From Felis catus (taxonomy: Eukaryota): a stretch of 64,000 nucleotides of DNA. The notes under the pieces are model-generated. The model saw only the letters and a program-made list of their open reading frames with translations. It was not told the origin of the DNA and made no database searches. A program made the position numbers and the translations under genes. The stretch is from NCBI RefSeq assembly GCF_018350175.1, contig NC_058368.1, positions 73,038,001 through 73,102,000 on the forward strand, read 5' to 3'. Position 1 is the first letter of the stretch. The number at the start of each line of letters is the position of its first letter. Shown piece by piece: positions 1 to 64,000 of the stretch.

Positions 1-125
1 ACCGGGCTCACTGCTGTCAGTGTGGAGCCTGCTTGGGATTCTCTCTCTCTCTCCCTCTCTCTCCTTCTTTCTCTGCCTCTCCCTCAACTTGCACTCTCTC
101 TCTCTCTCAATAATAAATATTTAGA
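1..125 (+). mobile_element. CAN-SINE, 3' part (cut by window edge)
   Basis: ctgtcagtgtggagcctgcttgggattctctctc motif, (CT)n tract, aataaa tail. Confidence 0.9.
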
Positions 126-133
126 AAATCAAT

Positions 134-375
134 GGGGGTTCCTGGGTGGCTCAGTAGGTTAGGTGTCCAACTTTTGTTCAGGTCATGATCTCATGGTTCG
201 TGAGTTTGAGCCCCACGTCAAGCTCTGGGCTGACAGATCACAACCTGGAGACTGCTTCAGATTCTGTGTGTGTGTCTCTCTCTCTCTCTGCCCCTCCCCC
301 ACTCACACTCCGTCTCTGTCTCTCTCTGTCTCAAAAATAAATAAACATTTAAATAAATAAATAAATAAATAAATA
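134..375 (+). mobile_element. CAN-SINE (SINEC_Fc-like), full length, directly after the previous SINE tail
   Basis: gggggttcctgggtggctcag head (A box), gagtttgagccc (B box), CT tract, (AAAT)n tail. Confidence 0.95.
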
Positions 376-479
376 ACTCACAGTCTATCAAGTAAACATA
401 TAAGTATAAATCAAAACAGAAAGAGTCTAATAATCGAGCTCTAATAAAGGTATAATGGGGGCACAATCTTAACAAAACT

Positions 480-1310
480 TTGGATATTCCCTCTCATACC
501 TGTTCTTCCACAGTTTTCCCCATTTTAGTATGTGAAAGTTCCACCCTTCCAGTGGCTCAGGCCAAAACTGCAGACTCAGCTTTCTAAGATTTAGGCAAAT
601 TCTGTAGGTCTTTACCTTCAAACTATGGTTCACCCCCTTTATCACTACCAGCCTGATCCAAGCCACTGAACATAGATCAACTGAATCTCTGAAGCAGTCT
701 CCTGACCTCCACTCTTGCCTCCTTCAGCAGCAGACTGACTCTTCTGAAACTTAAGCCAGATGGAGTCACTACTCTGCGAAGACCTCTTCAGAGGCTCCTG
801 TCTCATTTCAAGTAGCGGCCAAAGTTCCATAAAATTGACTACAAGGTGCTACCTGCTCTAGCCTTCTGTTACTTCTCCAACCTCACCACCTTCTCATCTC
901 CCCTCACTCTTGACTGTGGCTCCAGCATTGTCTTTGCTGGTCTGGGCATGTGCCAGGCTCCCCCACCTCAGAGTTTTTGAACCTGCTCTTTCCTCCATGG
1001 GAGACGTCCCACACAGCCTCTGTCCTCCTCTCCCTGAATTCTTACCTCTCTCACCTTCCCTGATCCCACCTCACACCATCCCCTTTCCCTTTCCTTCTTT
1101 GTTTACTGAAGCATTCCTCACTGTCTAATACATGATATCATTTTTTTTTTTTAATTTGGCTGAATTTTGTCTAGCTTCCGGACTCTAGAATGAAAGTTCC
1201 CTGAGGACAAGGATCTTTATTTGTTCTTTTCACAGCTGTCTCCCCAGCACCTATAACAAAGCCTGGCCAAATGAAGAGCTCAAATTAAATTGCTGGACAA
1301 ATGCATAAAC
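480..1310 (+). mobile_element. LINE-2 (L2a-like) 3' fragment
   Basis: L2 3'-end motifs tagaatgaaagttccctgaggacaagg...cccagcacctataacaaagcctggc...aaattgctggacaaatgcataaa. Confidence 0.7.
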
Positions 1311-1629
1311 TTAGAAGATCATCTCTGGTTCAACCCCTTAGTTTTGTAGATGAAATATCTGATCTTCCTACCTGAAAACAAAGTCAGATGTGAGAGTCTC
1401 CCGTGTCATTCTGTTTCCATGATTTCACAGAAAGCCTAGAAACTTCAACACAACACTTATCGTTGTTGACATGCAAAAGAATAAAGTCTGTGATAAACTG
1501 GGTTCTTGGATCTTTGTCATCATGCTGACTTTTAATCTGTTTTTTAATTGGTTTCCTGTCAAGTTTTTCAACATTTATACTCCAACCATTAAATAAACTA
1601 TGTATTTCCATTCTTGACTACAAAAGTAG

Positions 1630-1903
1630 TAGACAAATTTTCCACTTGTATGAGATACCTAGAAGAGTCAAATTCATAAAGACAAAAAAGTAGAATGGTG
1701 GTTTTCAGGGGCCAGGGGGTGGGGAGGGATAGGCATTTGTTGTTTAGTAGGGACAGACTTTCAGTTTGCAAGATTTGGAAAGAGTTCTGGAGAGAGATGG
1801 TAGTAATGGCTGCACAACAATGTGACTGTACATGTAAAAATTATTAAGATGGTAAATTTTATGTTACGTGTGTTTTAACACAATTAAAAGTAAACATAAA
1901 AAA
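1630..1903 (+). mobile_element. Old L1 3' end (L1MB-like)
   Basis: tccacttgtatgagatacctagaagagtcaaattcata...aagatggtaaattttatgttacgtg...acaattaaaa. Confidence 0.8.
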
Positions 1904-2727
1904 ATTAGAAGGTCATTTTCAGCACTTTTTAAATGGCTAGGTATTAAAGAGTTCAGAATTATTCTCTCAAGTTCTATACATATTGTATTTATACATACAC
2001 ATATATGTGTCATATATATGTATGTCAGACATATTAAATGCATATTACCCATAAATTATATCTGGGATTACAAAAGTTAATGGCTTCGTATCTCCCCAGT
2101 GGAGTACATGAGTTATAATATATTGAAATTTGGAATCACACTTAATTTTCTGTAGCTAAAGAGTGTATACAAAATACCCTGAGAGTCAGTGAAGATATAA
2201 AACATTGTTGAGTGAGAGAAATCAAAATCTTCTGTGATTCTGACCAAAATGAAATAAAAAATATCAAAAATTTTTATTCTCATTTTTCATGTGTATCTAT
2301 GTCAACAATTTAAACATACAAGATGCTGTCCACATTCATACTGAGAGAGCCCCAAAGAGGGAGATCTCTCCTGTCTACCCAAAACCATGTATCATGTAAC
2401 CATGTAATTTGATAATTATCTGATCCATAAATTTAGTTTATTCACAAATTCTATTGCATATATACACAGCAAATTTCTGAAACAGAAGTCAAAAAAACAT
2501 TTGGCAGCATTTATTCATTTGGAAATTATATTTTTGGATTTATTTATATTTCTTGTAATATTTAATCATGCCAAATAATAACATTTATTAATCATGTAAG
2601 ATAATATTAAAATTCCAACATGTCATTAAAGTTTTACAAATGAATAAATTAAAAATCATGAATAATTCATACATCTAATCTCCAATGAGCTAGGAATATA
2701 ACCAAATAAAATTATTCACTGATCACC

Positions 2728-2880
2728 ATTGTTACTCAAAGCTTGGTCTGGGGGTCAGCAACACCCAGGTGACGTGGAATATTTGTTAGCTGTGGAGAAT
2801 CTCAGGATCCCCCAGACCTCATTTAGCAAGAGTCCCCATGAGATTTGTGTAACTCTAAAGTTTCAGAAGGACCACCCCAG
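2728..2880. mobile_element. MER5-like hAT DNA transposon fossil
   Basis: ttactcaaag...gagaatctcagg...aagtttcagaaggaccac resembles MER5 body and termini. Confidence 0.55.
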
Positions 2881-4322
2881 GGATATATATAGAGATATAA
2901 TGAAATTTTGATTTTTAAGTGGTTTTCTTACCAAATTTACGACCATGGGGGATATGAATCAAAAAAGGACATTTGTTTATTTTTCTGATATCTTGATCCC
3001 TTATTTCTTAGCTAGTAAAACAAACTTTCTGGAGAAAAGTGTGTCTGTTTAGCACAACTGGATATTTCGACGTAGGATCCTTGTCCTTGAACTTTGGGAT
3101 AGTCAGGTTGGAGATGAGAATAGGGAGAAGTAATTAGGAAGGGCCTAAAATAAAGTTTTCTCCAGAAAGAAAATGCTGCAAGAGACTCAGGAAGAATTCT
3201 GCATATAGCAATTAACCCATCAATACTTACTGACCATTTTCTTTTCCTATCCTTGTTGTAAGCATACAAATCGATTCAAAGAGTAAAAATCCTGGCAGGA
3301 ATAGGTCAAAGTGTATTGCCCTGGGAAACCGGACAGTACTCTGAGGGCTTTAAAGTAAGTAGAACTCTCCTAAGGAGTGGGAAGAAGAGCCTCAATTCTG
3401 GACTGTTTGCCACCCCTTCCCCAGCATGGACCATGGCATCCACAGTGACCACATCACAGGCTTACCCCAGGACCATCCCCCTCTAGGAAAGAAGTCCTGT
3501 GAGATAGAGTTAGAAGTGTGCCTGGTGCCCAGGACAGACTCTGAATAAAAAGAAAGAGGGCAAGAGCATTTTCTTTCTGCTGGTATCAATGGCTGTGTAG
3601 CATGTCAGCATGAAGAGAGTTCCAGAACCCTCCGTGTGCTGCCCAGTCTGCAGCAGGCAATGGGGATACTTAGTTCACTCGTGCTCAACTGAGTTCATCA
3701 GACACCAGAGAAAACTGGGCTGGTGGACACTGGCCCCCACTCGCTATGCCTCCCTACTGGAGGGACATGGGAGGGGCAGTGGAGGAGTACAGGTGCGCAG
3801 AGCTGTGGGAGCTTGGGGCAGTGGCCCATCCTCCATCTCCTGTGTTGCTCCCATGACTCCAGTTCTCCTGTGTGTCCTCATTTGGCAGTTCTCTTCCCAA
3901 ATAAGACCTAGAGAAGGAAGTGCTGCAGGCTGCACTCTTGTAGTCTGTCGGTGCTCAGCCTCCCATGAGGAAGACTTTTCTCACACTTGGTAGCTCCTCA
4001 GAGACCTTCCTGCACACGTTTACCCATAATTAGGGACCCTAGACACTCATGTTCTTTCTCTGAGCACATCCGAAAAAATTACTCCATACAAGCCATGGGT
4101 TTGTGGGCACGGGTTTCCTGCAGAGGGCATTGGGCCCCCAGTGCCTTTCTCCAGTGCCAGGGAAAGTCCTGGAGAGATTCTGCAAGGGAGTAAGTCCAAT
4201 GGCATAGTGGCCATTCCTCATCAGTGCAAGCAGGGCACTACCACCCCTTTGAGAAGTGGTGAGTGTCACACTCTAACTTATTTTGAAAGGGAGGGACAAC
4301 CAGCTGGAGCTAACTGTATTTC

Positions 4323-4460
<138 letters not shown>

Positions 4461-5149
4461 GTGCTAACTGTATTTCAACAGAACCAGTATTTGCACCTAT
4501 TTCTAAACCATCTGGGATTTTTCCCTTTTAGAAGGAAAGAATTCCAAATCTGATTCAAATCAAGCAAGAAAAATTTTTAAAAAGGTAATATTACCAACAA
4601 TATTTAAGTCATCTAAGCCATAAATGAAATATATTTTTAAATTGTTTTCAGTCTTTCAAGGTAAAAATTTCAGTGTAGAATTAACACCCAAAAACTCTGA
4701 TCTTCTACAAATTCACAAACAACAATTACAAATCTAAAACATCTCTTAAAAGTAAAGTGTTGAATTCAAGAGCAAAGTGATTTGATTTACAATTAGAGAT
4801 TGTGATTTGGATCACGTATAATGAGAAATCAGTGTGTTGGCATCCACTCTGAACTAGTATTAGGGACACATATTACCTGAATAATCATGTTTCCAAGATC
4901 TACTTAAATTTTAATTATGCAGTTATTTATACTCCTCCCAGATCTAGTTAATCACCACTTATGTGCCCAGCTTGTGTATTAATGGGCGACACTTTCTTTA
5001 TCATCATTAAATTGTCTCTTAACTAAATTGACATGCTTTACTAAATGAAATAATTGGGACATAAGAAATTCATATTGTAAAACTGCACCAGGTCAAAATA
5101 CTGTGAATTATGCTAAAGAGATTATTTAACAAGAAAATATGACTGCTTT

Positions 5150-5328
5150 GGGGCACCTGAGTGGTTTAGTCAGTTAAGTGTCGGACTCACGGCTCATGGG
5201 TTCGACCCCAACATCGGGCTCTGTGCTGACAGCTCAGAGCCCGGAGCCTGCTTCAGATTTTGTGTCTCCCTCTCTCTCTGTCCCTCCCCTGCTCGTGCTC
5301 TCAAAAATAAATAAATGTTTAAAAAAAA
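5150..5328 (+). mobile_element. CAN-SINE with a short internal deletion; TSD present
   Basis: ggggcacctgagtggtttag head; TSD aagaaaatatgactgcttt / aagacaatatgacagcttt. Confidence 0.95.
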
Positions 5329-6447
5329 AAGACAATATGACAGCTTTAAGAGAATGAAATAAAGGTTAAACCAATGATTAACAAATACCAAACTTCAAGC
5401 TAAAACAGGTTGCAGGCATTTTTCTAGAGACAATTAAAAATGTGTTTAATATAAAGAATGTTTCCATCATCTGTACTATCTTGTGTATCCTGTCTTTCTC
5501 CATCCATGTAAGGTACAAAGATATTTTCTTTCTGGGATGTTATTCTAAATTACAAGAGATGCACATTTCATCGACATGCCTGGCAAGAGATATTTTCCAG
5601 TGAAAATTCATTTACATATCTCCTATTTAAATCAGGTATCTTTCTGACATTTCAGAAAAAAGCTAAAATTCCCTTTGCCTTTCTTGAAGACATATTTATG
5701 GACATAGTTTATAATAATGTAAATACTTAGAATGTGTCATACTCATACCTTCACCAGAAGTTTCCCCATATTGTTGTTATAGCCGGAAGTGAGGTTAGAA
5801 ATAGACACAGGTGATCCAGCCAACAGCCGGGGTCATTGATTCATTTTTAGAGAAAATTGGCAAAATATTTCGTTTCGTTTCGTTTGAAACTCGTTAATGT
5901 AATTTAAACTATGAAAAGAGCTTACGAATGCTTTTACACGGATTTTCCCTTAGCTCAGATACATGTCTGTGTGGCTAGTTTATGTCTATACTTAGAAAGG
6001 GAGTACACAGAGAATAAAATGTAAGTAAGCTATTGAAAAGAATACCTGACTGAATATAATTTGTACACACATGAACTATTTTGCTCATCAGCGTGGCATC
6101 ATGGAAGACAGGGTGGGGTCAAAAGACTATGGAGCTGAGAGAACACTTCATTTCAGCTGAAGGTGGGGAAAAGGATAAATCACTTGCTGGTAATGAAACT
6201 GGTAAGTCATAACACCAAGATTCCAGCCCAGGTTTGCCAGGGTGCAAAGCCCTGGGTCAGCAATTGCAATGAATAAATTTCTATTAACTGGTTACTGTAG
6301 ATTCTTCCCATTCATCATATTCTGGGAAGCAGGGCTTTTTTTTTTCTTTTAATACATCGATACATATTTGATGTGTTATTTTTCAAATGAGCTAAAGACA
6401 ATAGACATTAAGATTCAAGTTATGTCTGGTCTACTCATGCTGCAGAA

Positions 6448-6583
6448 CAGTGTTTCTCAAACCTTAATCCTGTTTAAATGATCTAGAATGTTGATCCACT
6501 AGGTCTAGGGAGGAGCCTTCCTAGCAAGCTCGCAGGTGATGCTGACGCTGCTGGTCCAAGAGCCACACAGAGCAGCAAAGCTA
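6448..6583. mobile_element. MER5A-like hAT fossil, internally deleted
   Basis: cagtgtttctcaaac start; caggtgatgctgacgctgctggtcc. Confidence 0.7.
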
Positions 6584-7060
6584 TGGAAGACTACAACCAA
6601 TTTTCCGCTTTGGGATTTGAATGAGGTTGACTTAAATTGCTAAATTGGGTGTATGCACTTGTAGCATTAGCTGCACATCCAACACAGTGACCACCTACAA
6701 GCTGAAAAAGAGATGGAGTTAATGAAATAAGGCTCTTATCTAAGAGAGCTTCCTTTGGCTTCCAGAACTACTCCAAACAAATGGAACTGCTAAATGGCCA
6801 AGAAAATCTGGACACGGTTTTACTAGCGTCTAAAACGCATTATTTACTTTTCTTACCGCAATCCCTCCAACATTTTCTTAATTATTTTTTATTCTTCACC
6901 CACTCCATTAGGCCACCTTCCAAAAGGGGGAAAAGAAACTCCTCTCCTCCAACAAAAATTTTAAGAAAATACACCTTTGAAAAAATGTCAGTGGAAGCAG
7001 GAAAGTCTTCCCAAAACACATCATTAGGACTGAATAATCTAGAATATAATTTCACAGGGA

Positions 7061-7298
7061 GGGGTGCCTGAGTGGTCCAGGTGGTTGAGCATCCGACTTT
7101 GGCTCATGTCACGATCCAGGCCATGATCTCGTGGTTCGTGGATTCCAACCCTGCATCAGGCTCTGTGCTGACAGCTCAGAGCTTGGAGCCTGCTTTGGAT
7201 TCTGTGGCCCCCTCTCTGCCCCTCCCCTGCTTGTGCTCTCTCTCTCTCTCTCTTTCTCTCTCTCAAAAATGAATAAACTTTGAAAATTAAAAAAAAAT
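7061..7298 (+). mobile_element. CAN-SINE
   Basis: ggggtgcctgagtgg head, CT tract, A tail, TSD tcacaggga. Confidence 0.95.
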
Positions 7299-9737
7299 CA
7301 CAGGGAAAACACAAAGGATATATTAATATTTTACTCTGATTAGAAAAAAGACCCTTTCTTTCAAAGGAACACTCCCAAAATGTGCTATTTTACAATGGAA
7401 ACTTTAACACAATGCATCTACCACTTCAACAGCATCAGCCAGCCCATCTCAAGGATATTACCAGAAATGCTGGTGTCTTTCTTGTACCTGCGTTATCATG
7501 TTTTTATCAGCCTCCTGGGGAGAAAATCCTTCTTACAGATAACATACATAACTTTCAGCAAGATTGTGAACAGGAGCTCAGAGGTTACAGATAAAATATC
7601 TCTATGTATAGCAATCTTAACTCAAGACAGAATATAAAGCATATGGCCAACCAAATGCAGTCATTCTGTTATCCTTGCTACTCCCTGCTCCATAAAATCA
7701 TGCTTTCCTTGGCTCACACGTTATATAATAAAGGCTTGTCTTCACTCTGAAAAACACGTCTTCCCTTCCTACCTGTCCTATATAACATTGCCCAGCTAAA
7801 ATAAACATATTCAGCAAATCTGAGAGTGGATATTTGCATCTTTTAGAAACAATAGACCACTGTTGTGTGTTTCCCACTACATCCAGTCCCAGTCTCTTCT
7901 GTCACAAAGTAGCATCATAGGACATGCACAGCCTTTAAGTCCAGTGATGGCAGCCCCAGGTCTCCCCAGCTAGAGACCATTCTTTAGGTGCTCCTGGGTG
8001 AACGGCTACAGGGAAGGAAGATGAGGAAGGCAAGTAAACCCCTACCACAGGATAATACATGTAAATTCCAGAAGGCCTGAAGATCCTAACATCAATAAAA
8101 TTAGGAGAAATAATACATTAGAACAATTTTTACCCTCTTACTGGGGAAAGTGTTATCAAAATATATAGAAGTCAAATGTTTAAGGTCTACAACAGGAAAA
8201 GCACTCACTTCTCCACAAATCATTAAGAGAATGGTAAACAACGCAACATAAAAATGGGCAAAATTTCTGAAAAGAAATGAAAAGGTCCAGTATAAAGAAG
8301 TAAGATTTTCAGTACCACAAATGTGGAAAATATGAATTAAAAGAATTGAAGGCTGTATTTCCCACCAGATTGACAATAACCTATGTTGGATGATTCTAGA
8401 GAAAAAGGCATTCTCACACATCCTGGCTACAGGACTGTCTCTCTCAGGCAACACAATGCCCATTTTATTCTTTGCATAGAAAGAACAGCCTACACATGTG
8501 TGTGAACCACCCTGCAATAAAGGGAGCACAGTTCCAAACTCCATATCCCTTTACCCTACAAATAAGGAATTCTAGGGGTCACTTGATACCTTCACTTTCC
8601 CAGGATTGTCCTGGAATTGCACCCTATATGATCCATGCAGCCAAATACGGCAACCCTCTTCTTTCCTCATCATAAAAGTCCTCTTTAGAAGAAACAACAA
8701 TAAAGTTAAAAGATGCAGATTTCTTTGTTGAGTATCAGTCAAAAGGAACTGGGACAAGCAACAAAGACAGCTCAGAATCTCCCTGGAGTTAGGCTAGAGA
8801 GAAAATATCTGTCCACCTGCTTTGCTAATTTGAGCTCAAGAACTTCAACATGGAGATAGTCTATTTTTTTCAATTATTAAAAAAGTTCTTTCCATGAGTA
8901 GCAGCCAACCTGTCCTCCCATTACCTACAGAACAATCCACTTAATGAAGAAGGAAAGTGTTTGTTTGGAGTACAATGAGGATAGACAAACCACTGGAGAC
9001 AAGCCTTTGCCAATGAGAAGCCCTAAAGCTCTGAACCAGCAAATAGCTCCTGCCAGGGAGTCTTATTTTTAGGTAGGAAATAATTTTCTACAAGCCGTGC
9101 AAGTTCTGCTTGCTTCGTATTTAAGATTTAAAGAATCTTTATTCCAGGCAATCTGAAAATGGAAAATAAACTAAATGCTCTCTTCAGGCCCTGAGACCCC
9201 AAAGTGGTATTGGTAGCTTTTGATGACAGGAAACCAAGCCCTTCCTCCTTCCTTTCATTGGCCTTAATTTCAAGTCTAAAGCATTTGTATAATGAGCATT
9301 ATCAGAATAACCTAATTTGAGAGCCTAAACTAAAATGAAATACATGTAAAAGATTTGTAAACTGAATAAGTAAGTTTTGAGCTCACAGAGGTCTTAGCCA
9401 GCCCCACATCCACCACCTCCACTTTCTCTTTTTCCTCCTCACTCTTCGGGCAATAGTGGAAATATTACATTTAAATGTCATATTTAAATGTTTATTTATA
9501 TGTTAAATATATTTAACATTTAATATTGAAAGGTGCTTAAATCTGTGACTTTGACAAAAAGAACCTGGTAAGCAGGAAGAGCCAAGCCCTGGCCATGCCA
9601 CAAAGTGACATGATGGCGTTTCCTCTGGTCATATCCACTTTGCATATTTAGCCTTTGCCCTTTCTCCCTTTCTCTTTGCTTGGAAACATATTTGTTACAC
9701 CAATCATATCTTTTTAGAGTAACATTCCTTCCATCGT

Positions 9738-10190
9738 GTGGCAGATTGCTAGCTTTGCATCGGAATCAATTCTTTGCTCTTGCCCTGGGCACATGGCTGC
9801 ACAGCTAGATTGTATTTCCTAGGCTCCTTTGCTGTTGGGCACATTATGACTAATTTCCTATCAGTGGAAGGGAGTGGCAATGCATGCCACTTCCACATCT
9901 TGGCCATAAGACCATGGGCATGCAATCCACCATTCTTTCTTTCCCATTTCCCACAGACTAGAACAGGGATATAACAATGACCCAACTATAACCGTGAATA
10001 TCATGACAAACCCCAGAAGAGATAGAGTAACAATACGGAAAGAACCTGGGCCTATGGATAACCTCCCAAAGCAGAGCTACGCGATCACAGGAAATTGGTT
10101 GGACTATTACAGAAGAAGTAAACTGTGGTCAAGTGACTGTCGTTTGGAGTCTTTCTGCCATAGCAGCTTCTCCTTTACCTTAACCCAAAG
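9738..10190 (+). mobile_element. ERVL-MaLR solo LTR (MLT1J-like)
   Basis: Starts tgtggcagatt; tatttcctaggctcctttgc, ggaaagaacctgggcct and ttggagtctttctgccatagcagc motifs. Confidence 0.7.
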
Positions 10191-13100
10191 TGTGGTAAAA
10201 TGGTAAGGAGGCAGGCTAGCCATGGTTTAAATTCAAGCTCTCACAAATACTAGGCATGCTACTTAATTTTGCTGTAATGCATGTAACACAAGGATGAGAC
10301 CACCCAGCAGAGGATGCTGCCATAAGTGTTTAGTCTGGAAATCCAGTGGATACTAGGCATTCAGCAAGGGTGGAGCTACTAGAAGCTACTAGTTAGTTCA
10401 TTAACCTTAATGAACACATTCACATACAACAGCGGTAAACAAACAACAGTCCTTCTCACTACAACACTAGTACAATCCTTTGACAACTATGTTGATGAGA
10501 AATCCTTCATTTCAAATCCCACTGTGGCTCCTACTTTTGAGTCATCTAGACTCCACTGATGCTACTGAGTGCTTTTCTTACTCTCATCCATACCTCCACA
10601 CCATCTGCACTGGGATGTTTTCTTCCCCGTAGAAGCCCCTCGCCATTATATTTAGAAAGTGCCAATTCTTTATCTGCAATGGCCGCAAAGTTTCCCCTAT
10701 GTTCTGGGTGTTTAGTGAGAGTTCTGCTAAAGGACACTTACATCTTCCATGTGTCCTGTGAAATCTAAACTGGTACTTGTTACTCTGGGGCCATATTTTC
10801 TCAGAATTTGTAGAGCACTGAAGATCTGCACTGGGTCTGAATTCTGCTGCATTTTGGATTCAGTATTTGGTCCCGAGTTCTTCCTCCATATGAAAAGTGT
10901 AACATGCGGGTTGGGTGTGAAATAAAAATCTCATCCACCGTGCGCAGGAATCAGGAAGCAATGGCCCCTTCAAGGCAGCTCCCATATCTGGTTTCTCAGA
11001 ACTTTACTCTTTGGCCAATTCATACACACACAATTACATGATGTTAAAAAAAAAAGCTCAGCATTTTAAAGTAAAAAAGAAAAAAGTTGATCTTAAAATT
11101 ATATTATCAAGTTAAAAAGTTTTGAAGCTTTTTGCAGAAACAACAGATGAAAGAGCTGAATGTAAATACATCAGGGGAATCTATGAATTACCTTGAGTCC
11201 TTTAGGCTTTTCATACTATGGCACACAAGAAGATGACTCTTTTAATTAGGTACAAATTAGGGGTGTCACTTGATCATTCATTGGTTACTTGACTACCCAT
11301 GGCTTTGGGAAGCAAATATATCTTCTTGTAAAATAAAAGATATTGAAAATAACAGTGAAATGTGCCTGATCCCATGCAGTGAAGAAAACTATGCCCCAGT
11401 CCTGGCAGAAGCTGTGTGGACAATTCCCTTCCTGTGAATATCCTAGGATAGAAGAATACCCTTTCTAAGGAAAAAACATATATGTGTCTATATGAACACA
11501 CGTAAGTGCACAAGGAAAAAAAATGGTTAAATGCATCTGAATCAGGGAATGAAATAACTTCACAGTAATAGCCCTTCAAACATGGCAGAAAAACCACCAA
11601 TTTATTCTTATTACATGAAATGTGGAAACTACCAACTACATCTAGTCAACGTCAAAAGGAAAGAAAAGAAAAGCAGTTGCTCCCCACTTAAGGAATGGCA
11701 CAGAGATATTTATTTCATCTTTTCTTCAGAAACCCCAACCAGTAGGCAAATCAAGCTTGCATGTTCCCCTTCTTTAATTGATCGCAGTGCTTTCCCCTGC
11801 CTGCCTGAACTTAGGTGAGTTATTTAGTCATATCTAAAAAACAGACATGATCCGACTTGAACCACCTCTCCCAAAGGGTACTATAGGAATTACTCCAGAA
11901 GAGTCAACAGAGGTATGTCTTGGCAAACTTAAGGCACATTAAGTATTCTTAACACAACAAAAATAATAATAATAATAAAAGACAATTTTTAGTTAGAAAG
12001 CACAGAGAACAATTACTGAAACTTTTCTTTGAAGTATTTCTAGTGAGTCTTCACAAAATGTAGACTCTTTCACTAGGGAAGGGACCATATTGGTCTTACC
12101 TACATTTGGATGACTAGGGCTTAGCAAAGGGCCTGATATAGAGCAGGATTTGATAGAATGGTTCCTAACTGAAGGAATGAATTGATTAAATAAGTCATGA
12201 CCTTGGAAATAGAAAAAAATTACTCATAATGTCTAATTCAACTATTCTTAACATTTTTGTATCATTTCTTCTAGCTTCTATTACTATAGGGCCCTTATGA
12301 AAAAAAATATAGAATATGATAACAATAATAACACTTACTGAACACACATTATCCACTAGAGTAAATCAACAGCTGACAGCATTATCTCATTTTATAAACA
12401 TGTGTTTAATAAACTGCATGTGTTAGAGCCTTCTTTTATCCTCAAAAAAATGGAATTGGTATATGGATTTAAGGTATCATTGATGCCCCAAATCTCATCT
12501 TTGTTCAATATTCAAGGTCAGAGCCATGTGCAGGAGAGATCCACTGCATCCAATTCAAAAGTGTAATAAGGAAAACATTAACTTAGCAGCTTAAAATCAA
12601 TTAAAATTTCATACCTTCATTTTTTCCTACTTACTACTTGAAAAATACCTGCAACTGAATATAGTAATAGTCTATAAAACATTACAAATGTTTTGTTTTC
12701 TTCCTTTCTTTTTAAAACAGATTATGTAATAGGTGAACATTATCATTTTACTTCATCTTAGAAAAGAAGTGGGACACAGAAAGGTCAAGGTATCTTGCCA
12801 AGATATCCAGCAGGCTGATGGGAGATTTATTCCCAGAATCCATCTCTCCTTAATTTCTAAACTACTGCTTTCGTTGCATGACCTCTCAAAAAAGTTAACA
12901 ACAATCATAATAAAAATGAGCACTGAAAAAGCCAATGTTCATCCATGTTGTAAAGTTGCAGTGAAGATAATGTTGTTGAGATTTCCAAATATCAATTGGT
13001 CCTCAAATGTTGAACTGACAAAGGAAAGCAAACAGTACTTCACAAACGTATGTGTCAACTTTTTAAATCAAAATGAGTTGGGAAACGCTCATGTTACTCC

Positions 13101-13259
13101 ACACGTGTGCAGAAGCACTTGAAAGACATGGAGGTGGCTCTGGTAGAGAAGGCAGAGCAAAATGGAGACAGAGAAACATGAACCCCAGTTACCCTTGGGG
13201 AAAAGTGAGGACACTTCCCACCCAGGTTTGTTAGACCAATTATGATCAGCTCTATTACG

Positions 13260-14500
13260 TTTCAATCAATCAACATTAAATAAGCATATACTCCATTTGC
13301 AGGGAACTGCATTCAGCATTATGGGATGTATATAGAGAAGTAGAAAACATTTTCCTGTCTTCTAGACTCTTAGAAGTTACTAATGTGCACTTCTTTACCA
13401 ACTAAAATAAAATGAGGAAACAGACAAAATGAGGAAATGCTATAGACAGTCACAGTTATAGAAGTTTAGAGTTCTTGTACACTCCTTAAGATATTCAAGA
13501 TTCAATACTCAAGAGGAGAGTGCTGGGAAACAGACTTCATGTGTTCTGTATGAAAATGTGGAGGCCTGTGTGACTCCAGCACAGTGTCTGCATTAAAGAA
13601 TAAGTGAGCGGAGCTTTGGAAAGGAGAGGAAGGTGGGGCCAGATTACAGAGTTTTGCTTTCCAGGCCAGGTTTCGACTTAATTTGAAAGGAAATTGTGAG
13701 ATATGTTTTGAACCAAGGATGAACAGAATCAAAGTTATGTTTTAGGTTGATTTCAAGTAAAACAATGCAAAACATCTTAGGTGCAGGAAGAAAACTGGAA
13801 GCAGAGAAAAATGTGCAGACCAGTCCCTCGGGATATCAAAAAATGACTGAACAAGATATGGAAAGAAAGAAAAAAGCCAAGAACTGTTGAGACTTCATGA
13901 CTGATCATATATCAAGCAAAGAAACAAAAGAAGTCCAAACACTGACATCTCAAGCCGAGATGAGCAAGAGAGAAACAGTGCCACAGACAGACTAAGTAGC
14001 CCTGGAAGGAATGTCCTGGGAAGGAAATAATTTGGTCTAGGATATATGGAGTTCTAGGAACAGCAAGGCATCTATTCAGAAACATGTATTGTCCATGGGA
14101 CATATTTATCTAGGGCCTTGTAAGTGGAAACCAGGAGGGCCTTCAAGCCCTGAGGTGAGAATTAAGAGCATCTATTACAACAGGTGAGATTTCCAGGAAA
14201 AGCAAAAAGACTAGCAAAGGACTGAGAGATTATGCTTGTATTATTCCCTTACTGGAGAACAAAAAAGAGAAGACAAAGTGAAGTGGTTAGAAAAGTAGAG
14301 AGAAAACTTGACAGTATACAATGTCACAATTGAAAGGGAAAATTTTGAGATAAGTACTGAAGATAAATACACAGACCAGAAAGAAACTGGTGATCTTGCA
14401 AATAGCAGTTTTGCAGAACAATGGTATAAGTCATTGAGGACTGAGGACAAAATAGATGGAGAGAAATGGAGGCTATGTGTGGAAATCACAATCTATTCAG
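13260..14500 (-). mobile_element. Highly diverged L2 fragments, antisense
   Basis: tcaatcaatcaacattaaataagcatatactcc (reverse L2 tail), then a purine-rich antisense L2-like body. Confidence 0.55.
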
Positions 14501-14559
14501 AAAATTCCAGTATGGTACTGAGAACAGCATGCATGCGTGTGTCTCTCAGGAGGTATCTT

Positions 14560-15416
14560 CTGTGGGGAGACACATGACACTGGATGTTGGAATAGGGCCT
14601 CACCTGTGTCATCAACCTGTCAGTGCTCAGATAACCAAGTGAGCGAGAGGGAGAGGGTGCCCTCTCCCTGTCCCCCAATCCCTAAGCAGAATTTAGGAAG
14701 AGAACCATCCTAGAATGCTCGTCCACATCTCTTAAACTGCTTGGTGAGAGTAAAGATACAAAAAGGATCTTTTCAGAGTTAGAATGTGGTAGCATTTCCC
14801 TCTTCTTCCCCATGAAACACCTGAAATGGGACCTAGAAATGGTCATTGTGGGCTGGGAGAATGGCTCACCATCTCCTATGAAGGCAGACCCAGGGTGACC
14901 CAAGCTCCCAGACTCATTGGGGAAGGGAGGCATGGGTGCTACCTCCAGACCAGATATGAGCCAGGCAGGAGAGCAAGCAGGCCTTGGTCCCATCCACATA
15001 GGCCTCCTGATTGAAGTTTGCCCAAAGTTGGGGAAGAAATCACCTCCAGGCAGAAAGAAGAGTGTGTTCCGTGTCAGTGGAACAGAGGGAGAGGAAGCCT
15101 ACGAACGTACCATCAGGGAAGAAGATGAGCTTTAATATAGGCCAAGATGACAGAGAGCAAAGCAAAGAGCCAGGCCACACCTGCCTTACCTACCCCCTCA
15201 CCTACACCTCACCCTGTCAGGAAGTTCAGTGGCAGCTGCCAAAGGGGGCTGCTGAGCAATAAGGACAGCCACCACTTTCCTGGGACCGAGGCATCCAACC
15301 TGAACCACACCTGCCCTGAGCGAAGTCCGGGACTGAGTTACTGTACTTGTTTTGAAGTATGTTGCACATATGCTTTCTGAAATAAGTCTGTTTTCAATGC
15401 AACCAGAATTTTGTCA
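14560..15416. mobile_element. Probable ancient ERV-type solo LTR
   Basis: GC-richer block of about 850 bp with TG...CA-like ends and aaataagt near the end; family not recognised. Confidence 0.3.
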
Positions 15417-15569
15417 CCTAAGAGTGATCAAACATCACGGCATCCAGTACCATCTGGATCTCCACCCAGAGGAGGAGGAGATCACCCCCACTAAATTTGG
15501 AAAGGGATGAGTAGGCAAAGTAGAGATGAGTTTTAATCGTGAGTTTTTACATGTGGCGGATGTTCATAT

Positions 15570-15766
15570 TACATTCTCTCCCAGGGAGCCACGATGCATG
15601 TTAACATATTACAAGCCCTAAGAAGTCCTACCACAAAGAAGTGTGTTTACTTTGTTGATCTTAGTATCTTCCAAATTCATTTATCCAAGGAATATGTTTG
15701 TTCAGAGAACTCTGATTAATGTCCTCATAATCTAATATGTCACTGAACAGATTTTGAGAAACATTG
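15570..15766. mobile_element. Charlie4-like hAT fossil
   Basis: aagccctaagaagtcctacc...tttgagaaacattg terminus. Confidence 0.5.
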
Positions 15767-17179
15767 TTTGGGACATGTAGTGTGTTACTACATCTCTATC
15801 TCCAAAATGTATTTTGGAATATTTAATTATTTAATGGTTCATTCTGAAGGATGAGCTATACAATGCTATACATTGTAAGCTAAACATCCTAAGTAAGAGA
15901 ATGTTCAAGATAACTAGAACTTACTCCTATACATGTTAATATTTTTAAATGCCAACCATTAAAAAATAAAACCTCTGAAAATAGTTCAGGGCTTTCATAT
16001 ACTTGGGGTAGTCATTATAAATATGAACGTTGTATACAGTCATTATTTGTTGGTGTAGTATCTATGCCCCATGACTGTGGAGGTAAAATAAAGGTAAAAG
16101 GCTCCCTCAGGCTGCTGACTTTTGAAGACTTGAGTATCTATCATAAATTTTCTTTTGCCTCCTCTCTTGCAATCAATCGGTCAGCTGTTACTTGCAGTCA
16201 GTAGGTTCTGAATGGGACTGTTGGCATTTATGGCCCTCTAAGAGCCTGGCCTTTGTGAAAGCTTTGTTGGTTACCCAAGAACCTTTTCTGTTGGCTTGTT
16301 GGTTTTTGCTTTTACTCACTTCAAGATTCAATCTTTTTAAAATGTTGGGATATAGAATCTCATGATGAAACTCTTTCTTTAGCCCTCAGGCTACTGCATA
16401 CAATACACAGTTCGTGCACTGTGTAAAGGACTGAGGCCAGGAAGTGAGTGAGACGAATATCTACCAGGGGGCCAGCCATGGAGTCCTGAGCTTGTGGGAC
16501 TTCTTTTTTCTGGATTGAGCCCTGCACTCACAGGACTGCACTCGCAAAGGGGTATTTTGTCCAATTCACCCAGAGGCAGTCCACAGACTGGAGGCAGGCA
16601 CACAGAGTGGATTGGGGAAAAATCCCCAGAAGTGCTGGGGTTTCAGTCCATATTAGCTGCCACTCCCTTTACATGAGTGTTTTTAGACCTGTCTTCCAAA
16701 TTCCCCCAAATGAGGTTGCCAAAATTTCCTTCTGCCAAACCTCATTTAATCCTCAAACAATATCCCCTTTATTGGCAGAAGTACACCATTATCTAAGTCC
16801 TGCTGATAAACTACAGCTGAAATATACCCATCCACAAAACTCATTTTCCTTGTTCTTCTGTACCAGCCTACGCAGGTTATGACCAACAAATGGATAAAAT
16901 TAAGTCAACATAATGCCAGACCGGCCCAGTCACAACTTCATACTGATCCAGACACCTAAATATCTACGAGGCTAATCTAATCTGCCTGGACCATGTTAAA
17001 AAAGAAGGGAGCTGGCATTATGCACAGTTGCAACCAAATAGAAAAGATGAAGCACTTGCCAAATGCAGGTCGCATTGAGGCACTGAAGCAGGACAGATCC
17101 TAAGGGTTGACATGCACTTCTATGGAGGATCCACCGAGGTGAGGTCTAGCTCTGCTATAGTAGGAAATTCTCTGGTTTC

Positions 17180-17350
17180 AGAAGGAAAAGAAACCAGTGA
17201 TTAGGTTCTCATTCTGCCACTCAACTACTGTATAACTTTCCTGAGTTTTAGTTCCCTCCTCAATAAATTGGGGATGATAGTGATACCTGTTTCCTAAGGT
17301 GAAGATTACTTGAAATACCAGAGGTGAAAGCTTTGTAAACTGTATAATAA
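17180..17350 (+). mobile_element. MIR fragment
   Basis: ttctgccactcaactactg...ctgagttttagttccctcctcaataaattgggatgatag core. Confidence 0.6.
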
Positions 17351-17404
17351 GTACAGTAAGACTCTTAAGCCTGGAACCTTGGTAATTAGAAGTAACCTGG
17401 ACCA

Positions 17405-17627
17405 GGGGTGCCTAGGTGGCTCAGTCAGTTAAGTATCTGACTTTGGCTCAGGTCATGATCTCACAGTTTGTGAGTTTGAGCTCTACTCGGGCTCTTGTGC
17501 TGAGAGCTCAGAGCCTGGAGCCTGCTTCAGATTCTGTGTCTCCCTCTCTCTCTGCCCCTCCCCGACTCATACTTGCTCACTCTCTCTTTCTCAAAAATAA
17601 ATAATCATTAAAATTTTTTCTGAAAAA
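17405..17627 (+). mobile_element. CAN-SINE with 17-bp TSD
   Basis: TSD agaagtaacctggac(c/t)a at 17388-17404 and 17628-17644. Confidence 0.97.
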
Positions 17628-18360
17628 AGAAGTAACCTGGACTAGAAGGGCTTCCATTCATTATGAGAGATCTCTATCCCCACAGGTAAATATGATGCAG
17701 ATTCTTTTCTCCCACCTCATGTTTTGACATAATGAAGGTCAGGCAAGGGTAGATGAAACACAGTAAGTGTTGATACCACCTGAGAGCAAGAAAGATTTCT
17801 ACCCCCAGCAATAGAGGCCAAGGGTGATCATGTTGGTGATGGTGAATTTCTCCATTAGTTGGAAAAATTATTATTATGTTAATGGCCCCCAAATAACCCA
17901 AAAACTTTCAAAAATATATTATGACTTTATAAAGCTAATCCAATTAATACTGTTGTTAGTTAATCTGATGGTGAGTGCCCATGGCACAAACCCAGAATCC
18001 AAGGTGAAAGGGTCTCGAAATTGCTCCAAATTCAGGAGAAAGGCAAAGTCATTTGGGGCGGGGGGGGGGGGGGGGGGTTCTGCCAGGGTTCTGAATCAGT
18101 TCTGAGGTAACTGGAACATGAGTCACAGGTAGTCTCAGGGACTGAACAAGGATCCTAAAACTCTTCAGCACTGGGTTTACAGGAGATTCCAGGGGAATGT
18201 GGGAACCCCAAATAACAAATCACTCCCCAAACTCCAAACCCCAGAAGCAGTTTTCTATCTTATTAAGATTCCTAAAAAGCAGTTATGGCCACAACTCTCC
18301 AGAAGATCTCTATCTGAGCCAAGAGAGACCCAACATCTTTTCAGAGCTGTTGATACCACT

Positions 18361-18578
18361 CAGGGCTTCTCAAGAGCAGCACTATTGATATCCGGGGCCA
18401 GATAATTCTCTCTGGTGGGGGGCTCTCCTGTGCACAGTAGGATGTTTAGCAGCATCCCTGGCTTCTAACTACTAGATGCCTGTAGCAGCATCCTCCAATT
18501 ATGAGAACTAAAAATGTCTCCAGACATTGCCATATGTCCCCAAAGGAGCATAATGACTCCAGTTGAGAACCATCAGTG
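18361..18578 (+). mobile_element. MER20 (hAT-Charlie), near full length
   Basis: cagggcttctcaa...gataattct...aggatgtttagcagcatccctggc...aaaaatgtctccagacattgcca...ttgagaacca. Confidence 0.85.
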
Positions 18579-19096
18579 TAGCTGAAGCCCTAGAGAAAAC
18601 ACAGTAAAGAGTCCATGCCACTGACCAACCTGCTGTATTTTGTAATTCATTGTTAATAGGCCATTTCAGGAAATGGCTGGGTGACACCTCTAAATCACTG
18701 ATCATCTGAGATAGTTCCATTTAAATTGACCAAAATAGCTCTAGCTTTGGAACAAGAGTTCAAATTCTAACCCCTTTTATTCTGGCCATTGTTCTCTGTG
18801 CTCTGTTTCCATCAATTAGAACAGAATCATTTTGTTCTTGTCAATCAGAAATACAGTGTAGGCCACCCAGAATTTCCCTCTTTCATTGCTGCCTTCCTGA
18901 AACAGCAAATGATTGTCCTATAATCTGCAACTCTTTTAGCCATTTATTCTGATTAAGTTTGAGCAAAATTTGAACTTGAAATGGACTGAATGAAAAACCA
19001 AGACCAAGAGCAAATACAAATGTTCAGCCATCTTGCATTAATAAATACAATGAGGAAAACTCTACTGAGCTATTTTCAGGCAATTAAATACATACA

Positions 19097-19097
19097 T

Positions 19098-19138
<41 letters not shown>

Positions 19139-19148
19139 CACACACACA
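19097..19148. repeat. (CA)n microsatellite
   Basis: Seen directly. Confidence 0.95.
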
Positions 19149-21739
19149 ACAGAGACAAAAGAAATAAAGCAGAGTCAACAAAGAATCAATCCTTTTAAGG
19201 AAGTAAATTAGAATTATAAAACAGAAAGGAAAACAGACTACTGTGTACAGTCAGTTGTCTCACTAACCCACAGGTAAGGACATCATCAGAAAGATGCTCT
19301 GATGGGAGCTGATTTACCGTTGCCTGTAAATGAGGCAAGAATACAAAGTAATGTAATTTCCTAGATAAGTTGTAAGCAACTATCTCATCAAGGAATTCTG
19401 TTCCTGGAGGGCAATTAGATGAAGAAATACAGCCTTTTCTCTGTCTCAAAACTTCTACTGGGAGCCCAAAGGCTACCACCTGATACACCGTGTGTCTACT
19501 TAGCTTAAAACCAGATGACTGCAGAGAGAAAAAACACCACCCACCACCACCCAATCTCTAAAGGGCTTATCTTGTAACTCAGCATGTTCATCTGGGATGG
19601 TAACTCTTGGTCCATCAATGCATACCTCCTCTAAATTTTCCCACATCAGGACACCTTTACGAAGCATATTTGTTGTGCGACACATTCTGGCAGAGTAGGT
19701 AGGTTTTAGAAAAAAAAAATGGAATTTGACAATGAAAATACATTCATTGATTATAAAAGTATCCAAGACCAATTGTTCTGCCACCTGAGATGAAAACTCA
19801 GGTTGGGCATGGCATTCACTCAAACTCCAAGTTATTACTGAGTGGTATTTTGATTTGAGAACATCACAGGATGGTACAAGTTGATGGAAGAGAGGTAGAA
19901 ATGAAAAGACTGCGAACCTAGTCACACACATCCAAGGGGTCTTTAAAGAGTAACTGAAGTAGAAGCCAAAACAGAGGTGCAACTCATCACATTTTATTGT
20001 AATGGTATCCAAACTTCTCTTGGGAACCACTGTACTGGACGCTCTAAAGAGTTATCACATCTCCTGGAATTTCCCACGTCTTAAGCAGAACTTATGGCCT
20101 CCCCATGATCTGGTATAAATGACTATATAAATTACTAGCAATTGCTCATACTAGAGCATAAGAGAAGCTTAATAAATGGGTGGTACTGTTTGATTTAAAA
20201 TAAAGAGCTGACACTGATAATAGAATAATATTAGTTGTTATAGAATATAGTTTGACTTTAAGTTATGTTCATGCAGTATCAAGGTTTTAAATTAAATTTA
20301 GGTAGTCTGAAATAAAATAGAACACGAACTGAAAATTTCTTGGAAAGATAAATGGTATTTTTTCCCAGTGAAATAACATTTATTTGCCTTCATTTTTTAA
20401 ATGGAATTAATACATTTCTATCTAAATTTAATGGTTTGTTTTGAACTTGTTTTCTGGTATATAAAAAAAGAAAGACTGGCTTGCATACTAATTGGCATAA
20501 TAAAGACAGTAAGATTATTGTACAATTAAGCATTGGCTGGCTTAAAATTGACATTTTTTTTCAAGACAATAGCATCAGACTAAACGATGGTGGATATATG
20601 CAGTTTAATCACTACCAAAAAAAAAAAAAAATACCCATCAACAGATAGAAACTGAGTCTTCAGAATAAAACCATTTTTCTACAAGTAGATTCTTTCAATA
20701 GTTACTAGAAGTAGATTCTTTTAATAGTTTACTTACTGATGAGTGAGTAAACATTGCCGGTTTTTTTTCTTTTTTCCTTTTCTTAGGCATGTGCATTTCG
20801 AATCAATAGAGTCCCCAAGTACCTATCTTGGGCTGAATGAGTACTCTTTCCATCTGTACTTCCATTTCTCATAACTGCTTCCTCTAGGCCACAAGGAAAG
20901 GGAAGAGCTTGCTGCAAGAAATACAGGATTTTGCCAACACGACCAGTCTGCAGTGTTTCTAGAGGGACCCCTTTCAGTCTTCCCATTTCTTTTCTTCCTC
21001 CCTGTTCTTCAAGGGGAGTTAACTGATGTCTCCCCACTCCTGCTCCAATCCCTCAGCCAGTTATCCTTATAACTAAGAGCACAGACACAACTTCGGCCCA
21101 CGTACACACCAGGGGTGGTAATACATTACTTCTGTACCCTCCCCAGAGGTAGAGCCAGGAAGCAGGGAAGCCATGAACCCTGCTTGCTTTTCACACCCCA
21201 CCATCTATCTACCACCCCACCTCATACCCCACCCCTGTTTGCCCAGTGTGCTGCTTCCTTTAATGATGCTCTCAGCTCACTCCATATTACTCCTTTGTAC
21301 GATGGCACCCTTACCCTAAACACTGGTCTGCTTGCCTAGGATGCTAAAAGCTTGCCTACTGCTTGCCAAACCCTTACTTTACTGGACACATCTCCAGCCA
21401 CCTTGTACCTTCCTTCAGTCTAGGGAGTGGGAGAATATGGAAGGAATATGGCAGCATATGGCAGTAGATTAATGACTCCAGCAAGCCCTGAGCCTGAGCC
21501 CCTAGAGTGACGGCTGTCTCAATGAATTATTTATTCCACCTATTTTATGCTGTGGATAATGTCAGAGGGACTACACATGAACTTGTGAGAGATGTGCTCT
21601 TGGTTTCATTAACTGAATAGAGAATATGAAAGATAACAGAAAATTTCAGGATCCATTAAGTAGGTTCAGGACAAATCCCGGTGAAGTAAAACTAATAAGG
21701 AAATTAAATATAGAATGTTAGCACTGAGAGTTCATCTAC

Positions 21740-21897
21740 TGTGATCAATGGATGGGCTTCAGGGGCTCTCTGTGAACCCTGCAACTGTATTCAGGTATAA
21801 TTTTACCTGTAGATGCACTTTTTATGGAGATAATTTTAATATTTAAAATTTTAGTATTCTCAGAAGACAACATGATCTGAAAAAGTTGGAAGTCATT
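21740..21897. mobile_element. MER103C-like hAT fossil
   Basis: atggatgggcttcagggg...gtgaaccc...attctcagaag...aaaaagttggaagtcatt. Confidence 0.6.
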
Positions 21898-21959
21898 CTC
21901 TTCATTCATCTATCTTCTCATTTTATAAATGTTGCCTCCAATGCACAAAGAGATTGTCC

Positions 21960-22520
21960 CAAAATGAAAATATAATTATCCCACTCCCTATTGAAAAGAT
22001 TTCAGTAGGTCCCTACCCTCTCCAGATAAAATCCAAAGCATGACACACTTGGCCTGTGTGGGGATCTGGCCTCAGACACCCCTCCACATTCACACCAACC
22101 ATTCACCAACATGCCTGCCTTTTGCAGACAGACTGAATATTCACAGTTCAACCTCTTTGTGAGCAGCTGCCCCCTTTTCCTACATGACTTCAACGGGTCC
22201 CTGTAGGCTCACCAAGCATCCTTTCCCTTGTAAAACCTTCCTATGGCCTCGAAGCTCCAGTGTCCATTAGGTAACTGTCTCCTTGTTTTCAGCCTGTGAA
22301 TACCTCTCTCATAGCACGTATCTTATCCCACTATTAACATGTATTTTCTTAACTCTGGATTTATCACTCCTGTGGAAGCCCTCATCCCCACCCAGCTCTT
22401 TGAAGGTAGAAGTTTTGTGCTTTCACGTTCCCCAGACCTAACACAGCTCCTGGAACCTTCTAGGTTCTTCACAAATTTTTATTAAACAAATAAACAAACA
22501 AATGAATAAAAATTGAATGA
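21960..22520 (+). mobile_element. L2 3' fragment
   Basis: gataaaatccaaa...ctctttgaaggtagaag...cccagacctaacacag...aatgaataaa. Confidence 0.65.
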
Positions 22521-22903
22521 TAAGATATTAAAGATAGAGCACTGAATATTTTATACAGTCCAAATATTGTATCTTACAAATAAACTAGTTCACCCAAGAT
22601 GCAATGTAGCTAGACAGAGCCAGAACAAGGAACCTGCTTCTGAGTCCAGTGATATTCCTCTTTGGTGTCCTGGTGCTTTATGCCTTTATTCTGAAGAAAA
22701 CATCAGGAGCATTTTTTCTGCATCTTTTAAAAACATAAAATATAACTGCTGCCTCTGCAGACCTCACCAGACATTGACAGCTCTTTCTCACCTTCTCACC
22801 TTCTCTACAAGGCTTACTCCCTGCCTGACCCCTTTTCATGGGATCTGTAATTTGAAAATTGGTTAAGAGTGAGCACATCAGTAGAAAAGCCCTTGATCTT
22901 CAG

Positions 22904-23293
22904 TGGAGAGAGAAAGAGAGGGAAAAGGAGGAGGAGGAGGAAAGGAAGGGGAAGCAGAGGAAGGAGAAGCAGAGGAAGAAGACAGAAGAAGAAGAAGAAG
23001 AAGAAGAAGAAGAAGAAGAAGAAGAAGAAGAAAGGAAGGAAGGAAAAAGGAAGAAGGAGGAGGAGGAGGAGGGGAGGGGGGAGAGGAAGAAGAAGAGGCA
23101 GAGGAAGAAGCAGCAGAGGAGGAGGAAGAAGAAGAAGCAGAGGAGGAGGAGGAGAAGTAGTTGGGGGAGCAGGAGAAGGGGAAGGAAAGGGGAGGGAGGA
23201 AAGGGAGGAAGAAGAAGGAGGAGGAGGAGGAGGAGAGAAGAAAAAGGGAAGAGGAGAGGAAACAAAAGAAGAAAGGAAAGAAGAGGAGAGAAT
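22904..23293. repeat. Polypurine low-complexity tract of about 390 bp (GAA/GGA), including (GAA)16
   Basis: Seen directly; (GAA)16 at 22985-23032. Confidence 0.97.
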
Positions 23294-25525
23294 AATTTTA
23301 GGCAAATTTTCTTAAGATACCAGTTGAAGCCTAATTACCTTTTATATGGAAATTTATAGGCAAATCTTCAGTTATTTATATCTCAAGTCAAAAACAAATC
23401 TCAAGTTATCTCAAGTACAAAGTAAGTTGGGTCACCATTGATCATGGTAATCCAACCATACTTTCTGAAGAACAGTGTTTCAGTATCAAATGAAGATTGA
23501 GCAAGTGTAGAGCAAAGCGATACCCTACAGACACCGTGATGGCCATATGCCAGTGTGCTGGGCTGTCCTGGGCTACTCTGCACTGAGCTTTAATGGCAGT
23601 TCCAAGGGGAGTATCACCAATCCTGCTATGTTTTCATTCCCTCTGCAAACCTTCAGTTGCTTCTCTTCTCCAATTCACTACAACATACAAATCGGACAAG
23701 TAAAGATCGAAATGCATCTTCTCTCTCTGTCATGTTAGTCTGACTATGGTTCATTGCACTACAAGATGCCAAGAAGTAGAATGGACACCAGCATCGAGAG
23801 GAATATAACTGGCCAGATTTGAAGACATTCCATGAGTGCACTGAATCTTAGTCAGAATTTAGAGTGTCCCCAAGGCAGCCTGTCCTTTCTCAACCCCCGT
23901 GTGGTTTGATGCACAGATCCCTCTGCCTCCAGTGCTCTTCGCTGCCCCATGTCCCTTCTCTGAATAACACTGATTTGACCTCATGTCTCCACAGAGAAGT
24001 TACTTCCCCAGGAAGGCTCTTCTAACTCCTCAGGAGAGCTAGAGACCCCCACCCCCACCCCAAGCTGGGTGCTTCCATAATGCCGCCTATAGCACTTGCC
24101 CCTTCCCAAGCTTCCCTCCCAATACATTGTCAGCTACTCAGGAGCAGAGACTATGTTCACAGGAGACTTTCAGAAACATCTGAAAAGTAGATCATTTAAA
24201 CTGTTTGACCAATAAAATTCACACAATTTTATTCTGGATGAGTATCTAGGTAAATGGCATCCCCTCTCAGGAAAAGGGCAGAGATATCCTAGTAATATCA
24301 GTCAGGACTATCTTACAAGTGGACACAACTAAGCACCAAAATCAAAGCAAACATTCTTCAAGAGGCCAATTAGAAGATTTTGAGAAGTATTTAAGGAGCT
24401 TTACCTTTAGCTTCTTTGCTGGTTTAACAAGTTTTAATTCAGCTGACTGCAGGTTGTAGAGAAAAATACTTGAGATATTTAAACTCATAGCAGTGCTCCC
24501 AGTTATAAAGAAATAGGAAAAAAAATGAAAGTAAATGAAAACCGATATGAATGTAGCATCTTTAAAGAATAATAAATTAGCTGGGAACAGCGTCCAAATA
24601 GCAGTTCCCAAGATGTCACTATGTAATTATAGCTCATCAGCGTATGTCTTGCATATTCCAAAATAACCCGTTACACTACCCTCTTTTCTCCCCAATTGGG
24701 GAAGGGAAGGTGACAGCAGGCCTCAAAAATAATAACTAAATGGTTTCTTACTAACAAGGGAGGCTATCAACTTTGAATGTCCAATATTTTCTATAAATAC
24801 ATCACACGCAAAGAAATCTGAAAGCATATTCCTAGAATTCAAATTACCCTTCGATGATTTTCAAGGATTTTCATAATGATTTAGAGACAAAATGATTTTT
24901 CCTGTTGAATTTCAAATAAAGGAAGAGGTTATTACCCTAAAAATAGAGGGTAACTAACAGGAGTTGGGGATACGGAGGAGTCTTTCTGCCTGTCACCTCT
25001 TTGATGTGATTATCCAAAGTGATTCTCAGATTATCCAAAATGAATGGCTTCATTAGCAAGCAATACCAGGAACCATAGAGAGTTGATGTCCACTTCAGTT
25101 CCCTGGTGTTTGACAGCCTGATTATCCCTAGAAGCAGTGGGCTCATGAGTTCACTCAGTGGCAGCTGTGGTGGAGTCCTTGGTAAATTCCAGTGGACAAA
25201 CAGAGCAAAATGTTATAAAGCAGATGCTGATCTTCAGTATCAGATAGTTGGGAAACACTGCTCATCATGGATAGTACAAGGAATATTGCACTGTTTTTAG
25301 TATTTAAATGCTTAGGAAAAAACATTTTAAGGTTTTTACATTTAAAAAGTGAAAATTGTAAATGCTTAGGATGAAATATTTATGTTGCACATGCTAAAAC
25401 TTTTCAGAAGTAATCATTTACCAGCTAAAATGGAAACAAAAATCCAAAATCATTATTTTCTATTTATTATTGCTTGGATCTCTCTCTCTCAAATGATGAA
25501 ACTCAAAAAAAAAATCTTACTTTGT

Positions 25526-25955
25526 TCCAAAGACACCCAGATGGCCTAACAGACACATGAAAAAATGCTAAACATCATTCAACATCAGGGAAATACAAAT
25601 CAAAACCATGATGAGGTACCACCTTACACGTGTCAAAATGGCTAAAATTAACAACTCAGGCAACAACAGATGTTGGTGAGGATGCGGAGAAAGAGGATCT
25701 CTTTCGCACTGCTGGTGGGAATGCAAGCTGATGCAGCCACTCTGGAAAACAGCATGGAGGTTCCTCAAAAAATTAAAAATAGAATTACCCGATGACCCAG
25801 CAATTGCACTACTAGGTATTTATCCAAAGGATACAGGTGTGCTGTTTCAAAGGGATACATGAACCCCAATGTTTATGGCAGCCCTACTGACAATAGCCAA
25901 AGTGTATGGAAAGAGCCCAAATGCCCATCTACTAATGAATGGATAAAGAAGATGT

Positions 25956-26042
<87 letters not shown>

Positions 26043-26470
26043 GAGTATTACTCAGCGATCAAAAAGAATGAAATCTTGCCATTTGCAACAACATGGATAG
26101 AACTGGAGGGTATTATGCTAAGCAAAACTAGTCAGAGAAAGACAAATATCATATGACTTCACTCATATGTGGAATTTAACATACAAAACAGATGAACATA
26201 AAGGCAGGGAGGCAAAAATAATATAAAAACAGACAGGGAGACAAACGAGAAGAGACTCTTAAATACAGAGAACAAACTGGGGGTTGCTGGAGGGGTTTGG
26301 GGTGGGGGATGGGCTAAAAGGGTGAGGGGCACTAAGAAGGGCACTTGTTGGAATGATCTCTGGGTGTTATATGTAAGTGGTGAATCATTAAATTCTATTC
26401 CCGAAATCATTATTACACTATATGTTAACTAATTTGGATGTAAATGCAAAAAAGTTAATAAATTTAAAAA
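25526..26470 (+). mobile_element. 5'-truncated carnivore/felid L1: ORF2 C-terminal remnant plus 3' UTR
   Basis: Translates to [26 protein letters not shown]...[52 protein letters not shown] (ORF2 CCHC region with stops); internal (TA)n(CA)n expansion. Confidence 0.97.
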
Positions 26471-26592
26471 GAAAGAAAGTGAAAGAGAGAGGGAAGGGAG
26501 GGAAGGAGGGAGGGAGGGAGGGAGGGAGGGAGGGAGGGAGGGAGGGAGGAAGGAAGGAAGGAAGGAAGGAAGGAAGGAAGGAAGGAAGGAAA
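26471..26592. repeat. (GGGA)n(GGAA)n tract at the L1 tail
   Basis: Seen directly. Confidence 0.95.
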
Positions 26593-26665
26593 AGGTAGTT
26601 CTATGATACTGGGGCGAGATGTAAACTGGAGCCATCCCAAGCAGACCAAGACAAATGGTCACCCT
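26593..26665. mobile_element. Half of a MER94-like (hAT-Blackjack) fossil, probably transduced by the L1
   Basis: gtaaactggagccatcccaagcagaccaagacaaatggtcaccct resembles one MER94 terminus; the other half is absent locally. Confidence 0.55.
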
Positions 26666-27767
26666 TTCTACAAGGGATTAAAAATAAAAATAAAATTTAA
26701 AAAAGTCTTACTTTGTATCCCATGTTCCTTCTGTCCCTGTAAGGAGCTATATAAAAGGAAATGGTGCCATGATCCCTATCTCTGAGAACCTTCCAGTCTT
26801 ATTGTTTCTGCATGGGCAATTGTTTTAGATAGTCTTCCTGAAACTCCCAACAGGAGTGATTACTTGCAATGGATTTTTTATGCAAATGTAGCACTAAGAA
26901 AGCTTCATGTGCTCTTTTATTAAAGCATGTAATAATGACCCAATATAGCCAAGTATAGCTAAAAATTTAGCATCTACCATACGTTAGGCACTGGGTACTC
27001 AGAAATAACACATTTTCATTGGTATTGGGACTTTTTAAAAACCCTTGATGGCTCATTTTTCCCTATATTGTATTGATGTTTTCATTCCATACAATCTTAG
27101 GAATCAGTGATTTATTTTTTAACAGGAGATTTGATAGATACTCCTGTGAGATTGGGTGGGGTAGAGTTATCTTCATTTTAAAGATGGAGAGATGGAGCAT
27201 GAGCAGTGAGGGATTACATGGTATTATGATTTGATGTGCATAACTAAGATTCAGTCCCAAGTGCTTCTGTAATACCATATTCTCTTCCTCACTCTTCAAA
27301 AATCATGAGGTACTCACAATAGCAATAATATTCTTGTGCATGAAGATTAGAGAGAGATTATAAGATTAATGAATGTCAATATTCTCATTTTATGCCAATT
27401 TTTATTCAAACATACAACTAACAGCTTTTTTTTACCTTATCAGTATTGATAGTTTAAACTCAGTGTATTTTCATGGACTCTGAAATGATATTCTATTTTT
27501 AGACAACAAATATTAGTAGAGATAAAAATATTCCTAGTACAGTGCTTCAGAACATAATATTGCCTTGAATTCATGAACTATCACTAAAACTCCGAGTTTT
27601 TTAAAAAGTAGCCTAGAGGGCAAATCACAATTAACACTCCCACAGAGTGAAATAATTTACTCCCTAGTATATGTCTCTGTTTAAAGTCATAGCAGAATGT
27701 TCAAACTAAAAGACTGGAAGAGAAAAGTTTACTGTCATTTAAGAGCTGAACCAATAGGAAGCTTTAG

Positions 27768-27955
27768 CTCAGGTTTTCCAAATTTGGCTGCATGTCAGAA
27801 ATGCTTGGCATGTGGGGAAGAGGGCTAATAAAAACATATCCACAGGCTACACATCCAGAGATTTTTTTCATCAGATCTGAGGCGGTCCTGGCCACCTGGA
27901 TTTTTAGAGCTCCCTACGTCCTTCTTAGGTACAGCCGGTGTGGGGAACCAGCTTT
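27768..27955. mobile_element. MER5-like hAT fossil
   Basis: caggttttccaaatttggctgcatgtcagaa...ggggaacca. Confidence 0.6.
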
Positions 27956-27957
27956 TG

Positions 27958-28170
27958 GTAGACTGAGATCAGAAGAGTTCGAGTCATAGCTTTGCCATTT
28001 ACCAGTTCTGAAACATTGGGACAGGCAACTTAAGACTGTCTAACCTTCATGATACTCATCTATAAAATGAAGGAAAAAATACTATCCTTGCAAAGGTCTT
28101 ACTAGGATTACATAGGATAATGTAATGTTGGGCACTGATACCAACATAAAATTGATGCTCAAAAGAGGTT
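27958..28170 (+). mobile_element. MIR
   Basis: gagttcgagtcatagctttgccatttaccag...ctcatctataaaatg. Confidence 0.65.
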
Positions 28171-29636
28171 TATGTCCTTTCCTCTTTTTCCTTAAAATTG
28201 GCATCTACTATTGACATTGAGGCATACTTCCTGTTCTATAACCTGTGAAGTAATATTATAGAGACCCCCATTTAAAGCATGGAACTCGACCAAAAACAAA
28301 TGCTCTGCCTGTTTCCGTGGGTTGAGTTATATGGCCACCAGGCCATATGTGTTTGCTGTAGGCAAATTCCAGACACTATAAAAATACTTACACAAACTAA
28401 AACCCAAGGGCCTCTCACATGGCCCAGCATCATTCAGCGTTCCAGCACAACACGATACACGTAAACTGGGTAACTTGAGAAAAGGGGGTTTATAAAAGAA
28501 CCGTTTACAAGAGTCTGGGCAAGGTACACAGAAACCACAAGGGACAGTGACAGTACCCTGGAACTAAAGATGGGGGTCAAAGGGCTACAACCACACCTAA
28601 GCCAAAGGGGTGAGGCAGGGCATGGTTGTTCAGACCTGGAGTCAGAGTTGTCCCACAGGAACCTGGATCAAGGGACACGGCTGGCCCACAGTGACCCTTC
28701 AGGATGACAGTATGAGGCATAGGTCCCTGACCTCACTCTTCTCCCTCCTGCTAGCTGCTTGGTAATGCTCCCCAAAGGTCAGAAGTCAGGACCAGCCTCC
28801 CAGGGATGGGGTGAAGAAGAGTTAAGAGTGGACTTGAGCAGAAAAGGGAATTCATCCCACGTAAATCCTAAGTCATTCATTCAGTATCACAACGAAACAC
28901 GTTCTCTCACCCCAAGTAATTAAAAATAGTTCTAATATTTACTTGTAGCTTTTGAAAGCATTAAAAGAAATCCAATTCATAACCAAAAACACAAATTAAA
29001 ATGCCTTTTCTCTCTTCCTCTGCCATTCACACCTTCCTCAAAATCTCCCTCCAGAATGCCGCCCTCACCGCCCTTTATGTGTGGATTACTTTTTCCTGTA
29101 AGTAAAACTGGCTCCTTCTGGTACAAACTCCCCAACCCTTCGGTTCCCTCCATCCCCAGCTCTGCTTTGCAAATGTGCAGAAACAGAACTGGCAGGCTCA
29201 TTATCTCTTTCAGCAAGCACAGAGGAAGGTGAGTGTAAAGGGAGGGGAACTGCAAGCAGGGACACGTTGGCATGTACTTTGTTTATCTCGGACTTAGAAA
29301 AAAATAGGAGCTCTTCTGTGGACAACACAGCAAAAAGCAAATCTGGGAAGGTCCTCTCTGTGAGCCACTCCTGGCCGTTATTCCCAAGTAACTCATGGTA
29401 ATATAACTACCAACTATATCTGGTACTTGCACTGGAACCAGCACCATTCAATATTTTCACGGGTTTTATTCTCCTTGATTGTCACAAAATAGTCCTGTGA
29501 GGTAAGTAGGAGTTTTTATTCCCTTAAGACTGAGGAATGCTAAATTACTAGATAGAAGAATCACAGTGAAAAGTGTGAAAGGGAAAATGCTAGACAGAAT
29601 TCAGTTAAAAAAAAAGGGTTTAGGGTGCTTACCATG

Positions 29637-29792
29637 TTTTTGTTTGTTTTTTAGAGAGAGACAGAGCATGAGTTGGGGAGAGGGGTAGAAAGAAAGAGGA
29701 ATTTTAGCCAGGGTCCATGCTTAGCATGGAGCTCAATGCAGGGCTCGATCCCATGACACTCAGTGGACTGAGCTACACCACCCAGGTACCTC
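29637..29792 (-). mobile_element. Older, internally deleted CAN-SINE
   Basis: Antisense T tail, gagagacagagcatgag, gggctcgatcccatgac, ccacccaggtacctc. Confidence 0.85.
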
Positions 29793-29800
29793 AAAAAAGG

Positions 29801-29801
<1 letters not shown>

Positions 29802-29854
<53 letters not shown>

Positions 29855-30003
29855 ATACATATATATATACATATATATATACATATATAGGGTATATATA
29901 TATATATACATATATATACATATATATAACCTATATATGTATATATACGTATATATATTTGTCTCTAAGAATTGAAAACTCTCATACATATATACATATA
30001 TAT
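29802..30003. repeat. (TA)n / (TACATATA)n AT-rich repeat
   Basis: Seen directly. Confidence 0.95.
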
Positions 30004-30142
30004 GAAAACACTTATTTTTATTTTGCTTTATTTTTATTTAAAACATACACATATAGTGATTTAAAACATATATATAGTTTTAATTCAAATTATTTTGATT
30101 TATTAAATAATCAAAATAATTTGAGTTAAAACACATATGCAA

Positions 30143-30355
30143 TTTTTTTTAATATTGACTCATTTTTGAGAGAGAGAGAGAGAGACAGAGAGAGAGAGCA
30201 AGTGGGGGAGAGGCAGAGAGAGAAGGAAACACAGAATCTGAAGCAGGATCGAGGCTATCAGCACAGAGCCCAATGTGGGGCTAGAACCCACACACCGTGA
30301 GGTCATGACCTGAGCCAAAGTCAGATGCTCAACCAACTGAGCCACCCCGGCACCC
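30143..30355 (-). mobile_element. CAN-SINE, antisense
   Basis: cacagaatctgaagcagg...actgagccaccccggcaccc. Confidence 0.95.
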
Positions 30356-31029
30356 AACATATATAGTTTTCAATCAATATAAATTCTCATTTCACCTGTT
30401 TTAGAGCATACAAATGGAGATTTCTGGGAAATATAAGAACAAAAATATTTGTTTCCTTCCTGCATTGCCACTCACAAACATTAGCGGAAGTAATTTAAAA
30501 ATAAAATAAAATTGCAATGACAACAATATCAGGAAGCTATGAGAACTCAGTTAGAAAGACTAAGAAGACTAGTGCAAAATACAATAGAATTGGAACAAAA
30601 TGAGAGAACTCATGGGCAATTTATATTTCTCTAGATCTTGACCAAACTGGACATCTAATTAGTGATCTTTTAATTAGAGTGAGAAAGACTGGGGTCAACT
30701 TCTGCTTCCCTGAACAGCACAGGAGGCTGGACTAAAGGTACACGTTGGCCATTTAGATTTTTCCCACTAAGACTCCTAATGCCAAGAAACTTCCCAAAAC
30801 GGAATTGGAAGGGCAGAAGGGAGAGGATCTTCCCCTCTGAAGGCATTGCCCAGACACATCAGATGAATTATAAACACTAAATTACAACATTTTTTAAAAA
30901 TGTGATTTATATGTTCAATAACAACAAGCCTAATCTTTTGAGTGGGTGATCTGCTCACCCCCAAGAGAAAATATAGGGCATAAAAGAGAGAAAGAGAGTC
31001 GGGGAAAGGGACAGACAGAGGCAAAGGTC

Positions 31030-31997
31030 AAAGTAAATACTACATTTCAGGAAAGAATTGCCCCCAATAAACAAAAGCAAATTTAAATCAAATGATACTC
31101 TTCAAGAATCTAAAGGGAATGTGGATTCTGGGCAAAGAATTTAAGAAAGATATGAAAGAGATAAAAGAAGATAAAAGGTAACAAACAAAGATAAGAAGGG
31201 AAATGACCAATTTCAGGAAAGAAATGGAAAACAGCACAGGCAATTTTCATATGAAACCTATATTTGAAACAGCAAAGAGTAGGATATATACTATTGAAAC
31301 CGTTAAGAAACACAAAGGGCAATCTTCAAAAGCAAATTACGTAAAACAAAAATAAAATAGTGAAGGTACAAATTCATTGTAGAGAAAATAATAGACAAGA
31401 AAAAACAAGTTTAAATGTGCAAAACTGATATTACTGAAGAAAAATAATGGAACAGAAAAATTCAGAGATTTAGTGCGAAAAAATCTTTCTTAAATAAAGG
31501 ATAACTTAAAATTAAATAGTCATACTATATTTACAAAGAAATTATGCAGAAATACTAAGATTGAATATTCTGGTGAAATTTCTTGACCTCAAAGCAAAAG
31601 GTGAAATTTCTATTCAAAACTAATGGTTAGAATGATGTCCATAAGCCAGACAATTGATTTGGAACTTGACCACTCCTATTCTAGGAGCTTTGCAACGAAA
31701 CAGTCTGAGATATTTTTCTATCCTCCAGCACCTAATATGTCCTTGGCACAGTGTAATGTAGGAAAAAAATTAGCATTTCAGACAAGTCTTAGATATTTCC
31801 ACTTCAACTATCAATGACTAACTCAGTGGAGAAATACCTTCAAAATTCTAACAGAAAAAAATATATGACTTCCAAACTTTATACTCAGCCATGTCTTTGA
31901 GTCAAATATATAGATAAGAGAAATTAATTTTTAAGCATTCATGGGCATGAGTAATAAATTGGTGATTCTTTAAATTTACATAAATACTATGTGTGTA

Positions 31998-32049
<52 letters not shown>

Positions 32050-33110
32050 TCCAAGTGATAAATCAAAATAATGTGTACTATATGAAGGATCAGTGCTAGA
32101 TCAATATAAATTAAAAACTAGATCTAAATGCATATGGTAATTATGGTTATAGAACAGAATGTGAATGGTATAAACCTTGAAATGCAAAAATAATAATGTA
32201 TAACACTTAGGAAGTAAAGGAAAATGTAAACATAGCAATTCTCTCATTTTTCAAGGCAGGCAGAAATTGTATAAAGTTAATAATCAAGAAAGAGTTATTC
32301 AAATTTATTATTTAAGAATATTTTAAAAACCATTAAAGAAATAGGTTAGTTCAGCTGATACTTTTTTTGCCCCCAGAAGTGCAAAGAAAAATACAGGCAA
32401 TTTAGCTAAAACTACGTAAGAAAGGAAGCAATAAATTATGAAATACAGCATTCTAAGATATCAAAAGACCAAATACACTTGTGAAGTCAATAAGTGTAAA
32501 TGGAATAAAATCAATTCTTTTAAAAAACGTTGTAATAGTGAAAAAGTGAGAGCAATATAATGCTCATCCTTGAGGGCACAAAAATGTGAACACTGGGAAC
32601 AGAGATTTTGTCTGTCTTATTAATTATTGCATCCCTAGCACCTAGCATACATCCAGACACATCACAGGAAAACAACATCATCAACTAATGTACTGATTTC
32701 ATAATAAACCATACAAAAGAATAATGTGTAGCTGTGAAAACGCTCTAAAGAACTAAGGTCTAAAAGTGACTGATGTGATAAGTTTTGCGTGATGTTGTAG
32801 TAAGTGGAAAGAGAATACTGCAATACAATATTACACTATGATCTCCTTTTTATTAAAACAAGATATATAGATATTATGTAAAAGTTATATAAGTAATAAT
32901 ACATTATGCATACATAGAATGTTTATACAGGAAAATGTCTAGAATATAAAAATATATCTGAAAATCTCAACAGAGGTGCTGATGGAATAATAGGAGGAGA
33001 GAAGCAGAATTCCATGTTTCATTTCTGACTAGTCTGTTATGTTTTAACTATTTGCAATGAACATATTAATTTTATAATTTCAATCATTTAGATTAAAAAT
33101 AAATAAAAAT
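31030..33110 (+). mobile_element. Very old L1-related (HAL1/L1ME-like) fragments
   Basis: A-rich ORF1-like remnants (tggagaaataccttcaaaattctaacagaaaaa...aactttatactcagcca) and an L1ME-like 3' end; interrupted by (TA)n(CA)n. Confidence 0.5.
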
Positions 33111-33809
33111 GACAATGTCATCTGGAAATGTCTATCACTAATCCTTAGATCATAAAACATATGGGGAAAAACACATTGCATTATTCAAATAGAGACAAAT
33201 TAAGAAAAATATTTACATCCAAAGCCTAATGATAAGTCTATTGATAAACCCACTATGGCAACCAATTTCATCTACTTCCATAACAAGAAGATGGTTCTTT
33301 GGTCCCTGAGAAGATAGAGATTTCATTTATGCTGGTGAGATAAGCTCTAGATTTTGAACCATATTACCTAATAGAACAATCTGGAGAAACATAACCTAAG
33401 TGTCCAACTCATACTCATATTCTATACTCATATTCTATACATATTCTCATACTCATTCTATATTCTGAAAAGAATATAATCAGAGCCTAATGTTTGGTTC
33501 ATACAGAAAAAGTGGACTGAAACAGGCAATAAAAGATTTTTCAGGCACAAATATGCATAAAAATCAAAAAGAATTCAAGAAAAGCAAAAGCCCTATGGTA
33601 CGAGATGAAGTCCAGCTGGATGTATGTGAAGTCGATAGTGGGACAATTTCCATAAATACATCACAAACTGCATGGATCAGCAATTGACTGCAAAGGTAAA
33701 ACTAAGTCCTTCTTGTTAGCTCCAAAAATGTCTCTCAATATGGACAGCATGGGATGGGCAGGTTATGTGGAGAATGTAATCCTACTCTTTACAGCAGGTA
33801 GGTTACTAT

Positions 33810-33990
33810 ATAAAGAATGGTAATCAACTTTTCATCATCTCTTATGAAGATAGTATCAGGAACAATGTGTTTGAACTATGTAGTAGAGGATTTTATTCAG
33901 ATATAAATAGGGAGGTGCTGAGTTTCTTGGATAAGTCAAATGATCATCCTGGCAATCTTTGAAAAATGGATGGATATCATCTGTTTAGTG
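33810..33990 (+). mobile_element. L3/CR1-like fragment
   Basis: caggaacaatgtgtttgaact...gaggattttattcagatataa resembles the CR1/L3 3' region. Confidence 0.35.
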
Positions 33991-34299
33991 CTCCTAGGTT
34001 ATAATGATGTCCATGAGCTAGACGCCTGACCAGGGGCTTTGTACCTGGCCACACCAGAACCTGGGAGCTCTTCAAGGACAAGGACCAGGTTTTTTTCCAT
34101 CATCGGCCACCGGCACCTAGTACTGTGCCTGAATAAGTACAGAAACAAGTCTGTGGTGTTAAATTCCTACAATAACAGGATTATTGTAATTATCAATAAT
34201 TATGATTTAAATAAATAATTTAAATATTAATTAAATATTAATAGGATTTAAAATCCTATTAATCATCTGACAAGAGAGATGTAAAACATGGAACACTCA

Positions 34300-35000
34300 G
34301 AGGGGAAAAAATGATCCATATCTCCTCACCTTAAAACAACCAATATAAATATCTTTCATTTTAGTCTCTCTGCCTAACATATTTCATATATTTTAAGCCT
34401 AAACATAATTTCTACCTGATTTTACATCAGAAACATTTCCCATGTTATTACATACTTTCCACAAATCTTATTTGAAAATCTGTATCATAATACATGAAGT
34501 GACTTTACCATTGATTCCCAAAACGTTTTCTTATAGTTGGAAGTTTAAGTTCTTCCCAATTCTTTACAGTTTACTAGGTTTGTTAACTTAGAATACATCC
34601 CAGAAACAGAATTACTTAGCAAATACATAAAAACATTTAAGGATCTTTATACATATCATCAAATTGTTTTCTAAGAAGTTAATTTGATAAATAATACAAG
34701 TTGAATTTTACTTTACACACTTTCAACTAAAAGTTAGATATATAGGCATATAGAAGTATAGACCTATATGTAAATATTATATATATGTAATATATTACAT
34801 TGCATTATAGGTTTTAGCCTTTTATTTTCCCTTCTTTCTAAATTGTCTGCTCAAATTCTTTGTTCATTTATTTGTGTCTTAATGGTTTTGATCATGTATT
34901 GTTGTGAATTCATGATACAATAAATATATTAGTCATATTTGTAGCAATATATAATGTTTGCATATATACTTTGTATAAAAAGCTTTCAAATATTTTTCAT
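34300..35000 (-). mobile_element. Old L1ME-like fragments, antisense
   Basis: T-rich text such as catatcatcaaattgttttctaagaag and aattgtctgctcaaattctttgttcattt. Confidence 0.45.
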
Positions 35001-35989
35001 GTTCAATAAATTTCATATAATGTCAGTATCATTGCTGTTATCATTGAATGAATACACGGAAGTATTACTTCCATGCTTAATCTATTTTTTTTAAAAAATG
35101 AGTAAATAAACTTTTGTACAAGTAGTCAGCATAACTATAATGGACAAATTTTATGTACTCATAAACTCTGCATGCCCTACAAAGAGATACTATTGGTTTT
35201 ACCCTGTTCCATAGAGGAGTGATTTGGTCAATTGCCCTTGGCTGTGTGGTAAATTCTCATCAGAATTAAAATGAAGATAATAGCTATTGACTCGGTATTT
35301 GGTGACCTTTTTTTCTCGATAAAATTCTAAATCTTTGTCAAAGTTATATATATAACTATATATGTAGTAACTATATATACAAGATTTAGAATATAGTTAT
35401 ATATACATATATATATAAATGATAAATATAATATTTGTTTGCCAGTTCCTCAACACTTTCTTTCCTGCAAAATAAAACTCTATCACAGACAACCTTCTCT
35501 TCATAATTCTCCCTTTTGTCCATCTGGTACATTTTAGTCCTATCAGTTGATGTCCTTCTCCCCAAATACACCATAAATGTTCACAATTCTGGGTCATGCT
35601 CTTCCTCCATTCTCTACCTACTGTGCATTTCTTCATTCCTCAACATAGCAAACCCCAAGCTATCATCTGAGCTACAATCAAATATGATCCCTTCAGTGAA
35701 TTCCTGTGGATAGCCCCAGACAAGTGAGTTACTGTGAGTACTAGTGCCTTTTATTCATACACACTAAAAACATTATCACATTGTATCATATTAATTTTAA
35801 TGTGTCTATTTTCCCTACCAGACTAAAACTTTAAATCTCAAATAATGACTACAGTGTCTGGGTGTTCCATAAACATGTGATGGATTGTAAGTGCTTTCAG
35901 CGAGTACTTTTTGGTGCCTGTCTGATAGGTGGCCGAGTAGAGGGCATGGCATAAAAATAATCCAAAACTGTCATTGGAATCTTTCTTTT

Positions 35990-36600
35990 TCTTTCTATCT
36001 CTACTCGGAACTCCTTAGACCTGGCCGCCATCATTTCTCACCTAGCACACGTTGGTAGCATCCTACCAGTCTCTGCTTCTTTGTTTGCTCCAGCCAAATA
36101 GTCCTCTCCACTCAAAACTCAGAAGAATCATTTTAAAATATAAACATGGTCAGTCTTTTCTCCTCAATGGCTTCCAGCTACATTTAAGTAAAATCCAATT
36201 TCTTATCCTGGCGCCATGTCTCTCAACAAGCTGATCCTGGCCAACTTTTTGACTCTCTACCTTTTGCCCACTCCTTCAAGCCATTCCCTCCCCCTATAAT
36301 GCTCTTCCCTCTGACATTTTCTTGGGTTGGCTTTTTATTCCTATAAAGATTTGAGTTTAAATGTCACAGGCTCAGAAACTAAAGTATCCCCATTTTTTCA
36401 GTCTTAATACTTTATGTTAATTTATGCATTTCTCATTGTTTATTTGATTTTTTTTTGCTTATATATTCTCGCTTATTACTTGTCTCCTACCAGTAGAATA
36501 TAAGCCCTGAGGAGAGCAGAGACCTTGTCTATGTGTTTTTCATCACTGTAAGCCCAGTGCTTGACACAAACTAGGTACATAGTAGATAGGCCTCAATGAG
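35990..36600 (+). mobile_element. L2 3' fragment
   Basis: catcatttctcacctag...tagaatataagccctgaggagagcagagacc...cccagtgcttgacaca. Confidence 0.7.
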
Positions 36601-36619
36601 TACATAGGAATAGTGGTGG

Positions 36620-36905
36620 CAGTAGTAATAACAGATAATACTTATTAAATGGTTACACACAAAGTTGTGTTCTAAATGCTTCATACATGCTAACCCATTT
36701 ATTTCGCACACAAACACATACACCCACGAAACTACGCACTAGGAAAGGCAGTCATTGTCCTCACCCCATTTTAGAGATGTGAAAACTGAAAAACAGAACT
36801 GTTAAGAAACTAACCCAAAGTCACACAGCTATTACTGAAGGACATAGCCAGAATTTGAATTATGTCACACTAACAGGGAACCTACTCTCTCAACCACTGC
36901 ACTAT
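36620..36905 (-). mobile_element. MIR, antisense
   Basis: ccccattttagagatgtgaaaactgaa...cccaaagtcacacagct. Confidence 0.7.
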
Positions 36906-37009
36906 TATATACATATCATTTTAAAAAACAGAAGTGGCAAACTCATTAGAAAGATTTTTATATACTAGTTTTAAATCTATCTTGATTTAATTAAAATATG
37001 TTATCTGTT

Positions 37010-37232
37010 GGGATGCCTGGGTGGCTCAGTCGGTTGACCGTCTGACTTTGGCTTGGGTCATGATCTAGCAATTCACAGGTTCTAGCCCCACCTCGGGGTC
37101 TATATTGACAGCTCAGAGCCTGGAGCCTGTTTTGGATTCTGTGTCTCCCTCTCTCTCTGCCCCTCCCCCAATCACACTCGGGTGTCTCTGTCTCTGCCCC
37201 CGCCAAAAAAAATAAACATTAAAAATTTTTTT
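37010..37232 (+). mobile_element. CAN-SINE
   Basis: gggatgcctgggtggctcagtcggtt head; degenerate TSD aatatg(t)tatctg. Confidence 0.95.
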
Positions 37233-38652
37233 AATATGTATCTGATGAGTTCAAAGAAGAACATTTTAAAAAATAAAGCAGATTAGGTTATCACTGCTGA
37301 AATCATGTCTTAGGACCTGCCATGAGATGAATAAAAACCAGTGACATAAGAGCTAAATCCAATGTCTGTCCCTAGAAAAAAGGCAGACTTTCTTTCCCCG
37401 AAAGAAAGCTGCAGGGAATGCATGGGACTTCGCTACACTGCATTATCTTGACAAAAATGTAGCAACCTGGACATATGGTGTGGCTCAAACCCGTGCTGAG
37501 TAACTTTTGGACAGGGACACTGAAGAATATACCTAGCCTGGTTAATAATAGCAAACCACTGATCCGTCAACTAATGGTGTTTATAGGAAATAGAATTCAC
37601 GGGAAAAAGAAATAGCAGCATGAGACAATTAATCCACAACATGTAATTTCCTTCTCTGTGCATAGCCTTCACCAAGAGGAAATCTGAAGATTCACCACCT
37701 GTTCAGATGTGCCTTTTCTAAGATTTAGAATGGCCTCCCGCCAAAATGACGAAAGGCATTAATTTATACCACATAATAAAAATAAACACGGTGTTCACTG
37801 CAAGGTAAGTTTTGTGGTCCAAGAGAGAATGAAGTGAAAAATAGCAACATTCTCAACCCTCAATCTCCTAATTTTAGTAACAGATATTTTATGTGTACTA
37901 ATTTAGAACACCTGAAATTTAACACACAAAAAGTAGTGACTTCGAATGCATTTGTTATGACCAAGCTGTATTCCCAATTCATGGCGAACACTCATCTTAA
38001 AATTTTTCAGCTTTCCTTTCTTTTTGTACAGGTCCAATTTTAAAGCCTCCTTCAACTAAATGTTTCTTTCTCTCCTATTTTCCTCCCTCTTGGTTCTCTC
38101 ATGTATTCCTAATAACTGTCTACTCTGCATGAAACTGAATCCAGTCAAGGGGCAATGTAAATCGGATCCAAATCCAGTCATCACCACTTCTAACCACATA
38201 ACCATAAGCAAATTGCCCAATTCCTCAGGCTTCATTTTCTCATACGAACAATAGTGAAAATTATACTTACTCCATGGGGTTTTGTTAAGACTAGCACATA
38301 CTTTGTAAAAAGCATCTGGCACACAGTGACTGCTCAGTACTGTATCTGTCCCTGCTGCCACTGACCGCACCTGTCTACATGGTGGGCATCCCACTTCATG
38401 CTATAATCCTCGTTATCATATAGTCTACCTAAACATTCTTTTTGGGTAATTGTTACAATAACACCTCCAAATCTATAATGGTTTTAACACAGTGAATCTC
38501 ATATTGGGGTACCTGTTCCTCTGAGAGGTAGAAATATTTATTTTAGTTCTAAAAAAAAGTTACATATATTTGTGAAACCTTGCAGAAGCCAACTAAAATC
38601 TCAAGGTTCCTTCCTAGTAAGTCTAGAATTTTATCAGTTGAACTATTTATTT

Positions 38653-38653
<1 letters not shown>

Positions 38654-38689
<36 letters not shown>

Positions 38690-38868
38690 CAACTATAATA
38701 TTCATTGAAGCAAGGATGCTCTAGTAAAATGTAGGTGATCAATAAGTAAAAAGAATAAAATGCCAATTTTCTAATGTTGCTCAGAAGCTCTGATTAACAC
38801 CTGTATAGAATACATTATTTTAAGAATGCAACTTGTTTAGAGGTTAATAATCTATCAGACAAAGGATC

Positions 38869-38913
<45 letters not shown>
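38654..38913. repeat. Two (CA)n microsatellites (38654-38687 and 38872-38913)
   Basis: Seen directly. Confidence 0.95.
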
Positions 38914-38917
<4 letters not shown>

Positions 38918-40587
38918 AGGACCACTTAGTAGAAGAAGTATTGAAAACCACTTAACCCATTTAACCCATACTCTAGTTATATCTGACTTGACACACTATA
39001 TCTTTAATTCTCAGCGACAGAGAATGATGCCTATACACTTTGTACCCTATGTGGAGTTTTTTGTTTTGTTGTTACTCATCATAATTTAATAAATTATTTT
39101 GATAATGGTAATAATAGCTTTCAACCCATAAATAACTGTGAAATCCACAATAATTAAATGCATATTGATTTTCCATAAGCACATCAAGATTATATGTCAC
39201 CTATAACAGAATCTTAGCATACATTTGAGTATTTCCTCCAGAATTATTTTTGTTATGTCCTTGTATCTTTGTATCAAATGACAAAGATTAACTATTTCTC
39301 CTCATGGGTAATACTTTCTGTAATATCCTGCAGAAACCATTCATCTGCTTCTTGAGACATCTCTTGTTTGCACTCAAAAATTACAAACGGTTCATCCTTG
39401 GTCTTTTGTATAAATTAAAAGATATGCAAAAATATACTGTCTGATGAAGAATTTAAGTCATGATGTCTGGACTAGAAGCATTCTTTTTTTTATAATCTCT
39501 GAAAAAATTCTTGCATTTTCATTTAAAACATGAGGAATCTCTCTCCTAATCCTTAAAGTAGAACAGCTTTTGAAATATTTGAAAAGTAAAAAAGGTAAAA
39601 ATGAATTTGAGAGCAATGAGCTAAGGATTCAAACACGAAGTCACTCCATTGAGAAACACCTTGTTGATAATCCCAATGGTTTACAGATACAGAATTTGGG
39701 TCTCAGACTTTTGTGATTGATGAACTCCTAGGTTTAGAACAGAAATGGTACTCACTGCCCTGTGACGTGAGTCCAAATACTAGATCCTCAAAGGAAATTC
39801 CCTTCCCAATGGTCACCTCTGCTTAGCCCAATAAAGTGTGCCTTCAGTTGAACTCCCTCACAATCTTCTCAAAACTAGTAAAAAGGCAGGGATATTTTAA
39901 GTGATTTTTAGCATATTACATTTCAGGTGTTCTACATTCACTTTGCAAAGTGAAATGAACAGATATGATCCTAGGTGTGTGTCATTTGCAATATCGACCC
40001 AGATGATAATGACCAGGATGGACACAGTAAGGATGATATAAGGACACCACTGAATGGTCATGAGTAAAAACAACACATTCTCAAATTGAAGAGCAATAAA
40101 ACAGTAAAAACAAACAAAAATCTTGCAGCATACCCACTTCTTGAGCTACCATCGTGCTACTGTGCAGATGGAGGGGATGTGAAACAACTAGGAACTTCCA
40201 GGTCAGACTCAGACTGGTTTGCAACAAATTACTCAATCTGAGATTGAGTTTTTGTTACTAACTTGGAGAGTCCAGGTTGTCTTCAGGCTTGCGCCAGACC
40301 ATAGAAGTGAACACCAATGCACAGTGAGGGCTCATTAACCGTGCTTTCCCCTTAAGCACTGAGTTATACTAACTAGGGCTTTCTGGGAATTTCTGGCTGC
40401 CTACCTTGGAAATTGATACATACATGTAAAACATATCATTATTATATCGTGTTTAATTCTAGCCACTGTACCAAACAGTATTCAAATTACTATGCAATAC
40501 AGGTTTACACAAGGAAAAGTGTGCCTTTTGTTATTTTATTTTTTTAGCATAGAAGTGCTAGCGTCTTATTTAAATAAAATTATTAGT

Positions 40588-40725
40588 GGGGCACCTGGGT
40601 GGCACAGTTGGTTAAGCATCTGACTTCAGACCAGGTCATGATATCACAGCTCATGAGTTCAAGCCCCATGTAGGGCTCTGTGCTGACAGCTCAGAGCCTG
40701 AAGCCTGCTTCAGATTTTGCGCGCG

Positions 40726-40770
<45 letters not shown>

Positions 40771-40840
40771 CCCTCCCCTGCTCATGTTCTGTCTCTCTGC
40801 CTCTCAAAAATAAACATTAAAAAAATTCAAAAATAAAAAT
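40588..40840 (+). mobile_element. CAN-SINE with an internal (GC)n(GT)n expansion
   Basis: Typical head and tail; gcgcgcgcatgtgtgt... replaces tgtgtctccctctctctct. Confidence 0.95.
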
Positions 40841-43800
40841 AAAATTATCACCAAAAGAAAAAAATATATAAATTATAAATTTGTAAAATTATAAATTCAC
40901 AGAATTATGAATTTGTAAATTATATTAAACAATACCTATATATTTCTAACAGTATATATACACATATATAACATATATAATATTATACATATTGTTAATT
41001 CATGATCACTAAATCAAAAGCACTTCAGCAAAGATCTCAGAATCTTCTCTAAACTACTGACATATTTAGAATGGAGCCTTTCTTATAGATTATTACATTT
41101 ACTGCAGGCCATCAAACAAAAATTCTACAGCTCTGAAAAGACTGTTCACTGTCAGTTCAAAGAATTCTTTATCCTTTTAAGAGTTTTGAAGCCTTTGGTG
41201 CATTATTCAAGTTGCCTGAAAAACACATAACTGTCATAGCACACACAGTCTTCTTTCTGGAACACTGAAGAAAGATGTACGTGTTTGGCCCTTCATATTT
41301 CTGGAGAATTTTTTATTTAAGCAGTATCTTATATAAGCAACTAGAAACACATGAATGATGTGTTTAGTTACTAACATGACATTTTCAAGTTGACAGTAAA
41401 TGATGCAAAAAATCAGAGGCTGCAAGGTCTTAGTGTTGCCATTAATAACAGGAGAATGTGACTTTGACTAATTTGGTAGTGTGTCTGTGGTATCTGTGCT
41501 GATAGTCACCCTTATAAAATTAATGGAGGCCAAGATGTATACATTGTGAAGTCAGGGATGCTTGCTAAAGGTATATCAGAAATGGCACAAGGGTTAATAC
41601 TTCGCCTGACTTTTTTTTCAGTTTTAATTTCAACTATTTTATCTGCAGATTCATTTTATCAACTGCCACATTAGTAGAATATGGCCAATTTTACCAACCT
41701 TATTTTTAAACAGATGCTAGACAACAGAGAGATTGTGCTTGATGAAAGTTTATTTTGGAATGCCTGTCAAGAAAATCTATTTTCGAAATCATTATTGACT
41801 TTATATTCCTATTTTAAACAACCGCAATGTGACTTTGCCTTAAATTCATACATCCCTGTTTAATTCTAAAGTTGTGTTTAAGCTGAAAGTTAATGCAAAA
41901 CTTGGACGAGCCACCACTCGCTGTCATATAGGAAAGACTGTATCAATCTACTTTCTGTGTCAGACTCCCCTCCCTCCCCTGGGGAGCATGCCATGCACTT
42001 GATCCCTCCAGATACATGTGAGAACAGCACTGGGGCCCATACCGTGCCTATGGGGGTCACTTAGAAGCTTTCTAATCAGCTTAACTCACCAGTCAGCTTG
42101 TGCCCTGCAGACTCACTCTTCCATTTCCCAGAGGAGGGACTGGGAAGGGCTCCAGGCAGGATCAGGAGGCCAGCCCCAGGCTCTGCTCTGTTGCTCTCTA
42201 TTATCCCGCTGGAAAGCATCCCATGCTAGGAGGATCCCAGGAGAGAAAGGACCTTCCATAGCCTCAGTCATTTACCAAATCTCACCGAGGGGAAAAGGGA
42301 ATAAAGTCGAATGCTAAATACCCTTTTTTGTGAATTTTACAACTGTTCAAACTCTTCCTTGATGCGAGTTCTCATCTGCTAAAGTGAGCCCACAGAGGTG
42401 CTCCTGCACTCGGTGACTTCTTAGCTTGCTTATGTAACCGATCTAATTTAAGGCATGTATTTTTAAAATTTACATCCTTCCTGTCCCTGTCCGGGTCATT
42501 ATTATCTGAGTTAGACTGGAAATGATAACACAGCCGGGATCCTATCTGTTCAGTTCACTTTACAAAATGATTGGCCCGGAACCAGATGTGACCCTTAGAG
42601 TAAAATGCTTCTGTCGGGCTGACAGTGGTCTTTGAACATCCCCTTCGAGAAATGCTTTCCAGGTGGGGGCCACTCATCACTGAGCTTAAGTGTCTGTGCT
42701 ACCAGGTTCCATAACTGAATTCTGATGAAATCGCACACGAGCAGCTCAAGTCCTGTCGGCAACCCCACTAATGCCTGCAGCCCATTAAAAAGAGGCTTCC
42801 CGGTCACAGGCTAAGATTTCTGAAGTGTCCCTTTCTTCACAGAAGAAGAAACAGAGGCCCCGGAGGTAAACTGGTTTGTGCGGAATTGCAAAGCTAACTG
42901 GCGGCTGTCTCCTGAGGCTCAAGGGTTTGCCCACCAGAGAATAAACAGTGGACAAGTTAAAAATTCTAGAAAGGTAGCTTCTAAGATAAGAGAGAACAAA
43001 ACAACAATATATACTGACATCAGCTCCTAGCCATCCCTAAAGTTATTCTTTTATGAGCTAAAGCATTTAATCAGCATGCTGGGTAGTTAACTGAGTGGCT
43101 GGGAATGGATTTAAAATGCATTGTTCCTTCAAAAAATAAAAACCAAGATGCTCTAAAATGTAGAGTTTTCAACCCCCAAAAGTAAGCTTCACTCTGCATG
43201 TACTTTGTGTGCAAAAAGAATATATTTCATTAAACTCCAGGGTATGTGTTAGTCTGCAAAATTCCTCTCTGCTGCTATCATAATGTGCCTTTGTTAATTT
43301 TCAAGATAAATGATTGAAAGCAAACAGCAATTGCAAAAGAGGGAATTACATGCCACCAAATCCATCTGCTCTAGGGTTTAAAGATGAACTGCACCGTGAA
43401 CCCACCTGTAAACGGAGTGTGTCTGAAGCCCCTTCTGCAAGTGGTCTGCACAGCGTGTCCAAGGAAGGAAGATGGAGTGACAATCTATGTTATAGACTTT
43501 GTGACTTATACACCAACTGGGCTTATTTTTTATTTTCTTTTAATTCGGGGGTTTTTCATAACTTTATAAGTATTAAGAACTTATGAAAAACATTAGAAAA
43601 AAAATTACCTGGAATCGCTTAAGAAATGACCATTGTTAACATACAGCTATATTTCCTCCAAGTATTTTATATGCGTATGTATAGACAGACACATAAATAA
43701 AGACAGATAGATGGATAGATAAGATTTATTATGGTTTATACAATGTTTTAATCCTTTTCCACACAATACATTTATTTTACTAGCTACTGTCATATATAAG

Positions 43801-43930
43801 CTTATGTATTTCTTTATTGTTAGAGGTTTGGCTTATTTCCACTTTTTGGCTATTAAAAGAACACTACCATTAGCAATATTCCAACAAAATTTACATGTTA
43901 TATTTAATCAATTCATTTGCTAGAGTGTTC

Positions 43931-44140
43931 TTTTTTTTTTTTGAAGTTTATTTATTCATTTTGAGAGAGAACATAAGTAGGGGAGGCACAGAGAAAGAAT
44001 GAGAGAGAGAGAATCCCAAGCAGGCTCTGCCTTACCAGCGCAGAGCGTGATGTGGGGTTCAAACTCATGAACCACGAGAGCGTGACCTGAGCTGAAATCA
44101 AGAGTCGAATGCTGAACCAACTGAGCCACCCAGTCACCCT
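43931..44140 (-). mobile_element. CAN-SINE (gggattc-type subfamily), antisense
   Basis: gagaatcccaagcaggctc...tgaaatcaagagtc...ctgagccacccag. Confidence 0.93.
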
Positions 44141-44229
44141 GCCAAGGCATTCTTCCTATTCCAACTGAGAGCTCTGTGTTATATGACTGTCTTTATTACT
44201 ATAGTCTATTGTCCCTCATCAACTTATAA

Positions 44230-44480
44230 CACTAATAAACTTATTGATCTCTTACTCTATGCCAAACACTGTTCTAAGCACTTTTCATACATTTGTACAT
44301 TTTAATCTTCGCAATAACTTTATGATACAGAACTAGTATTATCTTTTATCATCTTTAAAGAGAAGAAGAAACTAAACCACAAAGAGAGCCCTCTGTAACT
44401 TCCCCAAGGTCACATGGTTAACACAGGATGATCAGGTATAAGAACCCAGGAGTCTGGGTCCCTGGCCCTGCTTGGAATCG
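44230..44480 (-). mobile_element. MIR, antisense
   Basis: cttactctatgccaaacactgttctaagc...aacttccccaaggtcacatgg. Confidence 0.7.
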
Positions 44481-44681
44481 TGAAACCGTACCATGTCTCT
44501 AAAGGATAAGATTGCGTGTTTATTAAGCATGCTCTTTTAATATATTTCCCATTTTTAAAAGTACCATGTAAGAACAGGAATATTCATGTATTGGGATAAC
44601 AACTAATTTTTGAAGAAAATAAAGCATAGAAAGGAAATTGTCCTAGTGACTCAACCTGCTTAATTAAAACAGCTTCTTTCT

Positions 44682-45193
44682 GAACCTAAATGTCCATCAA
44701 CTGATGAATGGATAAAGAAGTTGTGGTTTATATATACAATGGAATACTACTTGGCAATGAGAAAAAATGAAATCTGGCCATTTGCAGCAACATGGATGGA
44801 ACTGGAGAGTATTATGCTAAGTGAAATAAGTCAGGCAGAGAAAGACAGATACCGTGTGTTTTCACTTATATGTGGATCCTGAGAAACTCAACAGAAGACC
44901 AGCAGGGAGGGGAAGGGGGGAAAAAAAGTTACAGAGGGAAGGAGACAAACCATGAGAGACTCTTAAATACTGAGAACTGAGGGTTCGTGGGGGTTGGTGG
45001 GGAGGGGAAAGTGGGTGATGAGCATTGAGGAGGGCACCTATTGGGATGAACACAGGGTGTTCCATGGAAACCAATTTGACAATAAATTTCATATAAAAAA
45101 TAAAAATAAAATAAAATAAAATAAATGAAATAAAATAAAATAAAATATAAAATAAAATAAAATAAAATAAAATAAAATAAAATAAAATAAAAT
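44682..45193 (+). mobile_element. 5'-truncated felid L1 3' end with (AAAAT)n tail and TSD
   Basis: cctaaatgtccatcaactgatgaatggataaagaag; TSD agcttctttct at 44671-44681 and 45194-45204. Confidence 0.96.
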
Positions 45194-48039
45194 AGCTTCT
45201 TTCTCAGTACAATTGACATTTGTCTTACTTCTCCTCTTGCAGAATCACAATCCACAATGTCTCATATTTTTATGAGAGAAAGACTATAAAGTATAGTTCA
45301 AGAAGTTTTAAGTTTATAATATAAAGTTTTAAGTTCAAGAAGTGAATAATGGAGCATTGTGATTCCCATATTTGGGACTATCCTGGCAAGTTGCAGCTGA
45401 GATGAATTCTAACTTGACCCTTTTCTAGACACAACCATAGAGGAGATGCTTATCTCTCTACATGCCACATTTCTAATCTGAAAATAGGGCCGTTAACCTC
45501 TCCCTTGGTGCTATGGTGAAGATGAAATCAAACACCACAGATAAAACCACTGGCACAGTGGCTAATGTATACTAAATGATATTTTTTTCATCTTCTGCCT
45601 TGTTCCCTGAAACAAAGCAAATAAAAATAAAACCCAGTTTTAAACAACACAGTTTAAAGTCTAAGCTTTTATAACATAACGAGTACTGTCTCCTTGAGAA
45701 TAAATCCTTCAGGAACTCCATTTGAAATGTCCCTAGCCCCTCCCCCGAAGAATATGCAAGCACCCCTTCTCCTTCTCCCAGTGAATACACAGGATGCCTT
45801 CAGAGTCTGCTCCCAAATGTTACACTGTTTACAGAGTTTACACCCTACTGGAAACAGATGGACTCAGGACGTGATGCTCAGGGACCAGGCCTAAAACTGT
45901 ATTGGGTGCTTGACCTAATATATCAGGGAGGAAGCTCTCTACATGGTAAATACCCATTACAAGCATCATTTGAGTCTATTGTGGCTGCAGCTCTATATGT
46001 ATTAAATAATTGTTATTTCCTTCATTCAGTCTGTTCAAATAATAGTCCCTCCTTAGGCCACATGCTGCAGGAAAAATAGGCAATGATTTCAGCAGTCTCC
46101 AGGCATGTCAGCCCCTGAAGAATAAATAACATATTTATCTTTAAAAAATTATGTAGCAGGTTGAAAAAAATGTCATTTTTAACAGCCGGCACCATAGCTC
46201 CCCTAAGGGAGAGAACTGTCTTTAAGAAAATACCTGGATAGACTGCTTTAAGCAGGGAGGAATGACCTGAGGGAATGCTCTATGTGAAGACAGCAAATCC
46301 AAGACTGCTCCATGAGACGTTAACAGAATCTGGGGGGGTGAAGGAGGCATCTAGAGAGGAGAGTGGGCGAGGCATCTGGAAGAGTGGAGGGGACGGTGGA
46401 CAGCAGCAGGACAGAAAGGTTTGATCATGCAGAAAAAAGAAGTGGGTAAAAAAAAACAAAACAAAAAAAAAAAACAACTCCAAGTGGCAAGGAAGTCAGG
46501 GCATTGAGTTATTCACTAAGTCAGAGTTTGGTTCTGCGACATAAACCGCCTTCATCACTGCGAACCTTCAGTAAAGCTGTCATACACACCAATGCCTCGT
46601 TTGAATGGTGGTTTTGGTTTCACTTCTGAGCATGCGAGCGACAGAAAAGGAAGAAGCTCCAGCGACTGAGATAAAAATCAGATGGAGAACTCAGCGGAAA
46701 TATGAAAACACATCTAGGGTGAACATGAGAACATGAGCCCCTAGGAAATCAGAGACACTGGGGGGAGTTGGGACTTTAAGTCAACTTTCTGTACACTTCA
46801 AAGGGACCTAACATAAAGTCTACATGAATGAAAAGAAGCACTCTCCAGTTGACAAGCATAAAAAGAACAGGACAAAGAGGCACTTTCCAAGGGACTTGGG
46901 GAAATGAATTTAGACTTCATCTATTTCTGTTGCAGCCTTGTATTTTTTTCCAGATGCTTGAGCTTTCAAGAGTATGACTTATTATAAAATCATTTTATAT
47001 GCATTCTAAATGAACTTAAGTCACTGTTTTGGTGAAAAGTAAGGCATTCCTTCTATAAGCTATGAACAGAGTGGTGTCAAAACTGAATTTCCTGGATGCA
47101 GGCTCTGAGTGTGCTCAGAAGGCAGTAAGTGTGGCCCATGGTGCCTCCACTGTTTCTTGAACACTTGTATGGAATTAGAAATGGCCACTGAAGGGTGGCT
47201 CCCTCTCTGAAAACCCGACTCAACAGCCCAGCGAAGTATACATGTGTCACACACACAGTATAGCATTTCTGGCCTCACCTCATCTCTCTCTTCACAGGTA
47301 TCCATCCTTCAAAGCAAAGCAACCAAATCCTCACCCCCTCCACCATTCCTCTGACCTACTCCACCATGCTCACCAACAACCTCCTAATTATGCACTTACA
47401 ATCTGTCCTTTGTCCCCATCCCTTTCCTTGTTCCCTTAGTCCCAGAATATTAACAGTAGCCCTGTCATTAAACTAGTCACCCCAGCTGGGAATCCTTGAC
47501 TTTGTTTTTGCTATGCATCCCATTATTACTCTGATCCTAACTTCTCAGTCATTATGTAGTTCTTCTTCCTCCACAAGTATCTGAAATGCTTTGTGTTTCC
47601 AGATCCGGTCCTGCATTCTGTTTGCTTACTCCATATGCATGCCATGCTTCACCTGTCACTGAATACCTCTCCAGATATCTCATCTCTCCCAGATCCTAAC
47701 CTCTACTTCCAATCTCTACTTCCCAAAAGCATGTTGCACAGGTCCCTCTAGGTATCTCATCAGATAACTCAGTATCTCCATGTCTGGACTAATGGAGACA
47801 ACAAGAGACAACCTGCCAGGATTTAGCCTTCCTCCAACCAGGTGCATCTCACAACTATACCAAGGAAACAAAATCAGATATTTGCAAGGCAAAAACAGTA
47901 TCTTCCACTAGCCATATAATAATGGATAAATTCCACCCATATGTGAATTAAGAAGATGCCAGAGATTCCAATCTTGCTGCCCCACTTGTCCCTATATCAT
48001 TATAAGTCATCACTTAAGCAACCATCTGAGCCACCTCTG

Positions 48040-48630
48040 TTTTTTTAAATTTGCATTTAAATTCCATTTAGTTAACGTACAATGTAATATTAGTTTCAGG
48101 TGTACAATATAGTGATTCATCACGTCAACACCCCCTGGCGCTCATCACAAGTGCTCTCCGTAATCCTTATCACCCATGTAACCCCTCCCCTCACCCCCTC
48201 CCTTCTGGTAACTTATGCAGTTATGGGGTCTGGCTAGCCAAGTCCAGTTCCTTCTTTATAGTTAGGAGTCTGTTTCTTCCCCCCTTTTTCTCATTTGTTT
48301 TGTTTCTTAAATTTCACATATGAGTGAAATCATATGGTATTTGTCTTTCTCTGACTGACTTATTTTGCTTAGCATACTATACTCTAGCTCCATCCATGTC
48401 TTTGCAAATGGCAAGATTTTATTCTTTTTTATGGCTGAGTAACATTCCATTGTGTATATATACCACATCTTCTTTATCCATTCATCAGTTGATGGACATT
48501 TGGGATGTTTCCATAGTTCAGCTATTGTAGATAATGCTCTTACAAACATGGGGGTGCAAGTGTACTTTTGAATTAGTATTTTTGTATTCTTTGAGTAAAT
48601 ACCTAGTAGTGCAATTTCTGGATTGTAGGA
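48040..48630 (-). mobile_element. Carnivore L1 3' end, antisense
   Basis: Minus ORF ...WKHPKCPSTDEWIKKMWYIYTMECYSAIKKNK...; T tail at about 48040. Confidence 0.95.
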
Positions 48631-48967
48631 CCATGTCTTATTTAGAAATTATTTCATCTATCTTAATTATAATATCATAATTAACTGAGCAATTGTAACA
48701 ATAATTGATTTCCCTTTTCTTCTAGAAAAATATATCTTTATCTCCACTACATTTGGTGCTCCCTAACAATATATTTAATAGAATGGCTCTGTAGACCAAA
48801 ACTTCCTCATACCCACTCTACTCTCAATGTACTACCCTCAACATTTATCTTAAGCTCAGCCACTAAGAGCTTCCCAAAGTTGTGGTTCCTAAAATTGCAG
48901 TTCTCAAAATGCATTCTACATACACAAGTCCTCATAAGGTCCTCCATTTTTAAAATTATATTCATAA

Positions 48968-49134
48968 TAAAAAAAACAGATGAACATAGGGGAAGAGAAG
49001 GAAAAATAAGATAAAAACAGAGAGGGAGGCAAACCAAAGAGAACAAACTGAGGGTTGCTGGAGGGGATGTAGGTGGGGGCATGGGCTAAATGGGTGATGG
49101 GCATTAAACAGGGCACTTGTTGGGATGAGTACTG
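48968..49134 (+). mobile_element. Felid L1 3' UTR fragment lacking its tail
   Basis: acagatgaacatagggg...gagaacaaactgagggttgctggagggg...gggcacttgttgggatgag; homologous to 26188-26360. Confidence 0.9.
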
Positions 49135-49246
49135 ACCACACAGAGCCTACTTGGGATTCTCTGTCTCCCTCTCTCTACTTCTCCCCTGTTTGTGTGCTCT
49201 CACTCTCTCTCTCTCTCTGTCTCTCTCAAAAATAAATAAATTTTAA
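49132..49246 (+). mobile_element. CAN-SINE 3' half fused to the L1 fragment
   Basis: cacagagcctacttgggattctctgtctccc...caaaaataaataaa. Confidence 0.9.
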
Positions 49247-49354
49247 CAAGGCAAAGGAGAGTCACCAAAGGCATAAAAGAAAGAAAAAAGAAAGAATAAA
49301 TCCTGGATGACCATATAATTGGACTTGTTTATTCATTTAGAAATGACAGCTACA

Positions 49355-49584
49355 GGGGCACCTGGGTGGTTCACCTGGTTGAGCGTCCGACTGCAGCTCA
49401 GGTCATGATCTTACAGTCAGTGAGCTCGAGCCCTGCATCGGGCTCTCTGCTGTCAGCTCAGAGCCTGGAGCCTGCTTCGGAATATGTGTCTCGCTTCTTT
49501 CTGTCCCTCCCCCCGCTCACATTCTGTGTGTCTCTCTCTCAAAAATAAATAAACACTAAAAAAATTTTTAATATTAAAAAAAGA
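49355..49584 (+). mobile_element. CAN-SINE with 16-bp TSD
   Basis: TSD agaaatgaca(g/a)ctaca. Confidence 0.97.
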
Positions 49585-49780
49585 AGAAATGACAACTACA
49601 AACTTGTATGCTCCTGATGTCAGATAAAATTTTTTGTAGAGCAAAGAATAATATTCATAGCCCTGTAATAGTCTCTTTAGTGATTTGATGAATGTTCTTG
49701 GTACACAGAATAAAACCATTCTTTTGGTTGTGAATGTTGCTTCAAGGGCTATTTCACTACTTCATTAAGAAGAATTTCCA

Positions 49781-50001
49781 GGGGCGCCTGGGTGGTGCAG
49801 ACGGTTAAGTGTCTGACTTCAGCTCAGGTCACGATCTCGCGATCCGTGAGTTCGAGCCCTGCGTCGGGCTCTGGGCTGATGGCTCGGAGCCTGGAGCCTG
49901 CTTCAGATTCTGTGTCTCCCTCTCTCTCTGCCCCTCCCCTGTTCATGCTCTGTCTCTGTCTCAAAAATAAATAAACGTTACAAAAAAAAATAAAAAAAAA
50001 A
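49781..50001 (+). mobile_element. Young CAN-SINE with perfect 14-bp TSD
   Basis: TSD aagaagaatttcca at 49767-49780 and 50002-50015; many CpGs retained. Confidence 0.97.
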
Positions 50002-50397
50002 AAGAAGAATTTCCAGATTGTGCATGTGTGTGTTATATGAAATACATTCATGGTAGCTGTTTTTCTAGAGATGATAAAAAATCTAGAAAAGTAACTTTTG
50101 TTGGAATTCTTTACACATGTGTATTTCCAGAAGCAGGGTGAGCTAATGATTGGTGTGATAAATGCTTGTTCATATTTTTATCAGATCAATAATAAGCTTG
50201 GTTTCTGAATAACTTGGAAAGTTACACTAAGAATTAATATCGCACCATCTTTGCACGGAATTTTTCTCTATTTTGTTATTAGACTGAGAGTACACTATAT
50301 TCCAACATTTCTAAGGATCTTCTTCATAAACTCTCCACTCTTTTAGGCCTGTGTTTAGTCAGGGAATAGATAAGCCAGAACCTTATAGACCAGCCAA

Positions 50398-50597
50398 GGG
50401 GCGCCTGGGTGGCTCAATCAGTTAAGCATCAACTCTTGGTTTCTGCTCAGGTCATAATCTCATAGTTCATGAGTTTCAGCCCCGTAGCAGGCTCTGTACT
50501 GACAACATGGAACCTGCTTGGGATTCTTTCTCTCCCTCTCTCTCTCTGGCCCTCTCTCTCTCTCTCTAAATAAAATAAACATACGTACATATATACA
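50398..50597 (+). mobile_element. CAN-SINE (gggattc type)
   Basis: ggggcgcctgggtggctcaatcagttaag head, CT tract, A tail. Confidence 0.93.
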
Positions 50598-50634
50598 TAA
50601 GCCAAAATAATACTTTGATAATTTTTTGTACTTT

Positions 50635-50790
50635 CATAGTGCTTAGTAAGTTCCAGGCACTGTTCTAAATGTTCTTAACACTTACAACTCCCAATGAGGT
50701 AGGAACTATTGTTATTCCCATTTACAAATGATAAAATGGAAGCACAGAGAGGGTAAGTAATTTGCCCAGAGTTACAACAGCCAGTAACTC
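50635..50790 (-). mobile_element. MIR, antisense
   Basis: ccaggcactgttctaaat...tgaggtaggaactattgttattcccatttacaaatga...cacagagagggtaagtaatttgccca. Confidence 0.75.
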
Positions 50791-52307
50791 AGGGCATGAA
50801 GCCAAGGTAGAGGCTTCAAAGCAAACAATGGTAGTTGCAGAACCATGATCCAAGGTAGGGAGTCGGTTGAAGGATCAAGGAGAGGGAATGCTTCATGGAC
50901 CAGGGTTCAACAGCAAAGCAGCAGCAGAAGGAAAACAAAAAACAGACAAAAAAAACTGGACTGTATGTCTCTGAGCCATGGCTTAAAGATTCTTAGAACA
51001 TTCTCTGACTGAGGGCAAAATTGGTCTCATTGTTTAGGGCAGGCTCCAACCTTATAGATGGTATTTAGTAAACTCACTTGGGGATGTTTTACTTTGAGGG
51101 GCTAAGGATCCTAGACAATCACTGTGTATCTCCTAACCAAACATGTCTATATCCTCTCTTCTGACTGCATGATGAGCATTTCCTCCCCTCAGTTTTAAGA
51201 ATGAGCTGTTCCATTTTCTCCACTATTGCTCGTCTGTCCACCTCGAAAGAAATTCCCTGCTCCTCAAGTATCCCCATCACACAGAATCTGATCAAGTTAC
51301 TCTTCTTCCATAAAATCCCTCTTTTCCTTTTAAAGGAGGAAATAGCCACAATATTTATTATCTGCATATTGCACACAGTCATGTATTTCATTGAAATGTC
51401 TTGTTTTTCTGCATGAGCATCTCGCCTGGCAAATCTCTGTGGCCAAAGACCATTTAGGATTACTTACCTCTATGACTGACTCATAATGCTCATTAGTGTG
51501 GATAGCTTGTACAAAATGCCTAATGGGCATTTGTTAAATGAACATATCAGTGGAAAGCATAATTTAAGTGTTACCCTGCTTTTTCCATCAACCCATTCAT
51601 GTGTGGTCCACAAAAAGTGCCCAATAAATCTTGATTGATTAATTCCTTCACCGTTGAGTCAGAAATTGTGGAATTAACAACAAATACTATTATTACAATC
51701 TAGTATTTGTTATTTTAAGTGAATAACAGTTAACAATATGAAGTGCCTCAACTGCTTTGTTTAATTGCACAGAACCCATGCTACAAACACTACCCCAGGG
51801 ATTCATTTCTAAAGAAGGCAAACACTTTCTTCCTTCTTTCACGCCAGGGAGGACACACGGCATATGTTTTGGTCCTAGTTGGTCTTCTCTGTCTCTGACA
51901 CATAGCTGACAACAGTTCATAAATTTGAGTTTTCATGGTGGATAGCAATTAGAAAGAAGGCTTGTAACTCAAGGCTACCAAGTCCCTTTGCATCAATATA
52001 TTCTGGGTTTGCTTTGACCTTTTTGAAAATGTTGCATATGTATGCTGCATGTTTGCATGTATTCTTTCTGGCATTACACTGAGACTGTGAAGTTAAATGT
52101 CATTGCAGCCTAGATATCCAAGCCACCTTATCATATGACATTATTTGGGATATAATCACAATGAGCAAATCTGTTCCATAGGAACTGTTTAAAAGGTAGA
52201 CATGTACCTTTTTTGATAATTTTTTGTGAAAACATCTCTACTGATGCCATGTCCTTTTTATTCTTCTCCCCCTCAAATACTTTTTTACTTTATTTATTTA
52301 AATTTCA

Positions 52308-52522
52308 GGGGCGCCTGGGTGGCACAGTCGGTTAAGTGTCCGACTTCAGCCAGGTCACGATCTCGCGGTCCGTGAGTTCGAGCCCCGCGTCAGGCTCTGG
52401 GCTGATGGCTCGGAGCCTGGAGCCTGTTTCAGATTCTGTGTCTCTCCCTCTCTCTCTGCCCCTCCCCCGTTCATGCTCTGTCTCTCTCTGTCCCAAAAAT
52501 AAATAAACGTTGAAAAAAAAAT
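52308..52522 (+). mobile_element. Young CAN-SINE with TSD
   Basis: CpG-rich; intact A box and B box (gagttcgagcc); TSD tttaaatttca. Confidence 0.97.
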
Positions 52523-53408
52523 TTTAAATTTCAGACCAGAACTATAGGGCAGGTCACATAACAATTTATATCTCTATAATGAGAAAAGATCTCAGTTGAT
52601 CACATGTCTAATACTGAACGCTTAATTTTAAGAATGCTCTTACTTTTTAATACAAACAGACAAGATGACACAAAAATACACCAAATAGGATTTTAAAAAT
52701 GAGACACTTCTAAAATTATTGTTACTATGCATAAAATATTAGTCTTTTTACTTCCCCCATTAGACCACTCGCCCTCCTCAAAAAATTTTATCTCTGAGAG
52801 AATAATTCTTTGGTTGCCAGAAGTTCCACTTTTTTCCCTCTGTCTTTCCACTGCTCAAGCATGCTTGAAACTCTCTTTAATCATCCTCTATGCCAAGCAT
52901 CAGGCACAGTGCCTGGCACACTGTAGCACTCAGTAATTGTTTGATCAGTGAATAAGGGAGAATCTTTTGAAGTTACACAAACGAACCAAAATCTTTCTTT
53001 TGAGGATGGATGATAAAAAAAACATTTGCCTCAAAGGATAAAGTACTCTTTCAAGTTGAATCTGTCTACGAATCTAAAAATTCAAAGGCTCTAGTACATT
53101 ACCTCGGCATTTTATTTTTTTTCCATACCACTTTGAAACAATAATTTTGTTTCATCTAGCTTTTTAATTTCCTTCAATCACAATCATGAAAAACTGAGAA
53201 AGTAGTCTGTGTTCATGTTAGCCTGCAAAATATAGCGTGTTGCAAACTCACGAAAACAATCTGCCATAAATAGGACAGTGATAGTCTCACGTATCTTCAT
53301 ATTCTCAGTAATTAAGAGGAAAACCGATTCGAAGTCCAAAGCTGAATTCACACTGATTCAGTTTTGTATTAATTCTAAATGCAGACGAAGATATTTACTT
53401 CCTTTTTT

Positions 53409-53633
53409 ATATAAGATTTTTTTAATGTTTTTTTTTAATTTATTTTTGACAGAGAGAGAGACAGAGCATGAGCAGGGGAGGGGCAGAGAGAGAGGGAGAC
53501 ACAGAATCTGAAGCAGGCTCCAGGCTCCGAGCTGTCAGCACAGAGCCTGATGCAGGGCTCGAACTCACGGACTGTGAGGTCATGACCTGAGCCGAAGTCG
53601 GTGGCTTAACCGACTGAGCCACCCAAGTGCCCC
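53409..53633 (-). mobile_element. CAN-SINE, antisense, with TSD
   Basis: TSD tacttcctttttt at 53396-53408 and 53634-53646. Confidence 0.96.
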
Positions 53634-53666
53634 TACTTCCTTTTTTTTTACTACACCATAATAACA

Positions 53667-53866
53667 TTTTTTAAAGTTTACTTATTTATTTTGAGAGAGA
53701 GACAGAGAGAGTGAGTGGGGGAGGAGCAGAAAGAGGGAAAGAGAGAATCCCAAGCAGGCCCTGCACTGTCAGCCCAACACGGGGCTTGAGCTCACAAACT
53801 AAGAGATCATGACCTAAGCTGAAATCAAGAGTCAGCAGTTAACTGATTGAGCCACCCAGGCACCCC
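53667..53866 (-). mobile_element. CAN-SINE (gggattc type), antisense
   Basis: gagaatcccaagcagg...gagccacccaggcacccc; flanking aataacattt repeat. Confidence 0.94.
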
Positions 53867-54813
53867 GCCCCCCCCTCACAATAACATTTAGAGAATCAAA
53901 AGTACTTCAAAACCCTCAGAAGTATTATCTAACTTGTAAATAGTCACCTCCTCACACTGTAGCGACCACTTTTTGCTTATTGATGGAGTAAAATATATTT
54001 CTTTCATTTCATATATGTGAATGGGTGGTGTCTTCTCATTTTTATAAGTGTGTCCCCTTGGACATTTTTCCCTATAGTCTGAATTTGGCAGTTCTCTTTT
54101 CCCGTTGCAGTGCCCATAAGTGCCAAGGTCAGCCCCATGGCATGGTACTAACACCACCACACCTGCTCCCCTACCAGCCCAGCCTCTGGACGCAGGAGTC
54201 CCCAACCCTGAGGTCCAGAGCAACAGCTCATCTTTGGCTCTCTGGACCCAATCAACTTTGGTTTTGTGCCAGCTACCAATTTTCCCATTAAATTCTAGTG
54301 CTGTCCCTGAATCCATCCCGAACACAGCACCGTGTTTCTCTGCATACGCAAGTCTTGGCTGTGGCGTGAACTTACGTCTGGAGTGAGTGATAGGGGACAA
54401 CCTTGAGCTAGGTCCAAGGCCACATCACCCTTCCCTAGCAGTTTCACTGCCTTGTCCCTCCCCATCCTCCCTTTAAATCACATCATTGCTCTACCCTACA
54501 CAGTTGTCACCAGCCCTAGAGACAACCTAGCAGTGGCAGAAAGCCACCCTGCCAGTGAGTACTGCTCGGTGGGCCAATCCAGACCTATATAGTTGGTAAT
54601 TGTCCTTTAGTGGAACGTATACTGTTGCAGAAATCAAATAGAAGTCATCTAACCAATAACATTCTAGAAAACAACATCATTCTTTTCTCCTCTGTATCAC
54701 TTTCACATAAAAATTTTGCCTGTCATCTTTGGGCCATGCTAATCTTCTCAAATTGTTACAATTTTAGTAAATGTGCTGCAGAAGCAAGTGCTCACAGGAA
54801 AAAAAATTTTAAC

Positions 54814-54826
54814 TTTTTTTTTTTTT

Positions 54827-54862
<36 letters not shown>

Positions 54863-55034
54863 TGGAGCATGAGCAGAGGAGGGGCAGAGAGAGAGGGAGA
54901 CACAGAATCTGAAGCAGGCTCCAGGCTCTGAGCTGTCAGCACAGAGCCCGACATGGGGTTCAAACTCATGGACCGTGAGACTAGGACCTGAGCTGAAGTC
55001 AGACGCTCAACCAACCAAGCCACCCAGGCACCCC
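54814..55034 (-). mobile_element. CAN-SINE, antisense
   Basis: gacacagaatctgaagcaggctccaggctctgagctgtcagc...cacccaggcacccc. Confidence 0.95.
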
Positions 55035-55902
55035 TTACATAAAAATTTTTAAAAATCAAAACAAAGAGAGGGTTGAAATTGAACAGTATTATTTTTTAGT
55101 AAGCTGCATGTTTTCTTGGGTCTGATTCTAAAAGCAGAAAAAACATATGCTCTTGCTAAAAAAGGTGATTGATACAGATTCTCTAACTTTTTGGCTACAA
55201 ACTATGGGAAAGTACTTACCGACTCACTAACTCAAAATAGCCTTATGAATTCCCTACATTCTTATGTGAAGTATCATTTAAAAGGTAAACTAGGCATTTT
55301 TCTTCTTTTGAAATTTATAAATTTCAGGGCATTTTATACACTGGGCTTGATCTTTTCTTCATAGCAGAGAAACCTTCTGAACCTTCTGAATATGCTAGCA
55401 AGTTCTTCAGTGTTCCACTGAGAGCCCTAAATACAGAAGGTCTGGGAGAAGAAAAGTGGGGAAGTTTGCATGGTGTTGCTAAGAGAAACCTAGTGGAGTT
55501 TATTACTTCCCTGTCTCAAGAATCCCTGTTCACCAAAATATATAAATATAAATTAAAATAGATGGATTGATAAATAAAACTTTCTAACACAAGATAATTA
55601 TCAACCACAAGCTAAAGGGCTGCACATGACATTAAGCTACGCTGGAGAAACTGAGGCCAAAATTTCAAGAACCTAATGTGAATATAGTGGGATCCTAAGA
55701 ATGAGGCTGCAAAAAAAGACAGCACTCAGAAGCCGATGGCTACAGTGCGCCTGGAAGGATTCACGTTCCCAAGCAGGTGTCTGCCCCCTCACTCTGGTTC
55801 TGACCACCATGATCAGCCACCCCTCCTGCTGTCCACTCGGGCTTTTCTGGCCACAACCTGGAAGCACTTGAAAGAGGAGAGAAATGCTTCAGAGTCGCTG
55901 CA

Positions 55903-55930
55903 ATGACTCAGCACATTAATGCTGACTCCA
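55903..55930. promoter_or_regulatory. Candidate ARE/MARE (NRF2-sMAF/AP-1) motif with an inverted second half-site
   Basis: ATGACTCAGCA-cattaa-TGCTGACTCCA; motif match only. Confidence 0.35.
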
Positions 55931-56636
55931 CGGTTATCTGATTTGGAGCCAGCCTGGCTTGTGACCCCGGGTCACCCAATCCCACCCACTGCAGACTGAC
56001 CAGCTGGCCATACCTGGTGTAAAACTTGTTCTTTGGGCTTGCGTCTCATGAGTTCGCATGAATCAGTGCTCAATACTAAACTAGCCTTCCTGGTTTTTTT
56101 AAGCCTGTTGTCACACCAGAGATTCATGGATAGGTTTTGAAAATGGCTTGATAATATTCCACTAATGGCTCTACATTTTGTGGGGCTGTTCTGTTGTTAA
56201 TAAAAGGTCTGTTTTCCATGAGTTCAAATTAACTGACAACAACTAAGGGAGTTTAAAAGAAGTCAAATTTTACCTGCCAAACATTTCCTACTATATGCTC
56301 CAGAGCAAAATAAATATGGAAATTTCTATGTGTTTTCAAAGCAGAAGATTCAAACATATTATTCTTCTTGAGGGTAAATCTTTCACCCTATTATCTTCCA
56401 GAATTTCAAATGTAACAGGAAAATGTGAGATCAGTATCCTAAACCACTTCCACAGGTAAGATCATATTACTATTTTTTTAAAGGATTAGCATGTCAGCTT
56501 GTTCTGGGTTTTCATATATAGAGTATTCACTACAGTGTCAACTACATGCTAAGTACTCAATAGACAAGAATTCTGAGCTTTTCCTTTAAGGTGTGGGTAA
56601 GACTTTGTGATTTCCAAGACAAAAGTTAGCAAAACA

Positions 56637-56836
56637 GGGGCTCCTGGGTGGCTCAGCTGGTTGAGACTTCGGCCTAGGTCATGATCTCGCTGTTCCTGAG
56701 CTCGACCCCTGCATCAGGCTCTGTGCTGACGGCTCGGAGCCTGGATCCTGTTTCACATTCTGGGTCTCCTTCTCTTTCTCTGTCCCTCCTCAACTCACAC
56801 TCTGTCTCTCCCTCTCAAAACTAAATAAACATTAAA
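56637..56836 (+). mobile_element. CAN-SINE with perfect 16-bp TSD
   Basis: TSD aaaagttagcaaaaca at 56621-56636 and 56837-56852. Confidence 0.97.
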
Positions 56837-58391
56837 AAAAGTTAGCAAAACATACACCAGATAGAAGAGATCACTGTAGCTACAGCAGTGGCTTGAGACT
56901 CAGCAGGATAAGAAACATCTCTATAAGAACACATTTTTTAAAGCATAGCATCAACCAATACAATGAATGGCAGGGCAGGTAGAGTGCAAGACCACAGTGA
57001 AAACCCAGTGTGGTTCTGGCATCTCTTAGGAACACAGCAGGCCACAGCAACGGCTCTGGTTTCTTTGGAGGACATGTGTGACTTTGGCCCTCTCTGGGAG
57101 ATTGAGCTCACAGCGCTTTGAGCAGGAGTCACAGACATCAGAGGCACATGGAATGTACTCATCAGGCTGAGATGAAAATGACCTTTGCCCAGGGCCAGCC
57201 CTTTGCTCATGGTCTTTCCGGGGTCAGCAAATAAGAGAGGCAGTTTTTCAGGCAATAGGAAAAGAATCCACACATTGCTGTCCCCTGCCAACCCCACTTT
57301 TCCATCCACAAACCCCTGTCAACAGGCTCCATGTTTCTTCCTCCAGAAGACGCTGCAGGTGGGAGGTCAGGTGTTCAAAACCACTTCAGAAGGCTCCCTC
57401 TTCTCTGCTGTGACATTTTCTGGCATCCTGTCAGCTGGCTACTGAGTCTTCGGCGTTCACTTTGTACAATGAATTAATGTATAAGAAACTTGCTGATGTT
57501 TGCAGGCTCAGCACTCTTAATATTAGAAAATGACAAAACTTACTTATTGAATTTGTTTTTTTAATTGTCCTCCTTTGGATAAGGGAACCTTCCATGCCTT
57601 CCATGCGCCTTGTTACTACCGCAAGGACTAAATTCATCCTGACTGGCCTCTTCCCATAAAGGGCCAGAGCAAAAGCAAATGTACGTGCGCGTATCATATC
57701 ATGATTCTCCGGGAAGGGGACTGCTTACCTCCAGGGGTGTAGATGGCTGGCATCTGAATGAAATCAAACACTGAAGAAAAATGCCACTTGAGGCAAGAGA
57801 AGAGAAGGGGCACAAGGCCTCTGGGGTGGTATCTATAATGTGCTGCTGAATTTCACATGACTTTCATGAACCACGAACTGCATGCTTTACAATATTTTCC
57901 CAAGGCATTCTTTTCTAACAAGCCTCATTTTGTTTTGCATCCTTTTTGCTGTATAATATGCAAAAGAAAGAAAAGCACAATCGCTGGAAGTTCCGTCCCT
58001 GGGATTTGAAGTGCCCTCACTTGCATGCTGAGAAGGGTTATAATGAATATTTTTGGCATCAGCTGCTGAGAGCAGCTTGGTACTAGCAGCACTTGATTCA
58101 AAATGTCATATGATACAATAATACACAAATTGAGTGCACAGAGGGGGGAAAAACATCATGCAACCTGTCATAGGTACAGCAATTTCTCGTGAGTATTCAA
58201 GGAGACAGAGGTAGAAGTAGAAACGTGAAATCTGAAAAAAATAAACAGTCAACATCCACAAAGGCTAGAAAAAACATTGTTAACAAATGGAACATAGCAA
58301 TTTTTGCGTAATTGTAATACCAGTGGTTTCTTTAGTCAAAACCATAGAATTCATTTATGAATGATCTGGTACAATTCAAGTGCTAAAGTCA

Positions 58392-58522
58392 GGGGCGCCT
58401 GGGTGGCTCAGTCAGTTAGGCATCTGACTCTTGATTTTCGCTCAGGTCATGATCTCACGGTTTGTGGGTTCAAGCCCCTGTTTGGGATCCTCTTCTTCCC
58501 TCTCTGACACTCCACTGCTCAT

Positions 58523-58605
<83 letters not shown>

Positions 58606-58620
58606 TAAACTTAAAAAAAA
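58392..58620 (+). mobile_element. CAN-SINE, internally deleted, with (CT)n(CA)n expansion
   Basis: ggggcgcctgggtggctcagtcagttagg head. Confidence 0.93.
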
Positions 58621-61309
58621 TTACTGAAGTCAATGAGAAAGCATATCTACTTAATATAATCAAATACATTTCCTATTAATTTTTAATAACTGGTTTTCTT
58701 AAAATAGCAGCCCTTTTCTCCACTGCTTAATTTTTGTTTTCAACTGGTCTTTCTTCAGAGGCAGATTTAAAAAACAAACAAACAAAAACAAAGCAAAAAA
58801 CCCTACCTATTCCTGAATACAATTTGGGTAACTATTAGAACTGCCTTATCTAAAAAATGCCTAAATATTGGCTATGAATTACCTAATAGCAACTTTAAAA
58901 ATACATTCCAAATACATTCCAAATATTAATTTCAAAGACATTCCTTGAACACCATGGTGTCCCCTTGTCTCGTACTTTCTCATTTGTGTTTGGACATTTG
59001 GATAGTTACCATGTTAGCCATTCCTCTCTTTATTTCCAGTGTTTTTCTAATTGTTCGGCTACTTCTGTTCCTTGCGTCAATTAGTGACATCTTCCCAAAT
59101 TAATTTTTGTTTCATATTTATTATATCGACTACCTTTGTCCAAGTGCTGGCTCCCCAAACCAGTTGTTTTATTCAGTGTAGTTACTTCCTCCCTCTGTGC
59201 CTCAGTCCCCTTGTCCTCGTAAGGCTTCGGTGAGGACTGATGAGTTAGGGGGGCTCTTAGGACTGCATCTCGTGCATAGGGAGCTCTGTGTTCCTATTCC
59301 CATCTTGAAAGTGGAATTTTTTTAAATGTGAATACATATTATTAAAAGTATTTTAATATATCATTTTTTATTTGTTTCTCCCCCATGGGTCTACAGATTA
59401 CTTCCGTTTAGGTCATTGGTTCGATTATTTTAAGTTGGCCATCTGTAGAATTTTAAAACAAGGAAGAATCCTAAAAATCATGTTTTCCAACTTTCGTTTA
59501 CTATAGTAGGTTCCTAGTCATCATGATTATTGTCATCAGGCTTTTGTTAAACAACTAATTACACTACTCAGGGACTCTGATGCCACTAAAGTGCATTTGT
59601 CATCTAAGCTTTGGGCCTGGAGATGTCCTTGAGAGTATCGACTAATTCAATCTGTCCTTCTGATTCATTGTTTTCATAGCATAAATCTTCACCACATACT
59701 GCACTGGGATAACTAGTCATGGTATAGGTAGGAAGGATTCCTGTAGGCTTTCCTCACCCTTATGCAGACTTCATTCATTCTTTTCCTTTGACTGTCCAGC
59801 CCAGCGTGGCTTATAACCCATTTGCACAATTACCATGCACTGGATCCTGAAACCACCTTTCTGAAGGTAGGGGCAAGGCAGCTATAACTGCCTTTTCCTC
59901 CTCTTGCAGGAAACTGGGAGTCAAAGGTTAGGATCATGCCCAGGGGCAGAGAATTAGATGTGCCACAGGGATCTGTAAAACCCAGGCCTTAGGATTTCCC
60001 TTCGTAACATGTTTTTACAGTGCATGCTATTTCTCCCCAGATGTGTCACTACCACATCAGCAGAAGCAAATATCTTCTGCTGTGAGGGGGCAGAAGTGAG
60101 GGGCAGAGAACCAAAACAACGTAGAAATGGAAAAATAATGCCTGATTGGGCAGTAAGCCATTCACTCATTCAGCGGTTTAAGGTTAAGTTCACACTGGGG
60201 CTGTCTATACGATGTAGATATTGGGGCAACAGATGATTGAGTTCCATATTCAGCCAAGATGCGATTGAAAAAGAAAGTCCTTTGGGGTTATAGAAGAGAA
60301 AACCTACAAAGAATTGGCCTCGACCTCATCTGCCTATAGACAATGTAGGTGTTAAGTTTAAACTGTTGGGACTATGCTTTTTGTTCTTTACTGAGGGTTA
60401 GGAAACGATTATTGCGTAAATAAGGTAAATGAGTGTCATTTCTAAAATGAAATGTTTTCACATTCTTATCACAAAAATTTCAGTAAAAGGAAGTCTGTGT
60501 AATATCCTCATGATATCTCCAGGCCCACAAAGGCAACAGATGGCCTCTGGGTTTTAGAGATCTCTTTGTGTTCTATATTAAAATGTTTCCAAAAGATTGA
60601 CATAGTGTAAGAGTCTGATTCCTTATTAAAAGATTTATTCTCAGGTTTTGTATGACTTCTACGAAGTATGAGATATGAGCCATTGTGGTTTGTGGCTTAG
60701 GTTGATGGCACAAACCTTTTCCCTACACCATACCGGAATTACTTTCCATCTCCCTACACCATATTGGAATTATTTGGTCTGCAAATAGGGCAGTGATTAG
60801 TTGCCAGGTCAATGATTAGTTGGCCTGGTCATCCACTGATATGCTGCAAGGTGATTATCAAGTACATTTTTGCTAAAAGGACTCAAGAGCAGAAAAATGT
60901 TTAACTGCCATAAATTCTAACTGCAGGATGAAACAAAACTGAACAAAGGAATGGTAAATTTAGTCTCGAGCTTAGAACCCTGAAGCATACAACTGCAGAA
61001 GCACAAGTGTGTGACCGTGGCACGCCATTTTCCTTCCAAACCACTGCCAAAAACAGCCTTGGAGCCTGTGTTTCCTTCAGTCAGATACTAATACTAAAGC
61101 TCAAGAAATATAAAACAAGACAGCAAAATGGGAATTCAGTAGGAGTGCTGAGATGTCAGGAGTGCTGACATTAAGTGTATTTCTTTGGCTAGTCACAAAA
61201 TCCTCATCAAGAGGCCAAACTGTCTAATTCTATCATGAGGAGGACATGGATGAAAGAACTTAACTACTGCACATATTCCCATTTCAATATGGTAAACCAT
61301 CTGAGTATA

Positions 61310-61890
61310 ACAATCACCAGAGGCAATGGGGAGAAGTCTGACTACTAACTGGGCCAGGTGATGAAGGTCAACATTGACAGCATTACTTCATATTGGTAAG
61401 TATTGATAGGTACCCTGCATACGATGTGATGAAAATGACACCTTACATCTGAAACCTTCCTCCCCAAAACCCATAATCCTAGGCTAAACATGAGGAAAAT
61501 GTCAGATAAACCCAAATTAAGGAACACGCTACAAAACATTTGACCAGTGTCCCTCAAAACTGTCAAGGCTATCAAAAATGAGGAAAGTTTCCCAAACTGC
61601 CCCAGTGTAGACAAGTCTGAGGGGACAGGATTAGCAAATGTGATGTGGTATCCTGGATGGGATCCAATTACAGAAAAAGAACCATAGGTAAAAACTAATA
61701 ATATCCTAATAAAATACAGACTTGTATTAATAATAATGTATCAATATTAATTAATTGTCACAAAGGTACCACACTGATGAGATTCTAATAGGGAAAACAA
61801 GGGTATGGGGAACCCCCTGTATTACCTTTGTGACTCTTCTGTAAATCTAAAACTATTCTGAAATAAAAGTTTTCTTAAAAATAAAAAAGT
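61310..61890 (+). mobile_element. Old L1 3' end (L1MC/L1MD-like)
   Basis: ccaggtgatgaaggtcaacat...ttcctccccaaaacccataa...ctcaaaactgtcaagg...ctgtaaatctaaaactattctgaaataaaagttt. Confidence 0.85.
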
Positions 61891-62054
61891 CTCCCTTCAA
61901 TTCAACTGATATCTGTGGATCGGAATAATTCAAGTAAGCAACTATTTTTGTATTTCTTCTGCTTTACAGAGGAATGTGATGGGAGCCATGGGAAGCTGCC
62001 CGTGCAGCCGGGATGCCCTCGCAGACTGCCCATGCAATGGATATCTGCTCCCCC

Positions 62055-62590
62055 CCATACAGGCCCCCCGTTTTATTTATGCAAGTTGGCCTTGTTATTC
62101 TAATTATGTAATTTAATTATTTTTGAAATCACAAGCATAATTGCAAAAGAGAGAGTTGCTATTTCTGTGAAAAAAAATAGATTGAATGATTTGAAAAAAC
62201 TTGATAAAGGCAAATGGCTAAAAATACTCCTTTGAATATGGGTGTTCTTGTACCATAAAAGATTGGAAGAAAATGTCATGAAAATCAAGAAAGATTCTGC
62301 ACTCAGATTGCTTACATCCTTCAAGTTCTGCTCCACTTAAAGACACCAAAATTAGAAATCAGAGATCATGGGTGTGATTTCTACAAGAACTCAAATCAGT
62401 TCAACCACAATCAAAGAAACCCCATGGGGGTCAAAGTACTGGTGAATGAGCATTAACATAAAGTGAAATGTTGAAGGCACATGTGTATCATTTTTAATAA
62501 TTGCCCTGTTTTATTGCTTTTTTCATTAACTTATCTTTTCAATTAACCAATTACTACTGATCCCAACTGACTATCCAAGCCATTCTACTG
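62055..62590 (+). mobile_element. Tigger15-like (TcMar-Tigger) fossil with a decayed transposase N-terminus
   Basis: aaagagagagttgctatttctgtgaaa...cttgataaaggc...ataaaagattgg...ttctgcactcagattgct...ccaaaattagaaatc read as broken pogo/Tigger HTH-like text. Confidence 0.65.
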
Positions 62591-64000
62591 AAGATGATTT
62601 TTACTTTCATCTTTTATGCCTTAATATTTTACAGCACATTTTCAGCTTTCCTTTAACTGGTAAGTTCAGGTTTTTATTTTGCACTGTTTTATAATGAGCC
62701 CATTGCACAATTCTGTCACCTTCCCCCCCTCCCACCCGTGGACTCCAGACACAAGGGCAATTGCCTAATTATGCTGTGCTGCTCTAAGAAGCACAGTCGT
62801 TAAAGCGCCTTCTTAGGGGAATGATGTAAAAGTGCCAAGGGAAAACTAAAGACAAAATCCCCAAGAAAAAGAAGCTTATTTTTTTTAATATAAATTCAGT
62901 GTCTGGGAAAACAATATCATTTCCTCTAAGTGAGTCTGTTTTCAAAGAACTCTAAGTAAGAGTCAAGCAGAGTACTGATTAAATGTGACATGCTTCTCTC
63001 TTGGCTTCTAGATGATAAATTCTGCACCAGATGATGACACTGGATGTGAATCTGTTTCTCATATCGTGCTGAGAACAAGATCACTAAGACATACTTTACC
63101 TTTCCCAACAGAATCCATCTTTTCAACGATGGTGACAAAGCTGTTTCTTCCTACGTCAGTAGAAAACTCATTCTGATCAAAGTTGAATAGTACCAAGGGG
63201 TTAGAATTTTCTAAGTAAAAGAACAGCAAGATGCCCTAAGGACACAAAGAATGGAATTAAATGGTTATTTTCAAATTCAGCTATTCACCAAGTACATATT
63301 AAAAATTAGTGTGGTCCTGTCTGGAATATGCTTCAGAGGAGTAATTTTAAAAATAGGACGTTTGTAAGAATACAGTTGAGAAAGAAATTGAGGAGTTGAG
63401 ATGGATGCGAACTATCCCTTAGGAATATAAAGCAGTGCCGAACATCCAGAAATCAATGCTTCTTGGGATTAAGAATTGTGCAAGTTTAAAGGTTAGGATT
63501 TTCAGCACGCACATAGGTTCGGTTGGACTTTTTATATTTCCATTATGAGCACTGTTGCCATAAATACTGGCAGGCAAGTAGACAAGAGATCAAGAGGAAA
63601 ATCAAACAGGAAAAGGACTATTGAGGCTTTCTGGACTTCAACCCATGACCTCCTGTCTCTCCCAGTTTAGAGGAGGGGATGGACAGGGGAGCAGAAACTC
63701 AGTGGTAAAGACGCTGGGTGGGGGAGGGGGTTCTCCAGGAAGCAGAGCGACAGGAAGGCCAAGGTTCCTCAATTCTTTCCTCTTCTTTGCCTCCCACAAG
63801 AATTAACCTTGAGACTCAAAGCACAACACAAAAGGGAAAGAAGCCAATGAGATGAGCTGGGCAACATAGCAGAAGCTCCCAAAGACCGAGGGAGGTCAGA
63901 TTTTGAGAACTCATGTGCTAGAGTAACACACAATGTGAGCACCCCCCAATAACATTGTAGAACACCAGAGGGAAAATGAATCCAGAAGCCAAACACAAAA

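Follow-up and report, generated by a model that had tools for sequence, protein, structure and literature searches.

How did a short stretch of non-L1 DNA come to lie between the tail of an L1 fragment and the far copy of a direct repeat that opens at the fragment's 5' edge? We addressed this question in a window (the whole stretch of DNA that was analysed, 64 kb in length) that is mammalian and carries SINEs and L1s of carnivore type; a crude exon scan returned 21 candidates in it. The feature is real, and most likely represents an ordinary short partnered L1 3' transduction. The evidence begins with the repeat, which we interpret as a target-site duplication (TSD), and with the element that it encloses.

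The outer direct repeat and the L1 fragment

25505-25525, + strand: left copy of the outer repeat, an A10 run (25505-25514) followed by TCTTACTTTGT (25515-25525), with CTC just 5'
26699-26716, + strand: right copy of the outer repeat, A6 G TCTTACTTTGT, located by direct-repeat search and exact 11-mer search
25526-26470, + strand: 5'-truncated and decayed carnivore L1 with the ORF2 C-terminus, the 3' UTR and its own AATAAA (26457-26462), ending in AAATTTAAAAA, delimited by protein match and by alignment with L1s of the window
25958-26037, + strand: (TA)20(CA)20 microsatellite expanded within the L1, located by repeat search

All of the strings and coordinates of the original prediction are present in the sequence, and the direct repeat encloses both the L1 and the tag that follows it: with the A run counted in, positions 25508-25525 and 26699-26716 are identical at 17 of 18 bases, at a spacing of 1191 bp. 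The exact 11-mer TCTTACTTTGT has just two sites on both strands of the 64 kb, 25515-25525 and 26706-26716. The pairing is not random. Five of 1500 random mock junctions reached at least 17/18 within a 600-bp zone, all of them inside one SINE near 53490-53533, and 17/18 was reached by 6 of 1500 when the zone spanned 2100 bp. No A-led mock junction attained 17/18 or more (0/711). Repeat-masked control blocks of 30 nt, for which a 30-nt uncertainty in the junction was allowed and repeats making up 11% of the window were masked, yielded 17/18 once in 1794 (a CT run) and 16/18 in 4 of 1794.

The /GA variant is counted among L1-endonuclease-type sites. The left copy carries such a site: CTC|A10 at 25502-25514 corresponds to 5'-TTTT/GA on the bottom strand, one base off the L1-endonuclease nick consensus, 5'-TTTTT/AA, given in the accessible text of two reports (PMC13141329, PMC7980453). 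Because the match is rare in the controls, because of its position and because a nick-type site lies at the left copy, the outer repeat is best read as a TSD of 18-21 bp, one pair surrounding the L1 and the non-L1 DNA together.

As originally predicted, the left repeat does not recur at the tail of the L1. Comparison of the 5' flank with the L1-tail zone (26430-26600) returned a 7-nt C+A run as its best match and no copy of the outer TSD. When one test was applied to both, the outer pair scored 15.5, against 7 for the tail of the L1 itself. Fifteen further retro-elements of the window served as a positive control, and 8 of them scored at least 12 for a TSD directly at the tail. The lack of the outer TSD at the L1's own tail is weak evidence by itself because the other 7 of these 15 controls are also without a strong one. 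The L1 3' fragment at 44682-45194 (+), within 44666-45205, served as an internal control; a 16/17 TSD directly adjoins its (AAAAT)n tail.

The enclosed element combines ORF2p-derived sequence with an L1 3' UTR. Its translation matches residues 1089-1208 of human ORF2p (E 1.8e-52), interrupted by 3 in-frame stops, and residues 1206-1225 match weakly in another frame (E 0.064). The 3' part aligns with other L1s of the window at 71-84%, and alignment with the L1 copy at 48040-48450 (-) sets the 3' end at about 26450-26470. The original prediction started the L1 at 25526. The search places the L1 start at or before 25548; the protein search in the second frame did not reach a base-level boundary, and positions 25526-25547 are assigned to the L1 through a putative ORF2p motif read in another frame. 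The sequence shows no T run at 25526, and we therefore rejected an insertion on the minus strand between the two repeats. The related L1 3' fragment at 48040-48630 (-) shows an internal gap when aligned with the query L1, and no TSD was detected for it. At 48960-49240, an L1 3' UTR fragment abuts a 3' SINE half near 49135, and no L1 tail separates the two.

The purine tract, the tag and the second poly(A) end

26466-26593, + strand: purine tract of 128 nt composed of A5, AAAG, GGGA and GGAA, with a single T, located by repeat search
26590-26676, + strand: non-L1 tag of 83-87 nt, unique in the window, with an A-led start and an end made of the GGTCACCCT motif (26657-26665) plus 11 nt
26677-26704, + strand: A-rich end with ATTAAA (26677), AATAAA (26683 and 26689), then TTT and A6, delimited by sequence reading

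Between the L1 and the right copy of the repeat, these parts follow one another in the order expected of a transcript that ends twice. The 128-nt purine tract would be the decayed poly(A) tail of a source L1; a long internal poly(A) would seed a tract of this length better than A5 would. Another purine tract of the window, at 22910-23251, spans about 340 bp of GAA, GAG and AGG units. The tag has a GC content of 49% over 26594-26676 (83 nt) and, its A-rich tail excepted, no similar stretch elsewhere in the 64-kb window, which bears out the roughly 85 bp of non-L1 DNA that had been predicted here. A search of indexed sequence gave nothing resembling the tag or the interval 23000-29500. A small-RNA origin was rejected for the tag, as the Rfam search gave no match inside it at E<=10 and its single match (E 2.6) lay outside. 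Elsewhere in the window, a U6 pseudogene (54692-54787, minus strand; Rfam, 46.2 bits) starts about 25 nt past the A run of a same-strand SINE (54800-55036). The poly(A) signals of the A-rich end lie 16, 10 and 4 nt before 26698, two of them 10-30 nt ahead of the second A tail. The pure-A outer tail that remains is at most 6 nt long and overlaps the TSD.

The GGTCACCCT motif at 26657-26665 is a putative MER94/hAT-Blackjack end, and the tag would presumably be the right-hand half of a MER94 ending at 26665, in line with the original prediction of a MER94-like half. MER94 would have terminal inverted repeats at both ends and an 8-bp TSD, of which at most one end could lie here. In the accessible part of PMC5753468 (Table 5), MER94 figures among the non-autonomous hAT elements. 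Metagenomes scanned with a 19-nt motif gave 13 loci, none of which resembled the tag upstream of the motif (0/13; shuffle p 0.38-1.0). No clear partner terminal repeat was seen within about 300 bp at these 13 loci, one of which had a 3-mismatch match. A partner terminal repeat for the tag itself found no exact match within 20000-32000, the best being a 2-mismatch 12-mer at 23428. Four of the metagenome loci (L001, L003, L009 and L011; AT-rich, around 240-330) have in common a TTTCCAGG-rich stretch that ends in the searched terminal motif, perhaps the ends of an unrelated hAT-like element. If the MER94 label of the tag is right, the other half of the element is expected upstream of the source L1.

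Origin of the tag

We consider it probable that a single partnered short L1 3' transduction brought in the L1 and the tag together. Transcription of a full-length source L1 elsewhere would have run past the element's poly(A) signal and genomic A tail and taken in some 100 nt of flanking DNA, and the RNA would have been cleaved 10-16 nt past ATTAAA/AATAAA and polyadenylated. Following a nick of the target by ORF2p at CTC|AAAA, reverse transcription would have copied the tail, the tag and the source tail, then roughly 950 nt of L1, before stopping within ORF2, and would have left behind the 18-21-bp duplication. Later, the internal A tail may have decayed to the AAAG/GGGA/GGAA tract and the outer tail may have shrunk. 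This origin is favored because the parts stand in the order L1, internal tail, unique tag, signal, tail and TSD, because a TSD-like repeat flanks the L1 on its 5' side and directly follows an A run, and because the outer pair outscores the L1's own tail in the TSD test. It is also favored because the signals at 10 and 16 nt fall in the published 10-30 nt range, which, in the accessible text of a study of human colorectal tumors, held for the signals upstream of 274 of 349 transduction ends (PMC13009371). Against it, the second end is more like the L1's own end than expected, and 35 of 4103 mock transcript ends score as well as it does (15 of 4103 finish in AAATTT). The shortness of the outer A tail and the scarcity of mappable transductions among dimorphic dog L1s (about 1.8%) also count against it. 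The original prediction of a 3' transduction is supported in part: it agrees with the TSD, the order of the parts and the spacing of the signals, and it overlooked an inner near-repeat that allows a nested origin.

26457-26471, + strand: copy 1 of a candidate inner duplication, AATAAATTTAAAAAG, which is the L1's own end, with TT just 5', located by motif search
26689-26705, + strand: copy 2 of the candidate inner duplication, AATAAAATTTAAAAAAG, overlapping the outer TSD, located by motif search

The two copies, AATAAATTTAAAAAG and AATAAAATTTAAAAAAG, differ by no substitutions and by one A in each of two A runs, and a homopolymer-tolerant version of the motif has these two sites only in the window. 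The shorter string AAATTTAAAAA has 3 sites in the 64 kb against 0.3 expected, a count that 1 of 100 shuffles reached: one at 26460 (the end of this L1), one at 48042 on the minus strand (the end of the related L1) and one at 26693 (before the right TSD). The core motif is present in just one of the window's 22 A-rich tracts, the one before the right TSD. Equal matches 150-350 bp downstream were found for 11 of 1692 A/T-rich 15-mers (4 of 255 clusters), which we read as SINE tails or SINE-edge repeats. The inner near-repeat may be an inner TSD, in which case the tag could have entered the end of the L1 as a second insertion.

Under such a two-step history, which we regard as possible but unlikely, the L1 would have inserted alone, ending in AATAAATTTAAAAAA with its TSD attached, and 26472-26688 would have come later. 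The later insert would have been, no more probably, an orphan transduction or an RNA 3' fragment made of the purine tract, the tag and a short A tail. Its entry by a TT|AATA nick in the L1 end, with about 15-17 bp duplicated, is tentative to the same degree. In a variant, the nesting would have taken place once in the source L1 and the tag would have been carried by its progeny. The freedom of the inner pair from substitutions, the confinement of its motif to two sites and the rarity of equal downstream matches speak for nesting, as does the ordinary L1, its TSD alongside, that remains once 26472-26688 is taken out. Further, the length of the inner repeat fits the median of 15 bp given for dog TSDs in the accessible text of PMC13141329/PMC7980453. 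However, a rare non-L1 insertion must then hit a 20-bp target, for which the rough prior may lie tens of times below that of a partnered transduction. The inner repeat consists of A and T alone and was noticed after the fact; any poly(A) end would be expected to supply 11 of its 15 nt (AATAAA plus A5). Nesting also requires that the purine tract arose by truncation inside the source tail or from an A5 seed. One Alu study, in its accessible text, saw no enrichment near existing Alus once nick-site preference was corrected (PMC3783187), and the available part of PMC3415434 contains nothing on nested insertion.

Our ranking of a single transduction as probable and of nesting as unlikely follows from our own estimates, namely that the likelihood ratio favors nesting by about 10-30, that the prior runs against it by about 30-100:1, and the argument from the tract. 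The nested reading would be disfavored if the source flank, behind an L1 end of the same family, itself ends in AATAAAATTT without an inner duplication. Were there a real second TSD, which seems improbable, an orphan transduction cut inside the source A tail would have landed in the last 20 bases of the L1 and would mimic a partnered event; should mimicry of this kind be common, single-genome counts of ancient 3' transductions are too high. Alternatively, and sharing that same low likelihood, the tag may have nested once in an active source, and would then mark a small lineage of felid L1s whose 3' end is extended. Under both the transduction and the nested models, it was the L1 machinery that imported the tag.

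Two other origins are far less credible. Bipartite L1 chimeras are a known kind of insertion, and one could have formed here in a single event if an unrelated polyadenylated RNA, whose end is now the tag, was the first template and the reverse transcriptase then jumped to an L1 RNA tail, or if the RNAs were ligated first. A chimera likewise yields a single outer TSD. Known chimeras usually have the cellular RNA 5' of the L1, but here the L1 is 5', with a complete 3' end and tail, as read-through gives directly, and the tag is without an Rfam match; we find this origin very unlikely. Least probable of all is a tag native to the locus (such as what is left of a MER94 after the insertion deleted its other half) beside a direct repeat that arose by chance: although old elements are often without a clear TSD, as in 7/15 controls, a chance repeat would be expected in about 1 of 1800 blocks or fewer, this one marks the 5' edge of the L1, directly follows an A run and has an endonuclease-type site, and 20000-32000 holds no exact partner terminal repeat.

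The insertion appears to be ancient. Within about 430 bp the L1 has accumulated three stops and one frameshift or more, and it is 84% identical over 160 bp to its nearest copy in the window; the insertion is therefore old. It probably predates the living felids, all of which may carry it. With an insertion of this age, the tag at the source is likely to be well diverged, rather than the 'high-identity' copy originally expected, and the empty site is therefore to be sought outside Felidae.

Comparison with known transductions

Because 3' transductions commonly accompany the copying of L1s and are well described in people, other primates and dogs, one more carries little weight alone. Through its tag, an old active carnivore L1 and its sibling insertions could be traced, and the site could act as a presence/absence marker among feliform lineages. 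Our literature search, whose coverage left out most subscription journals, found no survey of felid L1 transductions. Moran in 1999 and Goodier and Pickeral in 2000 reportedly described partnered L1 3' transduction, and El-Sawy and Deininger are said to have described tandem Alu insertions in 2005. In human colorectal tumors, 248 of 349 transductions were shorter than 100 bp and short tags often had poly(A) on both sides, according to the accessible text of PMC13009371. Validated primate germline tags ranged from 51 to 1570 bp (PMC4862182, in the part available). In dogs, about 1.8% of dimorphic L1s had a mappable transduction and most of these were 'parentless', as stated in the available text of PMC13141329 and PMC7980453.

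Three known systems bear comparison with the locus. The likeness to MER94 is tentative and concerns the tag, which may be the right-hand half of that element. An orphan transduction or retro-fragment in the tail of an element would share with it the unique sequence, the poly(A) signal, the tail and the candidate 15-17-bp inner duplication; the difference is that the inner duplication is here imperfect and A/T-only. Orphan 3' transductions are defined in the accessible text of PMC13009371. The partnered L1 3' transduction, our preferred reading, matches in its 5'-truncated L1, internal tail, unique tag of less than 100 bp and second tail, in the signal 10-30 nt before the end, in the one TSD pair round all of these parts and in the endonuclease-type nick. 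The cat locus differs from it in being old, with an internal tail that is now a 128-nt purine microsatellite and an outer tail of at most 6 A, and in having a second end that resembles the L1's own end.
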